Source of the DNA: an uncultured archaeon
Lineage (GTDB): Archaea; Thermoproteota; Nitrososphaeria; Nitrososphaerales; Gagatemarchaeaceae
Direction of reading: 5' to 3'
DNA length: 64,000 nt
Assembly (NCBI GenBank): GCA_963799775.1
Contig: CAWCYD010000003.1
Coordinates: forward strand, 736,001 to 800,000
Part shown: one piece after another, positions 1 through 64,000 of the stretch
Layout of the letters: the number at the start of each line of letters is the position of its first letter
Position numbering within the stretch: the stretch's first letter is position 1
Notes under the pieces: model-generated
Database searches by the model: none
What the model saw: the letters and a program-made list of their open reading frames with translations, nothing else
What the model was told of the DNA's origin: nothing
Translations under genes and position numbers: made by a program

Positions 1-2818
1 CGGCCCGATACGTCTCCCAGGCTTCGTCGGCCCTCGAGGAGCTTGAGGCTGGAGAGACTCGTTCGTCTTCTCCTTGAAGTAGGCGCCGATCTGCGACCTG
101 TTGGGACTGAGTGTCACAGAGACAGGCAGTGCGGAGACCTTGGACGCGAACCTCACCTTCTTGACGTTGCAGAGCAGGGCGATGAGCTTCTCCGCGCGCT
201 TCATCCTCGTGAGCTTCTCCGCCGGGACATAGACCTCCATGCTCCTGAGGGGCCACCGCCGCTTGAGCCTAGCCTTCACCCTCGCAGAGTTGCACGCGGC
301 CTCGACCAGGAGGGCGAACTCGACCGCCTCCGTCTCTGCCTTCGCAGACTTTGGCAGACCGAGCTTCGGGAGTTCCTCGAGGAGGAGAGGCCCCTTCCAG
401 GGCTTGGCTGCGAACATCTCCTGGTGAAGGTACTCTGTGATGTAGGGGGAGACGGGATGGAGGAGCATGTCGACAGCGGAGAGCGCGTACCCCAGGACTG
501 CGAAGATCGCCAGCCTCCGCGGCTTCTCCTTGGGGCTGTCGCTCCAGAGCTCGTTCCTTACCATCCTGACGTATCCCTGGCTGACCACCTCAACTATCTG
601 GTGCTCCAGCTCCTTGCACGCGTCGTTGTACCTCGCGGTCTCGTACGCGTTCTCCACGCTCTCGACTGCCTGCTGGAGGTTGTAGAGCACCCAGAGGTCG
701 ACCTGCGTGAGGAGCTTCCTGCCCAAGGCCCATTTCGCCGTGTGCTTGCGCGGGTCGAAGCCGTCCTGCTCGCCGTTCTGTTGAAGATAGACGTGGAGGT
801 GATAGAGGGTGTTGATGGCACCTGGTAAGGCCTCCCCGACATCTCCTTGGTGTCCATGCTGAGGGCGTCGACCGGCGAACTCTTCCAAATGATGTAGTAG
901 CGGAGCAGGTCCACGGAGCCTGTGTTCAGCATCTCTAGCGCGTCGAGGACGTTCCCCAGGCTCTTGCTCATCTTCCGACCCTTCTCGTCGAGGACGTGCC
1001 CCTGGAACAGGAACGCCTTGTACGGGGAGACGGGCTTGCCCTCATAGATCACGTTGAGGACGAGCAGGGTGTAGGCCCAGCCGCGCGTCTGGTCGATCCC
1101 CTCGGTGAGGTGGCCCACAGGGACGAGCGAGGCCCTCTCGGCGTCGGTGAAAGCAGACAGCGGCGCGGAGCCGCTGTTGTGCCAGGTGTCGAGTACGAAG
1201 GGCTCCCTCCTGCACGGTGCGCCGCACTTTGGGCACTTTAGCAGCACCCTGTCTATCCACGGCCGGTGGAGCTCGAACGACTCGCCGTCTGGGAGCTCCA
1301 GGGCCTTGTCGAGTATCTGCCTGCGTGAGAAAGCCGTGCACCTTCTCCTTGCACTTTGTGCAGACCCATATCGGGAGCGGCGTGCCCCAGACCCTCTCCC
1401 TGGAGATGCACCAAGGGGGGACTGTTTGATGAACTCGATGAACCTGTTCCTGGGCTGGTCGAAGTAGTACTCGACGTGCTCTGCGGCCTCCACCAGCTGC
1501 TCCTTCACCCTGTCTATCCAGTAGAAGTACTCGCGTCTCGCCACCCAGACGAGCCTGTGCCCGGACCTCCAGCATGTCGGGTACTCGTGCTCGAGCCTGC
1601 CCTCGTTGACGAGGCTGCCCTTCTCCGTCAGGAGCTTCGAGACGAGGCTGTCCGCGTCCCTCACAAACATCCCGGCGAACCTCCCTGTCTCCGCTGTGAA
1701 CCTCACACGGTCGTCGATGGGGGCGAAGACGGGGATCTTCCTCCTGGTCGCGACCAGAAAGTCCTCCTCGCCGTTCGCGGGGGAGAGGTGCACCAGCCCT
1801 GTCCCGGTCCCTGTGTCGACGAAATCCTCCGCGACGACCTTGTGTATGGTCCCCTGGGCGTGGACCCTCTCCAAGCCTGGGATTTCTTTGAGGAGGGGAT
1901 GCTGGTATTCGAGGGCCCTCCAGGTCTCTTCCCTTCACGACCTTTATCGTCTCTCCTATCGGCAGACCAAGCTCCTTCGCAAGGGCCGCCTTCCTGTCCT
2001 CCCCCACCACCCAGGTCTCGTCTCCGACCTTCACGTAGACGTAGTTGGCGTCGGGCTTGACGCCCACGAGCTCGTCGGTGACGACCGTGAAGGGCATCGT
2101 CGTCCAGATGAGGAGGTAGCTCCCGTCGGATGAGACCTCACCTTGTAGTATAGGCTGGGTGCCCTCCAGCGTCTCGTAGCCCAGGACTGCCTCGGCGTGG
2201 CTCAGAGACGTCATGCAGCTGGGGCAGTAGGGTACGACCTTGAAACCCTCGCCGAGGATCTTCTTCTCCCATGCCCTCTCGAGGAACCTCCACTCGCGTT
2301 CGATGTAGGCGTCCTTGTAGGTCATGTACGCCTTGGAGTGGTCCAAGAGCAGGCCCAGGAGGACGTCCGCGTCCTCCCACGACTGCAGGTACTTGCCGAG
2401 AAGCCGTTTGCAGGCCTCGACGAGCTTCTCCTCGCCGATCTGCTTGAGATCCCTCCCACTTGTTTCCGGATAGGCCAAGCTCCTTCTCGGCCTGGAGCTC
2501 GACCGGGAGGCCTTGACAGTCCCAGCCTGCCCTGAAGACCACGTTCTCCTTGAGGAGGAGCGTGCTGTAGCGATACCAGAGGTCGTCCTCCATTATGCGC
2601 CCGCGTATGTGACCGATGTGAGGGACGCCGTTGAGGGTAGGGGGGCCTTCGACGTAGCCCACTCGGGGCTTGGAACCCAGTGCCTTTGAGACCTGTCCAT
2701 GGAGGTCTGCCTCCTTCGTGAAATGCTGGACCCTCGACTCGACCGTCTTCCAATCGAAGACAGAAGGGAACTTCTGCTCGCTCGCCGTTGGCTCAGTCGG
2801 CACGGATTTGATAATCAC
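1..2818 (-). CDS. ileS: Isoleucyl-tRNA synthetase (several indels; runs off window start)
   Basis: Fragments 2138..2818, 1042..2478 and 594..1874 carry EGPPTLNGVPHIGH (HIGH), GWDCQGLPVE, WTTMPFT, GTGLVHLSP, EGIDQTRGW and KMSKS. Confidence 0.95.
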
Positions 2819-2898
2819 TCATGCGCTTCTCTTGCCGCAGGAGGGCACGACGAAATCGATTTTAAAATCCTTCGGCCAGAAAAGCTGGAGGGGGTCGG

Positions 2899-3899
2899 TC
2901 AGGTGTCCGACCGATAGTCCGAGAGGGCGGCCTGGTACCCGTCAAGCGGCTTTGCGTCGAAGCCCTCCGCCCTCAGGGTCCTCGCGAACTCGTTCGTGAA
3001 GCCGTGGGTGGTGTAGACGACCTCCGGTGAGACGTCCTCGACGAGCTTGAGTAGCTCTGAATAGTCGCAGTGGTCGCTTACCGGAAAGGAGTAGTCAGCT
3101 CCCATAGATCCCCCGTATCCTCGCTCCACTGCCCAGCCGCTGAATGCGGTCAGCACGGCCCCGAACTCCTTCTTCAGCCTGACCGCCACGCGGTTCCTCG
3201 CGCTCATCATGGGCGCTATCATCACCCACGGCCCTTGCGGGAGCCCGTCGAGGGCCTGGATATGGTCTTGGCGGCGGCCTTGAGCGGGACGCCCGACTCT
3301 CTGTAGATGTCGTTCGATCTGGCCCACCGACTCGTGCACGAAGAACGGCTCGACGAGGAGAAGAGAGACGAGAGTATCTGGGACTTGCCGAGCGGATACC
3401 CCATGAGGACGATCGGCCTCCCCCTGTCGAACGTGTGGGCGATGATCTCGTTGACGAGCTTGACCGTCTGGTCCAGCGGAGGGAAGATGTAGCGCGGGTC
3501 GCCAAAGGTCGTCTCCGTTATCAGGACCCTTGCCTTCTTCGTCTTGCAGCGGCTCATGAACGCTCGCTCCCTTCCCGCCGCGTCTCCCGTGTAGAGCACC
3601 TCGTCCTTGATGTAGAGCGCCCTCGCCCCGAGTATGTGGCCGGAGTCTAGGAGGGCAACGTCGTCAGGGAGCGCATGCCTCTCAGAGCCGAGCTCGACGC
3701 CCCTCGCGCGCGCAAGCGTCACGGTCTCCTTCGAGGCGAGCACCTTCGAGGCTGGATGCGGCGTCTCGACGTGGTCCATGTGGGCATGAGAGACGAAGGT
3801 GTAGTCGGCCCTTACCGAAGCTTTCGGGTCGAGGGCGTATTTTACGCCTCGATGCTGCACCATGATGCCGGCCCCGAGAGACACACTTGCCATAGTCAA
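2899..3899 (-). CDS. MBL-fold/beta-CASP exonuclease (frameshifted near 3300-3340)
   Basis: SHAHMDH, SGHILGA, YTGD, ETTFG, then SDHCD and YTTHG in the downstream frame. Confidence 0.85.
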
Positions 3900-3987
3900 A
3901 GTGAGGGGAAGTCCACCTTGCCCTGAGCCTTCGCCGGTGAGAGCTTATGATGTTTGGGGTCGGTGCCGACATCCAGAGCCTGCGGCC

Positions 3988-4377
3988 TCAGGCGCCGAAG
4001 AGATGAGCTCGCGCGTGGACCGTGAGGAGCTCCTGGTGCTCTGTCACGAAGGCGCAGTAAGGGCACTGGACCACGTTGGGGGGAAGCTGGTTCTGCTTCT
4101 TCTTCTTGCTCGCAGCGATGGGGTCGGCAGAGTGCACGACGAAGCGCTCGCCCTGCACCTCCAATGAGTAGTGTTCGGAGTCCTTCCTGCGGGAGATGAA
4201 GCCCGTCACGGCCTGCCGCACCATCTCGGGCTCTGGCTTCGTCTCCGTGAGGACGTCCAGCACGATGCTCTCGTCTTTGACCAGTGCGATCGCGATGCCT
4301 TCAAGGCTGTCAGAGATCTGAGAGGCTAGTGCGAGCTTCTCGTCCGCTGAGAGCTCGGTGCAGTCCACCAGGATCAT
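3988..4377 (-). CDS. Hypothetical protein with C-terminal C2H2 zinc finger
   Basis: CPYCAFVTEHQELLTVHARAH motif; same strand, just downstream of the parA partner. Confidence 0.75.
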   Translation of the reverse strand: MILVDCTELSADEKLALASQISDSLEGIAIALVKDESIVLDVLTETKPEPEMVRQAVTGFISRRKDSEHYSLEVQGERFVVHSADPIAASKKKKQNQLPPNVVQCPYCAFVTEHQELLTVHARAHLFGA

Positions 4378-4426
4378 TGAGTCGGCGGCGGGTAGCCCGA
4401 GAGATAGAGCTTTTGGTGCGGCCCGT

Positions 4427-4910
4427 TCACTTGAACTTGCCGAAGAGTCGCTTGAAGAATCCGCCCGTCCTCTGGGCTGGCGCGGCGGCCTCGGCCGGAG
4501 CGGGGCTCGCAGGCTGCGGTGCGGCGGGCGCAGTCACCGTCTCGGCGACTGGGACTGGCGAGGAGGCGATGACCTCGACGATGCGTTGGGTGAGGGCGAC
4601 TGGTTCGTCAGCCGGCAGCACGACCGGCTCCGTCTCTGGCTCGATCTGGCCGCTGCTGGAGCAGCGGCGACCTCCCTGATCTCCGGGATCTGCGATATCT
4701 CCGTTATCTCAGGTGCCTCGATTGCCTCCGCTGTTGCAACCTTTGCCTGCGCAATGCACCTTCAGCGCGTCGGCGGAAGAAGACTTCGTTGTAAGAAGAA
4801 CGCGACGAGGGCCCGCCTTGGACCGTCGTTGCCGGCCCGGAAGAGGGGAATGTCGTGGCTTGAGCGGATTTGGCCCGTCTCAGAGGGTCGTCGCCTAGGC
4901 GCTTTGGCAA
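4427..4910 (-). CDS. Putative ParA partner: low-complexity linker with C-terminal amphipathic helix (two apparent single-base deletions)
   Basis: Start overlaps parA end; MPKRLGDDPL N-terminus; Ala/Pro/Glu-rich middle; ends GGFFKRLFGKFK. The 484-nt span becomes a whole number of codons if 2 bases are restored. Confidence 0.7.
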
Positions 4911-5767
4911 GCTAGTATCTCCTTTGCAAGGTCTCTGTACGCCCTGGCGCCGGAGCTCTTCGGGTCGTACTCGAAGATCGACTTGTGGTGGCTGGGGGCC
5001 TCCGCAAGGCGCACGTTGATCGGGATGTAGGTGGAGAAGACCCTCCCTTCGAACTCGTCGCGCACCTTCTCCGCGACCTCGCGGGAGATGAGCGTCCTTC
5101 TGTCGTACATGGTCAAGACCGCGCCCAGGACTCTGAGGGAGGGATTGATGTCTTCCTTGACCTTCTGGATCGTCTCTTGGAGATGGACCACGCCGTCCAA
5201 CGCGAAGTAGTGCGTCTGGACTGGGATGATGACGTCGGTGGCCGCCGTGAGGGTGTTCACCATCAGGAGACCTAGCGACGGAGGCGTGTCGACCAGGACG
5301 AAATCGTAATGCCTGTCACCATCGGTGAGGGCCTTTAGTTTCTTCTTGAGCTTGAACTGCATGTTGATGTCGTTCGCGAGCCTCACCTGGCAGGAACTGA
5401 GGTTCTGGCTGGAAGGAGCGATGTCGAGGTTCGCCCTGCAGCCGGCCAAGACGACGTCCCCGAACGAAACAGAGTCGTCCAGCAAGAGGTCTGCCGTGCT
5501 CTTCCCTTGGGGCGCGTCAGGGGAGACCAGATAGTCGGTCGAGTTGGCTTGCGGGTCTAGGTCGATGAGCAATACCTTGTATCCGAGGGAGGCCAGCTGA
5601 CAAGATAGGTTGACCGTGAGGTCGGTCTTGCCTACGCCGCCCTTTTGGTTGGCCACCGCGATCACTCGTGTGAGCGCCTGCATCGAGGCGGAGACTGTCC
5701 TTGAACCTGAGGATGAGCCTGCCATCCTGCTCGAAGTCTTCATCTCCAATCTCCCGTCTGTTCTCAT
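4895..5767 (-). CDS. parA: ParA/Soj family ATPase (true start may be internal)
   Basis: Deviant Walker A NQKGGVGKT, IDLDPQAN, DTPPSLG, IIPVQTHYFAL, RLAEAPSH. Confidence 0.93.
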   Translation of the reverse strand: MRTDGRLEMKTSSRMAGSSSGSRTVSASMQALTRVIAVANQKGGVGKTDLTVNLSCQLASLGYKVLLIDLDPQANSTDYLVSPDAPQGKSTADLLLDDSVSFGDVVLAGCRANLDIAPSSQNLSSCQVRLANDINMQFKLKKKLKALTDGDRHYDFVLVDTPPSLGLLMVNTLTAATDVIIPVQTHYFALDGVVHLQETIQKVKEDINPSLRVLGAVLTMYDRRTLISREVAEKVRDEFEGRVFSTYIPINVRLAEAPSHHKSIFEYDPKSSGARAYRDLAKEILACQSA

Positions 5768-5852
5768 CTCATGAGGGTTCCCGATAATAACCGCGAGGTG
5801 ATTTCATTTACATCTCGAGGCTAACTCATCTTAACAAAATCACCGGAGACGG

Positions 5853-8233
5853 TCAGCGCGCGGTCGAGACCTTGAGCGCCCTCCACGAATTTGGCTTCAA
5901 GTCAACCTTGATCTCGAGCCTCGAAACAAGTTTCAATCGGTCCATCTTGACCCAGAGCCCGGTCTCAGGCTGCAGCTCCTCGACCTCTGCGAATAGAGAC
6001 GTCGCGAAGGACTTGGACTTGGCAGGTAAGGGGACCAGGCCAGAGAATGGGACAGGTTCCGTGTTCCCGAGACAGATAAGGCTCGCACCAACGTCCCAGA
6101 AGAGGATGCCTTGCAGCCCCCCGGTGCCTTCCACCCTCAGTGCTTCCGGAAAGTGAGCCGAGGTCGGCATCGTCCCGTCCGCCCATCGCGAGACGTCGAG
6201 ACTCTCCTTCCCGAAACTGGAGGCGACGAACGCGCGACCCCCGGCCCTGCCGACGAATACAGACCCCTTCTTCCCCAGGTCGAGGTCGTGGACAAACAGC
6301 CAGCGCAGCTTCGATGCCTCGGGGACCTTGAACCGCAGCCCTTCTCCGCCCCAGGCTAGGCCTGCCTCGCCGAAGAGCAACGTCTCGACGAACCTCGAAG
6401 CGGCGACGGGGTCGGACCCAGAGCTCTGGATCTGCTTCCTCTCGCAATCGATCCAGTGCGGGAACTCTCCTGGATGCCTCCGAGCCGTTCCGCCTCGAGA
6501 TGAACCAACCTCGCAACTTTCTCGAGCTGTGCGCTCCCTATGCTGGGGTACCCGTTCGCGAAGGCCAACGAAGCATGAGAGAGGGCAGCCCTTGTCCAGT
6601 AGCCGCCCAGCTGCCCGTCTCCATAGGTCGGACTGTAGTATAGGTTGTTCGAGCTCGGGACCGTGCGAGGGCCCCAGCCCGTCTCAAAGTCCTTGTCCAT
6701 GAGCCTGTGCACGACGGAAGAGGCCAGGTTCTGGTCAGGCGAGAAGAACGAGAGACCCACGGCCTGGTCCACAGTCATCTCCTTGTGGACGACTCCCCGG
6801 GAGTCCACGTTTAGCGCAAGCGCGCGTGTCTCGGGGCCCTAAGTTTCTCGTTCAGCGAGTCCAATAGCCTGAGGCTCTGTTCACGGAGCTTCGCGGAGTC
6901 GCTCCCCCTGCCCGCCAGCTGCGCGACCGTCGACGCGTCACGGAGGGCTCTTACGGCGACCAGGTTGACTTCGGCTGTGTGACCGGTCGGGAAACCGGCG
7001 CCAAGCCGGCGCCTCCACCCGTCTGGGGACTCGGACGACGAGACCAACAGGCCGTCGGCTAGCATGTTCGAGAGGCCGTCCGCGACCTTCTTGACGTTCG
7101 GGTAGGACTTCTTGATGGCTCTCCTGTCCTGGGAGCGCGCCGTGAGACAGGCGCACAGCCCGATGAGGTAGAGCGAGGTCTCCAAGGACACTCCTCTCTC
7201 GAGGCCAAGCCCTGCGTCTCGAGCGGTGTCCGAGTAGCGGATCGTCCCGTCCTTCCTGAGATTTCTTCTTCCCCACTCGGTCAAGGTCTGGACGAAGTCA
7301 CCCTGGAGCAAGGAGAGGCCGATGCTGGCAGACAGGCGCTCCTCCAGGTTCTCTTCGCTCTCTATCGAGCAAAGGATGGCCTTTGCCCACTCGAAAGCGA
7401 AATTGACGGAGGGATTCGAGGTGACGAAGCCGACCCCGGCTGGATTGACCGAGCCAGACGCGCCCTCCTCGGCCAGAGCGGTCGTCGCCGCGCTGAGCGC
7501 GGCCTCCAGCGATGAAGGGTGATAGAGAGAGAAGGACCTGATCTCCGCGACGCCACCAGGCAGGAGGTCGAGTGCCCTGCTGCGTCATGATGATGACCGA
7601 ACCTGACATTCCGAGCGAGCTCTCTGGGAGCTCCCCGAGGGAGAGCAGCTCCGCGGCTCGGCTCCTGTCCTTCGTCATGTATATGACGGATGGGCGGGAG
7701 GAGAAGCCGATCACCCTGACGCCTGTGGTGTCGCCCACGTCGTCCATCACGACCTGGTCTTGACGGTTGAACGCGTTGACCCCGATCTCTCCGGGAGCAT
7801 CGCGGTCTCGTCTGAAGTTCAAAGACGTGGGGTCATGGAGGGTCAACACCCTCAGCCTCGCCACCGCGTCGGTCCTGTTGGTGAGGGTCACAGCCCTTAC
7901 CCAGCCCTCGCACTCACCGTGGAGCAACCTGACAGAGTGCACGGCTTGGATCTTCTCCACCCCTCGCGGTGAGTAAGAGGCACCAGTCGGAGTGGTCCTC
8001 AGAATGACGTCCTGGGAACGTACGCCTATCTTCACGCCGGCTTGGATCTTGAAGACCTCGGTCGAAATCCTCCCGAAGACGAGCTTCCTCGCGTGCGCGC
8101 TGTAGAGCCAGGACATGGACCCGTCAGGCTCTATCTTGGCTCGGATCCCGCCACGGAAGAGGAAGATGCCCCTCTTCAGCTGCGAAGCCGAGAGCTCGCG
8201 GGTCTGGGGGAACTGCGAGAGCCCGCGCTGCAT
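5853..8233 (-). CDS. Large glycoside hydrolase / glycogen debranching-like protein, fragmented by indels
   Basis: Four abutting minus-strand ORFs (7298..8233, 6811..7311, 6356..6808, 5853..6380); GWGPRT..YSPTY..G.W resembles the amylo-alpha-1,6-glucosidase-like barrel. Confidence 0.5.
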
Positions 8234-8255
8234 GTCTGCACTTTGCGGTCTCTTG

Positions 8256-8303
8256 GTGAACTAATGCACCGGGATTGAACCTACTTGAGCATCGGGTGAA
8301 CTA
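8256..8303 (-). repeat. Three ~20-nt-spaced copies of the IS right-end motif TAG(G)TTCA(C/A)
   Basis: TAGTTCAC 8303-8296, TAGGTTCAA 8283-8275, TAGTTCAC 8263-8256. Confidence 0.55.
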
Positions 8304-9453
8304 CCCTCGGCAACGCCGTAGGCTTCTTGCTTCAACGGCACGAACTTGCTTATCCGCCGGTGAGGGAGAAAAGGCAGAGGCTGCGCCTCAGCATGGGCCT
8401 GTTCCAGGCCCCTTTGCAGCACGTTCCTGGCCGCGTTCACGTCCCTATCGAGGACGAGACCGCACACCGGACACCGGCGTATACGCACCCAGAGATTCTT
8501 CTGAACCACGGCACGACATCTGGAGCATTCCTGCGACGTCCCGCGGGGGTTGACGAGTATCACCCGCCCACCATGCCTCTCCGCCTTGTAGGCGGTCAAG
8601 GTTCGGAGCTGACCCCATGCGGCGCCCATTATTGCTCTGGCGAGATAGTGGCGTTTTACCATCTTTGGAATATGCATATCCTCAAAGACGATTACGGAAT
8701 GATTCTTAGCGAGGTAGTGGGAAAACCTTGTGCGTCTTGTCGATGCGCTGGTTCTTCACCTTGCGCCATTCCTTTGCTAACGCGACCCTGGCTTTCTGGC
8801 TGTTTCTTGAGCCCGGTCTCTTTCGTGACAAAGACCTCTGCAGAGTCTGAATCTTCTCGGCGGATCGCTTGACATAATCCGGGTTGTCAAATGTCGTTCC
8901 ATCGCTTAGGACGGCTAGCTTTAGCAAACCGAGATCCACTCCGATGGGTGGTCTGTCATTGGTTACCTTTTTCGCGTCTGGTAGTTCGACCTGAATGGCA
9001 GCAAACCAGCGGTCAATCTCGCGAATTATCGTGCATCTCTTAGGCTCACCGAGTAGTTTTCGATGGACTTTCATCCTGATTTGGCCAATCTTCGAAAGTC
9101 TCAATCGGTTCTTCCAAATACCAAAGCCCGGTTGTTGTGGATAGGTGAAGGAGTTGTACCTTTCCCTCCGCTTGAATCTCGGCTTCTTAGTAAGCCCCTT
9201 GACCCATGATGTGTGAGCCTTGTCGAGCCTGATATTGACATCCTGGAGAACTTGTGAATGCACTGCCTTCAGATACTTGTTGTCGACCTTTCTTGTGACT
9301 AGAGATGCCTGCTTCTGATAGAAATCTGATCGCATCTCATGAGTTTCCTCGAGGAGCTGGTTATACAGGTGCCTGCATGTCTCAATGAACCTCACTCATC
9401 AAGAATTCCTGCGTTCTGGTCGGATAGAGCCTGAACCTGTAGGTGCTTATCAA
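8261..9453 (-). CDS. tnpB: IS200/IS605-family RNA-guided endonuclease TnpB (indels near 9395 and 8710)
   Basis: TTG start after GAGGTG RBS; YRFRLYP, RuvC-I GVDLG, RuvC-II VFED, TSQECSRC/CPVCG zinc finger, RuvC-III DRDVNAARN. Confidence 0.93.
8276..8430 (-). ncRNA. Predicted TnpB omegaRNA (scaffold over tnpB 3' end plus guide beyond the right end); boundaries approximate
   Basis: Position at the IS right end; established TnpB biology. Confidence 0.5.
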
Positions 9454-9520
9454 ACACCTCTTGTTCCAGATTTCGGATATAAGCGCCCATCCTAGCGGTC
9501 AAATGCACAGTCTCCCAATC
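8296..9520 (-). mobile_element. Solo tnpB IS200/IS605-type element (no tnpA); left end uncertain
   Basis: Right end GAAG-hairpin(CCTACGGC GTT GCCGAGG)-GTAGTTCAC ends at 8296; visibly more AT-rich than flanks; inserted after the cysS stop. Confidence 0.75.
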
Positions 9521-9528
9521 AGCATCGG

Positions 9529-10974
9529 TTAAGATGCAGTTGACAACTTCTGCCAGACAGGCCCGTCCGGGGTGTCCTGGACGACCACTCCCCTCTCCTT
9601 GAGCTGCGCGCGCAGCGAGTCTGCTCTGGAGTAGTCCTTGGCCATCCTCGCCTTTTCCCGCTCATCTACGAGCGCTTGTATCTCGGATCCCTCGCGGCCA
9701 TCCCCCTCTTCGCGTCCAGCCTTCTCCTCCCAAGGAACCACCACCCCTAGCACTCCGTCGATCCTCTCCAAGGTCTTGACTATGAGGTCAAAGTCTCGCT
9801 TCGTCAGTCGTCTGGAGTCGATCATCGCGTTGATCCTTCGCTGGAACGAGAAGAGGGAGGCGAGGGCCTTTGGGGTGTTGAGGTCTCCGTCCATGGCCCG
9901 CTCGAAGCTCCTGAGGAGAGACCTGGTAGGTTGCACGCTGAGGATCGCCGGACCGGGAGGTGCAGACTTTGCTGCGCGCGAGAGCCTTGAGTGGAACTCG
10001 TCCACGCTCCTGATCGTCGCCGCGGCCTGCTCCATCGAGGTGTCGGTGAGGTTCAGCTCGTCTCTGTAGTGGGCGCCGATGAGGAAGAGCCTGATCGCCC
10101 TCGCGCTCGACCCTTGCTTCAGGAGGTCGCGCAGGGTGACCATGTTCCCGAGCGACTTGCTCATCTTCTCTCCGTTGATGTTCAGGAACTCCGAGTGGAG
10201 CCAGACGTTCACGAACTTCTTCCCGGTCAGCGACTCGGACTGGGCGATCTCGTTCTCGTGGTGTGGGAACTTCAGGTCCTTCCCGCCAGTGTGGATGTCG
10301 AAGCTCGGGCCGAGATACTTCATTGCCATGACCGAGCACTCGATGTGCCAGCCGGGCCTACCCTTGCCCACCGGGGTCTCCCAGAAGACCTCGCCGTCCT
10401 GAGGGTCCCACGCCTTCCAGAGCGCAAAGTCGTTCGCCCCCATCTTCTCGTAGTGGTCTAGAGCGACCCGCGTGCCCGACTTGACCTCGGCCTGCTTGAT
10501 TCCTGATAGCCTCCCGTACTTTGGGAACTTCTTTATCGAGAAATACGTCGAGCCGTCGTCGCCCCGGTAGGCGTACCCTTTCTTGGTCAGCTTCTTGACG
10601 GCCGCCGCCATCTCGGCGATGAGCTGGGTGGCGCGAGGGTAGTGCTCCGCTCTCTCAATCCTCAGGGTGTCCAGGTCTTCCATGAACGCCTCGGTGTAGT
10701 AGTCGGTGAGCGCTTGGAGGCTCTTGCCAGAGCTCTTTATGCCCTCGATTATCCTGTCCTCCACGTCCGTGATGTTCTTGACCTGCACGACCTTGTAGCC
10801 CTTGTACTTCAGGTACCTGCGGAGGACGTCCTCGAAGACGAAGGTCCGGAAGTTGCCTATGTGGGCGAAGTTGTAGACGGTCGGCCCGCAGGTGTACATC
10901 CTCACAGTCTTCCCGGAGAGCGGCTTGAACTTCGTGAGCCGCCTGCCCAGGCTGTTGTGAAGGACGAGGACCAT
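9529..10974 (-). CDS. cysS: Cysteinyl-tRNA synthetase
   Basis: CGPTVY, HIGN, GRPGWHIECS, FPHHENE, KMSKS. Confidence 0.98.
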   Translation of the reverse strand: MVLVLHNSLGRRLTKFKPLSGKTVRMYTCGPTVYNFAHIGNFRTFVFEDVLRRYLKYKGYKVVQVKNITDVEDRIIEGIKSSGKSLQALTDYYTEAFMEDLDTLRIERAEHYPRATQLIAEMAAAVKKLTKKGYAYRGDDGSTYFSIKKFPKYGRLSGIKQAEVKSGTRVALDHYEKMGANDFALWKAWDPQDGEVFWETPVGKGRPGWHIECSVMAMKYLGPSFDIHTGGKDLKFPHHENEIAQSESLTGKKFVNVWLHSEFLNINGEKMSKSLGNMVTLRDLLKQGSSARAIRLFLIGAHYRDELNLTDTSMEQAAATIRSVDEFHSRLSRAAKSAPPGPAILSVQPTRSLLRSFERAMDGDLNTPKALASLFSFQRRINAMIDSRRLTKRDFDLIVKTLERIDGVLGVVVPWEEKAGREEGDGREGSEIQALVDEREKARMAKDYSRADSLRAQLKERGVVVQDTPDGPVWQKLSTAS

Positions 10975-11061
10975 CTGGAGGCGGGCGGTTCACGTCACGT
11001 GCGTGATAAGGTCTTCCACGCGGAAAAATAAAAGGAGGGGGGAGATAGAATTCGCTTGCTT

Positions 11062-11229
11062 TTACTTCAGTTTGCCGATGCGGAAAATTGGCTTTCCGCA
11101 TGACCCGCAAGTCCCCCGCACTGCAAATCGGCCGTTCTTCAGTTTGATTTGCTTCGGGTTCTTGATCTCCCTGTTCTTCTTCTTCTCGTAGACACAGTAG
11201 CCCGTGACCACGTTGCTCGAGTCTCTCAT
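11062..11229 (-). CDS. 55-aa basic zinc-ribbon-like protein (DUF5679-like)
   Basis: MRDSSNVVTGYCVYEKKK...KNGRFAVRGTCGSCGKPIFRIGKLK; TATA-like TTAAAT upstream; missed by the ORF track. Confidence 0.75.
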   Translation of the reverse strand: MRDSSNVVTGYCVYEKKKNREIKNPKQIKLKNGRFAVRGTCGSCGKPIFRIGKLK

Positions 11230-11563
11230 GGTGCAAGGTCGATATTTAAGCTCTCGCTAACGGAGCAAAATTTACGCTTTTTAGGGAAAACGAAGACTTA
11301 GAAATGCCGGAAGCCGTTTTTGGGGCAAGCGAGCACTCGAAGATGAGCTTCCAATTCGTCTAATCAAACCGTTAACGAAGAACAGGTGCGATGGTCCTTG
11401 TTGGAGGCTCTTCAAAGCGGCGCAAATCAGACCGGATATTGTTGCGACTAGAATAGAGAATCCGACGAATCGGAGATAAGAGCCCGAATATGGCCCGCAG
11501 AAAAATCTCACGCCGCATGAACCCGGTCAGAGAAGAGAGGATCGCAGGGAGGTGGCGGAGAGG

Positions 11564-12332
11564 CTAGCCTGACTCCACGATTACCGTGCCCGTCATCCAC
11601 GCGTGATAGTTGCAAGAGTATTTGAAAGTCCCCGCGGTCGTGAACGTGTACGAGTAGCTCGCTCCTGCAGCTAGGTTGCCCGAGTTGAAGCTCCCGTCGG
11701 CCGCAGTGACCGTGTGGGGGACCGAGTCGTTGTTCACCCAGGTCACGGTGTTGTTCACTCCGATCACCACAGTTATCGTCGCTGGCGCGTACCCGGGCGC
11801 GGCGTTATGGCCCTGACCCGGCGCCGCTGGGGATGGAGACGTTGACCGCCGCAGTACCCTGCTTGACGACGATGGTGGCCATCATCCAGGCGTGATAGTT
11901 GCACTTGTACTGGTAGGTGCCAGGCTGGGTGAAGTTGAACGTGAAGCTCTGTCCCGCGTTCAGGTTCCCAGAGTCGAAGACAGGGGCCCCTCCTGTCATA
12001 TTGAGAGACGTCACCGTGTGCGGGACCGAGTCGTTGTTAGTCCAGGTCACCGTGGCGTTCTGCCCTATGTAGACGACCGCGTTAGCGGGCGCGAAGCCAG
12101 GCGCGGCGCTCGGACCCGAGCCGGCGCCGCTAGGAATGGATATTGTCGCTCCCGATGCGGCCCCAGAGCTGCTTGTAGCCGCCGTCGAGGTGGCGCCGCC
12201 GGGGAAGCTGTAGCCCGTGCTGCTCGCCATCCCGCTGACCAGGAAGTAGCCGACCAAGATGGGGATCAATATCGCGACGATCCCCAGCACCCCCAGGGTT
12301 AGCTTCGGAGGCGCGTAGTCTTGTGTTTGCAT
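11564..12332 (-). CDS. Membrane-anchored tandem cupredoxin (two plastocyanin-like domains; 1-nt insertion near 11807)
   Basis: N-terminal TM helix; two repeats of SIPSGAGSGP..APG.AP..VTW.NNDSVPHTVT..CNYHAWM. Confidence 0.88.
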
Positions 12333-12340
12333 GTCTATCA

Positions 12341-12602
12341 CTAGCCAGCGAAGGCGAAGAGCATCGTGAGGATCAGGACCATTATGAGCGCCAGAGGCGC
12401 GAGCATCAGGTACTGGATCACAGGAGGCTCCTTCCTGATGTTCATGAGGAACAGCGCCGCGACGAGGCTGTTCACCATCGCGATGACCCCGATTCCGATG
12501 TCCACCGAGAAGCGTCCCGGGCCCCGTGTAGAAGAGCAGGACTTCTCCCACGGTCGTTATGACCATGTACAACCAGATTGCAAGCGGTAACGTGTAGTTC
12601 AT
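12341..12602 (-). CDS. Heme-copper oxidase subunit IV-like small membrane protein (frameshifted)
   Basis: ~86 aa, three hydrophobic helices, LFLMNIRKE motif; follows the subunit I/III gene. Confidence 0.7.
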
Positions 12603-12620
12603 TCTCTCATTCTCACCAAT

Positions 12621-14984
12621 CTATAACAGGTAGAAGAGCGGGAAGACGAATATCCAGACGATGTCGACGAAGGCCCAGTACAGCGCGAAGTTCTCGATGC
12701 CGGTGTGGTTCTCCTTGGTGTAGCCGCCCATCATCCCCTTCTTGATGAGATATACCATTATGATCAGCCCTGCGGTGACGTGGGCCGCGTGGAGGCCGAC
12801 CGTGAAGTAGTAGGTGCTCCCCGCCAGGTTCGTCGTCCAGCTGAAGCCTTTGCCAAAGTACAGGTTGTACCACTCCGCTCCCTTGATCCCGAGGAAGGTC
12901 GCGCCCAGGACGAAGGTCGCGCCCAGCCACATTATCATGTTCCTCTGCTTGCCTTCCTTGATCGACTCGAGGGCCAAGAACGCCGTGAGCCCGCTCGTAA
13001 GGAGGATTATCGTGTTCGTGAGGCCCAGGGGGATTTCGTGGATCGAACCGACCGCCGGCCAGTTCGGGGTGAAAGACCTGATGTAGAGGTAAGCCCCCAG
13101 GATCGCACCGAAGACTATGACGTCGGTAGAGAGGAAGATCCACATCCCGAGCCTCATCTTGGGGATGGCGTTGAACGGCCAGCTCTCCGTCACCTCCTCG
13201 GGCATGTGGAAGCGCTCGTGGAGGTCATCGACCATCCACGCCACGATGGCGACCCCGTCGATGGCGAGTCCGACGATGAACACTGCGAGCCCCCAAGAGT
13301 AGACCAGCATAGCCAGGCCCAGGAAACTTACCGCGATGCCAGCAGCAAGCCATATCGGCCGCGAGCTGTAATGATGCCCTCCCGCGTGGCCGCCCTCGGC
13401 CCCCACCGCGCCCGTGGTCGCCGTGGCTCCGTGGGAGGCACCGGTGATGATCGGCACCCACTCTGGCGTGGTGGCTCCCCATGGGTTGGGAGGCGCTATC
13501 TTGCCGCCCCTCAAGACGCCGAGGAGGTTCAGGAGCAGGAGGATCTGTGCGCCCGCGAATATGAACGCGCCCACGGTCGAGATGAGGTTGAGGGTGTTCC
13601 AGCTGGGCAGCGACTGGTAGGTGTAGATCCTCCTAGGCATGTCGTAGAGGAAGAACATCGGGAAGTACAGCACGTTGAACCCGATGAACGAGGTGATGAA
13701 GTGCCAGTTCGCGAGCTTCTCGTTGTACATCTTCCCTGTCATTATCGGGATGTAGTAGTAGAGCCCGGCGATCAGGCCGAAGATCGCGGCGCCGACCATC
13801 ACATAGTGGAAGTGGCCCACGACGAAGTACGTGTTGTTGTAGACCACGTCGAGGACGAACGAGGAGAGGAAGACCCCTGTAATGCCGCCGATGATGAAGA
13901 GGAAGACGGACCCGATGCAGAAGAGCATGGGGGCCGTGAGACGGATCGAGGATTTTGTCAGGGTCTTGATGAAGGCTAGCGTGATGACGTCGAAGGGCAA
14001 CGATATCAGGATCGTCGCGACGCTGAATGCCTCGTCCTCGCTCAGTGTGACTCCGGTGATGAACATGTGGTGCGACCAGACCATGTAGCTGAGCGGGATG
14101 ACGATCGCCCCTGTGCAGATCAGTATGATGTTCTTCTCGGCGAGCGGCCTCCCAGTGAAGACAGGGAAGATCTCCGCGATCAGGCCGAACGCTGGGAGGA
14201 GGACGACGTAGACCTCCGGATGGCCGAAGAACCAGAAGAGGTCGTCCCAGAGGATGGAGCCGCCAGCGGCGGCGGAGAAGTACATCGTCCCGAGGACCCT
14301 GTCTGAGATGAGGAGGACGAGGGCCGCGAGGAGCGACGGGAAGGAGAAGAGCATCGCGATGATCGTGAAGAGCATGAACCAGCTGAACATCGGGATCTTC
14401 CTCCAGGTCATCCCCGGCCCGCGGTGGACGGCCACTGTGAGGAGAATGTTGACGCTGCCGACTGTGATGGAAGTGGCGAGCATGATGAGACCGGCGAACG
14501 CGAGGGTTGGGCCTGGCCCTGGGCTGAACTGCCCACCAGAGAGAGGAGAGTACGCCGTCCAGCCTCCCGCTGTGTTTCCGCCCGGCATGAAGAACCCGAG
14601 CGTCGCGACGATGCCGCCGAAGAGCCAGAGCCAATAGCCTAGGGCGTTGACTCTGGGGAGAGCCAGGTCGGCCGCCCCTATCTGAAGAGGAAGGAAGTAG
14701 TTAGCGAGGCCGATCGCCAACGGAGAGAGGAACCACAGGATCATGATAAGACCGTGGAGCGTGACGGCCTGGTCGAAAGAGGCGCCGCTCAGAAATGTCT
14801 GGGCTGTGCTCGGCCAGCACATCCCCGTGACGCCTGCAGCGCAGACCGGGACCGCGAGCTCAACCCTGACGAGGAGGATCAGGACAGCTCCGATGAAGCC
14901 GAAGTACATCGAGCCGATTATGTAGAGCAGCCCGATGTCCTTGTGGTTCGTCGTGTAGAGCCATCTGGAGAGCCAAGCGTTCAT
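12621..14984 (-). CDS. Heme-copper oxidase subunit I fused to subunit III (A1-type)
   Basis: NHKDIG, WFFGHPEVY, VWSHHM, HFHY; C-terminal CoxIII GMWIFLSTD, GLHAAHV, YWAFVDIVW. Confidence 0.96.
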   Translation of the reverse strand: MNAWLSRWLYTTNHKDIGLLYIIGSMYFGFIGAVLILLVRVELAVPVCAAGVTGMCWPSTAQTFLSGASFDQAVTLHGLIMILWFLSPLAIGLANYFLPLQIGAADLALPRVNALGYWLWLFGGIVATLGFFMPGGNTAGGWTAYSPLSGGQFSPGPGPTLAFAGLIMLATSITVGSVNILLTVAVHRGPGMTWRKIPMFSWFMLFTIIAMLFSFPSLLAALVLLISDRVLGTMYFSAAAGGSILWDDLFWFFGHPEVYVVLLPAFGLIAEIFPVFTGRPLAEKNIILICTGAIVIPLSYMVWSHHMFITGVTLSEDEAFSVATILISLPFDVITLAFIKTLTKSSIRLTAPMLFCIGSVFLFIIGGITGVFLSSFVLDVVYNNTYFVVGHFHYVMVGAAIFGLIAGLYYYIPIMTGKMYNEKLANWHFITSFIGFNVLYFPMFFLYDMPRRIYTYQSLPSWNTLNLISTVGAFIFAGAQILLLLNLLGVLRGGKIAPPNPWGATTPEWVPIITGASHGATATTGAVGAEGGHAGGHHYSSRPIWLAAGIAVSFLGLAMLVYSWGLAVFIVGLAIDGVAIVAWMVDDLHERFHMPEEVTESWPFNAIPKMRLGMWIFLSTDVIVFGAILGAYLYIRSFTPNWPAVGSIHEIPLGLTNTIILLTSGLTAFLALESIKEGKQRNMIMWLGATFVLGATFLGIKGAEWYNLYFGKGFSWTTNLAGSTYYFTVGLHAAHVTAGLIIMVYLIKKGMMGGYTKENHTGIENFALYWAFVDIVWIFVFPLFYLL

Positions 14985-14990
14985 TTCTCA

Positions 14991-15680
14991 CTAGCCTCCT
15001 GTGGTCGATGTCGAGGACCGGCTTGTGGAAGACGAGGTAACCGGGAGCTTGTTGTACCAATCATAGTACTTCGTTTGGCTTACCACGTTAAGTTTCGCGA
15101 GCATTGTCGCGTGTCCAGCGCCACAAAGTTGTCTACACGAAATCGTGAAAGTCCCGGGCTGGGTCGCATTAAACCACAATTGGTTGTAGAATCCTGGCTG
15201 GGCATCTTTGGCAACATCGAGCGCAGGAATGTAGAATCCGTGCGTGACATCGGCCGAGGTGATGTTCAGTATCACTACCTGGTCAAGGGGAACCGTCAGG
15301 TTCGAGAAGGAGGTGTAGCCGTCGGCATATGTGAAGCTCCATACGAACTGGCGACCTGTGACTCCTATGTTGACGTTCGGGTCGCCAGGCATGGCGATCA
15401 GGTTCGCAGAGGCGAACGTCTCGTACTCGACGAAGGCCAAGACGGAGCCTGTGATGCAAAGGGTGAGGACCACGCCTTTCCAGTTGCCCCAGTCCCCCTC
15501 CTCGTGGTGGAACGCAGGGACCGCCCTGCCGGGCCTTTCCCGGTTCTTGATGATGTTGTAGATCATGAACGCGCCGACTACGACGCCAGCTGCCGTGCCG
15601 AGGATGACGTAGTAGTTGGAGAGCGTCGTCCAGATTGCTACTGTTGGCGGTGTCGCATCTAGGGGAAGCGAATACAGCAT
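14991..15680 (-). CDS. coxB: Heme-copper oxidase subunit II (CuA)
   Basis: Two TM helices; QFVWSFTY, DVTHGF, CRQLCGAGHATM. Confidence 0.93.
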   Translation of the reverse strand: MLYSLPLDATPPTVAIWTTLSNYYVILGTAAGVVVGAFMIYNIIKNRERPGRAVPAFHHEEGDWGNWKGVVLTLCITGSVLAFVEYETFASANLIAMPGDPNVNIGVTGRQFVWSFTYADGYTSFSNLTVPLDQVVILNITSADVTHGFYIPALDVAKDAQPGFYNQLWFNATQPGTFTISCRQLCGAGHATMLAKLNVVSQTKYYDWYNKLPVTSSSTSRSSTSTTGG

Positions 15681-15802
15681 GCAGCGACCAACGCCCACTT
15701 GAATATTTCATATAAGTCTTGTTTCACTGACATAGGACCAATCAGGGGTCCGCCTAACGCATAATTAGTCGAAGAGAATGGCGAGACCTCCGCAGAGTCT
15801 GT

Positions 15803-15898
15803 GGTGGGATGGCGGAGCGGTTACGCGTGCGCCTGCAGTTTCGTTCAACACGCGAGACCGAGAGCGCATTCACGAGGGTCCGAATCCCTCTCCCACCT
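15803..15898 (+). tRNA. tRNA-Cys(GCA) with 24-nt intron at 37/38 (15839-15862)
   Basis: GGTGGGA/TCCCACC acceptor stem, TGCGC/GCGCA anticodon stem, GAGGG/CCCTC T-stem, U73. Confidence 0.9.
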
Positions 15899-15985
15899 TT
15901 TTGGTTCAATTGGCTCGAATTTGAGTCTTTGTATCTAATGCGGTTGAATGCTACCGTATTTTGTTCAATACGTCTCCATTTCAGC

Positions 15986-16804
15986 TTAATCGACGCTTGT
16001 CGCAGAAGCAAGTCGATTCCGCTTACGCCCGATTGTGAAGCCCACGCGTGTCTCAAATTGCCTCAGTGAGTCGGATCGCACGTAAACGCGATAATGGTTC
16101 TTGTTTACGTTCCAAGTTTTTCCCTTGATGACAATCTTGCCACCGGCCCGCCGCCTGAGATGAGGTGCCTGTCGTCTCTATTCCGAGAGAACCTAACAAC
16201 TGACAAACAAACCGCAGTTTGTCAAGGTCGCCGTTGTACAGGTGCAATGATCGGCCCGAAATTGAGCCTTCAGAGTCATAGAATCCTCTGAGGAACGCAC
16301 CTCTGCACAGGTCGCAGTGGCAAATGGTCGGAATCTGGCCTCGATCCCTAGTCTCAAGAGATTCTGGAGCAGAAGACTAGAGGTCTCGACATGCCAAGAT
16401 TGAGTCCGTTCATTCCATCTTACATTTGGCGGGCTCCTCTTGAGAACGATTGAAAGGCACCGAGAGAACTCTTGAGCGAAATCTTTGTCTGTTACTCGCA
16501 GCTTTATCATGTGCATATGATTCTTGTTGGTGTTTGTGGAGGCATCTCCCCATTTGACTCCTATGATGTACGCGAGCTCAGGGCAGGGTGTCGACGCGAA
16601 CTGCCTAACGTAACCAAATGGTCTATGTTTCCCGTTGAGCCAGCCGGAGATATGCGATTTGTTGAGCGAGACCCCGGACTCAAGGTGTATCCTTTCAATT
16701 ATCTGGTTGTAACTCAGCCCTTCTCTTCTCAATTTCAGAACCGATTGGTACAGCTTCTCCCGCTCAATAGTCGGCCTAAGGCGGACACCTTTTCTCGACG
16801 CCAT
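15986..16804 (-). CDS. Free-standing LAGLIDADG homing endonuclease with N-terminal HTH (two indels)
   Basis: LAYIIGVKWGDAS and FLRGFYDSEG motifs; ends GFTIGRKRNRL..; AT-richer than flanks. Confidence 0.85.
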
Positions 16805-16946
16805 ATCGTCAAAGTCGGACTCTGCTATTAAGGACCCACGAAGCGAACCTTTTACTTGGCTCGAGTTTCGGGCCGGTTCACCCTCCGGAGAGCGAGATCA
16901 CATTGTCCCCAGAAATTGGAGCACGAGCGATGAGAGGAACTTCGCC

Positions 16947-18005
16947 ATGAAAGCGAAGTCTGTCTTGGGGATGCTCTACTCGGTCCCCTTCCTGGGGTTC
17001 GTCCTCTTCGTCTTCTCGGTCGGGTTCCCTCCGTTCGACGACGCGACCACGCTGGACCTCACGACCCACATGATCCAGCACATCATCATAGTGATCGCCG
17101 GGATAATGATCGCCTACCCCCTCCACAAGAAGGGATTCTTCCGGCCCATCGAAGGGAAGAACTCGGCTTACTTCGGGCTCGCAGTGATCATCGTCTTGAT
17201 AACGATCTGGCACCTGCCGCAGTTCTGGGACGCGGCGATCCTCAACCCTGCCGTCCATGCGGTGGAGCACGCGTCGTTCCTTCTTGTCGGGATACTAATC
17301 GGCTCCACTCTGCAGACCCTGTCGGACCGAGCGAAGCTGGACGTCCTGATCTTGGGTTTCTTCGGCCACTTCTTCTACGGCCTCATCCTGATCTCGAACT
17401 ATCGCATCTATCCTCTCTATTCTCTGGCTGACCAGGGCGCCCTGGGGATAGTGATGTTCAGCGTCGGGCCTTTCTATTGGACGGGGATACTCTACATCCT
17501 ATTCAGGAACAGGGCCTGGTTCAAGGAGTTCTCCACGACCGGTTACGAGGAGCCCATGGTCCAACGGAGAGACCTGGGAGGCGATGACCATTCAGGCGGC
17601 TCGAGGCTCAGACGGACCGGGAGGGTGGTCACGTCAGTGTCAATCGTCGTCCTGTTGGCGGTCCTTGTCGGGTTCTACGCCACCAGCGCGGCGGCGATCA
17701 CGTTGACCCCTGTCCCTCCGCATTCGAGTTCGACCGCGCAAGTTCTCATAGTGGAGACCCCGGTGACCTGGAACTACTATCCCCAGGCAATCACGGTCGT
17801 GCTGGGCGTGAACAACACGGTCACCTGGGTCAGCCACTCGCTCGCCTACGACACGGTGACAGGTGTGAACAGCTCTATCAACTCAGGTTCGATCCCGCCG
17901 GAAGGGCACTTCACATACACCTTCGCGACAGCAGGGACGTATCCTTACCGGTGCATCTACCACCCCTGGATGACAGGCACGGTCAGGGTGGTCGCGAAGA
18001 GCTAG
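16947..18005 (+). CDS. Oxidase assembly factor (DUF1404/CtaG-like) fused to a C-terminal cupredoxin
   Basis: HMIQH, WHLP, HAVEH in a multi-TM domain; C-terminal GVNNTVTW..CIYHPWM. Confidence 0.8.
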   Translation: MKAKSVLGMLYSVPFLGFVLFVFSVGFPPFDDATTLDLTTHMIQHIIIVIAGIMIAYPLHKKGFFRPIEGKNSAYFGLAVIIVLITIWHLPQFWDAAILNPAVHAVEHASFLLVGILIGSTLQTLSDRAKLDVLILGFFGHFFYGLILISNYRIYPLYSLADQGALGIVMFSVGPFYWTGILYILFRNRAWFKEFSTTGYEEPMVQRRDLGGDDHSGGSRLRRTGRVVTSVSIVVLLAVLVGFYATSAAAITLTPVPPHSSSTAQVLIVETPVTWNYYPQAITVVLGVNNTVTWVSHSLAYDTVTGVNSSINSGSIPPEGHFTYTFATAGTYPYRCIYHPWMTGTVRVVAKS

Positions 18006-18052
18006 GGCCCGCGGAAGAGATAAAAACTGAAAGGACGGCGTCAACCTTCGTC

Positions 18053-18427
18053 TTGAAAGTTGTAAAATCGAAGAAAGCGCCGGAACCGATAGGGCCGTAT
18101 TCTCAAGCTATAGTCGTGAAGAACCTGGTCTTCGTCTCTGGGATGATCGCGCTCGACCCCGCGACGGGAAAGATGGTAAGCGGTGGTGTCAAGGAGCAGA
18201 CAGGCAGATGCCTGACGAGCATGAAGGGAGTTTTGAAGGCCGCAGGGACGAGCGAGAAGAACGTCGTCAAGACGACCGTCTACATCAAGCAAGCCTCTTT
18301 CTTCAAAGAGATGAACGAGACCTATGCGAAGTTCTTCGGCAAGCACAAGCCGGCGAGGGCCACCCTCGTCACGGGTTTCCCGAGGGAAGACGTCCTCGTG
18401 GAGATCGAGGCTATCGCCACCAGGTGA
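18053..18427 (+). CDS. ridA: RidA/YjgF enamine-imine deaminase
   Basis: PIGPYSQA, FVSG, PARAT, VEIEAIA. Confidence 0.92.
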   Translation: MKVVKSKKAPEPIGPYSQAIVVKNLVFVSGMIALDPATGKMVSGGVKEQTGRCLTSMKGVLKAAGTSEKNVVKTTVYIKQASFFKEMNETYAKFFGKHKPARATLVTGFPREDVLVEIEAIATR

Positions 18428-18458
18428 CACCCCGTAAGATGCCGGACGGCGGGATCGC

Positions 18459-18587
18459 TTGAAAGCCTCTGAAAAGGGGCCGGCATGTCCGTGCTGCGGC
18501 ACCCCAATGGATGTCGTCTCCGAGGGAGCGACGAAGCTGAGCCTGAGATGCCCCGCTTGCCTGGTGACGGACGTCCGGCTGAAGTAG
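18459..18587 (+). CDS. 42-aa CPxCG zinc-finger microprotein
   Basis: MKASEKGPACPCCGTPMDVV...LRCPACLVTDVRLK. Confidence 0.65.
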   Translation: MKASEKGPACPCCGTPMDVVSEGATKLSLRCPACLVTDVRLK

Positions 18588-18601
18588 GCCGAGTCGCTAT
18601 A

Positions 18602-20747
18602 CTAGACGAATAGAGCGTAGACCACTATCGCAGACACGAACACGATGGAGATCGTGTTGATGGACCTTGATCAGCGAGTTGATCGTGGGCCCCGCGGTGT
18701 CCTTGAAAGGGTCTCCCACGGTGTCTCCCATGACGGCAGCTGCGTGAGTGGGTGTCCCCTTGCCCCCCAGGGCGCCGGTCTCGATGTACTTCTTCGCGTT
18801 GTCCCAAGCCGCTCCGCTGTTCGTCATTGTGAAGGCCAGATAGACACCTGCGACCACGCTGCCGATGAGCACCCCTCCGAGCGCAAGCGGTCCTAGCGTG
18901 AAGCCTACGACGAGAGGCGTGAGGACGGCGAGGGTAGCCGGCGCGGCGAGCTCCCTGATGGCTGCCGTGGTGCTGATGTCGACGCACTTTGCATAGTCAG
19001 GCTTGCCCGTCCCTTCCATTATGCCGGGGATCTCCTTGAACTGGCGCCTCACCTCGTTGACCATCTTGATCGCCGCGCGACCGACGGCCTGGATGAGAAA
19101 GCTGGAGAAGTAGAACGGGAGAAGGCTCCCGATGAACAGACCTAGTATCACGTGAGGGTCGCTGAGAGTGAACGAGAGCGTCCCTCCAGGGGCCAACCCG
19201 TACTTGGAGAACAGGTTGTGGAGTGCTATCTGACGGTTGACCTCGTATTGGAAGGCCTCGAAGATCGAGACCGCCGCGAGGGCGGCCGACATGATGGCGA
19301 AGGCCTTCGTCGTGGCCTTCGTCGTGTTCCCTATCGCGTCGAGCTCGTCGGTGACCACCCTGACATTGCCCTCGAGGCCCGCCATCTCGGCGATCCCGTT
19401 GGCGTTGTCGGTGATCGGCCCGAAGGAGTCGATGGACATGATCACTCCCGTGAGAGAGAGCATCGACATGGTCGCGACCGCCGTGCTGTAGACTCCCATG
19501 AGGGAGTTTGAGCCGGAGCCGTAGTAGCCGAGGTAGTAGGAGGCCAGGATCGCGCCGACGAGGACTATCGCGGACGGGAAGTTGCTCTGGAGCCCGGTTG
19601 AGAAGCCCGCCAAGAAGTTGGTGGCCGCCCCTGTCTGGCTCGCCTCGGCGATATGACGGACGGGAGGATAGAGGTACGATGTGAAGTAGTCCGCCACCCT
19701 CTCGATCACGACGACGACCACGACGCCCACGATCGCGCTGCCGAACAAGTAGTAGGACACGGAGCTCCCTCCGAAGAGGGACTGCCCGAAGGCAAAGTCG
19801 ATGACGACGGTGATCACTGCGGCGATCATCAGCGCCGTGTTCAGCGCTGCCATCGGCTTTGCCTTTATCGAGCGCCGGATGTAGAAGCCGCCGACAATCG
19901 AGCCGATGATTCCGGCCACGCCCAGCGTCAAAGGGTAGAGTATGAGCTGATTGGCACCGAGTATCGAGATGATCGAGGCAGGCTTCGCCAGCTGGACGAG
20001 CCCTCCGAGGATTATCGCGGCGATTGCTGTGACCACGAAGGACTCGTAGACGTCGGCGCCCATCCCAGCGCAGTCTCCGACGTTGTCTCCGACGTTGTCG
20101 GCGATTACGGCGGGGTTGCGAGGGTCGTCTTCAGGGATGTTCGCCTCCACCTTGCCGACGAGGTCGGCTCCCACGTCTGCCGCCTTTGTATAGATACCTC
20201 CAGAGACCCTCATGAACATCGCGATGAGCGAGGCGCCGAAGCCTAGCCCGGCCATCGTCGCGGGGTTGGCTGTGATCGTGCCCTGGTACGCGATGTAGAA
20301 CAGTGATATCCCTAGGAGCCCGAATCCGACGACCGCCATTCCCATGACGCTACCGCCCCTGTACGAGACCGTGAGGGCGTCGCCGAGCCCTTTCTTCGCC
20401 GCCTCGGCGGTCCTCGAGCTTGTCCGCACCGTGATCGCCATTCCGACGTAGCCGGCGAATGCGGAGAGCACCGCCCCGAGCACGAATCCCACCGCAATCG
20501 AGCCTCCCGTGGCCAGCGGGATGTCGATGAAGCCGTAGATCGCCACGGCGACGATTATCGCGACCGGGGTGATCACCTTGTACTCCCTCGAGAGGAACGC
20601 GTTGGCTCCCTCCCTGACCGCGCCCGCAATCTCGAGCATCCTGGGGGTGCCCGGGTTCTGCGAGCGGACGTTGAAGATTAGCACGACCGCGTAAACGAGG
20701 GCGACGAGTGCGCCTCCGACGGCCAGGAGACTGTAATCGAGAGCCAT
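18602..20747 (-). CDS. hppA: Membrane-bound H+-translocating pyrophosphatase (K+-independent signature; indel near C-terminus)
   Basis: GGIYTKAADVGADLVGKVE, EDDPRN, DNVGDNVGD, GNTTKA, GDTVGDPFKD. Confidence 0.97.
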
Positions 20748-20793
20748 TTTATAGAAAACTGACTGCGGGGGTTTTCTCGAACCGGTTATAAGC

Positions 20794-21732
20794 TTAGGGG
20801 CGTTTGCTGCCTTTTGTCATCGCATAGGTCACGACCAAGGGCAGGGCTATCGTCGCGTCGGCGATGAGCGTCGATTTCTTCGCCTTTGGCCTGACCTTCC
20901 CCCACGAGATGGCCTCCTTGACCTGGGCGCCGCTCAGGCTCCCATCGTACTCGGTGGCCGTCGTGATGTAGCACGCGTAGTCCAGTCCTCCCTTGAACTG
21001 GGACCACCAGATCACGTGATGCTTGGAGATTCCTCCGCCGACCACAAGCGCGCCGCTCTTCTTGGCGTCGAAGACGATGTCCGCGAGCCTCTTCTCGTCC
21101 CCTATCACGTCCACCCTAAAGTCGCTCCTCCTGTTAGCGAAAAGCCAGAGCTGCGAGCCCACAGCGCCGTCCATCGGCCCTGGCAAGAAGATGGGCACGT
21201 TCTTCTTCTTCGCCCAGTGAAGGATCGAGTTCTCGTCCGCCAGCTCAGCGAGAGAAGAGCAGAGCTGCTCGGTGGTCATGGTCTTGGCTCCCTCCGCGTA
21301 TCTGCGGTCTAGCCACGGCTGGATCCGCTTCTCGAGCGCGGGGCCGTAGGTCTCCAACGGGACGAGTATGTTGCCCAGCCTGTGGTAGCCCTGCCTCTTG
21401 AGCTTCACGTCGTCTAGGTCGAAGCTGCCGTGGAAGTACGACCCCCAGCTCCGGGCGAGGTCGTGGTCTAGCGTCCCTGAGGCCGTGACTATGACGTCCA
21501 CCATCCCTTCGCGTATCATGTCCACTATCACTCCCCTGGTGCCCGTCGCGACCAGGGCTGCGGGGAAGGAGAGGAACTTGGTGCAGGCGGGGTCGGCGAC
21601 CATGTCGCTCAACACGCCCGCAGCCTCTGCGAGGTGCCTTCCCATGAACCCGCCGGCGGCGCGCATCTGGTCGACCATGGCCACGACGTCGGTCGACGGT
21701 CGGAGATGGACGTCCCTGACCTTCTCTAGCAA
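20794..21732 (-). CDS. dys: Deoxyhypusine synthase
   Basis: GGGISKHH, YDGSLSGA..EAISWGK, ADAT. Confidence 0.95.
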   Translation of the reverse strand: MLEKVRDVHLRPSTDVVAMVDQMRAAGGFMGRHLAEAAGVLSDMVADPACTKFLSFPAALVATGTRGVIVDMIREGMVDVIVTASGTLDHDLARSWGSYFHGSFDLDDVKLKRQGYHRLGNILVPLETYGPALEKRIQPWLDRRYAEGAKTMTTEQLCSSLAELADENSILHWAKKKNVPIFLPGPMDGAVGSQLWLFANRRSDFRVDVIGDEKRLADIVFDAKKSGALVVGGGISKHHVIWWSQFKGGLDYACYITTATEYDGSLSGAQVKEAISWGKVRPKAKKSTLIADATIALPLVVTYAMTKGSKRP

Positions 21733-21899
21733 GGCGAACGCCCTCGCGACTTCGTTCTTGCTTTAAACGGTTCGGGAGCACTTTCAGGCATCTCACCCCC
21801 CTCCGCAACGGCCCGACAGGTGGGAGCGCGGTGCGACCGCTGACCATGGGGTCGGCATAGCCAATCCCGGAGATTACCCCCAGGGCCCTGAGCCCCTTC

Positions 21900-22925
21900 A
21901 TGCTTACTTCGGCATATTCTGTTGACGACGACGCCAGGTGCACGCACTGCTCTGGGAGGATGGTCGACATCGACGAGGAGATGGTCTGCTCCTCGTGCGG
22001 GGGCGTGAGGCCAAAGGAGACCGAGACAGGCTCGGCGGACGCTGTGCGAAGGGCGCACGCGGTAGACTACACGAACCACTCGCTAGGTAGCTTTCTCGGT
22101 CCGATCGACTACGACCGCGACGATGCGCCCGCGAGAGGGCTCTCTGGCTCCTCCTCCACGTTCAGATACCTGAAGACAATCTCTGACTACTCGCAGGTGG
22201 ACGAGGTCGGCGTCTATCCGTGCGCGAAGCTGATCGAGAGGATCTGCGAGAAGCTCTCGCTCCCGGTAGGGGTGATGGGGCAGTCGATATCAGTGGCCAA
22301 GGGCCTCCTGATGATCAGGAAGCAGAGGGTAGGCTACACGATAGCGGCGATCTCCGCCTTCTCGATAATAAGCGCGTGCAGGATCTGCGGCGTCTCGACG
22401 GTAGGGGCGAGGGAGGTCGTCGCAGCCCACAAGGCGCTGGGGCACAATGTCAGGCCATCGATGCTGATCAAGATGGGGTTCGACTCGCCGGTCAAAGCGA
22501 GCGCCATGAGGGCGGAGGAGTACCTGGGCAGGGTCGCGGCCCGCTTCTCCGAGATCCTGCCGCGGCTGCACGCCCCTCCTGGCTACCAATACAGGCTCCT
22601 CCACCTTGCGAGGAGGGCGCTAGCGATGCTGGATTCCTCGGTGAGGGGCGGCCACAACCCGCGCGCGCTCGCAGCGACGAGCTTCTACGCGGCGGAGGTG
22701 GCGATCGCAGAGAGCGAGTCGAGGAAGAGGTTGTTCACCCAGAGGGACATCGCGACATGCATCGAGGCTGCCGAGTACACGGTGAGAGAGCAGTTCTGCG
22801 AGCTCTTCAGACCGCGTTGGGATGAAATCTATGGTGAGCTCAGGCCGATGCTGCAGGCCCAGAGCCAACCACAGTCCAGTCAAAGCTTCCAGTCGCTCCA
22901 GGCACTCCAAGCTCGACCAGCTTGA
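21900..22925 (+). CDS. Divergent transcription factor B (TFIIB) paralog
   Basis: CxHC..CxxC zinc ribbon, two cyclin-like repeats, G.NP..LAA, TQRDIA..AEYTVRE. Confidence 0.8.
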   Translation: MLTSAYSVDDDARCTHCSGRMVDIDEEMVCSSCGGVRPKETETGSADAVRRAHAVDYTNHSLGSFLGPIDYDRDDAPARGLSGSSSTFRYLKTISDYSQVDEVGVYPCAKLIERICEKLSLPVGVMGQSISVAKGLLMIRKQRVGYTIAAISAFSIISACRICGVSTVGAREVVAAHKALGHNVRPSMLIKMGFDSPVKASAMRAEEYLGRVAARFSEILPRLHAPPGYQYRLLHLARRALAMLDSSVRGGHNPRALAATSFYAAEVAIAESESRKRLFTQRDIATCIEAAEYTVREQFCELFRPRWDEIYGELRPMLQAQSQPQSSQSFQSLQALQARPA

Positions 22926-23625
22926 ACCAGTAGCTCGGGGCGCAGACGGCGCCCCAGACCAGGCCTGCGGTGAGAACGAACCCCAGTGCCGACGCCTCAG
23001 TCATCAATCCGGGCAACGTCGCCCCGAAGGCGGCCTGGACCAACGTTGAGTTGCAAGGAGACCTCGAGAGCGCAGAGCCGAGAGCGTCCTGCGCTGACGC
23101 ACAGAGAAGAGCCGCGTCACCGAGGCGCACAGGGACGTTCAAGACGTGGGTCTCATGTCTCTCGAGCAGGACAGACCCTCCGCCCCCGACCTCCCTGATG
23201 GAGAAGGCGACGCGCATGTCGAGCGCTCCCTCCGCGCCTCCCGAGAACGGGGACACCACCGTCAAGTTATCGGCCGCTGGCGAGGACGGCCCGGCGTCTC
23301 CGACGCCTGTGGCATTGGCGACGTACGATGTCCCGGAGTCGTCTCCTGAGGATGAAGACGAGGCCGAGATGGATCCGACGTAGCCCTCGAACTCCCCGCA
23401 GGTGGCCGGGTTCGTCGAGAGGAAGGACTGGGCTTGAGCGAGTACTCCCATCGAGAGGCTTCCCATGAGCGCTTGTTCGAGCACCAGTTCCCTCGTCTCG
23501 ACGCGAGAGAGCTGCGACCCCGCGGCAAGGTTGTCCTGGGCAGAGACGATGGTGGCATCTGCGACGACGAGGAGGCTGAGCAAGACGACCGAGGCCAGCG
23601 TGGCGGCTACTGCCCTTCTAGCCAA
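22840..23625 (-). CDS. Pilin-like/secreted protein of the type IV pilus locus
   Basis: ARRA|VAATLASVVLL class III-like signal; Ser/Gly-rich body. Confidence 0.6.
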   Translation of the reverse strand: MARRAVAATLASVVLLSLLVVADATIVSAQDNLAAGSQLSRVETRELVLEQALMGSLSMGVLAQAQSFLSTNPATCGEFEGYVGSISASSSSSGDDSGTSYVANATGVGDAGPSSPAADNLTVVSPFSGGAEGALDMRVAFSIREVGGGGSVLLERHETHVLNVPVRLGDAALLCASAQDALGSALSRSPCNSTLVQAAFGATLPGLMTEASALGFVLTAGLVWGAVCAPSYWFKLVELGVPGATGSFDWTVVGSGPAASA

Positions 23626-23972
23626 GCTTGTATCACGACCACGCGGCCGGGCAGGTCCAGCGTCAGGGACGAATGGGGGGCGAACGGAGACGGGGAGGGC
23701 GACCCCTCGCATCCCGCCCCCTGCAACGACACGTCGAAGACAAACGTCGAGTTGCTGGCCTGCAGGCCGCTCGCGCAGAGCGAGGACTCGGTGGAGCTTG
23801 TGAGGAACGGGAGACCGACTTGGCCCAGATAGGCGAGGATCGCCGAGTCCACCCTGGAGTCTGCCGCCGCCTCGACTGCTCCCTCTCTCGCGGCGATGGG
23901 GTTCATCAGGACTATGAGGGTGATGCAGAGCACCGCGTAGCCCGTCCCGACCGCTATGTCGATGAGCTGCAC
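23607..23972 (-). CDS. Minor pilin-like protein
   Basis: N-terminal hydrophobic helix QLIDIAVG..; operon context. Confidence 0.55.
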   Translation of the reverse strand: MQLIDIAVGTGYAVLCITLIVLMNPIAAREGAVEAAADSRVDSAILAYLGQVGLPFLTSSTESSLCASGLQASNSTFVFDVSLQGAGCEGSPSPSPFAPHSSLTLDLPGRVVVIQAWLEGQ

Positions 23973-23995
23973 CTTAAGCCACCCACCTCATCCAA

Positions 23996-24100
23996 TCAGC
24001 CTGCGAGGGCGAGGTGCGAGATCACGACTGACAGAGCGACGACTGTCAGCAGCGAGAGCATGACCAGAGCGATGCACACTTCCAGGTAGTCCTCAATCAT
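23996..24100 (-). CDS. 34-aa single-TM pilin-like peptide
   Basis: MIEDYLEVCIALVMLSLLTVVALSVVISHLALAG; start overlaps the upstream stop. Confidence 0.55.
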   Translation of the reverse strand: MIEDYLEVCIALVMLSLLTVVALSVVISHLALAG

Positions 24101-24479
24101 CGCGCGCCGGTGCGACTAGCACCTTCCCTCCTTCCAGCGTGAAGTTGTACAGCGGTCCGGGATAGAGCACGCATCGCTCAAGCTCCCATTTCACCTGAGT
24201 CTCAGCTCGGGAGCCACCGAACGAAGCCGTGACTGTTCTCCCAGAGAGCGAGACGGAGAGAGCCACCGCGGGGTAGCTCTCCAGTCTGGCCAGCACGCTG
24301 GTCCCTGCGGTCATCGAGTCGATCGTGCTGCTCAGGCTGAGCGCGACGACCTCTGCAGACCTCTCCTGGGAGGTCGCGTACACGTGATAGACAGGAGGCG
24401 CGAGCAGCAGGAAGAGGCTCATGATGGCGGCGAAGTAGACTGCGTAGGAGACCTGCGAAGAGAGTCCGACGGTCGGCAT
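24093..24479 (-). CDS. Minor pilin-like protein
   Basis: N-terminal hydrophobic segment followed by beta-rich domain; tightly packed operon. Confidence 0.55.
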   Translation of the reverse strand: MPTVGLSSQVSYAVYFAAIMSLFLLLAPPVYHVYATSQERSAEVVALSLSSTIDSMTAGTSVLARLESYPAVALSVSLSGRTVTASFGGSRAETQVKWELERCVLYPGPLYNFTLEGGKVLVAPARDD

Positions 24480-24480
24480 C

Positions 24481-24846
24481 CTAGCACTCCACCGTCAGCT
24501 GCAGCGAGGCGGAAGTGGGGAGGAAGTCTAGCGTGCAAGCACCGTCGAGTCCACCGTAGTCGAAGGAGCAAGGAAAGCCCAGCTCGTAGACCCGAGACGC
24601 GCCTCCCAAAGTTACTGAGAGGCTCCCGTCTGAGCACGAGACGGAGGTGTCTTGCAACGGGAGCACCAGTGCCACCTCCCTTCTCTCGATGGAAGAGACC
24701 CTCGCCGCACCAGCGATCTGGTCCGACTTTGAGGACGCCGCCAACTGGTTCAGCCCCGGCAACGCCTCGCTCACGAGCATCACGCTCATCCCGGCCAGGC
24801 CCGCGGAGATGCCGAGGACCAACACGTATTCTATCAGCTCGACCAA
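24481..24846 (-). CDS. Pilin-like protein
   Basis: ELIEYVLVLGISAGLAG pilin-type N-terminal helix. Confidence 0.65.
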   Translation of the reverse strand: MVELIEYVLVLGISAGLAGMSVMLVSEALPGLNQLAASSKSDQIAGAARVSSIERREVALVLPLQDTSVSCSDGSLSVTLGGASRVYELGFPCSFDYGGLDGACTLDFLPTSASLQLTVEC

Positions 24847-24929
24847 TGGAGATGCACACCAGAGAGCTCGGCCGGAGACTTAAGCGCCCACGCGTTGGCG
24901 CTTTATTATCAGACCGCACTAGGTAGGGG

Positions 24930-26418
24930 TTGATAGGCCGTCTGGAAAGATGTCTGCTGCGTCTCGCGCGCAGAAGAAAGGGACATGCGCCTGCCCGAGG
25001 TCCGCTCCTCGTCGAACTTCTCGAGTCGACCGACGCGGAGCTGGTAGAGTCGTATCCAAACGGGCTCTTCAGGTCCGAGATCAGGAAGGGAGAGGGAGGG
25101 ACGCTGTACGACCTCGTGCCTTGTTTGGGCGCGGAGAACCTCTCCCTCCTAAGGACGGCTGTGGCGAGGATAAGCGAGACGCTCTCTCCTGAGCAGGTCA
25201 AGCCGTTGGACTTCACGCGCCTTGTCGAGGTGCTCGGACAGATGGCAGCTCGGGAGCTCTCGCGGATACGAGACCTCTCACTCGTCAGGGAGCTCTCTCG
25301 GTTGGCTGCGTTCGAGGCAGTGGGACTGACCACCTTGTACGCCCTGTCGAGAGACAGGAACGTCCAGGAGTTCTACCTTGACTCCCCGACCACCCCGGTC
25401 TATCTCGACCACGCGAAGTTCGGGAGGTGCGAGACGAGGATATTCTTCACAGAGAGGGAGAGGAAGGCCATCGAGACCCACATGGACACCTTCAAGGGGT
25501 ACACGCTCGACTACGCCAACCCCTCGCTGAAGAACGAGTTCGAGGTCTTCGGGACAAGGCTCCGCATCTCGTTGGACCTGGAACCGCTCGCTGTGAGCGG
25601 ATTCTCCCTCGACGTACGCAAGCTGACGTCCAACGTGATGACGATAAGGGACCTGATCGGCATCGACGTCCTCTCTGTCGAAGCGGCGGCCTTCCTGCTT
25701 GCCGCCTTGGAGGCGGGGGTCAACGTGACGATCGTCGGGGAGACGGGGACCGGGAAGACGACGCTGTTGAACGCCCTCGACGAGTCGCTCGACCCGAGGC
25801 TTCGGAGGATATACGTCGAGGACGCGGTCGAGACGAATGGACCTGCTGGAGCGGGGGTATCATCAGATGAAGCTACGAGTCGACCCGTTCGAGAGGGGCG
25901 ACGAGGCCCAGAGGACCAAGTCGGCCGAGATAACGAAGATCCTGCACAGATCACCGGACCTTCTGGTGCTCGGTGAGATTCAGTCCGAGGAGCACAGCAG
26001 GGCGTTCTTCCAGGCTCTCGCGGCAGGCGTCCGGGGACTGCAGACGTTCCATTCCTCCTCGCCGGAGCAGGCCATCAGAAGATGGCTGGAGCTGCACGGC
26101 GTCTCGAAGGCCAACCTCGCCGACCTCGGGGTCATAGTCCAGATGCAGCGACCCCAAAGGCTCTCCTCTCGGAGGTGCGTCCAGAGCATCTCGACGTTGG
26201 GGCGAACCCCTTTCAGCGACCCGGGCGAGGCGAGGGCAGAGCCGGCCCTCAACAGGTTGTTCGTGAGGGCGACAGGATGTCCCCTTGTGAGGACGGCATC
26301 TTGGGAGCAGATGGACCTTGCGACGGTCGCCATCCCACTAGAAGAGTTCTTGCGGGCGGTCGAGACGAAGATCGAGAGCATCGGTGAGATGAGGGCGGAG
26401 AGGGCGGCGCTCGATTGA
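24930..26418 (+). CDS. Type II/IV secretion (pilus assembly) ATPase, frameshift near 25837
   Basis: GETGTGKTT, YVEDAVE, RSPDLLVLGEIQ, QTFH. Confidence 0.9.
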
Positions 26419-27125
26419 GAGTGGAGTCGTGGGAGAGGCTCGGCCTCGACAGCGGCAGGTTCCTCTTCCTCTCCCTGGTCGTCGCGGCGGCGCTCCTCGG
26501 CGTGGTGCTCATCGTTGGAGAGGAGCTGCATCTTGGTGCGGTCTCGTTCGTCCTTGCCACGGTGGCGGCGGGCTGCTCCTGCTATCTCGTCTCTTCGTCG
26601 CCGAGGAGGAAGATGAGGCTGGCCGCGTTCCGGCAGGCTTCGGAGTCGCCCTCGCTGGCTGCCTCTTCGAACATCTATCTGAGGTCGACTGGCTCCAGGA
26701 GCAAGACGCTCCTGAACCTTGCCGCCGAAGAGTCGATGCTAGGCACCTTCCTCGCAGACGTGAGAAGGATGACCCTGTTAGGCTACGACGCGACATCAGC
26801 CATCGAGGCGTCACGGCCCGAGGACCATGTCTTCTCAGAGTCGGCGAGGACCGTCCTCAACGCGGTTGTCAGACTGGACCCTGCCAGGGTGGACGAGGGG
26901 GGCGAGGAGCTTGATGGGATCCTGAGTTCGGGCGGCCTGGACCAGGAGACCAAGCTGCCGCTCTTGGTCGCGGTCTCATTCTTCCTCCCCATCATGCTCA
27001 TGCTCTTCGCCGCGACGACCAAGCAGACCGGCCCGGTGGCGATGGTCGCCCTCCTCTTGCTCGAGGTCATCATCCTTGACATGACCCTCGCCCTCTCCAG
27101 CGAGACCGTCGGATGGGGGGCGTAG
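26415..27125 (+). CDS. TadB/TadC-like membrane platform protein
   Basis: Multi-TM; start overlaps ATPase stop. Confidence 0.65.
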   Translation: MRVESWERLGLDSGRFLFLSLVVAAALLGVVLIVGEELHLGAVSFVLATVAAGCSCYLVSSSPRRKMRLAAFRQASESPSLAASSNIYLRSTGSRSKTLLNLAAEESMLGTFLADVRRMTLLGYDATSAIEASRPEDHVFSESARTVLNAVVRLDPARVDEGGEELDGILSSGGLDQETKLPLLVAVSFFLPIMLMLFAATTKQTGPVAMVALLLLEVIILDMTLALSSETVGWGA

Positions 27126-27134
27126 AGACGCGTC

Positions 27135-27791
27135 TTGACTGACAAGAAGAGCGCACGCGGGACGGGCGCGGAGCTGGAGCTCGTCAGGCGACTGCGGGCG
27201 GTTCTCAAGCGGACTTCGGGGGGCATGGGGGTCGCGGCCGCTTTCGTCGGCGTCTTCTCGGGCTCACGGAACACCGGAGAACGCGAGGCGGTAAGGAGGA
27301 TCCTTCTCGGGACCCCCGTGGAGGCAGCCTCTACATCTCTCACTAGGCAGAGCGGCACTTCGGGAGAGCTCCTGGGCTTCATCGCGACCATGTCAAGGTT
27401 CAGCTCGACGGACGCCGGCAAGGGAGCCGAGAAGCTTGCAACGATGTTCGACAGATGGACCCTCATGAAGGAGAAGCAAGCTGCGGAAGAGAAGGTCATG
27501 GCCTTCCGCGGGCTTGTCATCTCCGTGGTCGCGGGAGTGGTCGTTGGGATGCTCGGAAGCCTCGCTCCAGTGCTCTCGACATTCCAGATCTCACTCGGGG
27601 CGGCGACCACCCCGCAGCCCGTCGGGTTCTCTCCCTACGAGGGGGCGATCTTCCTGATCCCCAGCGCGGTCTGCCTCGGGTGTTTCCTCTCGAAGCGGCG
27701 GCCCTACGTGAACGTCCTTCTCTCTCTCGCCGCGTTCGCGGGCGTGGTCTACCTGATGGGGCCGATGACCTCTTTCACGCTCGGTCCTTGA
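27135..27791 (+). CDS. TadC-like membrane platform protein
   Basis: T2SS-F-like helical domain (G.PVEAA) plus three TM helices. Confidence 0.65.
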   Translation: MTDKKSARGTGAELELVRRLRAVLKRTSGGMGVAAAFVGVFSGSRNTGEREAVRRILLGTPVEAASTSLTRQSGTSGELLGFIATMSRFSSTDAGKGAEKLATMFDRWTLMKEKQAAEEKVMAFRGLVISVVAGVVVGMLGSLAPVLSTFQISLGAATTPQPVGFSPYEGAIFLIPSAVCLGCFLSKRRPYVNVLLSLAAFAGVVYLMGPMTSFTLGP

Positions 27792-27836
27792 GCCAGACTG
27801 ATGGGAGGTTAAATATCGTCACGGACTAGGAGAGCA

Positions 27837-28055
27837 ATGATAATCGAAAGAATTTTCCCGACCCTCGGGAAGAAGAGAAGAGCCGCGCAGCTCATCGAAG
27901 AGGCGCTGCTCCTCTCGGTCGCGCTCGTGGCGCTGTCTCTCCTTGTCGGCGGGGTCGACTCGATCCTGAAGCAAGCGGGGAACATGACGTCCAACATCTG
28001 GAACTCGATATCTTCGAGCCTCAGCGACGTGTTCGGTTCAGCGTTCCACTGGTGA
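27837..28055 (+). CDS. Short major pilin candidate
   Basis: KKRRA|AQLIEEALLLSVAL class III signal peptide with Glu+5; TTAAAT upstream. Confidence 0.75.
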   Translation: MIIERIFPTLGKKRRAAQLIEEALLLSVALVALSLLVGGVDSILKQAGNMTSNIWNSISSSLSDVFGSAFHW

Positions 28056-29854
28056 GCTGGCCTCACTTGGGGACCGAGGAGCCGACTGTCTCTGGCGCGG
28101 GGCCTCGAGCGGGAGGGCTCTTCACCCGGTTCAAATGGAGGCTCTCGGGCGGCGTTCCGATAAGGGTCGAGTCCGTCTCCGTGGTCGAGGGACGATATCT
28201 CGCGATCACGAGATCCAGCAACATCAGGCTCTTCTCACTCCTCCGTGTGAACCTCTCCGACACGAGCGAGGAACCGAAGCTCGACTACTCGGCGGCGGTG
28301 AGGATAACCCTTCAGCACCAGAGGATGAAAGGGCTCCTGGACGGGCTCCACAGGGCCAGGATACCGTTCCTGTACACGATGATGGTGAAGCCCTCGAACA
28401 GCGCGGATGAGGAGGAGGACCAGGTGTTCGAGTTCGACCTCGTGGTGGGCACGTGGGTGGACGCGCGCGGAAAGGAGCTCCAAGAGGCAAGGAGCGAGTG
28501 CGAGCAGAACGCATCCACGCTCGCCGCGACCCTGGCAGTCGGCCTCCCGAACTCTACCGTCAGGCGCCTGACGAGGAACGATCTGGTGAGCTTCGCCGAG
28601 GCGCTCCTGCTCCCCGCGGCCCCGAAGCTCCGGCAGGTGGCGGACTCCTCGACGCTCAGCGCGCTCGAGCCGTTCGACTCTCACGGCCCCAGCGTCGACT
28701 CGGCGAGCACGGCGCCAGACTTCTACGTCCCCAACTCGAAGGAGTCGGGGACCGAGAGAGGAGACGGGATAGTCCTCGGAAGGGTGAAGACACGTTCGGG
28801 CAGCACCCATGAGTTCCGGCTGCAGCTAGACGACCTGAGGAGGCACGTCACCCTCATGGGCATGACGGGCTCGGGCAAGTCGACCACCGCCGCCGTCATC
28901 GTGCGCCAGGTCGCTGCGATGGGCCTCCCTGTGATGATCCTCGACTGGCACAACGAGCACGCCGACCTCGTGAAGTCGGTGGGAGGACAGGTGCTCTCCC
29001 CGGGGAAGGACGATTTTGCGATCAATCCCATGGACATGGGGCCGGCGACGGAGCCGTCGGAGCACGTCGAGATGGTGACCGACATCTTCTCGGACACGTA
29101 CCATTTCACCCACCCCCAGGCCTACATGTTCCGGAACGCGCTCCAGAGGTGCCTGGGAGAGGCCGCGGACAGGGAGGTCCCGACCCTGGCCTCGCTCGTG
29201 GGCACGATCGAGAGCTATCCGCTCCGGTCCGCCTACGACAACGAGACCAAGGTCGCGCTCCTCAGGCGGCTCGTCCCCCTGACGCAGGGTCACGTCGGTC
29301 GCGCGTTCAACTCCCCTTCGAGCCACACGGTGGACGAGCTGCTCGACAAGGTCCTCTGCGTCGAGCTGGGGAACATCAGGGAGACCCTCTCGAGGGGTAT
29401 CTTCGCCGACGTCCTGATGAAGCTCGTCTATGAGATGAGGGTCGCCAGGAAGGTAAGGATGGAGCACGTCATGATGATCGAGGAGGCGCGCAACATCGCG
29501 CCGGCCCGCAGGGTGGAAGACCCTCCCAGCGTCGGCGAGAGGATGATATCGGAGCTGAGAAAGTTCGGGGAGTCGATGCTCTTCGTCGCGCAGTTCCCCA
29601 CCCAGGTCGCGGCGGAGGTGGTCAAGAACTCTGGGGTGCGCATTATCCACAGGGTCGCCTGGGCGGAGGACCTCAGGCTGGTCCGCGACTCGCTGAACCT
29701 GACGAACGAGCAGGTCGCCTACGTCTCGGGGCTCGGTGTGGGCGAGGCGGTCGTGAGCCTGACCAGGATACAAAAGCCGCTGCTCGTTCAGGTCGAGGCA
29801 GGAGGCTCGTTGGTCCAGGCGAGGAGGGACCTCAGTTTGGTCGGAGAACCATAG
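28052..29854 (+). CDS. HerA/FtsK/VirB4-like ATPase (DUF87)
   Basis: HVTLMGMTGSGKST, ILDWHNEH, MIEEAR, RKFG, AQFP. Confidence 0.9.
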   Translation: MSWPHLGTEEPTVSGAGPRAGGLFTRFKWRLSGGVPIRVESVSVVEGRYLAITRSSNIRLFSLLRVNLSDTSEEPKLDYSAAVRITLQHQRMKGLLDGLHRARIPFLYTMMVKPSNSADEEEDQVFEFDLVVGTWVDARGKELQEARSECEQNASTLAATLAVGLPNSTVRRLTRNDLVSFAEALLLPAAPKLRQVADSSTLSALEPFDSHGPSVDSASTAPDFYVPNSKESGTERGDGIVLGRVKTRSGSTHEFRLQLDDLRRHVTLMGMTGSGKSTTAAVIVRQVAAMGLPVMILDWHNEHADLVKSVGGQVLSPGKDDFAINPMDMGPATEPSEHVEMVTDIFSDTYHFTHPQAYMFRNALQRCLGEAADREVPTLASLVGTIESYPLRSAYDNETKVALLRRLVPLTQGHVGRAFNSPSSHTVDELLDKVLCVELGNIRETLSRGIFADVLMKLVYEMRVARKVRMEHVMMIEEARNIAPARRVEDPPSVGERMISELRKFGESMLFVAQFPTQVAAEVVKNSGVRIIHRVAWAEDLRLVRDSLNLTNEQVAYVSGLGVGEAVVSLTRIQKPLLVQVEAGGSLVQARRDLSLVGEP

Positions 29855-30360
29855 TCCAGGGTCCAATCGATCCAGGCCGCTCGCGGCGTCTTCCGCCCGT
29901 CACTCCGCCCCGCGTCAGATGCGATCGCCTTTGCGACGCTCCTCGGCGTGGAAGAGGTGGTGTCGTACTCCCTCACGATGTCAGGGCCGAACCGCTTCAC
30001 GCACTCCGAAAGGACAACGCCGATCAGCTCGGCCTCGACGTTCTCCCGCACCTTGGACCTCGGGTAGCCTCTCGCCTCCAGCCTCCCGCGGAGGACCATC
30101 GGGTCGCACCTCAGCACGGCGACGAAGGAGGCCTCGCGTCTGGTGAGCACGTGTGGGAGCAGATGCCCGAAGAGCACCGCCCTCCCGGGAAACGCAGCGA
30201 GGAGCTTCCTCCGCAGCGCTCCCGTGTCCACCTCGTCGCCGCGTCGTGGCGCGAGCGAGTTCAGGGAAAGTTGCGGGAGCCCCATGATCGACGCGACGAG
30301 CGGTGCGACGGTCTTCTTTCCTGTCCCAGGCGTCCCGCTGACCCCTACTATGCCACGCAC
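29788..30360 (-). CDS. AK6/Fap7-type adenylate kinase
   Basis: SGTPGTGKK, LRC.P..L..RL.ARGY..KVRENVEAE. Confidence 0.88.
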   Translation of the reverse strand: MRGIVGVSGTPGTGKKTVAPLVASIMGLPQLSLNSLAPRRGDEVDTGALRRKLLAAFPGRAVLFGHLLPHVLTRREASFVAVLRCDPMVLRGRLEARGYPRSKVRENVEAELIGVVLSECVKRFGPDIVREYDTTSSTPRSVAKAIASDAGRSDGRKTPRAAWIDWTLDYGSPTKLRSLLAWTNEPPAST

Positions 30361-30404
30361 ACCCGGTCGGCGGCGCTTCTAGGTAAAAAGCGAGTCGAGG
30401 CCGC

Positions 30405-30953
<549 letters not shown>

Positions 30954-30992
30954 GTCAGCAGAAAATGGAGGGAGGAGCCCTATAATCCTTCT

Positions 30993-31961
30993 TCAAGATT
31001 GAGGCCGGCACGCGCCGCCGCCCGCGACCCTGAGGCTCTTCCCGTTCAGGTCGACCACCCCTACCCTCATCCCGTCCCAGACGGGCGCACCAGACGGGAG
31101 CGCGGCGGAGAAGGTCGTGCCAGCCTCCGCCTTTAGCTTGCAGGTGAGCATCTCTCCCGGGAGCTGCAGGTGCATGTCCCTGCCGTCGATGGCCTGCTTG
31201 TAGAACCTGCTCTGCTGGAGCTCGAAGGTCACCTTGTCCCGCACCTGGAAGCTCCCGTCGTCCATCCAGGAGACCTTGTCGAGGTCCTTCAGCTCCACGC
31301 CCTTGAGTGAGAGGCCCACGCGGAGGCCCCGGCCGACGGTGTCCTGGTCTTCGTCGCTTACCTGGATGCCCCTCACCTCCGCCCGCTTCCCATCGGCGCT
31401 CGGGACGAGCCTGAGCTGGTCATGGACGCTCACGTTGCCGCCCAGGACGAAGCCAAGGACGACCACGCCGACGCCCTTGACGCTGAAGGCCCTGTCGATG
31501 TAGATGAGCGTCCCGGTGGGAGGGACGTTGGGGCCTGTCTTGATTAGCGAGAGGTCGATCACTGAGGACTGGGAGCTGCGCGCACTCGCCTTGAAGCCCT
31601 CAAGCCGCGTCCCCTTGAAGTATGACCCTATCCCCGTAGGTGGCTCCTCGTCGACTGCGAAGATCTCGCCCTCGAGGCCGAGCGAGTCGATTATCACAGC
31701 TAGCTCGCCGTCGGGCGGGGAGATCTTCCCGAACTTCGGCAGCACGTAGAAGGCGCGGTCCGAGATCGAGGCGATCCTCGAGTATCCCTGCACCTTGTCC
31801 GGAAACTGCGAGTCGTCGAGGAAAGAGTAGTTCACGCCCGCCTCCACCCTGCGGTGGACGACGACCGCGCCCTCGGCCTCGCTCTTCTTCGTTATCGGGC
31901 CGAGGAGTGCGCCCTTCGCGCCGGCGTCGGTGCCGAAGACTCCGACTATCTTCCCTTCCAA
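30993..31961 (-). CDS. SelB-like / EF-Tu domain II protein with degenerate G domain
   Basis: IDRAFSVKGVGVVVLG, VRGIQ, G.RVGLSLKG; no intact GxxxxGK. Confidence 0.75.
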   Translation of the reverse strand: MEGKIVGVFGTDAGAKGALLGPITKKSEAEGAVVVHRRVEAGVNYSFLDDSQFPDKVQGYSRIASISDRAFYVLPKFGKISPPDGELAVIIDSLGLEGEIFAVDEEPPTGIGSYFKGTRLEGFKASARSSQSSVIDLSLIKTGPNVPPTGTLIYIDRAFSVKGVGVVVLGFVLGGNVSVHDQLRLVPSADGKRAEVRGIQVSDEDQDTVGRGLRVGLSLKGVELKDLDKVSWMDDGSFQVRDKVTFELQQSRFYKQAIDGRDMHLQLPGEMLTCKLKAEAGTTFSAALPSGAPVWDGMRVGVVDLNGKSLRVAGGGACRPQS

Positions 31962-31986
31962 GTCCTTGTCCTCGCGCTGATCGGAA

Positions 31987-32064
31987 TGGTGCCCCGGCCG
32001 GGATTTGAACCCAGGTCGCTACCTCGAGAGGGTAACATGCTTGACCGGACTACACTACCGGGGC
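31987..32064 (-). tRNA. tRNA-Glu(CTC), CCA encoded
   Basis: GCCCCGG..TTACC CT CTC GA GGTAG..GGTTCAAATCC CCGGGGC ACCA cloverleaf. Confidence 0.96.
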
Positions 32065-32109
32065 CCATGCAAGCGCCCCCATTGAAACCTGATTAAAAGC
32101 TGGTTTATG

Positions 32110-32334
32110 CTACTGGGTCTTGAGGACGGCCTTGGCCGCGAGCTTTACGTCCGAGGGCTTTACCGTCTTCCTCCCTGCGTGCTTCGCGAACTCCGTCGCC
32201 TGCCGGGCGATCTGGAGGCCGACGTCTTCTAAGACCACCCGAAGTTCGATCGCGGCGTCGTCGCCGACGCGCTCGGCTCCGGCCTTCTTGATGAGCCGGT
32301 ATACAGCTGCCAGACCGAACTCAGACTCGGACAT
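32110..32334 (-). CDS. Archaeal histone (HMf family)
   Basis: [25 protein letters not shown]. Confidence 0.95.
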
Positions 32335-32537
32335 GCTGACTATTTCGAGTGATGCGCGGTTAATTATTAAACGTTTGGGCTAAAATGTTTGCAACTTGGC
32401 TCTGTTCGCACTCTGTCGCGGTCTTCTTGCTGATTCGAAGCGTGGCGGCAGCAGAACGCGACTTTGGAGCCTAATACCACGAAATCGACCTTACAATGGA
32501 TATATCAGGCCTATGCGCCGTCTTAGGATGGTCTTCC

Positions 32538-33285
32538 GTGCCTAGCCTTTGGGATGTCCACGTCCACCTGCCTGCGTACCCGGATTGGCAGCCCGTGGTA
32601 AAGGACGCGTTGGAGAGGGATCTGGGGCTGGTCTCTGTCACCACGGCTCCGGACGAGTTCGCCTCCAGTCTGCTGATGCGGGAGTCCTACCCCTCCAACG
32701 TGAGGGCCTTCGTGGGTGTTCACCCCTCCGAGGCGACCAAGACAAGCCCCGGCAGTCTGGAGTCCCTCGCGCGGTTTTGGGAGTCTGCCGACGGTGTTGG
32801 AGAGGTGGGCTTGGACCCAAAGTACTCGGAGGTCTCGGAGCGGAGCACCCAGACGGTGCTCTTCCGCGCTCAGCTCGGGGTGGCGGCGAGGCTCGGCAAG
32901 CCGCTCCAAGTGCACTCCAGGGGGGCGGAGGTCGAGTGCCTGGACGTCATCGGCGGCTACTCGCTCGGGCCGGTTCTGATGCACTGGTTCGAGAAGGAGG
33001 AGCTCCTCGACAGGCGTCCTCTCGCGGGAGGATACGTTCGTCTCGTTCGGTCCGGCCTTGCTCTACTCGAAGAAGCTGCGCAGGATGGCGGCCAGGTGCC
33101 GCACCGACGCGGTGCTTGTCGAGAGCGACGGCCCCGTCTCGTTCGGCGCCCTCGAAGGGGCGATGGGGCCCGGGATGATCCCAAGCGTGGCCCTCAAGCT
33201 GGCCGAACTATGGGGAGAAGGCTTCGAGGCGGCGGTCGAACAGCTCTCCCTCAACGCCAAGGCGTTCCTGGGGCAGCAAGGTTAA
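32538..33285 (+). CDS. tatD: TatD family DNase (frameshifted)
   Basis: DVHVHL, GVHP, GEVGLD, VHSR, MHWF, VESDGP. Confidence 0.9.
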
Positions 33286-33315
33286 TCTCCCCCCTCGCGA
33301 GGGCTGCCTCGTTAA

Positions 33316-33576
33316 ATGGACAGGGTTCGCAGGCTTTCTCAGGAGATTCTCCAAAAGTATCCAGGCATGTTCGGGAGTGACTACACCGCGAACAAGGCGC
33401 AGCTGGCGAAGATTGCCACCGTCCACTCGAAGATGATAAGGAACAAGCTCGTAGGCAAGATAACAAAGGCGATGATCAGAGCGAGCGCAGAGAGCGAGCA
33501 GAAAGCAGCGGCTGCAGCGGCAGAGGTCCCCGGGCAGGCTGCCGAGGCTACCGAGCCTGCCGTCGAAGCTGCCTAG
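33316..33576 (+). CDS. rps17e: 30S ribosomal protein S17e
   Basis: F..DY..NK..SK..RNKLVG.IT. Confidence 0.92.
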   Translation: MDRVRRLSQEILQKYPGMFGSDYTANKAQLAKIATVHSKMIRNKLVGKITKAMIRASAESEQKAAAAAAEVPGQAAEATEPAVEAA

Positions 33577-33632
33577 TCCAGCCTCGGACAAGAAACGATA
33601 AAACGGCTCCCCCGTGGTTCGTGCCCTGGTCC

Positions 33633-33902
33633 ATGATCCGCGTGACCTTCATGGGGCACATCAAGGCCAGCATGGGCCGCGAGTGTATGGACATCGACAA
33701 GGCAGGGATGAGCGTCGAGGAGCTCTTCAGGTTCTTGCGGACTGAGAACCCCGCCGTGCAAGAGCAAAGGCACGGCTTCACGGAATACAACACGTTGGTG
33801 GTCGTGAACGACCAAGAGGCGCTCGCTGCCGCGTCCCGCAGGGACCTCAGGCTGAACGATGGTGACTCCGTCTTGCTTGTCCCGTTCTCCCATGGAGGAT
33901 GA
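33633..33902 (+). CDS. Ubiquitin-like MoaD/ThiS/SAMP protein
   Basis: Beta-grasp size; L.DGD.V.LVP.SHGG C-terminal diglycine. Confidence 0.88.
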   Translation: MIRVTFMGHIKASMGRECMDIDKAGMSVEELFRFLRTENPAVQEQRHGFTEYNTLVVVNDQEALAAASRRDLRLNDGDSVLLVPFSHGG

Positions 33903-34368
33903 GCTCCTGCGAGCCGCGGTGGTGAGGCCCTCATGCTCGTGCTGGGAGGTCAAGCTCCCGCCCGACGAGATCGAGCCCCTTCTCTTGAGGCTCAGGAAGA
34001 GGTTCCCGGGGTCGCTGATCCAGGTATTCGCCCACCTTGGAGCGCCGAACGCGAAGGCGGTCGAGTTGATCGCAGCCCAGACGCTGGCAGCGGAGGGGGC
34101 GGGCTCGACCCTAGCGGAGAAGCCTGAGGTCGACCTGCTGCTCCGGATCGCCTCGACCCGTCAGATAGGCGAGGCCTTCAAGCGCGCGGGATACAAGGGC
34201 GAGGGGAAGAGGCTCTTCATGGTGGTCGCCTCTCACGGAGCGGCCTCGAGGAAGCTGGAAGCCGAGTTGGCAAGGGACAAGCACTACGCCAAGACACCAG
34301 AGAGGGGGCTGACGGCAGAGGATCTGGACTGGGTGGAGAGAGCGGCTCTCCTCGCGGCAAGGCTCTAG
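33892..34368 (+). CDS. cgi121: KEOPS subunit Cgi121
   Basis: DLLLRIASTRQIGEAF..AG; C-terminal VERAALL. Confidence 0.8.
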   Translation: MEDELLRAAVVRPSCSCWEVKLPPDEIEPLLLRLRKRFPGSLIQVFAHLGAPNAKAVELIAAQTLAAEGAGSTLAEKPEVDLLLRIASTRQIGEAFKRAGYKGEGKRLFMVVASHGAASRKLEAELARDKHYAKTPERGLTAEDLDWVERAALLAARL

Positions 34369-34877
34369 GAAGAGCGTTTCAGCTTTGTTATGCTGAGGAT
34401 CTCGTCGGGCTTTACCACGGACATCGCGGTGTACTCCCCGAGCACCTCCACCTGGAGCACCTTGTCCGGCGTGCCCAGGTTGACCTTGCGGTCGACCACG
34501 CTCGCTATCGTGTCGATGAGCTCCTTCCTGGAGACGGGCGAGTCCCTCTCGGTGATGTCGATCCTGAACGACTCGCCATGAAGGATCTGAGGCGCGAGCT
34601 GGGTCGCGGCATCCTTGATCTGCTCGAGGTTGCTGTCCACCACGAGGTCCACCGGGATCATCCTCTGGATGAAGTGGACCCTGAAAGGCTCCGACCTGAC
34701 GTACTCCCGCATGAAGGCGATGAAGTCCCTGGAGTTCTCTATCTCTATCTCCAGGATCCCGTCGAACCCGGCCTTCTCGATGTGGAGCTTGCGATGGCCG
34801 CGCTGCAGGGCGATCTCCTTGAACTCGGCAGACGCCTTCGCCTCGCTCCCCTTTTGGGAAGTGAGAAGCAGATTCAC
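34365..34877 (-). CDS. THUMP domain protein
   Basis: SFRIDITER..KVNL..PDKVLQVEV. Confidence 0.88.
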   Translation of the reverse strand: MNLLLTSQKGSEAKASAEFKEIALQRGHRKLHIEKAGFDGILEIEIENSRDFIAFMREYVRSEPFRVHFIQRMIPVDLVVDSNLEQIKDAATQLAPQILHGESFRIDITERDSPVSRKELIDTIASVVDRKVNLGTPDKVLQVEVLGEYTAMSVVKPDEILSITKLKRSS

Positions 34878-35513
34878 GCCCTCAACTCACCCTCCTGAAT
34901 CCTGACCGAACCCTCCCTTAAAACCTCGACAGTCCGCGAAGAGACGCGGACGACGGTCGACTCCTTCCCCGCGAGCCTCCCGCCGTCGATCACGAGCTGG
35001 ATCTTCCCATCCATCGCCTCGATCACCTCTCCCGCCGTCCTGCAAGAAGGCCTTCCTGAGAGGTTCGCGCTCGTCCCGGTTATCGCCCCGCCCACCTCGG
35101 CCGCGAGCGAAGTGCATACCTCGCTGTCCGGGACCCTGACGCCGAGAAGGCCGCTGCCCTGGTCCAAGAGGCTGGACGGCATCCTGTCAGCGGATTGCTT
35201 CCTCAGAGGGGCGACTATGGTGAGCGCGCCTGGCCAACTGGGCCTCCGCCAACCTCCTCGCTGTGGGATTCAGCTCTACGATTCTCGCTGCGACCCCGAT
35301 GTCAGAGCACAGGACGGGGACCGGCTTTGAGCTCCTGCTCTTGGCCTCGAAGAGCGCCTGCACCGCCTTGTCGCTCCACGGGTCGCACGCTAGGCCGTAG
35401 ACCGTGTCTGTGGGGACGGCGACTATGCCGCCCGACCTGATGACATTCGCTGCCTCGCCGATGGCTCTCGGCCCGGCACGCATGCAGCTCAACGTCATGG
35501 TTTCGCCGGGCAT
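34874..35513 (-). CDS. Threonylcarbamoyl-AMP synthase (Sua5/YrdC/TsaC), frameshifted
   Basis: PTDTVYGL, K.R..KP, GVRVP, TSANLSG, STVV. Confidence 0.92.
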
Positions 35514-35613
35514 CAGGGTCAGCGTTTAAGGTGTTTGGCGGAAGCTTCCAGCATCAGGTCTGGTCGCGCCACAGGCAATCCTTAAATCCCCAACCAAAAC
35601 CGCCGTGCGCGAA

Positions 35614-35700
35614 ATGTCTTCTGAGGATGGGGAGCTAGAGGAGATGGACGACGACCTGGACGACAACGGATGGGAGTCCGAGTCGGAAGACGAGTCCTGA
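35614..35700 (+). CDS. 28-aa highly acidic microprotein
   Basis: MSSEDGELEEMDDDLDDNGWESESEDES; TATA-like CTTAAAT at 35581. Confidence 0.55.
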   Translation: MSSEDGELEEMDDDLDDNGWESESEDES

Positions 35701-35772
35701 GCGAGAGACAGTCTCGGACGTCCGTGACTCGGATTTATACCCACAGGGAACGGGGCCCACGGGCGTAAGCGG

Positions 35773-36447
35773 ATGCGCCCCCGTACCTTCATAGTGAACT
35801 TCAAGAACTACCCAGAGATACTTGGCGAGGGAGCCGTCAGGCTCGCAAAGGCGGCGGCTGGCCTGAGCTGGGAACTGGGGATAGACGTCGTCGTCGCCCC
35901 TCCGACCCCGATGCTGCACACGGTCGCCTCCACGGTCAAGATCCCTGTCTTTGCGCAAAAGGCGGACTTGGGAGAGCAGGGGAAGAGCACGGGCGCGACC
36001 ATACCAGAGTCGATCAAGGCGGCGGGGTGCGCGGGGTCCCTCATCAACCACAGCGAGTCGCGGCTCGACCTCGCCGTCGTCTCGATGACCGTAGAGAGGA
36101 TGAAGTCTCTCGGAATGAAGAGCTGCGTGTGTGCCGAGACCGCGCAGGAGGCGGTGAAGATCTCCGCGCTCGACCCCGAGTTCCTCGCGATAGAGCCTCC
36201 TGAGCTCATAGGGACGGGAAGGGCGGTGTCGAAGGCGAGGCCGGAGCTGCTGACGGAGACCGCGGACGCGGTCAAGGGAGCGGGATACAAGGGGAGTCTC
36301 CTCTGCGGGGCGGGGATAGTCTCCGGCGATGACGTCTCGGCGGCGATGAGGCTCGGGACGGAGGGCATCCTCGTGGCAAGCAGCGTAGTAAAGGCCCAGG
36401 ACTGGGCGGCGAAGCTCAGGGAACTGGGGACGGCCATGCACGTCTAG
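35773..36447 (+). CDS. tpiA: Triosephosphate isomerase (archaeal type)
   Basis: VNFKNY, INHSE, AIEPPELIGTG, CGAGI. Confidence 0.96.
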   Translation: MRPRTFIVNFKNYPEILGEGAVRLAKAAAGLSWELGIDVVVAPPTPMLHTVASTVKIPVFAQKADLGEQGKSTGATIPESIKAAGCAGSLINHSESRLDLAVVSMTVERMKSLGMKSCVCAETAQEAVKISALDPEFLAIEPPELIGTGRAVSKARPELLTETADAVKGAGYKGSLLCGAGIVSGDDVSAAMRLGTEGILVASSVVKAQDWAAKLRELGTAMHV

Positions 36448-36515
36448 TTGCGCACCAGGTCCGGAAACCTGTAAATACGCTCGGGCAATCGAGCGAATCG
36501 AAGGGATAGGGGAGC

Positions 36516-37820
36516 TTGGCACGAAGACCCGACGCTTTCGCGAACGCGCTCGAGCAGCTGAGAATCGCAGCAGAGTACCTCAGTCTGGACGACGGGATCC
36601 ATCGCTGGCTGAGCGAACCAAAGAAGGTGATCAGGGTGACGTTCCCGGTCAAGATGGACAACGGGAAGACGAAGGTGTTCAAGGGATACAGGGTCCAATA
36701 CAACGATGCGAGAGGCCCTTTCAAGGGCGGCATCAGGTACCACCCGCAGGTCTCCCTCAACGAGGTGAAGGCCCTGGCGGCGTGGATGACCTGGAAGTGC
36801 AGCATCGCCGACATCCCCTTCGGCGGCGCGAAGGGAGGGGTTGTGTGCGACCCGAAGAAGATGTCTCAGGGAGAGCTCGAGAGACTGACGCGAAGGTACA
36901 CATCCGCACTAGGGGACGCGATAGGCCCCGACGTCGACATCCCGGCGCCGGACGTTTACACGAACGCCCAGACCATGGCATGGATCCTCGACACCTACAG
37001 CCAGATGAAGGGGAGGATGGTGCCCGCCGTCGTGACAGGAAAACCTGTCTCCGTCGGGGGATCGCTGGGGCGAGACGCTGCGACGGGCAGAGGGGCGGCC
37101 ATATGCACCCGAGAGGCCGCGAGAGTGAAAAAGATGACCCTGAAGGGCGCATCGTTCGCCGTCCAGGGATACGGCAACGTCGGGTCGAACTACGCTGTGA
37201 TATTGGAAGAGATGGTCGGGGCCAAGATGGTCGCCGCGAGCGACTCGAAGGGAGGGATCTACAACAAAAAAGGGATGGACGCGAAGGCGGTCCTAGCCCA
37301 CAAGGAGAAGACGGGCAGCGTCGTGGGCTTCCCAGGGTCCACAGAAATCACGAACGAGGAGCTCCTGGAGACGGAGTGCGACGTCCTGTGCCCGGGGGCC
37401 TTTGAGAACGTCATCACAGAAGAGATTGCGAAGCGCGTTCGCGCCAGGATGGTAATCGAGGCCGCCAACGGGCCGACCACGCCCGAGGCAGACAAGGTAC
37501 TCGAGAAGAAGAAGGTCTTCCTCGTCCCAGACATCCTCGCCAACTCCGGAGGCGTGATGGTGAGCTACCTGGAGTGGGTCCAGGACCTTCAGAGGCTGAG
37601 GTGGACAGAGAAGGAGGTCAACGACATGCTCGAGAGCAAGATGACGGCGGCTTTCGCGCAGGTCCAAAAGGAGGCGACGTCTCGCGGCGTGTCGATGAGG
37701 ACAGGGGCGCTGGTCTTGGGCGTCGGCAGGGTCGCCGAAGCCGTCAAGACCCTGGGCATCTGGCCCTGCGGCCCTGGCCAGTCTCTTCAGAGACCGGAGA
37801 ACGAGTTCGCTATCTCGTAG
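36516..37820 (+). CDS. gdhA: Glutamate dehydrogenase (true end probably near 37770 after GIWP)
   Basis: GPFKGGIRYHP, GGAKGG, DIPAPDV, QGYGNVG, EAANGP. Confidence 0.96.
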   Translation: MARRPDAFANALEQLRIAAEYLSLDDGIHRWLSEPKKVIRVTFPVKMDNGKTKVFKGYRVQYNDARGPFKGGIRYHPQVSLNEVKALAAWMTWKCSIADIPFGGAKGGVVCDPKKMSQGELERLTRRYTSALGDAIGPDVDIPAPDVYTNAQTMAWILDTYSQMKGRMVPAVVTGKPVSVGGSLGRDAATGRGAAICTREAARVKKMTLKGASFAVQGYGNVGSNYAVILEEMVGAKMVAASDSKGGIYNKKGMDAKAVLAHKEKTGSVVGFPGSTEITNEELLETECDVLCPGAFENVITEEIAKRVRARMVIEAANGPTTPEADKVLEKKKVFLVPDILANSGGVMVSYLEWVQDLQRLRWTEKEVNDMLESKMTAAFAQVQKEATSRGVSMRTGALVLGVGRVAEAVKTLGIWPCGPGQSLQRPENEFAIS

Positions 37821-38812
37821 AGGTCTTCGTCGACGAGCTTCTGCGCGAGGGCGCCACCGATCTTGACGGGGACGACCTTGTTCCCCCTGAGGGCGACCAT
37901 CATACCGAAGCTCCGCTGCTTGACCATGTCGGCTGCCGCCACCCCGAACCTCGTGGCGAGGGCCCTGTCATAGGCGCTGGGGGCACCACCACGGACGACG
38001 TGGCCCAGCACCACTTCGCGAGTCTCGAGGCCAGTCCTCTTCTCTATCTCCTGCGCGATGAGCTGCCCCACCCCACCCAGGATGGGGTTGCCGAAGGCGT
38101 CGAGCGCGCCACCCTTCGTCACCTTGGTCCCTTTCGCCTTCGCACCCTCTGCGACCACCACCAGTGAGAACCTGTGGCCCTTCTTCCAGCGGGCCGTGAG
38201 GGTCTTGCAGACCTTGGCGATGTCGAAAGGCTTCTCGGGGATGAGGACGACGTGCGCGCCTGAGGCGATGCCTGCGTAGGCCGCGACCCAACCCGCGTCC
38301 CTTCCCATCACCTCGACCACTATCACCCTCTCGTGGGACATCCCCGTGGTCTTTACGCGGTCGATGCACTCCATCGCGACGTTGACCGCGGAGTCAAACC
38401 CGAAGGTAAAGTCGGTGCTGGATAGGTCGTTGTCCATCGTCTTCGGTACGCCTACGACGTCGATCCCCATCTTCGAGAGCTTGTACGCGACGCCAAGGGT
38501 GTCGTTGCCGCCGATTGCGACGAGGCAGTCGAGCCCGAGCTTCTTGATGCTCTGGACGACCTTCTCCGGTCCGCCGTCGATCTTGAACGGGTTCGTCCTC
38601 GACGTGAGGATGAACGTCCCGCCCACCCCGACGAGCTCGTCCACCTTGTCATAGCTCAGCTTGATCGCGGTCGGGCCCTCTGTCAGACCCTTCCACCCGC
38701 GCTCGATGCCTACAACCTCGAAACCGTAGGACTCTGCGCGCGCCACCAATCCGCGGATGGTCGCGTTGAGGCCCGCACAGTCGCCGCCGCCTGTCAAGAC
38801 TCCGATCTTCAT
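37787..38812 (-). CDS. pfkA: PfkA-family phosphofructokinase with PPi-dependent signature
   Basis: TGGGDCAGLNA, GGNDT, PKTMDND, EVMGR. Confidence 0.93.
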   Translation of the reverse strand: MKIGVLTGGGDCAGLNATIRGLVARAESYGFEVVGIERGWKGLTEGPTAIKLSYDKVDELVGVGGTFILTSRTNPFKIDGGPEKVVQSIKKLGLDCLVAIGGNDTLGVAYKLSKMGIDVVGVPKTMDNDLSSTDFTFGFDSAVNVAMECIDRVKTTGMSHERVIVVEVMGRDAGWVAAYAGIASGAHVVLIPEKPFDIAKVCKTLTARWKKGHRFSLVVVAEGAKAKGTKVTKGGALDAFGNPILGGVGQLIAQEIEKRTGLETREVVLGHVVRGGAPSAYDRALATRFGVAAADMVKQRSFGMMVALRGNKVVPVKIGGALAQKLVDEDLYEIANSFSGL

Positions 38813-38897
38813 GATTTTTCTTGCCGCCCGGAAGAGAGTGGTGGCGATATAATCTTAACATCCTTCGTTTGATTTATATGGACGGTCTCGGCCGCCG

Positions 38898-39698
38898 GTG
38901 ACAACAATGCCAGAAAGAAGAGATCTGGGCGCGCCGTTCCTGAAGAACGGACGATGCCTCATACTTGCGTATGACCAAGGGCTGGAGCACGGGCCGTCCG
39001 AGGACTTCAACGACCGCAACGTCGACCCCGGCTTCATCGTGGACACCGCGAACAAGGGCGGTTACACAGGGCTGGCACTCCAAAAGGGGACGGCCGAGAA
39101 GTACTACGACGGCAAGACGCCGCTGATACTGAAGCTGAACGGGAAGAGCGCCCTCACAAAGGCAGAGCCACTCTCAAGGCAGCATTGCTCGGTAAAGTAC
39201 GCTGAGCAGCTGGGCGCAAAGGGAGTCGGCTACACGATCTTCCTAGGGAGCGGGCACGAGGCGGAGATGATCCGCGAATGGGGTCACATCCAAGAAGAGG
39301 CCCACGAGAGGGGGATGGGAGCGATCCTTTGGGTGTACCCTAGAGGGACAGGCGTCCCGGCGGACACGAACCCAGACATCGTCGCGTACGCGGCCCGCGC
39401 GGGCCTCGAGTTCGGCGCAGACATTGTCAAGATAAAATACAGCGGCGACGCGAAGTCGTTCGCCTGGGCGGTGAAGGCAGCGGGAAAGGCCAAGGTAGTC
39501 ATGTCAGGCGGGCCAAAGACGCCCACCGATGAGGCGTTCGTGTCACAGGTCAGAGGAGTGATGGAGGCGGGAGGCGCAGGGCTCGCCGTGGGGAGGAACG
39601 TCTGGCAGCACCAAGACCCCCTCAAGATGTCTGAGCAGCTACGCAAGGTCATATTCGAGACAAAGGCGGTCCCGACGCTGACATCGGTCTCTCGCTGA
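38898..39698 (+). CDS. Class I (DhnA-type) fructose-bisphosphate aldolase
   Basis: AYDQGLEHGP, WVYPRG, GADIVKIKY, SGGPK, GRNVWQ. Confidence 0.93.
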   Translation: MTTMPERRDLGAPFLKNGRCLILAYDQGLEHGPSEDFNDRNVDPGFIVDTANKGGYTGLALQKGTAEKYYDGKTPLILKLNGKSALTKAEPLSRQHCSVKYAEQLGAKGVGYTIFLGSGHEAEMIREWGHIQEEAHERGMGAILWVYPRGTGVPADTNPDIVAYAARAGLEFGADIVKIKYSGDAKSFAWAVKAAGKAKVVMSGGPKTPTDEAFVSQVRGVMEAGGAGLAVGRNVWQHQDPLKMSEQLRKVIFETKAVPTLTSVSR

Positions 39699-39789
39699 GA
39701 GACCCCGAGCGGCGCTTGGGTCGGCAGGCCTGGACGAGGAACAAAGGGTTAAGTGTGATAGGCCCTCGAGTCGACCAAAAGTCACCCCC

Positions 39790-40158
39790 TTGAAGATATT
39801 CATCATAGACATCGACGGGACGATCTGCGAGCACATCCGGAACGAGGAGGGGATCGAGAAGATGAGGGTCGCAAAGGCCTACGCGGACGTCATCAAGGAG
39901 ATCAACAAGTGGTACGACGAGGGGAACTTCATCTGCTTCTTCACGGCGCGGACGACGGAGCACGAGCAGGTGACCAGGGATTGGCTAAAGGCGCACGGGG
40001 TGCTCTATCACCAGCTCATAATGAACAAGCCCCGGAAGCTGCCTCCCTACACCGAGTACCACTTCATCGACGACGCGCACGTCAAGGCGACCACCTTCAA
40101 GGGGAAGATCACCCCGTTCGTGAGGAAGAAGGTGGAGATAGAGGTCTTCGAGGAATAG
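39790..40158 (+). CDS. Minimal HAD-superfamily phosphatase
   Basis: DIDGT, FTAR, KP, IDD. Confidence 0.85.
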   Translation: MKIFIIDIDGTICEHIRNEEGIEKMRVAKAYADVIKEINKWYDEGNFICFFTARTTEHEQVTRDWLKAHGVLYHQLIMNKPRKLPPYTEYHFIDDAHVKATTFKGKITPFVRKKVEIEVFEE

Positions 40159-40218
40159 GAAAGCTGCCCCTCGTCATCCGGAGAGCGTTTATTAGTCAAA
40201 TGGCGAAAGCCGCAAGGC

Positions 40219-40527
40219 GTGTCCCTCCCTAAGCTCCAGACAAGCCTCGAGAAGCTAGAAGCACAGCTCGCAGAGATACACGCAGAGATGAAGAAGATCG
40301 GCGAGCAGATCCGCGCCAACAGGGGAGAGGCCAACACGAAACACGAGTCCTCGGTTCAGGACCAGCAGGCCAAGCACACGGCGGTGAGGAGCGACCTCAG
40401 CTCGATGAGGACAGACCTGAACTCGATGAGGACCGACGTCTCCGTGAAGATGAACTCTCTCGAGAAGAGGTTGATGGGCTTGGAAGAGAACCTGAAGAGC
40501 CTCGAGAAGAGCCTCAGGGAAGCCTAG
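40219..40527 (+). CDS. Coiled-coil hypothetical protein
   Basis: Heptad-like pattern throughout; internal MRTD repeat. Confidence 0.65.
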   Translation: MSLPKLQTSLEKLEAQLAEIHAEMKKIGEQIRANRGEANTKHESSVQDQQAKHTAVRSDLSSMRTDLNSMRTDVSVKMNSLEKRLMGLEENLKSLEKSLREA

Positions 40528-40564
40528 CGCCCGAGCCGTCCTCAGGGCGAAGGATTCGGTCTAG

Positions 40565-40831
40565 TCAGGTTCCGACGTAGGTCCATCGCGCCTCAACGGG
40601 TGTTAGGCACTCTACGGCGACGAAGCCGCATCCCAGGCAGATTGCCAGCACCTTGGGCACAAGAGAGAGGTTTTTCACGTAGTCCCAATCGAGTTCTCCG
40701 AGGTCGTCCGGGACTATCACCGGGGGGTTCTCCAGGAAATCGAGCCCGGTGCCGCAGTTCGGGCACCGCTTCCCGATGAGTGCGAGGGTCGAGCTAGGCT
40801 TGCTCCTCCCGACGGATTCCTCAGGGCCCAA
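40565..40831 (-). CDS. Small zinc-ribbon protein
   Basis: CPNCG..CLGCG. Confidence 0.6.
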   Translation of the reverse strand: MGPEESVGRSKPSSTLALIGKRCPNCGTGLDFLENPPVIVPDDLGELDWDYVKNLSLVPKVLAICLGCGFVAVECLTPVEARWTYVGT

Positions 40832-40889
40832 TTCGCTTCGCGCGCCTGGAGGAAAAAATGTGCGATTGAGATAAAAGACTTGCGCAGGT

Positions 40890-41729
40890 CTACTTGCTGA
40901 GGAGTCTCCACGACATCACGATCCCCACCACCGAGAAGAAGAGCGCGAACCCGATGGCGACGGAGAAGTCGACCCATAGCGCGTACGATCCGGTCGCCCC
41001 TATCAGGAGCTGGCGTATCGCATCGATGCAGTAGCTTATGGGGTTGACCTTCACGACGTCCTGCAGCCAACCGGGCATGATCTTCACCGGGAAGAGGGCG
41101 TTGCTCGCGAAGAGCAGAGGGAGGTTGAGGAGGTTGATTATCGCCATCTGGGTCTGCCAGTTGCTAGACCTAAGCGAGAGCATCACGAAGAGGCCGGAGA
41201 GGCCCATGGCGACCATGAAGATGATGACGAAGGTGCCGGCGACCCCGAGGACGCTTAGGCTGCCGGTCGACATCCCGAGGGCGATGCCGATGAACAGCAC
41301 CACCACGGCTTGGATCAGCGACCTTCCGACGCTCTGGAGGATCTTGGCCATCACGATGGTCCCTCGGCTGACCGGGGTGCTCAGCGCCTTGTTCATGAAC
41401 CCGAACCTCCTGTCCCAGACGACGGACATGCCGCTGAAAGCCGAGTTGAAGACCACGATGAAGACCAGCATGCCGCAGACCAGGTACGAGAAGTAGCTCG
41501 TCGTGCCGAAGAAGCCCAGCATTATCGCGTTTGCGTTGACTCCGGGGGGAGCGCCCGCGGTGATGAAGGAGCTGAAGTTGAGGGCCTTGCCAAAGAGCCC
41601 CATCCAGATCACGGGCTGGATGAGGGAGATGAGCAGCTGGTAGGGGTTCGTGTACCACTTCCTCAGGTCCCGCTTTGTTAGGGCCCAGAGCCCGTGCGTC
41701 GGGCTCTTGTTGATCTTGGGGGTCGGCAT
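40890..41729 (-). CDS. ABC-2 type exporter permease
   Basis: DRRFG..LSTPVSR, NPISY; six TM helices. Confidence 0.92.
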   Translation of the reverse strand: MPTPKINKSPTHGLWALTKRDLRKWYTNPYQLLISLIQPVIWMGLFGKALNFSSFITAGAPPGVNANAIMLGFFGTTSYFSYLVCGMLVFIVVFNSAFSGMSVVWDRRFGFMNKALSTPVSRGTIVMAKILQSVGRSLIQAVVVLFIGIALGMSTGSLSVLGVAGTFVIIFMVAMGLSGLFVMLSLRSSNWQTQMAIINLLNLPLLFASNALFPVKIMPGWLQDVVKVNPISYCIDAIRQLLIGATGSYALWVDFSVAIGFALFFSVVGIVMSWRLLSK

Positions 41730-41843
41730 CACGGCCGTACCCTCGGTCCCCGCCGAAGAGGAGGGCCTTGCAGCTTCGAGTCCTGCGCCGTGGCCCCGCT
41801 GATCTCGGTCTTCTCGCGCTCTACCAAAGATCAATCTCCCCGA

Positions 41844-42877
41844 CTATGACCTCGCCGTGGACATCGTCCTTCTCTGGCTCATCATCGCCCACTTGTTGGT
41901 CTCCTCCTCCCTCAGGGTGCGCCCCGTCAGCTCTAGGTACGCCTCGTCGAGGGTCGGTCGCGTGAGCGAGATCTTGGAGACGTGCAACCCCTTGGCGCGG
42001 ATCATGTCTATTATCTGCGGGGAGGCCTCCTCTCCCGAATCCGCCTTTATGCGGTAGTCGCTGCCCGTCCGCGTGACCGCCTTTACGAGGTTGATCTTGG
42101 CGATGTCCGGGGAGAGGTCAGGCTCTGTCTCTTTGACCCCCACCACTATCACGTCCCCGCCCACGCTGGCCTTGAGCTCGTCGGGCGTGCCGATCTTGAC
42201 GATGTGACCGTGGTCGATGATTGCGATCCTGTCACAGAGGCCGTCGGCCTCCTCGAGGTAGTGGGTCGTGAGGAAAAGCGTCATGTTGTAGTCCTCCTTG
42301 AGCTTGCGGATGTATTTCCAGACGGCGGTCCGCGTCTGCACGTCGAGACCGAGCGTCGGTTCGTCGAGGAAGAGGAGCTTGGGGTAGTTGATCAGGCCGC
42401 AAGCGAGCTCCAGCCGCCTCCGCATTCCCCCCGAGAATGTGCTCACCTTTCGCTTAGCCGCGTCCTGCAGCTCGACGAGCTCGAGGAGCTCTGCCGCGTG
42501 GCGCTTCGAGTCGCTCCGAGGGATGCCGTAGAGGTCTCCGCAGAGCAGGATGTTCTCGTAGCCGGTCATGTCCTCGTCGGCGGTGTAGTCCTGAGGGACG
42601 ACCCCGACGCTCCTCCGCACGTCGTTGGGGTGTTTGTGGACGTCGAAGCCGCAGACCTCGGCCTTGCCTGAGGTGGGAGGCAGCAACGTCGTGAGCATGT
42701 TGATGGTGGTGCTCTTGCCCGCGCCGTTGGGCCCAGGAAGCCGAAGATCTCGCCCTGCCTGATCTCGAAGCTCACGTTGTCGACCGCCTTCTGCTGCCCG
42801 AAGCTCTTCGACAGGCCCTCCACTTTGACTATGACATCGCTCTCCTTGCCGCCCTGCCGGGCCCGTTCGGCCATCAA
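41844..42877 (-). CDS. ABC exporter ATP-binding protein (DrrA-like; frameshift near 42725)
   Basis: GPNGAGKS after correction, FSGGMRRR, LFLDEPT. Confidence 0.93.
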
Positions 42878-43500
42878 GTCGGGCCTGACCTCCCCCGCGG
42901 ACTCTGCGCTGCCGGCTTTCCCTTGAGGCCTCGGAGCTGGGACTGAGTCCAGTCGAGCTGCCTCTCGAGGTTGATCGAATACTCCCTTAGCATGAAGTCC
43001 ATGTCGTTTCTGGATATCGCGCCCCTCCTGGCGTCGAACACCTCTTTCGTCATCTCGAACTGCTTCTTCGAGCCCTCAACGAACATGTTCCTGAACCCCG
43101 CAGGGTCGAGCATGTCGTAGAACAGCCTGCGCATCGCAATCCATCGCTGCGACGACGACGCGAACATGTCCTCTCTCTCCTTTATGAGTTCGGATCCTTT
43201 CGTAGTGATGCTGTACACCCTACGGTTCTCAGCCGCTCCCTTCGCCTCGGCCTGGATGTACCCGCTCGTCATGAGCTTCTTGAGGATCGGGTAGACGGAG
43301 CCAACGCCTGGGCGCCAGGCGCCTTCGGTCTTGCTGTCGATGTCCTGGAGTATCTCGTAACCGTGCTTCGGCTTCACAGAGATGCTGTGAAGTATGTAAT
43401 AGAGCAAAAGCCCCCGGGGAGCGCCTTTCAGCTGGGTGATGGAAGGCAGGTCGGCACGGGCTTGCCTCTTGCGCGGCTCGGGCATGTCTTCGGGGTCCAA
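42874..43500 (-). CDS. PadR family transcriptional regulator
   Basis: HGYEI, W.PG.GSVYPIL, RRVYSIT.KG. Confidence 0.9.
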   Translation of the reverse strand: MDPEDMPEPRKRQARADLPSITQLKGAPRGLLLYYILHSISVKPKHGYEILQDIDSKTEGAWRPGVGSVYPILKKLMTSGYIQAEAKGAAENRRVYSITTKGSELIKEREDMFASSSQRWIAMRRLFYDMLDPAGFRNMFVEGSKKQFEMTKEVFDARRGAISRNDMDFMLREYSINLERQLDWTQSQLRGLKGKPAAQSPRGRSGPT

Positions 43501-43586
43501 ACCGGGTTATTTACGTATATCTTATTTGATACACTGGCCGCTACACTGAAGGATACTGCCGGCGATGCGCGTGGATTGGCAGGAAG

Positions 43587-43719
43587 TGGCGGGCCCGGAG
43601 AGATTTGAACTCTCGATCTTCGGCTTCGGAGGCCGATGCCCTGATCCGTGCCAAGGGTGAGGTTCTCGGTGCCATGCTCATTTCCCCATCGCGGACGGCG
43701 GTGCCTAGGCTACGGGCCC
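43587..43719 (-). tRNA. tRNA-Arg(CCG) with ~54-nt D-loop insertion(s), CCA encoded
   Basis: GGGCCCG/CGGGCCC acceptor, GCCT/GGGC D-stem, TCGGC CT CCG AA GCCGA, GAGAG TTCAAAT CTCTC. Confidence 0.9.
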
Positions 43720-43777
43720 TAGTTCGCCGGGAAGAAGGATGATAGATAAGTCTGCGTGGAGACACAGGGAGGAGCGC

Positions 43778-45063
43778 TTGACAGATGTCAACCTCGTCAA
43801 TAACCTCTGGGTCCTGATATGCGGTCTCCTCGTATTCTCCATGACCGTTTCCGTAGGACTCCTAGAGATCGGCGAGCTGGGAGAAAAGTACTCGAAGAGC
43901 CTCCTCAAGACGCTTCTCATATCAGGGAGCGCGATATTCTTCATGGCCTTCGTGGGATTCAATACGGCGTTCGCGCCCACCGTTAGCGGAATCATCGGGA
44001 ACCCGCTGTACGACGGCGGCGTCTTCTTGGGGGGATTTTCTTCCACCACGACCGGCCTGCTCAGCGGCGTATGGTGGTCCATGGACACTGGTTACTTCTC
44101 GACTGGTCTGACAACCGGCACATACTTCATCTTCGAGACCCATTCGCAGCGGTAACCCTCGCGCTCGTCGGGGTCGTCGTCTTGAGGAAGATGAAACTCG
44201 AAGCCTTTCTCGCCTATTCCGTGGTCTACTTCATCGTGATCTGGAGCTTGCCGGCCGCGTGGATATGGAACCCCACCGGTTGGCTCTTCCTCTTGGGGGT
44301 CAGAGACTTCGCGGGAGGATTGGTCGTTCATGGCGCGGCCGCGGCCGCAGGGCTCGCCATAGTCCATCGCATCTGGAGGGAAGAGAAGAGCAAGGGACTC
44401 ACCGAGAGCGCCGTGGTCGAGACAAATGTGAATCCAGCTTGGTTGACCCTTGCGGTTCTTCTCCTGTGGATTGGGTGGTTCGGGTTCAACCCAGGGAGCG
44501 TCCTTGCATTCAATGCTTCAGCGATGACCGTAGTTCTGACGACTTTCTTGGCCGCCGCAGGCGCCTTCCTTTCAGTGATGTTCTTCCGATACATCACGAC
44601 GAAGAAGAACCCAGACCTGATCTACGCAGACAACGGGATATTGATGGGGCTCATTGTGATAACTCCGCTAGCCGGATTTGTGAGCCCGGCGAGCGCGGTC
44701 ATCCTCGGCATAGTCGCTGGGCCCCTGTTTCTGGCCGGGCAGAGATTGCTGTCCAGGTACAAATGGTTCTGCGATCCCGTTGGACTGTTTTCCGGACACA
44801 TGCTCGGCGGACTCTTCGGCCTGATGATGATAGGCATCTTCACGCAGAATGAATTCGCTGCCTCGTCGGGGAACGCCGCCTTGCCGAACGGGCTGCTCTT
44901 CGGAGGCGGCTTGGCGGCGCTTCATCAGCTGGGGCTCGAAGCCCTCGCTGCAGTTGTGGTCGTTGCAGCGGTCTTCGCAATGACCTACGTGACACTGGAG
45001 GTCATAGCTTGGGCAATGCACGGCATCACCACGGACTACAGAAAGGAAGGGCTGGCTCCCTGA
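43778..45063 (+). CDS. amt: Ammonium transporter (frameshift near 44140)
   Basis: DFAGGLVVH, LWIGWFGFNPGS, G..MGL..ITP. Confidence 0.93.
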
Positions 45064-45186
45064 CATTCCTGATCGTGGGCCAGATCGCTAGCCCGGTTCT
45101 CTCCGAGGAGCGCACCCCGAGCTGGCCGCTCGCAGCCCAATAGCACATGATAAATTCCCTCTTGCGAGAGGCACGACAAGAATCGA

Positions 45187-47106
45187 TTGAAGTTCCGGGA
45201 GTTCGAAGAGGAGGTCAGACAGGCCATCGCAAGCGCCGCCCAGGAAGGAGGGTATCATCTCGAGCACGTCGAGCTCCTCGTCCCACCGAACCCTGAGCTA
45301 GGCGACCTGTCGAGCCCGGTAGGACTGAGGCTGGCGAGGGTGACGAAGAAGCCGCCGGGAGAGATCGCGGAGAACCTGGCGTCGATCCTCAACCGTTCGG
45401 CTGGTGGCTGGCACCTCATCCGAGAGGTGGAGGCACATGGATCCGGCTACGTGAACTTCCGGCTCAACTGGGGGGCGTTCGCATACGAGACGCTACAGGC
45501 CGCGGTGACGGACGGCGGGCATCTTGAGGTGGACACGCCGTCAACGAAGAAGCGCATTGCAGTCGAGCACACTAACGTCAATCCAAACAAGGCTCTGCAC
45601 ATCGGACACGCGAGGAACTTGGTTCTGGGAGACTCGCTTGTCCGGACGCTGAAGAGGTTAGGTCACGACGTCCAGACCCTGAACTACATCGACGACTCGG
45701 GAGCACAGGTCGCTGACGTTATCGTTGGGCTGAGGTTCCTGGGCTTCTCCGACGAGGCGCCCGCCGGGATGAAGTTCGACGCGTACTGCGGTGACGTCAT
45801 CTACACCAAGGTGAACCAGATGTATGAGAAGGATCCCGCGCTGAAAGAGAAACAGCGCTTGGTGCTGAGGGAGATAGAGAAGGGGAGCGGAGAGATCAGC
45901 GAGTACGTCGATAGGATAGTCTCGAGGATACTTGCGGACCAGCTGAAGACTTGCTGGCGCCTGGGAGCTAGATACGACCTCCTGAACTGGGAGTCACACA
46001 TCCTCAGGACAGGGATGTGGAACGATGTCTTCGAAGAGATGAAGTCGAAGCACATCGCGGTCTTCGAGGAGGAAGGGGAGAACGCGGGCTGCTGGGTATT
46101 CAAGGACAAGGAGCTGGGCGAGGACAAGGTGCTCGTGCGGTCGGACGGGACGGTAGTCTACGTCGCGAAGGACATCCCATACGCGGCGTGGAAGCTGGGA
46201 TTGGTCCCTGACCGATTCACCTATTCCCCGTATGTCACGCAGCCGGACGGGCACCCGCTCTGGAGCACGTCGGCCGGCACCCCTAGCTCAGGCCCCGTCC
46301 AACATCCCAAGTTCGGGGACGCCGAGCTCGCCATCTCGGTCATCGACTCGAAGCAGAGCCGCCTCCAGAAGGTCGTGAGCAGGGCCATCGAGAGGCTCGA
46401 GGGCAAGAAGAACGTCAGGTACCTCCATCGCGCGTACGAGGTCGTGGCCCTCTCAAAGTCCTCGGCAGAGAGCCTGGGTCTGGCCACAGAGAAGGAGTTC
46501 GTACACATGCAAGGCAGGAAGGGGATATACATCAACGTGGACACGATCCTCGCGGCCCTCAAGGCCAAGTCTGGCGACGAGACCAGGAGGAGGAACCCTG
46601 ACAGGCCTCGAGAATGGGCGGAATCCGTCGCGGAGACTCTTGCGATAGCCGCCTTCCGGTTCGAGCTGGTCAAGCAGGATCCGGACAAGATGATAGCGTT
46701 CGACATGGAGTCCTCTCTACGGCTCGAAGGGGACACCGGCCCTTACCTGCTCTACAGCTACGCGCGCGCAAGCCGGATCTTGGCGAAGTCGGGCTCGAAG
46801 CAGATCACTCTGACGGAGCAAGCCGCCTCGGGCCTCAGCCAGCCGACTGAGGTGGCGCTGGTGAAGCTCCTCTCGACCTACGACAAAGCGCTGATCGAGG
46901 CAGAGAGATACCTCTCGCCGAAGGAGGTCGCGACGTATGCGCACGCCCTCGCGGCGACATTCAGCGAGTTCTACGAGGCCGTCCCCGTGAACAGCGAGCC
47001 TCAGGAGGCGCTCAAGCAGGCCAGGCTAGCGATGATACAAGCCTTCAGGGTGACGATGAAGGACGCCCTCTCCGTGATCGGTATCACCGCCCTGGAAGAG
47101 ATCTAG
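45187..47106 (+). CDS. argS: Arginyl-tRNA synthetase
   Basis: EHTNVNPNKALHIGHARN, RSDGT, MQGRKG, GDTGPYLLYSYAR. Confidence 0.97.
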   Translation: MKFREFEEEVRQAIASAAQEGGYHLEHVELLVPPNPELGDLSSPVGLRLARVTKKPPGEIAENLASILNRSAGGWHLIREVEAHGSGYVNFRLNWGAFAYETLQAAVTDGGHLEVDTPSTKKRIAVEHTNVNPNKALHIGHARNLVLGDSLVRTLKRLGHDVQTLNYIDDSGAQVADVIVGLRFLGFSDEAPAGMKFDAYCGDVIYTKVNQMYEKDPALKEKQRLVLREIEKGSGEISEYVDRIVSRILADQLKTCWRLGARYDLLNWESHILRTGMWNDVFEEMKSKHIAVFEEEGENAGCWVFKDKELGEDKVLVRSDGTVVYVAKDIPYAAWKLGLVPDRFTYSPYVTQPDGHPLWSTSAGTPSSGPVQHPKFGDAELAISVIDSKQSRLQKVVSRAIERLEGKKNVRYLHRAYEVVALSKSSAESLGLATEKEFVHMQGRKGIYINVDTILAALKAKSGDETRRRNPDRPREWAESVAETLAIAAFRFELVKQDPDKMIAFDMESSLRLEGDTGPYLLYSYARASRILAKSGSKQITLTEQAASGLSQPTEVALVKLLSTYDKALIEAERYLSPKEVATYAHALAATFSEFYEAVPVNSEPQEALKQARLAMIQAFRVTMKDALSVIGITALEEI

Positions 47107-47179
47107 GCGAAGAGCGAACGTCAGCCAAATGCCAAAATTTCCCGGATTGATTTCATAAACGAATCCTGGTGAACCCTCG

Positions 47180-47473
47180 GTGTGTATCCGCCGCAGTGGA
47201 CATTCTCGAACATCTCGCAAAGAGATAGACAGGTCGATCGAATCGGACGCGTCGGAAGTGAGCCTCTACCAGATCGTCGAGCAAAGGCTCGCCACCATCG
47301 TCGTTAGGGCCCCCGGCGAGGAGAAGGTGCCCACGGGAGTGGACCTCGCGCTGACGGAGAAGGACGACATACTGAGGACGCTGCACGGCTTCGTCCAAAA
47401 AGAGTACGATGAGATCAACGGAGAGCAGGAAATCGTCTCTTTCTTGAAGAGACTGGCCGCCTACGCCACGTGA
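47180..47473 (+). CDS. Hypothetical protein (start uncertain)
   Basis: Open frame with host-like codon usage in the 3' part. Confidence 0.45.
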   Translation: MCIRRSGHSRTSRKEIDRSIESDASEVSLYQIVEQRLATIVVRAPGEEKVPTGVDLALTEKDDILRTLHGFVQKEYDEINGEQEIVSFLKRLAAYAT

Positions 47474-47576
47474 GAAGAAAAGCTACCAAGAAACAAGGTG
47501 GAAGTCTACCCCACGACGGAATCCATCAATTTCTCATGGTAAGCTAAAAAGGGGGTCGTCGATGAGCCTGACAAGA

Positions 47577-47672
47577 AGCCCGTTCGTCTAGTGGTCAAGG
47601 ATAGGGGCCTCTGGAAGCGCTCAACGCGTTTGGAGTTAGCCCTTGACCCAGGTTCGAATCCTGGACGGGCTA
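47577..47672 (+). tRNA. tRNA-Gln(CTG) with 23-nt intron at 37/38 (47615-47637)
   Basis: AGCCCGT/ACGGGCT acceptor (A1-U72), GGGGC CT CTG G|..|A GCCCT; BHB-like helix CTCT/GGAG. Confidence 0.93.
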
Positions 47673-47825
47673 CCTCCTCAATTCTAGCTCTATTTGCCCA
47701 GAATAGCCTGATACTGGATGTATCGCCATAACGGGTCTTATATCATAGGTATTTGCCGCGTCTGGACGGGCAAGCTGGCTAGGCGGCCTGGTTGGGCCAT
47801 AAGATGTCGCAAGCCCTCGAGAGTC

Positions 47826-48575
47826 TCATTTCCACTTTGTGAGTATCTCTTCCCTCTTGAAGGTGGCTACGCTCAGAGAGAAGAGAAGCAGGTCGACCAC
47901 CAGGAAAATGCCGGACATGATGAGCAGATTGATCGTGGTCAATTGAATCACACCGATCTCGGTCATCACGTAGATGATGATGAAGGGGAAGAAGATCACC
48001 CCGGTGAACTGCTGTACGCTTCGAACGTCGTTGGCGCGTGCGGATAGGATGACAGTCAGCTCGATGGAGAGTATGCTCGCGAGCGGTGCGAGGACGAGAA
48101 GGCTCACTCCGATGCTCCAGTTTGGATAGAAGAGATACCCTAGCCCGGCGTGAGTGATCAGGTCTATCAGGACCATAAAGACTACCGAGCTAGCCCAGAT
48201 TGCGGCAATCGGTGGGACGAATGAAGCGATGATCTTTCCCAGCAGAATCTCACCATCTGTCATGGGCGTTGCAAGCAGAGGTTCGAGGCTCTTCTGGACC
48301 TTCTCGCCGACTATGCTGTACGAGGCGATTCCAGCTGGGAGACTCGCCGCTAGAATCACGTACCAGAAGGAAAACGCGTTCAGAAATGGAGCAACGGATG
48401 CGGATATGGTTCCTGTGCCAGCAACGCTTTCGATCGCAACAAGTACCGCGGGAAATCCCAAGGCAATACCGAATGGGGACACTATCGTGGCGTAGAGGAC
48501 CCCCTTCCTCCTCTTGAAGATCTCGAAGTCCTTTGATGCGACCGACCACGCGCTCTGCAAGTCCATTTCTATCAC
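47826..48575 (-). CDS. ABC-2 permease
   Basis: GEKVQKSLEPLLATP..EILLGK; six TM helices. Confidence 0.9.
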   Translation of the reverse strand: MIEMDLQSAWSVASKDFEIFKRRKGVLYATIVSPFGIALGFPAVLVAIESVAGTGTISASVAPFLNAFSFWYVILAASLPAGIASYSIVGEKVQKSLEPLLATPMTDGEILLGKIIASFVPPIAAIWASSVVFMVLIDLITHAGLGYLFYPNWSIGVSLLVLAPLASILSIELTVILSARANDVRSVQQFTGVIFFPFIIIYVMTEIGVIQLTTINLLIMSGIFLVVDLLLFSLSVATFKREEILTKWK

Positions 48576-49492
48576 TGGCTCCTGACCAGCTTCAGGTACA
48601 CATCCTCCAGAGTTGAGCTCGCCTCGGTAACGAACTGGATGCGACCCCCCGCAGCTCCGATTGCACTGATGATGTCAGGGTTCTCCTTCTCAGGATCACT
48701 CACTCCTATGATGAGCTTGTTGCCTTCGCCCGCCTCGACATTACCGGTTGCGACCTTCTTCGCTGCAGATATGATTGCGTTGTTGACGCTCTCGAGCTGG
48801 ACCACAATCTTCCTGCCGCTCGCCGACCGTTCGAGCTCGGCCGGGGTGCCCAGGGCCATCAGCTTGGTGTTCAGTATCGCGATCCTGTCGCAGATCCTTT
48901 GCGCCTCGTCGAGATTGTGCGTGTTGAGGAAGATGGTCTTCTTCTCTTTCTTCAGTTCCAGGATAAAGTCTCTCACAGTCTTCGACGCTTCCGGGTCGAG
49001 GTTGGCCGTCGGCTCGTCCATGAAGAGTATCTGCGGATCATGAATGAGAGCGCGCGCTATGGCAAGCTTCTGCTTCATTCCCTTGGAGAAGGTCCCTGCC
49101 AACAGATCCCTCTTGTCCCACAAACCAAGCAGCTTGAGGAAGTATTCTATCCTCTCTCTTCTCTTTGCTTCATCGACCTTGTAGTATCTGCCGTAGAAAT
49201 CCAGGTTCTTGTAGGCTGTGAGTTCCTCGTACAGACCAACGTTGTCTGGGACCAGTCCGATGATCCTCCTTATCTTTTGCTGGTCCGCGCTGTTTCCAAT
49301 GTCATAGTCGCCAATCCTGGCCGTGCCGCTCGTCTTCGATATCAGACATGCCAGCATCCGTATGGTGGTGGTCTTACCGGCACCGTTGGGACCGAGAAAG
49401 CCGAAGACTTCCCCCTCGTCGACGCGGAGGGTCAGGTCGTCGACCGCAACAAGGTCTCCGAACTTCTTCACGAGGTTCTCGGTCTCAATCAA
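48572..49492 (-). CDS. ABC transporter ATP-binding protein
   Basis: GPNGAGKTT, FSKGMKQK, MDEPT. Confidence 0.95.
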   Translation of the reverse strand: MIETENLVKKFGDLVAVDDLTLRVDEGEVFGFLGPNGAGKTTTIRMLACLISKTSGTARIGDYDIGNSADQQKIRRIIGLVPDNVGLYEELTAYKNLDFYGRYYKVDEAKRRERIEYFLKLLGLWDKRDLLAGTFSKGMKQKLAIARALIHDPQILFMDEPTANLDPEASKTVRDFILELKKEKKTIFLNTHNLDEAQRICDRIAILNTKLMALGTPAELERSASGRKIVVQLESVNNAIISAAKKVATGNVEAGEGNKLIIGVSDPEKENPDIISAIGAAGGRIQFVTEASSTLEDVYLKLVRSQ

Positions 49493-49805
49493 CGACAGTT
49501 GGCCCTATTCGTTGGCAAGATGCGATATATACATGGGAGCGCCCGAGCCTCATGGCCTGACGATTCTTAAGATGGCAGGTTGGATTCGTACCTAATCGGG
49601 CGCGGACCCTTGACGTGCTATCATCAGCCTACCTACATTGTCCCCGCTCCGGGCAGGTTCGGGAATTGAAATGAAGTGACAACGGCGATTAGTAACCTTG
49701 TCAACAGACTGATCCCTTGGCGACAATGTCGCGAAAGCGTTGAAAAACAATGTGAGAGAGGACTCCTCCACTAAACAGATTAACGCTCGCTCTTACTGAC
49801 TGAAC

Positions 49806-49931
49806 ATGTTGTCCATGGAGCCCGATGCTGTTTGTTGCGTTCACGGAGTCTCTGTGGCTCAGTCTTGCGGGATTTGCGAGTTCATGGCCGGGCGCGACAG
49901 AGCTAAACCTACGACGACCGAAGCTGTCTAG
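49806..49931 (+). CDS. 41-aa putative zinc-binding microprotein
   Basis: MLSMEPDAVCCVHGVSVAQSCGICEFM.. (CxxH..CxxC). Confidence 0.4.
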   Translation: MLSMEPDAVCCVHGVSVAQSCGICEFMAGRDRAKPTTTEAV

Positions 49932-49964
49932 AGACCGGAAACAAAGATGTTCAGGCTGGTTATG

Positions 49965-50179
49965 GGCTCGGTCGTGTCCCCAGCTGGCCACAGGTATAGC
50001 GTAAACTTGGCCAAGCACGGGGGCCTTTGGAGCCCTTGACGTAGGTTCGAATCCTTGCCTGGAACCCGCCCGTCAGGCAGACTACCTTGCAGAACCCGCT
50101 CAAGGACGAAGACCTGGTGGCACCACAAGTATTGACCTGGGACAAATCGAACCAAGGGTCTCGAATCCTGGACGAGCTA
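49965..50179 (+). tRNA. tRNA-Gln(TTG)-like gene interrupted by multiple insertions (multi-intron gene or pseudogene)
   Basis: GGCTCGG TC GTGT..GCAC G GGGGC CT TTG GA GCCCT TGAC GTAGG TTCGAAT C..CTAC C..CGAGCT A. Confidence 0.65.
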
Positions 50180-50237
50180 CTCATCTCATCGATTCGAGAG
50201 CGCTCAAGGCCTAGCGAAAGTCTGAGCGCGAACGCCC

Positions 50238-50393
50238 TTACAGTTTCTTCCTTACCTTTTGGGCCCCCTTCTTGACGTCTCTTCCTGCGGTCTTGACCGC
50301 ATTCTCGGCCTTCTTCCCCGCCTTCTTTACATCATGCCCCGCGGCGTCGAGGTCACGTTTTGCAGCTGATTTCATTCCCTTCCTTGTAACCAT
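50238..50393 (-). CDS. 51-aa Lys/Ala-rich, LEA-like repeat protein
   Basis: AGHDVKKAGKK..AGRDVKKGAQK repeats; TATA-like CTTAAAG upstream. Confidence 0.6.
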   Translation of the reverse strand: MVTRKGMKSAAKRDLDAAGHDVKKAGKKAENAVKTAGRDVKKGAQKVRKKL

Positions 50394-50460
50394 GCGCATG
50401 TTGAGCCATTTCCAGTTACTTTAAGGTTTGAAAGAGGTGGATTCTCTCGGCGTCCACTCA

Positions 50461-51565
50461 TTACTGAGCGACCGGAGTCTGGATCATCCTCTGGAGCGCC
50501 TCCGCGAAGATCGGCGCGACCGGGACGATGTGCTTCGTTATCGGGTCACTTGTTCTTCACGGTGTCTGTCGTGACTATCCTTGACACCCCTGCCCGGGTG
50601 AGCCTCTCGAGGGTGGACATCGGCACCTTCTCTCCGGGCGCCTTGCGTTTGTGGTTTATCGCGTGAGTGCAGGCCAGGGTGATGTCGGTCGCCCCTTTTG
50701 TGGCGAGCCAGCTGGAGACCTTCGCGATTGTCGTGCCAGTCCCCACCATATCATCGAAGAGAATGAGCTGCCTCCCGCTCAGGTCTGGGACGGTCCTCCC
50801 CGATGCGAGCGTGACGGAGACGTCGTCTTTCTTCCTCACCTTGTCGAAGAGGATGACCTCATCGTCGGTCGTCTTGAAGAAACGCTCGACCGGCTCCGCT
50901 ACGGGCCTGTGCCCCTTGTCAGGGATGACGACGATAGGGTGCTCGATGCCGAGCTTCTCCTTGGCGTAGGTGGCCAGCGCGTTCGTCGCGGTCAGGTTGT
51001 ACACCTGGAGCTCTGACCCGTCGATGGCTACGTTCCCAATCTGCGTAGCACCGAAGTCGACGCGGCCCACGCTCCTCCAAAAGTGGACGTCTATGGTGAA
51101 GATTCGGTCGACCTTCATCGCCTTTATCGCCCGAAGGATCGCGCGGATGCTCAGAGCCTCTCCTTGGTGGAAGACCTTGTCTTGGCGGGCGTGGACGAGG
51201 TATGGTATCACGAGGTCGATGTAGCGGACGTTCTGCTGACGGAGCGCGTCTATCGTCAGAAGCATCTCGATGAAGTGATGGTTCTCCATCGGGACCGTCG
51301 TCTGCACGTAGATCACGTGAGACCCGGTCAGCTCGAGCTTCACCTTGTCGAGGGGCAGCCTGACGTAGACCTCGCTGTCTGCGAAGTCCTCGGCGTAGAC
51401 GTCAAGAGCTTCGTGAAGGCCTAATGCCCTTGCTATCCCCCGCGCGATCAGTCTGGAGTTCCCGGCCTTCCCTCCGAAAACGACGGTCCGGTCTGCGCCT
51501 GAGACGGAGGGAGCGTGAGCGGCGGGCATTTCCTGGTCTCCTAGACGGCCGAAAGCCATCGGCAT
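50461..51565 (-). CDS. prs: Ribose-phosphate pyrophosphokinase (C-terminal indel)
   Basis: F.DSEVYVR, PYLVHARQD, PDKG, FDDMVGTGTT, ACTHA. Confidence 0.9.
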
Positions 51566-51646
51566 TTAATCCTTATAGATTCCAACTACGCCGAACGAGT
51601 TTGGGACGGGGAGCGGTTATATCAGCCGTCCCCGGGCGAAGGGCTC

Positions 51647-51871
51647 ATGGGATTGAAACTGGTGATTCAGGATGACACGGGCAAGCTCCTAGGGATGGTC
51701 GAGGCGACCTCGCGGGGCAAGGACAGGCCGTTCAGCTCTGGATCGGTCGGGTACTACGTGAACGGCAAGATCTCCGTCCCCTCGGTGGTGGACGGAGAGA
51801 GCAAGACCCATCAGATCAGTTGCAGCGTCGTCGAAGTAGGCACGAAGGGCAAGTTCCAGCCGTCGAAATAG
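51647..51871 (+). CDS. Small hypothetical protein
   Basis: 74 aa; FSSGSVGYY.NGK motif; TTATAT upstream. Confidence 0.65.
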   Translation: MGLKLVIQDDTGKLLGMVEATSRGKDRPFSSGSVGYYVNGKISVPSVVDGESKTHQISCSVVEVGTKGKFQPSK

Positions 51872-51889
51872 GCCCCACGACCTCTGGCC

Positions 51890-52758
51890 TCACTTGGCGT
51901 TCTTGTGGGAGATCCCGAGGGCCTCCCAATAGGCCCCGGGCGTCCCGATGTCTATCCAAGACTCGTCGACCCTGAGTTCCACACCCATCACCTTCTTCCC
52001 GAGCTTAAGCAGCCTCGCGATCCCGTCCGTGAGCTGAAGCTCCCCACCGACGCCGGGACCGGCCTCCTGGATCGCGTCAAAGATGCTGTGCCTGAAGAGG
52101 TAGACCGGGGTGACCGCCAGGTTCGACTTTGGGGACGCGGGCTTCTCCACTATCTCGTCGATCGCGACGACGCCTTTGGAGACCCTCCCTGTGGCGACGC
52201 CGTATTTCCTCGGGTCGACCACCCTCCTCAAGGCCAAGGCGCTCTCCGCCCCGTTCTCGAACGCCGAGAGGAGGCGCCTTAGGTGCCCGTAGTTGACAGC
52301 GTAGACGTATGCGTCTCCTGCGTGGACCAGAAAGGGTCCTCGCCCGCGAAGACCCTCGCTTGGAGGACCGCGTGCCCGAACCCCAGGGGGACAGGTTGGT
52401 TCACCCACATGATGCTCGCCTGGTCCACTCGCCTATAGAACCTCTCGAGGGCGGAGGCTATCGCGGATGACGAGGCGGGAGAGGCTTCTCGGGCCGTGAG
52501 CCTCCTGAGGTAGTCCTCGTCAGGCGTGAAGTGGTCCTCGATGGCCCGCTTTCCCCGTCCAACGACGAAGAGGAACTCCCTTATCCCAAAGTCGAAGAGC
52601 TGCTCGAAGACGAGCTGGACCAGGGGCTTGATGCAAAGCTCCCCTCCTTCGCTGGCGAAGATCGGCAGCATCTCCTTGGGCTGGACCTTGGTGGCGGTGA
52701 GTAGTCTAGTGCCTAGCCCCGCGACAGGGATGACAGCCTTGATGTCCTTGGCTTTCAT
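51890..52758 (-). CDS. Sugar-phosphate nucleotidyltransferase (GalU-like), frameshifted
   Basis: PVAGLGTRLL..PKEMLP, Q..P.GFGHAV, VEKP, GELQLTDG, WIDIG. Confidence 0.9.
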
Positions 52759-53999
52759 CAGGAACTCGCTCGGCTCGTCTGAGCCTGTTCCATCGGCAAG
52801 AGTGCGAACCTCCTGGTGTCTCCATCGAGCTTCATGATCGAGGCCCGGGAGAGCGATCTCTCTGCGAGTGCGGGAAAGTCGTATCGGCGAGCCGCCTCTA
52901 GGACGACCTGCACGTCCATCCTCGTCCGGGGGTGCCTGCTCACTATCGAGCAGCAGTCCTTGTAGTCAGCGACGGAGTCCTCGTAGGTGCCCATCCTCTC
53001 AGCAAGTTCGACGATCTCGGACTTGTCGTACCCGAGGACCGGCCGGAGCGTCGGCATTGAGCAGCCTGCGTCGATGCACGCAAGGTTGTATAGCGTCTGC
53101 GACGCGACCTGACCCAGGTTGTCTCCGGTCGAGATGGCGAGAGCCGCCACCCTGCGAGCCACCCTCTCCGCGACGACCCTCATGAAGTGCCTGAAGACGA
53201 TGGGCTCGTAGTCCGAGCGGAGGTCCGCGGTCGCTACCTGATACTCCGTGAACGGGACGAGCACGAGAGGCGGTCCGCCGGGGGCGAACTTGGAGAGGGT
53301 CTCGATCAGGCGGGTCATCTTCGTCTCGAGGATCTGCTCAGGCGAAGGAGCGACGTAGAAGTGGAGGTACGTGAGGTCGCAACCGCGTTTCATCATGAGA
53401 TACGCGGCCACAGGAGAGTCGATCCCCCCCGAGAGGAGGTGGACAACCTTCCCCGTGGTCCCGACCGGCAGGCCTCCCGGACCTCTTTCCTTCGAGGTGC
53501 GCAGCAAGATTCTGTCGTCGAGGATGTCCACGGAGAGCGTGACGGCGGGCTTTGTGAGGTCGACCCGGAGCCCCGTCTTTGCAAGGTCGTCTCCCAGGGC
53601 CACGGCCATCTGCTGAGACGACATCTCGAAGCTCTTGTTGGCGCGCCTCGCCGTGACGCGGAATGTCGAGAATCCGGGCGAGTGCTTCAACCTGGACATC
53701 TCGCGGACGGCAAGGTCCCTGGCGGACGCGTAGTCGAGCGGGCTCTCTATCACCTTGGCGGACCACGCGACACCGAAGACCTCCTTGGTCGCTTCCAGTA
53801 CGGGTCGCCAGTCCGGCTCGGCGGACTCGCTGGAGACGATGAGCCGCTGGTCGAGAAGATCGATGGTGAAGCGCCCCAACGGCTCGAGCTTCAAAGCCAG
53901 GTTCCTCTCGAGACGCCTCTCGAAATAGGAGCGGTTGTTCCCTTTTATCCCGATCTCGGCGTAGTGGACGACGACGGAGATCCGAGACTGGTCGAGCAT
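52758..53999 (-). CDS. thiI: tRNA 4-thiouridine synthase
   Basis: YAEIGIKG.NR, THUMP domain, LSGGIDSPVA, TGDNLGQVASQT. Confidence 0.95.
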   Translation of the reverse strand: MLDQSRISVVVHYAEIGIKGNNRSYFERRLERNLALKLEPLGRFTIDLLDQRLIVSSESAEPDWRPVLEATKEVFGVAWSAKVIESPLDYASARDLAVREMSRLKHSPGFSTFRVTARRANKSFEMSSQQMAVALGDDLAKTGLRVDLTKPAVTLSVDILDDRILLRTSKERGPGGLPVGTTGKVVHLLSGGIDSPVAAYLMMKRGCDLTYLHFYVAPSPEQILETKMTRLIETLSKFAPGGPPLVLVPFTEYQVATADLRSDYEPIVFRHFMRVVAERVARRVAALAISTGDNLGQVASQTLYNLACIDAGCSMPTLRPVLGYDKSEIVELAERMGTYEDSVADYKDCCSIVSRHPRTRMDVQVVLEAARRYDFPALAERSLSRASIMKLDGDTRRFALLPMEQAQTSRASS

Positions 54000-54118
54000 C
54001 CCTAGCAGGTGCCCGCCTCGCGTCCGATATAAAGTCGGAGAGGCGGTCGAATGGACCGCAGACGTGAAAACGCAGGCGAAAACCCTTTTTCAAGTGCCTG
54101 GATAGGCGACTGCCGCTC

Positions 54119-56660
54119 ATGGTATCCAAGAGGGTGCCGTATCACATCCCCGGCTCTTCGAGGCATCCTCCCCCTGACAAGGAGTTCCATGCCGGACACA
54201 TCGGCATCCAGCTCAAGGTCGAACTTGAGAAGAAGCGGATAAGCGGAGCTTGCAGGACGAAGCTCACGCCGCTTCGAGAGGGGATCGGGACGATCCATCT
54301 GGACGCACGGGACATGCACATCCAGGGCGTGACCCTGGACGGCGTCAAGGCCCAGTTCGAGCACGACGGCAAGATCCTGGCCGTCTCCGTCCCTGGATCC
54401 CTCGCTCTCGCTAGCCACGAACTGAGGGTGGACTACTCGGCTGAGCCGAAGCAAGGCCTATACTTCGTCTCTCCCGACGACGAGTTCAGAGACAAGCCGA
54501 TCCAAGCCTGGACGCAAGGCGAACCCGAGTTCTCGAGGTACTGGTATCCTTGCCACGACCACCCCGACGACAAGTCGACGTCCGAGATGACGATCACGGT
54601 CCCCGACGGATTCATCGTCGTCTCCAACGGCAGGCTGGAATCGGAGAACAAGGAGGGCGGTTGGACCACATATCGCTGGAAGGAGGAGTGTCCCCCACTC
54701 CAACTACCTCAACTCGTTCGTCGTCGGCAAGTTCGGCGTGATCGAACAAGCGGCCGAGGGAGTCCCTCTGCAGTATTACTTCCCAGAGTCGAAGAGAGGA
54801 GACGCCCTGCGGCTCTTCGGGCAGACGCCCGAGATGCTCAAGGTCTTCGAGTCCCTCACGAGGACAAAGTACCCGTTCGAGAAGTACTCGCAGATTGCCG
54901 TGCACGACTTCCTGATAGGCGGCATGGAGAACGTCAGCGCCACCACGCTCACCGACACAAGGTTCCCCGACGCTAGGTCGGAGGAGGACTACTCCGGGAG
55001 GTACTCAAGGCCGGACAGGAATCACATCGAGCTCGTGGCGCACGAACTGGCCCACATGTGGTTCGGAGACCTGGTGACGGCGAAGCACTGGCCGCACCTC
55101 TGGCTCAACGAGGGCTTCGCGACGTACTTCCAGGCTCTCTACACGAGAGAGGAACTCGGCGAGGACGAGTTCCGGCACGACATGCTAGCAAAGGCGGAGA
55201 CCTACTTCGACGAGGACGAGAACATGTACAGGAGGGCCATCGTGGACGACGTCTACGTCTACTCGGACGACGTGTTCGACGCCTGTGCCTATGAGAAAGC
55301 CGCCTGGATGATACACCAGTTGCGATACATCATGGGAGACGAGGTCTTCTTCGACGCGACCAGCGAGTACCTCAGGCGCTTTTCACGGGCAAACGTTGAC
55401 ACCCACGACTACATGAGAGTCGTCGAGGAGAAGAGCGGCCTCTCGCTGGAGCTGTACTTCGAGCAAGCGTTCTACAGGGGCGGTCACCCGGAGTTCGAAG
55501 TGAGCTACTCTTGGGACGAGTCTAGCCACTCGGCAGAGGTCCATCGTGAAACAGACCCAGCAGGTCGACGATGTCACGCCGGTGTTCTCCCTGCCATGCG
55601 ACCTGACGTTCTACATCCCCGGAGCCGTAGGCGCGGTGAAGAACGGCGGGAGGCTCTTGAGACGGGTACGGCTCGACTCGCGTGAGCAGAGGTTCACGTT
55701 CGAGTTGCCCTCCAAGCCCACGATCGTCGAGTTCGACCCCGAGGAGAACCTTCTGAAGAAGGTGAAGTTCGAGAAGCCGGTCTCGATGCTTCTCAGCCAG
55801 CTCGAAGCGAGCGTCGACGCATCCAGCAGGAGAAGGGCGGCGGAGGCCCTGTCGGGCTTCCGCTCGTTCGATGTGGTCCAGGCCCTCGAGAGGGCCGCCA
55901 AGCTGGAGGAGCAGCACTTCTCTGTGCGCTCCGAGGGGGCCAAATCCCTCGGAAAGATCGGGAGCAGGGAGGCGCTCGAGGCGCTCTTGGGCCTGACTGC
56001 GGTGAGGAACAGGAGGGTCAGGAGGGCGGTGGTCGCTGCGTTGGGAGAGTTCAAGGGAGAAGAGCGGCTTGCGGGACCGCTGAAGGACGCCCTGAGGAAA
56101 GACGAGAGCCCATACGTCCAGTGCGAGGCGGCGGTCTCCTATGGGAAGGCAAAACTCAGGGACGCGTACGAGGTCATAACCTCCGCCGTAGGCTCGCCTT
56201 CTCCGGAGGAGGCGATAACAGAAGCCTGTTTGGAGGCGTTGGGATACGTGAGGGACCAGAGGACCAGGGGGTTCCTCAGGGGGTACCTGCCCTACGGCAA
56301 CCCGCTGAGGGCCAGGGTGGGCGCCTTGAAGGGGCTCTCGCGCCTCGGCTGGCTCGAGGAAGAAGAAGTGGCGACGCTCAAGGAGTTGCTCAAGCAAGAC
56401 AAGGAGTTCACGGTCCGGGCCGAGGTGCTCGAGATGGCTGCCGAGCTCCTGGACAGGCGGTTCCTCGAAGTCGTCAAGGAGGCGGCTGAGAGAGACATCG
56501 ACCCCAGGGCACGAAGGAGAGCGATGGAGGTCGCGCTCAGACTCGAGGACGCGAAAAGCGTGGAGGTCGCGCTGGCCCATGTCAGGGAGGAGCCATCGAG
56601 CGCGTGAGGGACGAGAACAGGGAGCTCAGGGAGAGGTTCTCAAGCAAGAACATGTCCTGA
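54119..56660 (+). CDS. M1 family aminopeptidase with C-terminal HEAT repeats (indels)
   Basis: GGMEN, HELAHMWFG..WLNEG (HExxH..E); HEAT-like repeats. Confidence 0.92.
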
Positions 56661-56675
56661 TCCGGAAGCCGCACC

Positions 56676-57359
56676 CTAGAGACTCGGGAGGAGCGTCTCC
56701 AGCTCGTGAAGCGAGCCAAGGACGAAGTCTGGCTGGAGCTTGCGGAGGGAACCGAGGTCGTGTTTCCCGGTCGCCACGGACGCTATCCGTATCCCCGCCG
56801 CCCTTGACGCCATGACGTCTGTCGGACTGTCGCCCACGTAGAGGACCTCCCTTCGGTCCAATCCGAGCCTCGCAATGGCCGTGGTGATGCCCTCAGGACG
56901 AGGCTTCATTACAGGGAGGTCGTCTCGCGTGAAGGAGGCCCCGAAATACTTCTTGAACCCGAGGTTCTCCATCGCGTACTTCGTCGCCGCCCTGCCGCTG
57001 TTCGTCAGTAGCGAGAGCGTCAGAGGCACCCCTCCTTCGCCGCTGAGCCTCGAAAGGATGGCCTCCGCCCCTGGGAGAAGCCTCGAGTGCCGTATCCACC
57101 CCACCTCCAGAGCGTCGAGCGCCTGGAAGGTGCGCGCCCTCACGCTGTCATAGCTCTGCTTCACCAGCCCTGCATCGATCTGCGACTTCGCCAGGTCGAG
57201 GATTTCTTGGACGTAGAGTCCCTTTGTGTTCGATTCGATGAGGTCCATCCTGAAGCCGCTTCTCTTGAGCTCGTTCGCTATCTCCCGACGGAAGACCGTC
57301 CCATCGACGTGGAGCGTGATGAGGGTCCCGTCGAGGTCGAAGATCAGTCCTTTGAGCAT
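56676..57359 (-). CDS. HAD family hydrolase (phosphoglycolate phosphatase-like)
   Basis: FDLDGT, TNS, KP.P, VGDS..D. Confidence 0.9.
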   Translation of the reverse strand: MLKGLIFDLDGTLITLHVDGTVFRREIANELKRSGFRMDLIESNTKGLYVQEILDLAKSQIDAGLVKQSYDSVRARTFQALDALEVGWIRHSRLLPGAEAILSRLSGEGGVPLTLSLLTNSGRAATKYAMENLGFKKYFGASFTRDDLPVMKPRPEGITTAIARLGLDRREVLYVGDSPTDVMASRAAGIRIASVATGKHDLGSLRKLQPDFVLGSLHELETLLPSL

Positions 57360-57404
57360 CTTTTGACGACCCGTGGACGCATGTATCTAGGTAAGCTTTT
57401 TTCG

Positions 57405-57536
57405 TCAGATCTTGCCCTTTGCGAAGAGTATCAGGATCGCCGCGCCCGCCAGGCCAAGAGCTATCGCGAGAATCACGATAGGCTGGGAGATGTCTGACTG
57501 CGACACCAACGGGGAGAGGTGCTGGAACGAGACCAT
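57405..57536 (-). CDS. 43-aa single-TM microprotein
   Basis: MVSFQHLSP..IVILAIALGLAGAAILILFAKGKI; TTTAAG upstream. Confidence 0.55.
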   Translation of the reverse strand: MVSFQHLSPLVSQSDISQPIVILAIALGLAGAAILILFAKGKI

Positions 57537-57596
57537 GCGTCCTGACCGCTTGTTCCCATTGGGCCACTTAAATATTTGCAAGGGCTTCCGAGGAAC

Positions 57597-58919
57597 GTGG
57601 CGCGCGTCTCCATCCTAGGAGGCCTGGGTGAGATCGGGGGGAACAAGATACTGGTGGAGGACAAGGACGCCCGCATCATGCTCGACTTTGGGATGTCGAT
57701 ATCACAGAGGGCCAGGTTCTTCTCAGACCCTTACGTCTCGCCGAGGCGGGCCGAGAGCCTGCTCAGCCTCGGGATAATCCCGAAGGTAGAGGGCGTGTAC
57801 GCGTGGGAGGAAGGGGAGGAGAAGATCGACGCAGTCTTCCTGAGCCACGCCCACCTCGACCACTATGGCTACCTCTCGATGGTCAGAAAGGACGTCCCCG
57901 TGCTCTGCGGGGAGACTACTGAGAGGCTCATGTCCGCCATCACGGAGACGAGGCGCGCGTCGTTCGAGACAGACTACCGTGGCATCCAGTACAAGACCTT
58001 CAGGAGCGGCGCATCGGTGAAGGTCGGTAGCATCACGCTGCGACCCATCCATGTCGACCACAGCATACCAGGGGCGTACGGCGCGGTAGTCGAGACCTCG
58101 ACGGGGTCTTTGGTCTACACGGGCGACCTCAGGGCCCACGGCCGTGCTTCGCACTTGACCAAGGATTTCGCGCAGGCCGCAGCAGAGAGCGACGCGAACC
58201 TTCTGCTGACCGAGGCGACGAACATGGTGGGAGGCTCGGTCTCGACGGAGGAAGAGGTGGCGAGGAAGCTGGAGATGGTGATCCCTGAGGCCAAGGGGCT
58301 GGTGATGGCGAGCTTCTCGGGCATAGACACAGACAGGGTCACCTCCTTCCACAAGGCAGCGGTGGCCGCCGACCGGAAGCTGGCGATAACCGTCAAGCAG
58401 GCCTACCTGCTCTCGAAGCTAGAAGGGGTGAGCCTGAGCGAAGGGCTCCCGAAACTGAGCCAGGGAGGCGTCGTGATATTCAGGCGAAACAAGAAGAGAT
58501 ACGACAAGTGGGAGGAGGAGGTCTCGAAAAAGGCCGAGGTCATCGGCGCCGAGGATCTTACCAAGTCTCCGAAGACCTATGTGGTCGCCACCTCGCTCTC
58601 AGACATGGAGGGCATGGTCGGGATAAAGCCGAGCTCGGGGAGCGTCTACATCCTGTCCTCTTCAGAGCCGTACAACGAGGAGATGGAGCTCGACATGCAG
58701 AGGCTGATAGAGTGGCTCGACTTCTACGGGATGCCGCTCTATCACATACACGTCTCCGGGCACATAATGCCGCAGCAGCTTCGTAGCCTCGTCGGGAGCA
58801 TAGGAGCGAAGAGAGTGGCACCTATCCACACGGAGCATCCGGAGCTCTTCCTGAAGTTCGGCCTGGACGACAAGGGCGAAGGGGTGCTGCCCGTGAAGAA
58901 CCAGTGGTTGGAGATCTAG
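57597..58919 (+). CDS. RNase J-like MBL/beta-CASP hydrolase
   Basis: GGLGEIGGN, SHAHLDH, DHSIPG, YTGD, HVSGH, PIHTEH. Confidence 0.88.
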   Translation: MARVSILGGLGEIGGNKILVEDKDARIMLDFGMSISQRARFFSDPYVSPRRAESLLSLGIIPKVEGVYAWEEGEEKIDAVFLSHAHLDHYGYLSMVRKDVPVLCGETTERLMSAITETRRASFETDYRGIQYKTFRSGASVKVGSITLRPIHVDHSIPGAYGAVVETSTGSLVYTGDLRAHGRASHLTKDFAQAAAESDANLLLTEATNMVGGSVSTEEEVARKLEMVIPEAKGLVMASFSGIDTDRVTSFHKAAVAADRKLAITVKQAYLLSKLEGVSLSEGLPKLSQGGVVIFRRNKKRYDKWEEEVSKKAEVIGAEDLTKSPKTYVVATSLSDMEGMVGIKPSSGSVYILSSSEPYNEEMELDMQRLIEWLDFYGMPLYHIHVSGHIMPQQLRSLVGSIGAKRVAPIHTEHPELFLKFGLDDKGEGVLPVKNQWLEI

Positions 58920-58967
58920 AGGGAAGACAGCAAGGTAGAAATAACGTAACCAGGAGTTCGCCCAGGG

Positions 58968-60442
58968 ATGGCGCGCGGCGGCGGACGGTCGTCCCTACCC
59001 CAGGAACAGAAGGGCCTGGCCGACTACTGCGTCCGAGAAGCGCTCAAGCTGGGAGCGCAATACGCGGAGGCGCGCATCCACGGCGGGACGGGCACCGGGT
59101 TCATGCTAAAGAACGGGGAGCCCCAGCCTTCGGTCATCGACGACAGTTTTGGCATCGCCACGAGGATCATAGTCGGCGGGGCGATGGGCTTCAGCGCGAC
59201 GAACCTTCTCTCTCGAGAGAAGGTGAGGGACATGACCGCCCGGAGCATCAAGATGGCGAAGGCGTCCTCGAGGCTCGTCAAGGAGCCCATCTCCATGGGG
59301 GAAGTCAACTCGGTCTCCAGGAAGGTGAGGGTATCCGAGAAAGAGCCGATAGAGGGGGCGGACCCCAACTGGCTCAAGTCCCTCCTCTTAGAGATTGACA
59401 AGAGGGTCGTGGGGACGCAGAGCGGGGGCGTGAAGGTCCCCGAACAGGATCATGGCCGCCGCAGCGGCGGTCGAGGAGAAGTACATCGTCACGAGCGACG
59501 GGGCGAAGGTCGAGAGCAGGGTCCACCAGGTTCAACTTCTTCGCCGTGCTCACCGCCTTGAAGGGGGGAGAGACGGCCCAGAGGGTGATCCAGCAGGGAG
59601 AGACTGGAGGTCTGGAGATAGTCAAGAGGATAAGGCTCCTCGAGCTCGTCGAGGCCGAGGCCGAGACCTTGGTCGAGGTCGTCGGGACCGCAGAGAAATC
59701 GCCGTCGGGGATAATGGACGTGGTCCTCTCCCCTGAGCTGTCCGGCATCGCGGCCCACGAGTCCGTCGGGCACCCGCAGGAGGCGGACAGGATCCTCGGC
59801 AGGGAAGGGGCGCAAGCAGGCGAGTCGTACCTGTCCAAAGATAGCCTGGGCACCAAGATCGGCAGCAAGGAGGCGAACGTGAGCGACGACCCGACCCTTC
59901 CGCACTCCAACGGCTACGTCCCCGTGGACGACGAGGGAGTCGTGTCCAGGAAGCGACGTCTGATAGTCGGTGGGAGGATAAACGAGTTCCTCCAGAACAG
60001 GGCCACCTCGTCCCTGCTCGGGGTAGAGGACAACGGCTCGTCCCGGTCGTCCGGGTTCGACAGGGAACCGATAATCAGGATGTCCAACACTTTCGTGGAG
60101 CCCGGAGACTACTCCACCACCGAGGAGCTGATCAGGGAGGTCAGCGACGGGATATACATCAAGTCGTTCACGGAGTGGAACATCGACGACAAGCGCCTCA
60201 ACCAGAGGTATACGGGCCTGGAGGCGTACCGCATCGAGCGAGGCGAGGCGACACACCTCATCAGGGCACCCGTCCTCGAGATAACGACGCCTGCCCTCTG
60301 GGGGAGCGTCAAAGGAAGGAGCAAGAGGCTCGAGTTCGAGGCAGCGTCCTGCGGCAAGGGAGACCCGATGCAGGGGATACCCGTCTGGACGGGTGGGCCG
60401 GACACCTTGCTGGCAAACGTGAGGATCATGGGTGGCGGGTGA
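58968..60442 (+). CDS. tldD: TldD family metalloprotease (indels)
   Basis: HESVGHPQEAD, DDEG, RMSNT, CGKG..QG.PV..GGP. Confidence 0.92.
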
Positions 60443-61818
60443 GCGGGTCGGCCAAGATGATGGGCGCGGACGAGTCGAACGAGTTCGCCCTGGCCGTCGC
60501 GAAGAAGCTGGGCGTGGACGAGGCCATCCTGATCACGTCGATCTCCGACGAGACGATGGCAAGGTTCGCGAACAGCTCCGTCACAGTCACGAAGAACGTG
60601 AGCGAGAGCGGACAGATGGTCTACCTCGCCAAAGGCGGGAGGAGGATAATCGGGAGCTCCTCCAACCCGGAGAAGGCGAGCCTCGAGAGGTTCATCGGTC
60701 TCCTCTACAAGAGCCTGCTGAGCCTTCCAAGAGACCCTGGCTACGTCGCATTGCCTGCGAAGGGACGGCCGTACAGGTCGGGCAACGGCTACGACAATAA
60801 GCTGGAGAACCCGGAGGGCCTGGTCCCTGGTTTCGTGGCGGATGCGATCCGCGCGGCGGAGTCCGCCGGGGCTGCGAGGAGCGCAGGAAGCCTGGAAGCA
60901 GGGGTGACCTCCCACCACATCGCTTCCTCGACAGGGACGGTCGGGAGCGACACGAGCTCCAAGATACTGCTCAACATAAGGGCGTTCACAGACAAAGAGG
61001 CGAGCGGCCACGGCCTCTCTTGCTCCGCCACGGTGAAGGGCTTCGACCCCAGGAAGGCGGGAGAAAAGGCGGGGTCCAACTCCAAGAGGATGAGGAACGC
61101 CAAGCAGCTCAGGGAGGAGGGCCAGACCTACAGCGTGCTCATGAGCCCTACCGTCGCAGCCAACCTCATCGGGCTCGTGGGAGAGTTCACGTCGGCGTTC
61201 TCTGTAGAGGCGGGGACGTCCTACCTCGTGGGAAAGCTCGGGAAGAAGGTCGCCTCGACGTCCCTCGGGTTGAAGGACGTCGCGAGAGGCGACGGTTGTC
61301 TCCAGGCGCGCACATTCGACGACGAGGGCCAGCCGACTCAGACGACGGCGCTCATCGAGGACGGCGTGCTCAGGAACTACCTGCACAACCTATCCACGGC
61401 GAAGAGGTTCAAGACGAAGACCACGGGAAACGCGGGGATAATAGACCCGGGACCCTGGAACCTCGAGGTCTCTGCCGGGGACTCGAGCTACGACGAGATG
61501 GTCAAGGAGATGGAGAGCGGCATAATCCTCACAAGCAACTGGTACACGCGGTTCAAGAACTATCGGACGGGCGAGTTCTCGACGGTGCCCCGGGACGGGA
61601 CGTACCTCGTCCAGGGGGGCGAGATAGCCGCGCCGATAAAGGGGATAAGGGTGAGCGACAGCCTGGAGAGGATGTTCTCCTCGATAAGGCTGCTCTCGAA
61701 GGGGAGGGAGTGGGTCCAGTGGTGGGAGGTGGATACCCCGACCCTCTGTCCTTGGGTGCTCGTGGACGGCGTGACCGTCACAAAGGCCTACGGCGGGGTC
61801 GCGGCTCCCGCCGGATAG
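60439..61818 (+). CDS. TldE/PmbA family protein
   Basis: RFANS, FDDEG, TTGNAG; start overlaps tldD stop (GTGA). Confidence 0.9.
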   Translation: MSGSAKMMGADESNEFALAVAKKLGVDEAILITSISDETMARFANSSVTVTKNVSESGQMVYLAKGGRRIIGSSSNPEKASLERFIGLLYKSLLSLPRDPGYVALPAKGRPYRSGNGYDNKLENPEGLVPGFVADAIRAAESAGAARSAGSLEAGVTSHHIASSTGTVGSDTSSKILLNIRAFTDKEASGHGLSCSATVKGFDPRKAGEKAGSNSKRMRNAKQLREEGQTYSVLMSPTVAANLIGLVGEFTSAFSVEAGTSYLVGKLGKKVASTSLGLKDVARGDGCLQARTFDDEGQPTQTTALIEDGVLRNYLHNLSTAKRFKTKTTGNAGIIDPGPWNLEVSAGDSSYDEMVKEMESGIILTSNWYTRFKNYRTGEFSTVPRDGTYLVQGGEIAAPIKGIRVSDSLERMFSSIRLLSKGREWVQWWEVDTPTLCPWVLVDGVTVTKAYGGVAAPAG

Positions 61819-61937
61819 GGATCCCTTCCGGGGAAGCAGAGGTGCCCCTCTAGACGGCGACCAGGAGGAACCAGCTCAGAGGTCTCTGGCCCTCGATCGA
61901 ACGCGAGTTCGCAAGGCAGAGCTCGAGGCTGCTCGTC

Positions 61938-62390
61938 GTGAAGAGGATGCTCCAGTACGGGGTGAGGGTCACGAAAGAAGGGGGCTTGTACGTGGGAGGA
62001 ATGGAGGTGGACTACTCCGCGCTCGCGAGAGACGTCGGCACCGACAGGAGGGTGGTGAAACAGACGGCGATGAAGATAGCGGCCGACCCCTACCTCTACT
62101 CCATCTTCTCGGGCCTCGTCCCCATAGGGTCCAGCCTCCTGAAGGTCGTCTCGAGCATCGGCTACTCGGCCATCATCATAGAGGCCGACCCGAGGAAGGC
62201 CGGAGTGATCTCGAGCGTGACGGGTGTCCTGGCCAGGCACGGGATAGTTGTGAGGCAGGCGCTGGCAGACGACCCGGACATCGCCAGCGACGCGAACCTG
62301 ACGCTCATCGTCGAGGGCGCCGTAGGCGGGAGCGCGATAGCGGAGCTGGAGACTCTGGACATGGTCCGCGGGATAACGGTCAGGAAGTGA
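61938..62390 (+). CDS. ACT-domain regulator of amino-acid metabolism (true start probably further upstream)
   Basis: ALARDVGTDRRVV HTH-like segment; ACT D...AGVIS.V. Confidence 0.8.
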   Translation: MKRMLQYGVRVTKEGGLYVGGMEVDYSALARDVGTDRRVVKQTAMKIAADPYLYSIFSGLVPIGSSLLKVVSSIGYSAIIIEADPRKAGVISSVTGVLARHGIVVRQALADDPDIASDANLTLIVEGAVGGSAIAELETLDMVRGITVRK

Positions 62391-62461
62391 GGGCGGCGAC
62401 GAGAGCCGAGGCTCCCGCAGAACCGTTTTTATCCCACGCGACGGCGGCTGCCTGAAACAGC

Positions 62462-62980
62462 TTGAGGTTTCTCGGCGTGGATTCTCCGGACATCGAGTAC
62501 GAGCAGGAGCCCTCCATCGAGAAAGGGAAGGACACCGGAAGGCCTTGGTTCAGGATCCTGGTGGTCGTCGTTCTCGCGGGCGTGATCATAGGATACGCGG
62601 TGTCGGCGAGCTACACGAAGTACCCGTACACCGTGAACGTGAGCGGGACCATAACGTCCCCAGACGGCTCGAGGGTGACGATCGTAGGGTTCGTAGAGTG
62701 CAACGGCTGGACATATCCGAACCAATGCCCGGACCCCGGACAGACGCCGGTGTACGGCTGCGAAGCACCTCCCCAGATGAACCTGACGCTGAACTGCAGC
62801 GACTACGTGTTCGACAACACGCCTGGTCACTACCACGTGTCGCTCAGGAACGGCGAGAACTACGCGATGTCGGCGTACCTGCAGTTCCCGAACACGACGT
62901 TCGACAAGGTCTGCGTCTTCACGGTCACTCTGACGCCAGACACGAGCTCGCGCAACGTGACTCAGAGCTTTACCTGCTAG
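62462..62980 (+). CDS. Single-TM exported Cys-rich hypothetical protein
   Basis: TM helix followed by Thr/Tyr/Cys-rich beta domain. Confidence 0.7.
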   Translation: MRFLGVDSPDIEYEQEPSIEKGKDTGRPWFRILVVVVLAGVIIGYAVSASYTKYPYTVNVSGTITSPDGSRVTIVGFVECNGWTYPNQCPDPGQTPVYGCEAPPQMNLTLNCSDYVFDNTPGHYHVSLRNGENYAMSAYLQFPNTTFDKVCVFTVTLTPDTSSRNVTQSFTC

Positions 62981-62990
62981 CGGACCTCTG

Positions 62991-63560
62991 CTACTTTTCC
63001 AGCATCCTGGAGAACGTCCAGGACGTGGTGTTCAATATCTCGCTCAGCCTCTCCTTCTCCCGGTAGTTCTCGATCACGAGGGCCGTTATCTTCCCGCCCT
63101 TCTCGGAGAGGCTGTAGCTCATCTCGTTACCCTTCGGCAGTCGGCCCTTCGCCACAGCTTCCTCGTCGTTGGACTTCATGCCGGCGAGGATCTTCCCCAG
63201 GAGGAACGACTTGAACGGCGGGGTGTCCGCCTTAAGGGTCACGTCGGGGACGGGCTCTATCTTCACTTTCTTGCTCGTCACTTGCGCGACAGCGATCGTG
63301 TCTCCGCCCCTGTCCCTCTTCAGCTGGCGGATCTCGGGGATGGCCTCCGGTTCCGCCTCCTCCGCCTCCCCGCGCGCGGAGCGCGGGCCGCTAGCAGCGA
63401 GCTCGGCGGCAGGCCTGAAGCTGGAGGCGCGGAGGACAGAATCGATCACCGCAAGGGCCTCCTTGAGCCTGTCCATCTCCTCTTGGAGCTCTGCTATCCT
63501 CGTCTCCATCCACAGCTTCAGCTCAGCGTTGCGCCTGAGCTGGTCGTCGCTGGCCGCCAT
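62991..63560 (-). CDS. Conserved archaeal hypothetical protein (coiled-coil N-terminus)
   Basis: SFRPAAEL, PPF.SFL, W...RM.EK; TTTAAG upstream. Confidence 0.75.
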   Translation of the reverse strand: MAASDDQLRRNAELKLWMETRIAELQEEMDRLKEALAVIDSVLRASSFRPAAELAASGPRSARGEAEEAEPEAIPEIRQLKRDRGGDTIAVAQVTSKKVKIEPVPDVTLKADTPPFKSFLLGKILAGMKSNDEEAVAKGRLPKGNEMSYSLSEKGGKITALVIENYREKERLSEILNTTSWTFSRMLEK

Positions 63561-63741
63561 CGAACGCCGGCGAGATGGGCAGGGCTTAAAAGTTTGGGCC
63601 GATTTCCCCGCCTTTGAGAGCCGGGAGCCTTGAGCGGGCTTCTCCCCCACACATGCACGAACGCGGAAAAAATCGCCCTTTCGATGAATCTTGCTGGCTC
63701 AAGGCTTTAAGGCCACAACCTCGGGGCCTTCACCAAATCCA

Positions 63742-64000
63742 TTGCAATCTAGGATCGGCACTCGACGGCTCGCCACTATCGCCGTCTTCGCCGCGATCTA
63801 CGCCATCCTGAGTCTCGTCCCGGTCTCAAGGCTCGTCGCAAATGTCAGCTTCCTGACCCTTGCCGAGGTGTTCAGCCCCCTCGCGGGGATGGCCCTCGGG
63901 CCTCTCGAGGGCGGCCTGGCGGTGTTCGTGGGCACGTTCGTCGGGATAGCGCTCGGTCACCCCGTCGGCTTTGATGGGTTGGATTTCATCCCCGGAGTGG
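63742..64000 (+). CDS. ECF transporter S-component-like membrane protein (partial)
   Basis: LATIAVFAAIYAILS..PLAGMALGPLEGG; CTTTAAG TATA-like near 63705. Confidence 0.65.
   Translation, partial: MQSRIGTRRLATIAVFAAIYAILSLVPVSRLVANVSFLTLAEVFSPLAGMALGPLEGGLAVFVGTFVGIALGHPVGFDGLDFIPGV

Follow-up and report, generated by a model that had tools for sequence, protein, structure and literature searches.

A parA gene overlapping the gene of a predicted disordered partner with a MinD-like C-terminal tail in soil Nitrososphaerota

What separates ParA-like from MinD-like ATPases is the surface that they ride, which is the nucleoid for the former and the membrane, reached via a tail of their own, for the latter. 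The locus described here raises the question of what a ParA might do when a MinD-type tail is found on the product of the gene that overlaps its own. The window, a stretch of 64,000 nucleotides, comes from an uncultured archaeon of the Gagatemarchaeaceae (assembly GCA_963799775.1, contig CAWCYD010000003.1, positions 736,001 to 800,000). All features discussed below lie on the minus strand and are numbered from the first letter of the window.

The parA gene and the reading frames of its partner

The parA gene (4895..5767) is an intact open reading frame of 290 amino acids that encodes a Soj-like ATPase of the deviant Walker A type. Its true start is likely M9 at 5743, which gives a protein of 282 amino acids, as suggested by the N-termini of orthologues and a GGAG just upstream. 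ParA matched the Pfam models AAA_31 (E = 3.1e-50, 171 bits, cut-off 27) and CbiA (1.1e-24, 87.2 bits, cut-off 25.4). Its Walker motif is NQKGGVGKT, where the signature lysine of xKGGxxK[ST] is present, and the residues K32, G33, G34, V35, G36, K37, and T38 were invariant in 21 orthologues; identity among orthologues was 65-80%. The Soj protein of T. thermophilus (1wcv) aligned with ParA from end to end (1.6e-53; ParA 30-286 against Soj 3-244), while the chain 7dut (220 amino acids), which we take to be SegA, gave 3.4e-13 and McdA only about 1e-16. The NCBIfam equivalog ParA_partition scored 101.8 bits, under its cut-off of 180, and both MinD models remained below theirs (minD_arch, 73.6 bits vs 201.75; minD_bact, 41.9 vs 212.9). 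In YDRRT and NVRLAEAPS, ParA carries arginines that T. thermophilus Soj shares in the alignment (R214 and R243, invariant or nearly so), and these are presumably the DNA-binding arginines, per work on B. subtilis Soj. As stated in an initial annotation of this DNA, ParA has no amphipathic tail of its own; it ends in ...AKEILACQSA and hence lacks the mark of a MinD.

The partner, or adaptor, gene (4427..4910) is split over three reading frames and would encode about 161 amino acids when two missing bases are allowed for. Its start is a TTG at 4910, which places the first 16 nt within the 3' end of parA (4895-4910), and the product begins with MPKRLGDDPL; the overlap with the parA stop and this N-terminus agree with the initial annotation. 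A Shine-Dalgarno-like hexamer, GGAGAT (4917..4922), lies within the 3' end of parA, 6 nt ahead of the TTG. Among the 17 loci listed, the hexamer was found at the same distance in every one (as GGAGGT in one), and the start codon was TTG in 14, ATG in two, and GTG in one.

The N-terminal piece of the partner, MPKRLGDDPL...SYNEVFFRRR, is read in frame -2, with a stop at 4704. It includes the N-terminal tag MPKRLGDDPLRRAK (4869..4910), which is the proposed ParA-docking or activating part, and a second conserved motif, SYNEVFFRRR (4767..4796). A first break, from frame -2 to -1, falls in the interval 4717..4762, which is bounded by the second motif, an in-frame TGA in the frame that follows, and the acidic motif APEITEISQIPEIRE (4672..4716; EISEISE-type in relatives) of the middle frame. 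A second break, from frame -1 to -3, falls in 4595..4671. The C-terminal piece occupies the third frame (4427-4594), starting with a short conserved helix, LTQRIVEVIAS (4562..4594), which reads IEEVVAxL in relatives and corresponds to the AlphaFold2 helix at 124-134 of the orthologue P0001. It ends with the amphipathic tail GGFFKRLFGKFK (4430..4465), a candidate membrane-targeting helix, and a stop codon at 4427-4429. Two single missing bases would account for the frame order -2, -1, -3, and the two intervals contain the positions near 4755 and 4645 where bases had been restored initially. The three pieces match, in order, residues 1-52, 66-83, and 156-169 of an intact orthologue of 171 amino acids. 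In addition, of 26 related loci in the family, 22 had the partner as a single intact open reading frame, of 128-215 amino acids, and the joining of the N- and C-terminal parts into one gene is thereby upheld in relatives. Further split copies lie at the loci L003, L019, and L062.

The frame breaks in the window are almost certainly assembly indels, since nine frame changes were found in four neighboring genes within about 8 kb, including three in a class I aminoacyl-tRNA synthetase. It is extremely unlikely that the partner is a true pseudogene in the source genome and that both frameshifts are real. The gene does sit in three frames in the assembly as given, and the break sites are bridged by no read data: 8% of the sampled words were present in a soil run (X1), whose contigs include an identical 151-nt piece at 4491-4641, but these contigs are uninformative on the missing bases because no piece spans either interval. 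However, the synthetase that carries three of the nearby frame changes is expected to be essential, the source genome reaches a completeness of only 81.67% despite its 3 contigs, and the conserved motifs of the partner are all intact in their own frames, with no stop within the needed pieces.

Conservation of the partner and its pairing with ParA

A database search with the intact partner of a relative identified 120 homologues, all of them unnamed and without Pfam domains, with lengths from 102 to 249 amino acids. While the linker varied in both sequence and length, both termini were kept, as had been anticipated: among the 112 full-length homologues, the second motif, the tail, and the EISEISE-type acidic motif each occurred in 108. 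The islands of the family are the tag MP[KR]RLGDDPLxRA[KR], the motif SYNDVFFxRR, the acidic stretch EISEISEIPEIRE, the short helix, and the C-terminal cationic amphipathic helix. In an alignment of 36 sequences, L5, G6, P9, and L10 of the tag were invariant, as were G172 and the N49, V51, F52, and F53 of the second motif, at a mean column identity of 29%. The near-invariant Arg12 lies in a predicted helix that follows L-G-x-x-P-L.

The partner is predicted to be a disordered protein of about 160-180 amino acids. Its linker, described earlier as rich in Ala, Pro, and Glu, contains 19%, 13%, and 13% of these residues, respectively, and is acidic, with Glu and Asp together at about 17%. The AlphaFold2 model of P0001 had a mean pLDDT of 55.8 and a pTM of 0.17, with helices only at 9-22, 124-134, and 174-179, and the Atlas model of the partner had a pLDDT of 0.45. 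Searches of Pfam with 36 members yielded a best E value of 0.014, for one member, whereas NCBIfam and PADLOC yielded no match to the partner. A profile of the partner against all PDB chains returned only noise (E values of 1.9 and 2.6), and in the ESM Atlas the feature scores were at most 0.78 and the TM scores at most 0.32. No ParB_N, helix-turn-helix, or ribbon-helix-helix domain was found by the Pfam, NCBIfam, and PDB profile searches, and the AlphaFold2 model is likewise without a DNA-binding fold, in keeping with the initial view of the partner and with its separation from SegAB and ParABS. These searches place the partner in no known family. No description of the family was found in the literature searched; the supplements of a 2026 ParA preprint may list one.

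The pairing of the two genes was nearly complete. The partner tag follows parA in 36 of 37 loci with a ParA orthologue, and the 37th locus stops 25 nt past parA, where the tag starts. Conversely, ParA adjoins the partner in all 24 loci that were found via the latter. Families elsewhere in the order encode orthologous ParAs together with partners of the same tag and a different C-terminus. The tag is common to all partner classes of the order, where the classes other than that of the window have Y-x-x-[FY]-F at the position of the second motif. One class joins the tag to a TrmB-type winged helix (P0197, 32.5 bits vs a cut-off of 25.6), another to a zinc ribbon (CxxC...CxC), and a third to an acidic tip (...DDGEDPF), while the shortest partners, of 54-58 amino acids, consist of the tag and an amphipathic tail with nothing else. 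The winged-helix class includes the members P0131-P0198 and the loci L060 and L064, and a profile scan of genome contigs with the alignment of this class yielded two loci. In L060, ParA is followed by two tagged partners, one of them with a winged helix.

Because one tag is joined to differing C-terminal modules, we infer from these sequences that ParA is bound through the tag and that the C-terminus serves as an interchangeable part for the cargo. The cargo of the pair in Gagatemarchaeaceae would then most likely be the membrane. Passages of two papers on A/D ATPases describe partners that bind through a charged, disordered N-terminus (PMC10241942, PMC11407121), and the former treats the A/D-ATPase adaptor as a functional class and not a sequence family. 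By its sequence, the partner appears to be of this class, with a charged, disordered, and conserved N-terminus and a remainder on the cargo side.

The tail, the genomic setting, and alternative readings

The tail that had been likened to MinD in the initial annotation, GGFFKRLFGKFK, is identical to the E. coli protein at seven of eight positions (GFFKRLFG vs GFLKRLFG). The E. coli tail was taken from the K-12 genome, where MinD ends in ...KKGFLKRLFGG (full tail ...EEEKKGFLKRLFGG), in agreement with the membrane-targeting sequence KGFLKRLFGG given in the initial annotation. Among the 120 homologues, GFFKRLFG occurred in 77 and the exact GFLKRLFG in 11. All five hydrophobic residues of the tail fall within an arc of 140 degrees, which was equaled by 467 of 20,000 shuffles, and the hydrophobic arc of the E. 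coli MinD tail is also 140 degrees. The hydrophobic moment of the tail was unremarkable when computed on the Eisenberg scale, being matched by 1,884 of 10,000 shuffles. The last 12 residues carry a net charge of +4 in 97 of the 112 full-length homologues, and AlphaFold2 predicts a helix at 174-179 of P0001. The tail thus appears to have the form of a MinD-type membrane-targeting sequence, a short cationic amphipathic helix at the C-terminus. In the distant short forms GFVGRLKRFFGK, GFFGRIKQFFGGN, and LGDKLKKLFS, the amphipathic pattern and the charge of +4 are kept and the residues are changed.

A cationic amphipathic helix of 12 residues could also bind protein rather than lipid. In this reading, which we consider unlikely, the C-terminal helix would be a short linear motif that links ParA to a protein cargo or hub, such as a tubulin/FtsZ-family protein, SepF, or the MIT domain of a Vps4-like ATPase, or else it would fold back on ParA itself. 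The genome encodes five tubulin/FtsZ-family genes and SepF, and a gene for a Vps4_C-domain AAA ATPase lies about 10 kb from the pair. The F-x-x-R-L core of the tail has, in our estimation, a loose resemblance to helical MIT-interacting motifs, the ordinary Eisenberg moment makes no special case for lipid, and the exchangeable C-termini of the other classes (acidic tip, zinc ribbon, or winged helix) would bind protein or DNA. In contrast, seven of eight positions match a proven membrane-targeting sequence, including the exact copies in 11 of 120 homologues, and no gene for a candidate protein partner is linked to the pair. The short forms, in which the pattern and charge outlast the residues, are also more expected of lipid binding than of a specific protein groove.

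The occurrence of the pair varied among the taxa of the order. ParA orthologues were found in 30 of 301 genomes, and hence the pair is not core in the order. In the family, 29 of 97 genomes had the partner, including 20 of 22 in the genus of the window and six of 55 in the genus g20, where it was missing from complete genomes as well. The two genomes of the window's genus without a partner are only 57% and 59% complete. The pair is therefore accessory outside one genus. A cdc6 gene was located within 19 kb of the pair in only one of five genomes, which indicates no linkage to an origin. Together, the lack of origin linkage and the accessory distribution argue against a general role in chromosome segregation.

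Across the 24 loci, no neighbor except ParA was shared, and none pointed to a cargo. The 78 flanking genes of 20 loci (four short loci were left out) were a mixture of housekeeping and metabolic genes, among which Pfam detected no integrase or transposase; no defense gene was found among these neighbors. A reading of the pair as part of a mobile element was rejected on the absence of integrases and transposases from this set. Downstream of the pair in the window is an open reading frame of 129 amino acids (3988..4377) with a C-terminal C2H2-like zinc finger, whose match to zf-C2H2_16 (E = 4.7e-5, 23.7 bits) is under the cut-off of 27. This reading frame is a neighbor and not a core part; its candidacy as a third component was rejected, as it adjoins the pair in just five of 61 loci.

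In the genome of the window itself, which is 81.67% complete and contains frameshifts, no second open reading frame with the tag or the tail was found. The genome also has no true MinD, as the top match of minD_arch is ParA itself (73.6 bits vs 201.75), and its sole ParB_N match is an unlinked open reading frame of 159 amino acids about 250 kb away. The Snf7 model, which performs weakly on archaea, had no match in this genome. A Cdv-only background of cell division, as might be assumed for the phylum, was unsupported in view of the five tubulin/FtsZ-family genes and SepF.

These data also bear on a classical DNA-partition module, in which the partner would bind DNA via its basic N-terminus, its tail, or a third protein such as the zinc-finger product, and would segregate a chromosome region or an integrated element. 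We regard such a module as quite improbable. It would accord with the Soj-like ParA, with the C2H2-like open reading frame downstream of the pair, with the overlap of segB and segA in SegAB (PMC5120986), and with the TrmB-type winged helix on the partners of orthologous ParAs in another family, which points to a possible origin of the system in DNA partition. However, the partner has no DNA-binding domain and its linker is acidic, the zinc-finger gene is rarely adjacent (5/61), and the pair is neither linked to an origin nor accompanied by an integrase or transposase among the 78 flanking genes.

Very improbable, likewise, is an immunity against mobile elements of the ParA-wHTH kind, with the tail as a membrane effector or localizer. 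Parts of a preprint (10.64898/2026.10.19.760177) describe mainly archaeal couples of ParA and winged-helix genes, some with profilin- or longin-like domains, for which immunity is hypothesized. The locus L060, with its two tagged partners, of which one has a winged helix, would suit this arrangement, as would the patchy distribution and variable genomic context of the pair. The near-constant presence in the window's genus (20/22, with both exceptions in genomes of 57% and 59% completeness) speaks against it, and both ParA (65-80% identity) and the partner termini are strongly conserved instead of fast-evolving. Moreover, the PADLOC matches were weak and at the P-loop level only (best 1.4e-6, residues 26-114), and none of the 78 neighbors is a defense gene. 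The conserved tag and the membrane-tail form are absent from section 20 of the preprint, and neither Nitrososphaerota nor Thaumarchaeota is named in its text, as judged by a search.

Proposed role and comparison with known systems

The reading that we favor, and hold to be somewhat probable, is that the locus is a translationally coupled two-gene cassette of ParA and adaptor in non-ammonia-oxidizing soil Nitrososphaerota, with the tag docking ParA and the tail on the membrane. Disordered N-termini of ParB, ParG, MinE, and McdB dock their ATPases and stimulate hydrolysis. In a similar manner, the tag, probably with the FF motif as well, would dock the ATP-bound ParA dimer and stimulate its hydrolysis, while the tail would rest on the membrane surface. 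At least two tails would be required for firm binding because a single MinD-type tail binds weakly; according to PMC6803595, the E. coli MinD tail does not bind membrane unless at least two copies are present. A ParA dimer with two adaptors would supply these two tails, and the pair would function like a MinD that receives its membrane switch in trans. If ParA binds nucleoid DNA, the ATP-bound complex would bridge nucleoid and membrane, and hydrolysis would free the complex. The role in the cell is the least secure part of the proposal; it may be the positioning or anchoring of the nucleoid, or a Min-like pattern on the membrane in a cell with FtsZ and SepF and without MinD.

The pair suggests a previously undescribed coupling of a DNA-riding motor to the cell membrane. 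It would blur the line between ParA and MinD, since a Soj-like ATPase would have its MinD-type tail supplied in trans, on a disordered adaptor. A bolder form of the proposal, which we offer tentatively and consider possible but doubtful, is that of a MinD split into two genes: a Soj-type ParA dimer and two tailed adaptors would form an ATP-gated clamp between nucleoid and membrane that hydrolysis releases, and the same ParA would be re-aimed at DNA, proteins, or membrane by swaps of the C-terminus behind one tag. If true, the old idea of membrane attachment in chromosome positioning would have a working form in this pair, or the pair would be a Min-like pattern generator. The partners of this one archaeal order, with one putative docking tag ahead of differing C-termini (membrane helix, winged helix, zinc ribbon, and acidic tip), would form a natural series in which the luggage-tag principle is laid out by evolution. 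The series is testable with peptides, because its shortest forms are of 54-58 amino acids. To our knowledge, neither nucleoid organization nor the placement of the division site has been described in the non-ammonia-oxidizing soil Nitrososphaerota. A text search of a genomic study of the family (PMC10640624) found no MinD, segregation, cell division, or Cdv, and its four words that begin with "para" do not refer to ParA in the five passages listed.

Among known systems, the archaeal ParA-wHTH couples share the order of a ParA followed by at least one small winged-helix gene, and the class of P0131-P0198, L060, and L064 may be the same as these. The sections of the preprint that treat them describe an elongated N-terminal helix, rapid evolution, and a proposed immunity, in which they differ from the pair. 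McdA-McdB and other ParA-like ATPases with small disordered adaptors, to which the image of a luggage tag belongs, are alike in being a two-gene unit with a small, disordered, and lineage-specific partner that has a charged N-terminus as its proposed ATPase-binding part and a C-terminal cargo part, as far as described in passages of PMC10241942 and PMC11407121. However, their partner has no sequence relation to the one described here, and the known cargo of systems of this type consists of protein bodies (such as carboxysomes or chemoreceptor arrays), whereas only a membrane-type helix is found on the cargo side of the pair.

A similarity to SegAB of Sulfolobus lies in the 3' end of a ParA-type gene overlapping a small, archaea-specific partner gene (PMC5120986). 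In contrast, SegB is a folded, site-specific DNA-binding dimer and the partner has neither a fold nor a match to any solved chain, and ParA is far closer to the bacterial Soj (1.6e-53) than to 7dut (3.4e-13). To ParABS, the likeness is in ParA itself, which is closest to the chromosomal Soj 1wcv. Passages of PMC5393062 describe how N-terminal residues of ParB form a helix in the cleft of the ParA dimer, with an arginine finger, and how the disordered N-termini of ParB and ParG turn into a helix with an arginine; the partner has L-G-x-x-P-L, a predicted helix, and Arg12. Unlike the partners in ParABS and in ParF-ParG of TP228, it has no ParB_N, helix-turn-helix, or ribbon-helix-helix domain, and the sole ParB_N open reading frame of the genome is unlinked. 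The Arco and Dip oscillators of Haloferax were set aside as unrelated, being GTPase systems.

Noc, a protein of the ParB family, brings DNA to the membrane by an N-terminal amphipathic helix, while it binds the DNA itself and is not known to need a ParA. It resembles the partner as a component from the world of ParAB with a membrane-binding amphipathic helix; the helix of the partner, however, is C-terminal and located on a ParA-tied protein without a DNA-binding domain. The likeness to MinD is in the tail, with seven of eight positions identical, the same extreme C-terminal position, and the same arc of 140 degrees, and in the ATPase superfamily that is common to MinD and ParA. The difference is that the tail of the pair is on a separate protein, predicted to be disordered, instead of on the ATPase, and that the ATPase is Soj-like.

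The parA gene and its frame-broken partner

The parA gene (5767 to 4895, minus strand) is an intact open reading frame (ORF) of 290 amino acids, and its product was identified by Pfam as a ParA/MinD-type P-loop ATPase (AAA_31, 3.1e-50; CbiA, 1.1e-24) with the deviant Walker A motif KGGVGKT. Translation probably begins at the ninth codon (position 5743), judging from the N-termini of its orthologues and from a GGAG shortly before that codon. ParA aligned end to end with Soj of T. thermophilus (1.6e-53), while McdA, FleN, and MinD matched less well and the MinD equivalog cut-offs were not reached.

The partner gene starts with a TTG codon at 4910 (minus strand), 16 nt within the end of parA. It opens with MPKRLGDDPL...SYNEVFFRRR, the first segment of which is referred to as the tag, and this frame stops at 4704. 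A middle frame encodes APEITEISQIPEIRE (4672-4716, minus strand), and a third frame encodes LTQRIVEVIAS...GGFFKRLFGKFK, ending in a stop codon (4427-4594, minus strand) and including the C-terminal amphipathic helix, or tail. The frame breaks are confined to 4717-4762 and 4595-4671. The initial annotation had described this gene accurately, including the two frame corrections, as the tag, middle, and tail pieces were found in three frames; it was also right that ParA itself lacks an amphipathic tail, the end of its ORF showing none.

Such breaks might be those of a true pseudogene in the window's genome. When intact proteins of a relative were aligned to the first 12 kb of the window, nine frame changes were found across approximately 8 kb and four genes, all on the minus strand. 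A class I aminoacyl-tRNA synthetase (52-2818) was spread over four frame segments, a metallo-beta-lactamase-fold gene (2902-3899) over two, an 823-aa protein upstream (5865-8233) over four, and the partner over three. Because an essential synthetase is broken three times, the comparison points to assembly indels rather than decay, and a pseudogene is extremely unlikely. One public soil run overlapped the locus slightly, with contigs spanning neither break site. Frame-shifting indels occurred at about one per kb of the assembly, and heavy fragmentation is to be expected in the gene calls of this genome, which consists of three contigs yet has a marker completeness of only 81.67%. The G+C content of the window (60.9%) is inside the 54-62% given for Gagatemarchaeaceae (PMC10640624).

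A conserved disordered partner with a MinD-like tail

ParA orthologues with 65-80% identity were found in 19 other genomes of the window's genus. In 22 of 26 family loci, the gene following parA was unbroken, encoding tag and tail in one ORF of 128-215 aa, which bears out the earlier assignment of the N- and C-terminal pieces to one gene; it was split in four, the window included. Among the 17 loci listed, the start codon was TTG in 14, ATG in two, and GTG in one, and in all 17 a GGAGAT or GGAGGT hexamer within parA preceded it.

With an intact orthologue as query, 120 proteins were identified in the database, all unnamed or hypothetical and none with a Pfam domain; for the homologues named, the source assemblies were Thaumarchaeota, Nitrososphaerales, or Nitrososphaerota. 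The 112 full-length homologues ranged from 102 to 249 aa (median 179.5), and the N[DE]VFF-type motif, the EISEISE-type motif, and the tail were each present in 108. In an alignment of 36 sequences with a mean column identity of 29%, residues L5, G6, P9, L10, N49, V51, F52, F53, and G172 were invariant; hence, both termini are conserved, as expected from the initial annotation. The linker is abundant in Ala, Pro, and Glu and lacks Cys. The EISEISE-type motif, the acidic and repeat-like APEI[ST]EISEIPEIRE (4672-4716, minus strand), was absent from the short forms and from part of the genus (e.g., loci L008-L018). It may cover the basic tail or act as a DNA mimic on ParA.

Nothing was found for the partner in Pfam, NCBIfam, PADLOC, the ESM Atlas, or, with a profile, among all PDB chains. 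AlphaFold2 on the partner alignment gave a mean pLDDT of 55.8 and a pTM of 0.17, with only three short helices (9-22, 124-134, and 174-179), the last being the tail. With no family match and only three predicted helices, a ParB, SegB, ribbon-helix-helix, or other DNA-binding fold was excluded, in agreement with the earlier distinction of the partner from SegB and ParB.

The tail GFFKRLFG is identical at seven of eight positions to GFLKRLFG of E. coli K-12 MinD, whose C-terminus reads ...EEEKKGFLKRLFGG in the genome record. Among the 120 homologues, 77 carried GFFKRLFG and 11 the exact MinD octamer, and the last 12 residues had a charge of +4 in 97 of the 112 full-length proteins. On a helical wheel, five hydrophobic residues fall within a 140-degree arc, as in MinD, which was matched by only 467 of 20,000 shuffles of the same residues. 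The Eisenberg moment was not unusual (reached by 1,884 of 10,000 shuffles). That the tail is instead a protein-binding motif is considered rather unlikely.

Modular partners and genomic context in Nitrososphaerales

In a survey of 301 genomes of the order, ParA orthologues (E of 1e-40 or better) were found in 30: 18 of 74 in the window's family, and 6 of 9, 4 of 15, 1 of 73, and 0 of 73 in the families f4, f14, f12, and f15, respectively. The partner was present in 29 of 97 genomes of the window's family, including 20 of 22 in its genus (the two misses being 57% and 59% complete) and 6 of 55 in the genus g20, which includes complete genomes without it.

Wherever the locus has downstream room, the gene after parA begins with the tag M-x-[KR]-[RGK]-L-x-[DQN]-[DN]-P-[LF], and a Y/L-x-x-[FY]-F motif comes 15-45 residues further on, while the C-termini vary among classes. 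Short f14 partners (54-58 aa) contain nothing beyond the tag, the FF motif, and a terminal amphipathic segment (GFVGRLKRFFGK, GFFGRIKQFFGGN); longer ones (77-80 aa) end in LGDKLKKLFS. In f4, the C-terminus is either a zinc ribbon (CxxC...CxC) or an acidic tip (...DDGEDPF), and in the partners of f12 and relatives (105-150 aa) it is a winged helix of the TrmB type (P0197 scored 32.5 bits, the cut-off being 25.6). In the winged-helix class, one protein was assigned to a Nitrosopumilaceae archaeon and two loci to Thaumarchaeota archaeon. Among 1.84 billion representatives, an all-class profile reached E 0.001 or better with only 58 clusters; the family is small and limited to this lineage. Of the neighboring genes, only ParA accompanied the partner in each of the 24 loci. 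With ParA as the unvarying neighbor and the tag as the unvarying part, the most economical interpretation is that ParA is bound by the tag and the target selected by the C-terminus.

The acidic f4 forms of 87-90 aa (L020:2256-2528, P0122-P0130, P0203, P0209) end in ...DDGEDPF or ...EDSEDLF, a tip replaced by the zinc ribbon in sister forms and reminiscent of the acidic tips through which single-strand DNA-binding proteins contact other proteins. In another family, two tagged partners follow parA (L060, 2653-2982 and the preceding ORF; L064; L065; P0131-P0198). One of them has a folded domain but lacks an ATG, GTG, or TTG start codon near its tag, and the other has a TrmB-type winged helix. These loci may represent the ParA-wHTH system of a 2026 preprint (10.64898/2026.10.19.760177). 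An immunity role of the kind proposed there is very unlikely for the present pair: the 78 flanking genes from 20 loci had assorted housekeeping functions and included no integrase, transposase, or defence gene.

Directly after the pair lies a 129-aa ORF (3988-4377, minus strand) whose C-terminus resembles a C2H2 zinc finger (zf-C2H2_16 at 23.7 bits, short of the cut-off). It adjoined the pair in just 5 of the 61 loci and is therefore a clade-specific neighbor. About 250 kb away, a 159-aa ORF (L021:1567-2046) matches ParB_N weakly (29.4 bits), contains a stretch resembling an HTH, and is preceded by a CxxC ORF, an arrangement similar to the ParB-like/TFIIB pairs described for thaumarchaeal integrative conjugative elements (PMC6563490). 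Outside the window, the same contig (G000:C3) encodes five tubulin/FtsZ-family genes (five places within 201098-1909988, 66-141 bits), SepF (1151745-1151939), and a Vps4_C-domain AAA ATPase approximately 10 kb from the pair (730400-730516). The window's own genome yielded no true MinD, no Pfam match to Snf7, and no second tag or tail. From these gene matches, the division machinery of the lineage looks unusual for its phylum.

A candidate two-tailed architecture

What is established is the pairing of the two genes, the unbroken form of the partner in relatives, its conserved islands and disorder, a tail resembling that of MinD, and a series of modular partners. Partners of A/D ATPases are described as docking via a charged, disordered N-terminus (PMC10241942, PMC11407121), which in one account folds as a helix into the cleft of the dimer and places an arginine close to the nucleotide (PMC5393062), and the E. 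coli MinD tail is reported to bind membranes only at two or more copies (PMC6803595). Given this docking mode and copy requirement, a ParA-ATP dimer would bind two adaptors whose tails jointly anchor the complex to the membrane, an architecture that we favor by a modest degree, by analogy. If ParA were also on DNA, this complex would tie the nucleoid to the membrane until ATP is hydrolysed.

Two ParA arginines, one in YDRRT and one in NVRLAEAPS, which we take to be the DNA-binding arginines of B. subtilis Soj, aligned with Soj arginines and were conserved across all classes. A DNA-partition module would place cryptic DNA binding in a partner with no DNA-binding fold, and is improbable. Among five genomes, the pair was 19 kb from cdc6 in one, and more than 140 kb away or on a separate contig in four.

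Literature searches returned no account of the partner family, although supplements of the ParA preprint may list such genes, nor of a ParA adaptor with a MinD-type tail as its cargo part. Two 2026 preprints on archaeal oscillators concern GTPase systems, unlike the ParA pair. A ParA/MinD ATPase with a tagged adaptor is a kind of system already known; the MinD-type tail as its cargo part appears to be new.

Follow-up and report, generated by a model that had tools for sequence, protein, structure and literature searches.

Does the interval 49965-50179 of the 64,000-nt window (the whole stretch of DNA that was analyzed) hold a living tRNA-Gln(UUG) gene, the interruptions of which are spliced out, or only the remains of such a gene? 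An earlier inspection of the letters (the sequence-only reading) had left both answers standing: either the tRNA is heavily spliced, or the locus is a pseudogene in which insertions pile up. Based on the comparisons described below, the locus is most likely a tRNA pseudogene or recombination scar in a soil Nitrososphaerota archaeon, and not a tRNA rescued by splicing. The preferred reading in its full form, to which a probability of roughly 0.8 is given, is that of a dead, mosaic tRNA-Gln(UUG) paralog, the 3' end of which would have been remodelled by recombination in an integration hot spot anchored at tRNA-Gln.

The pieces of the tRNA and the features related to them are given in Table 1. 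The anticodon arm GGGGC/CTTTGGA/GCCCT is intact at 50020-50036, with the anticodon UUG at 50027-50029, and the 5' strand and loop of the T arm (GTAGG TTCGAAT) are present at 50041-50052, as had been described. The TGCCTG/CAGGCA hairpin was likewise seen with all six pairs; deletion of 50054-50081 restores a GTAGG/CCTAC T-stem, and deletion of 50087-50172 yields a GGCTCGG/CCGAGCT acceptor followed by A73. The acceptor 3' strand CGAGCT and A73 (50173-50179) lie inside the type-a repeat. The ACAGGTA within insert 1 serves the inner contiguous unit as the 5' strand of its acceptor. When inserts 1 to 3 were all deleted in silico, ARAGORN returned a flawless 75-nt tRNA-Gln(UUG) cloverleaf. The D-loop deletion originally proposed was 23 nt in length; with it and the other two deletions ARAGORN found nothing at default settings and only a poor 72-nt fold at relaxed settings, and CCCC does stay behind in the D loop, as the sequence-only reading had itself pointed out.

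Table 1. Parts of the interrupted tRNA-Gln(UUG) locus and related features of the window.
Feature	Position	Strand	Content or basis
Outer 5' piece	49965-49977	+	Acceptor 5' strand GGCTCGG, T8 C9, D-stem 5' strand GTGT; sequence and in-silico cloverleaf
Insert 1, 27 nt	49978-50004	+	Holds second D-loop-like motif AGCTGGCCA and ACAGGTA
tRNA-Gln(UUG) body	50005-50053	+	D-loop 3' part, D-stem 3' strand, anticodon arm, variable loop, T-stem 5' strand, T loop
Insert 2, 28 nt, in T-stem 3' strand	50054-50081	+	Perfect 6-bp hairpin 50056-50061 / 50074-50079
CTACC	50082-50086	+	Remaining T-stem 3' strand and position 66; sequence and in-silico cloverleaf
Insert 3, 86 nt, at tRNA position 66/67	50087-50172	+	Left arm of the type-a repeat, with a degenerate second T arm, makes up its 3' part
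Type-a repeat	50134-50180	+	Conserved arm and 3'-terminal core of tRNA-Gln(CUG); BLAST against own genome
Contiguous tRNA-like unit, overlapping other parts	49990-50064	+	Rfam RF00005 and model R2
Degenerate type-b repeat, ending in tRNA-Gln 3' core	49575-49620	+	Aligns with nine type-b copies from this genome and two relatives
Intact tRNA-Gln(CUG), anchor of the hot spot	47577-47674	+	ARAGORN; canonical 23-nt intron 47615-47637

The region is derived from tRNA-Gln, beyond chance. A covariance model (R2) built from 14 tRNA-Gln genes of relatives scored 42.5 bits on 49990-50064 (E 5.6e-11), and at a permissive threshold RF00005 gave 27.3 bits on 49990-50063 (E 0.0022), just below its cut-off of 29. 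The body is 86-92% identical to the tRNA-Gln of relatives and 78% identical to the functional tRNA-Gln(UUG) of its own genome. No tRNA was called at the unmodified locus by ARAGORN at default settings or by Rfam at the gathering score, and the best spliced product reached 54 bits, versus 80 bits for the real spliced tRNA-Gln(CUG), with a sequence profile of the tRNA-Gln of the genus. Folding of the whole 236 nt revealed a stability that is not unusual (z 0.26). The G1.U72 pair, to which attention had been drawn, was found in the candidate, with A1-U72 in all 14 relatives. Archaeal promoters have a TATA-like box ~25-35 nt upstream. Judged by eye, an AT-rich box is found at most of 23 Rfam-supported tRNAs; the candidate has only an A-rich GGAAACAAAG, located ~20-30 nt upstream, which might still be a promoter.

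Splice motifs (bulge-helix-bulge, BHB) were sought as a central helix of 4 bp flanked by an outer and an inner helix, the cuts lying in two bulges of 3 nt, and each junction was scored by its pairs in the central (maximum 4), outer and inner helix. As controls, the scan recovered the canonical intron of tRNA-Gln(CUG) (4/7/2) and the 17-nt D-arm intron of the intact tRNA-Gln(UUG) (4/1/2). Nine of the 18 intron-bearing tRNAs of the genome became intron-free ARAGORN tRNAs after one strict removal (one ambiguous); for the remaining nine one strict motif did not suffice. At the candidate, the three interruptions lack the splice-site structure needed by the archaeal splicing endonuclease. The strict scan of 49940-50200 gave 11 matches, none of them at the junctions needed for the cloverleaf. 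The T-stem insert has three equivalent cut positions (61/62, 62/63 and 63/64), which scored 1/0/1, 1/0/1 and 1/1/0, and the junction of the 86-nt insert scored 0/0/0; the 3' inserts, for which the sequence-only reading had noted poor BHB geometry, have one and none, respectively, of the four central pairs. The 23-nt D insert had been described as BHB-like. Its GGCC/GGCC helix exists, with TGGCCA occurring twice 23 nt apart (49985 and 50008), but in none of the seven equivalent 23-nt cuts did the 4-bp central helix occur together with both flanking helices. The 27-nt cut scored 3/2/0, the inner helix being absent.

A relaxed BHB-like motif was located at 50054|50169 (three of the four central pairs, two and two flanking pairs), which would link the first T arm to the second. 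It is present because two palindromic copies of the T-loop sequence can pair, and joining the RNA there leaves the mismatches G49.G65 and G7.A66. Since relaxed matches are frequent (106 in the 3' part alone), little weight is attached to it. The pieces were also considered as a split or permuted tRNA, and the strict scan of 49940-50200 showed no strict BHB or complementarity connecting them. Non-canonical tRNA introns are given in PMC4090602 at positions 3/4, 20/21, 22/23, 25/26, 29/30, 30/31, 45/46, 53/54, 56/57, 59/60 "etc."; positions 61-67 are absent from those given there. The sequence-only reading had called sites near 61-67 very unusual. The same source reports that Thaumarchaeota have broad-specificity (alpha-beta)2 endonucleases, which are tolerant of relaxed motifs.

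The genome (G000) carries two intact tRNA-Gln genes. The tRNA-Gln(CUG) of the window scored 48.2 bits with Rfam and 69.5 bits with R2. An intact tRNA-Gln(TTG) gene elsewhere was one half of what the sequence-only reading had named as speaking against its candidate, and such a gene was found at G000:C3:216150-216240. It has A1-U72, an AT-rich box upstream and one 17-nt D-arm intron after position 10 with a proper BHB; the position of this intron is common to relatives (in L005, L009 and L020), and the left flank of the gene is syntenic with those of two genomes (G008 and G018). The cell has no need of the interrupted copy, since an intact tRNA-Gln(UUG) is encoded elsewhere. With this gene present and no BHB at any of the three junctions, the notion of a heavily spliced tRNA was not supported.

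A further tRNA of the window, tRNA-Arg(CCG) at 43598-43653 on the minus strand (G000:C3:779587-779719), is recognized by Rfam only at model positions 8-63, and ARAGORN proposes a 59-nt insert in its D region. With C3:1121869 and C3:178752 as further cases, long introns of the D region are seen to be common in this genome.

The surroundings of the candidate are not shared with other genomes. Metagenome contigs from two runs follow the window as far as 49620, where the type-b core ends, and run into unlike sequence from there. Six relatives of the genus with the prs-like gene have DNA in common with the window only from 50462-50495 rightwards. From the left divergence at 49620 and the right sharing from ~50465, a segment of ~845 bp containing the candidate and a 53-aa basic ORF is specific to this genome. 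Contigs of four DNA runs do not cover 49621-50587 and are silent on its presence and expression. Among the 40 relatives searched none carries the composite, matches being limited to the tRNA body or the type-a repeat. On these alignments the whole segment is evidently missing from the same place in close strains and relatives.

Several other features in and around this segment were inspected. The 53-aa ORF beside the candidate (50238-50399, minus strand) is lysine-rich. A 105-aa ORF (49701-50018, minus strand) was rejected as a gene, having no Pfam family and no match in 22 genomes of the genus. A weak match of the 5' piece in another genome (G019) proved to be unrelated sequence, and short direct repeats linking 49607-49634 to the candidate were at chance level by our own estimate. 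At 51890-52758 a PF00483 nucleotidyl-transferase signal is split over two overlapping ORFs of the minus strand (N-terminal part in 52279-52758, C-terminal part in 51890-52408), which points either to a frameshift in the gene or to an indel error of the assembly.

Comparison with the own genome and with relatives shows that the last 47 nt, and with them the acceptor 3' strand, are part of a repeat family copied from the 3' end of tRNA-Gln(CUG) and bounding cassettes of accessory genes. The type-a repeat is 84% identical to G000:C2:207468-207521 and 83% to C2:198375-198421 (BLAST, the match extending over 50134-50194), and 86% identical to copies in two other genomes (G020 and G017). Its core differs by one base from the 3' end of tRNA-Gln(CUG), the sequence that is copied in the repeats. 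The type-b repeat recurs in L024, L025 and C2, and the types of copies are set apart by their conserved left arms. Within the window the cores lie on the same strand: the 3' end of tRNA-Gln(CUG) itself at 47661, the degenerate copy ending at 49620 and the repeat at 50168. The alternative of a pseudogene accumulating insertions gained support here, as the 86-nt insert ends in the tRNA-Gln(CUG) 3'-end repeat and the junction segment in which the locus falls is strain-specific.

An 8-bp inverted repeat, GCGCCCGA...TCGGGCGC (49538-49603), extends across the left arm of the degenerate type-b copy and is situated just upstream of the start of an ABC ATPase gene. It has a weak tRNA-like score on the minus strand (Gln model, 9.6 bits, E 0.16).

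A larger set of copies was identified on another contig of the genome. At C2:195.4-210.0 kb seven copies of the tRNA-Gln(CUG) 3' end, each comprising the last 13-26 nt, are located 0.8-5 kb apart, all on one strand. The cassettes of this array (G000:C2:195400-210100, identical with L021:2400-17100, minus strand) encode PIN, TetR and SDR, MarR and Zn-ADH, HTH, an ABC ATPase and an Ig-like protein; neither an intact tRNA-Gln nor an integrase was found nearby. Cassettes totalling 10.6 kb (TetR, SDR, P-type ATPase, esterase) separate tRNA-Gln(CUG) from a type-a copy in G017. Next comes the same ABC operon that, in this window, stands immediately behind tRNA-Gln(CUG). The cargo between copies overall includes an ABC-2 transporter pair, PIN, MarR, TetR, SDR, Zn-ADH, a P-type ATPase and an esterase. 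Directly downstream of the tRNA-Gln(CUG) of G017 there is a 436-aa ORF (L022:2052-3359), for which no Pfam, PHROG or PDB match was obtained and which has paralogs, 23-28% identical, at five places in G000.

Based on the neighbouring ArgRS gene, the product of which is 64% identical to that of Ca. Gagatemarchaeum, related loci were collected, and a same-strand tRNA-Gln(CUG) was found at 42 of the 80. At least two same-strand copies of the last 14 nt of the tRNA are located downstream in eight of these 42 loci; L024 and G017 have an identical ORF and were counted as one source. Three to five copies of the tRNA 3' end occur on the same strand at L024:12452-18900, L025:12959-21900, L027, L041 and L062. 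The copies in L024 and L025, five in each, have a conserved left arm of ~50 nt and a partly conserved right arm (type b). The region downstream of ArgRS-tRNA-Gln(CUG) looks like a clade-wide, tRNA-anchored platform for cassettes, and the copies with their cassettes are the pattern that repeated site-specific integration at a tRNA 3' end would leave. Five PF00589 (integrase) matches are present in G000, none of them near either array and the nearest ~175 kb from the C2 array, and the array ORFs that were scanned showed no integrase domain. With no integrase near the arrays, the recombination mechanism is one that we infer.

The candidate itself bears signs of decay and patchwork. Parts of the tRNA are doubled, with two D-loop-like motifs and two T arms, the second of which is degenerate (50150-50171); this second arm and the contiguous unit had escaped the sequence-only reading. 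The contiguous unit has an acceptor of its own, ACAGGTA/TGCCTGG with six of seven pairs, in which the D insert contributes ACAGGTA and the 5' side of the hairpin TGCCTGG; there is one mismatch in the D stem of the unit, and the T stem is short by 2 nt. After CC, the 28-nt and 86-nt inserts share their first ~15 nt (shuffle p 0.0135). The candidate differs from all 14 relatives at position 1 (A to G) and position 4 (C to T). Two pairs are changed on both sides in a compensated manner across the inserts: 4:69 from C:G to T:A, at positions invariant in the 14 relatives, and 49:65 from C:G to G:C, with G49 and C65 both unlike all 14. These compensated pairs suggest that the outer pieces were formerly parts of a single functional, divergent gene. 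They would also fit present function; pure patchwork would rarely yield them.

The history that would account for these observations starts from a once-functional second, divergent tRNA-Gln(UUG) gene, possibly brought in by a mobile element. Its 3' end may have been struck by integrase-type recombination, and loss of most of the element would then have left an attR-like junction consisting of an element arm, the core and the 3' end of the gene itself. Two further small insertions or duplications would have entered the D loop and the T stem, after which a functional tRNA would presumably no longer be made from the locus. Simple integration in one step was discarded as a complete account, for it would put a copy of the core immediately behind CTACC, where none is present.

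Three other explanations were weighed against that of the dead paralog. In a living multi-intron tRNA, the splicing endonuclease would remove the inserts, possibly through relaxed or sequentially formed motifs. The perfect cloverleaf after three deletions and the compensated pairs 4:69 and 49:65 are what this explanation would lead one to expect, and the genome is rich in intron-bearing tRNAs; both 3' inserts start alike, as do transposed introns in Thermoproteales (PMC4090602, citing Fujishima 2010), and the broad-specificity enzyme of Thaumarchaeota (PMC4090602) might cope with imperfect sites. It is nevertheless very unlikely, for the needed junctions have neither a BHB nor a usable relaxed motif, an intact, syntenic gene already supplies the isoacceptor, and the locus is kept neither in any of the 40 relatives nor at the site in close strains. 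The acceptor 3' strand belongs to a repeat family, G1.U72 departs from the A1-U72 of all 14 relatives, and insertion sites at 61-67 are absent from the positions given in PMC4090602. That the candidate is still a working tRNA-Gln(UUG) gene, the inserts of which (including those at 61-64 and 66/67) are removed with no recognizable BHB, is regarded as extremely improbable; if true, it would call for a splicing endonuclease of unprecedented specificity or for another route of RNA processing in soil Nitrososphaerota.

If the mosaic were an artefact of the assembly, present in no cell, tRNA-Gln-derived repeats would have been collapsed or chimerised. The region is indeed full of short repeats common to other loci, the genome is a three-contig metagenome assembly of 81.67% completeness, at least one neighbouring gene looks split (the NTP_transferase mentioned above), and no independent contig of the four DNA runs crosses the segment; the common repeats are just 13-58 nt, however, and too short to mislead long reads, ordinary single-copy genes flank both sides, and analogous arrays occur in several independent assemblies, so that an artefact is considered very unlikely. 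It is also very improbable that the locus was never a gene and that att-site fragments (5', body and 3') from different tRNA-Gln copies came by chance to lie side by side, mimicking an interrupted cloverleaf. Such an origin would suit the two D-loop motifs, the two T arms, the overlapping contiguous unit with acceptor-like pairing and the position of the 3' strand inside a repeat, but the compensated pairs tie the outer pieces together and CTACC stands exactly where it is needed.

The preferred reading, that of a dead paralog at a hot spot, carries a warning for the annotation of intron-rich archaea: where inserts are freely deleted in silico, the cloverleaf that results counts as evidence for splicing only if every junction has a splice motif. 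It also marks the ArgRS-tRNA-Gln(CUG) locus as a probable recurrent landing site in this clade of soil Nitrososphaerota, where copies of the tRNA 3' end bound small cassettes, and the island thereby offers a concrete handle on gene exchange among these uncultured archaea.

Multi-intron tRNA genes have been described in Crenarchaeota (Thermoproteales) and Thaumarchaeota (PMC4090602), and the candidate resembles them in having its body interrupted at several non-canonical places, in two inserts of similar sequence and in belonging to an intron-rich lineage with an (alpha-beta)2 endonuclease. In contrast to the candidate, with none at its three junctions, each of the real introns has a BHB or relaxed BHB, and the real cases are the only copy in the cell or are conserved, whereas the candidate is neither. 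With split and permuted archaeal tRNA genes (PMC3218864) it shares tRNA pieces parted by sequence that is not tRNA; in those genes, however, the pieces are transcribed separately and joined through a BHB of complementary leader and trailer, a motif that was not found here.

The closest likeness is to the scars of att sites. In Thaumarchaeota 39 of 68 integrated elements lie in tRNA genes, with a median att length of 17 bp (PMC6563490), and the cores found here are similarly short (13-21 nt). Partial tRNAs, together with degenerate remnants, are dispersed through the tycheposon islands of Prochlorococcus (bioRxiv 10.1101/2020.12.28.424599). As in these systems, same-strand copies of the tRNA 3' end are located downstream of an intact tRNA, accessory cargo lies between the copies, its presence or absence varies between relatives, and degenerate remnants are scattered. 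The arrays described here differ in that no integrase was found in or beside them, in that many cassettes measure just 0.3-5 kb, and in that the scar is nearly a whole second tRNA of another isoacceptor and not a mere 3' fragment. As a tRNA pseudogene or att scar the locus itself is nothing out of the ordinary, and by analogy its surroundings look like the tRNA-anchored flexible islands of marine cyanobacteria and of other Thaumarchaeota.
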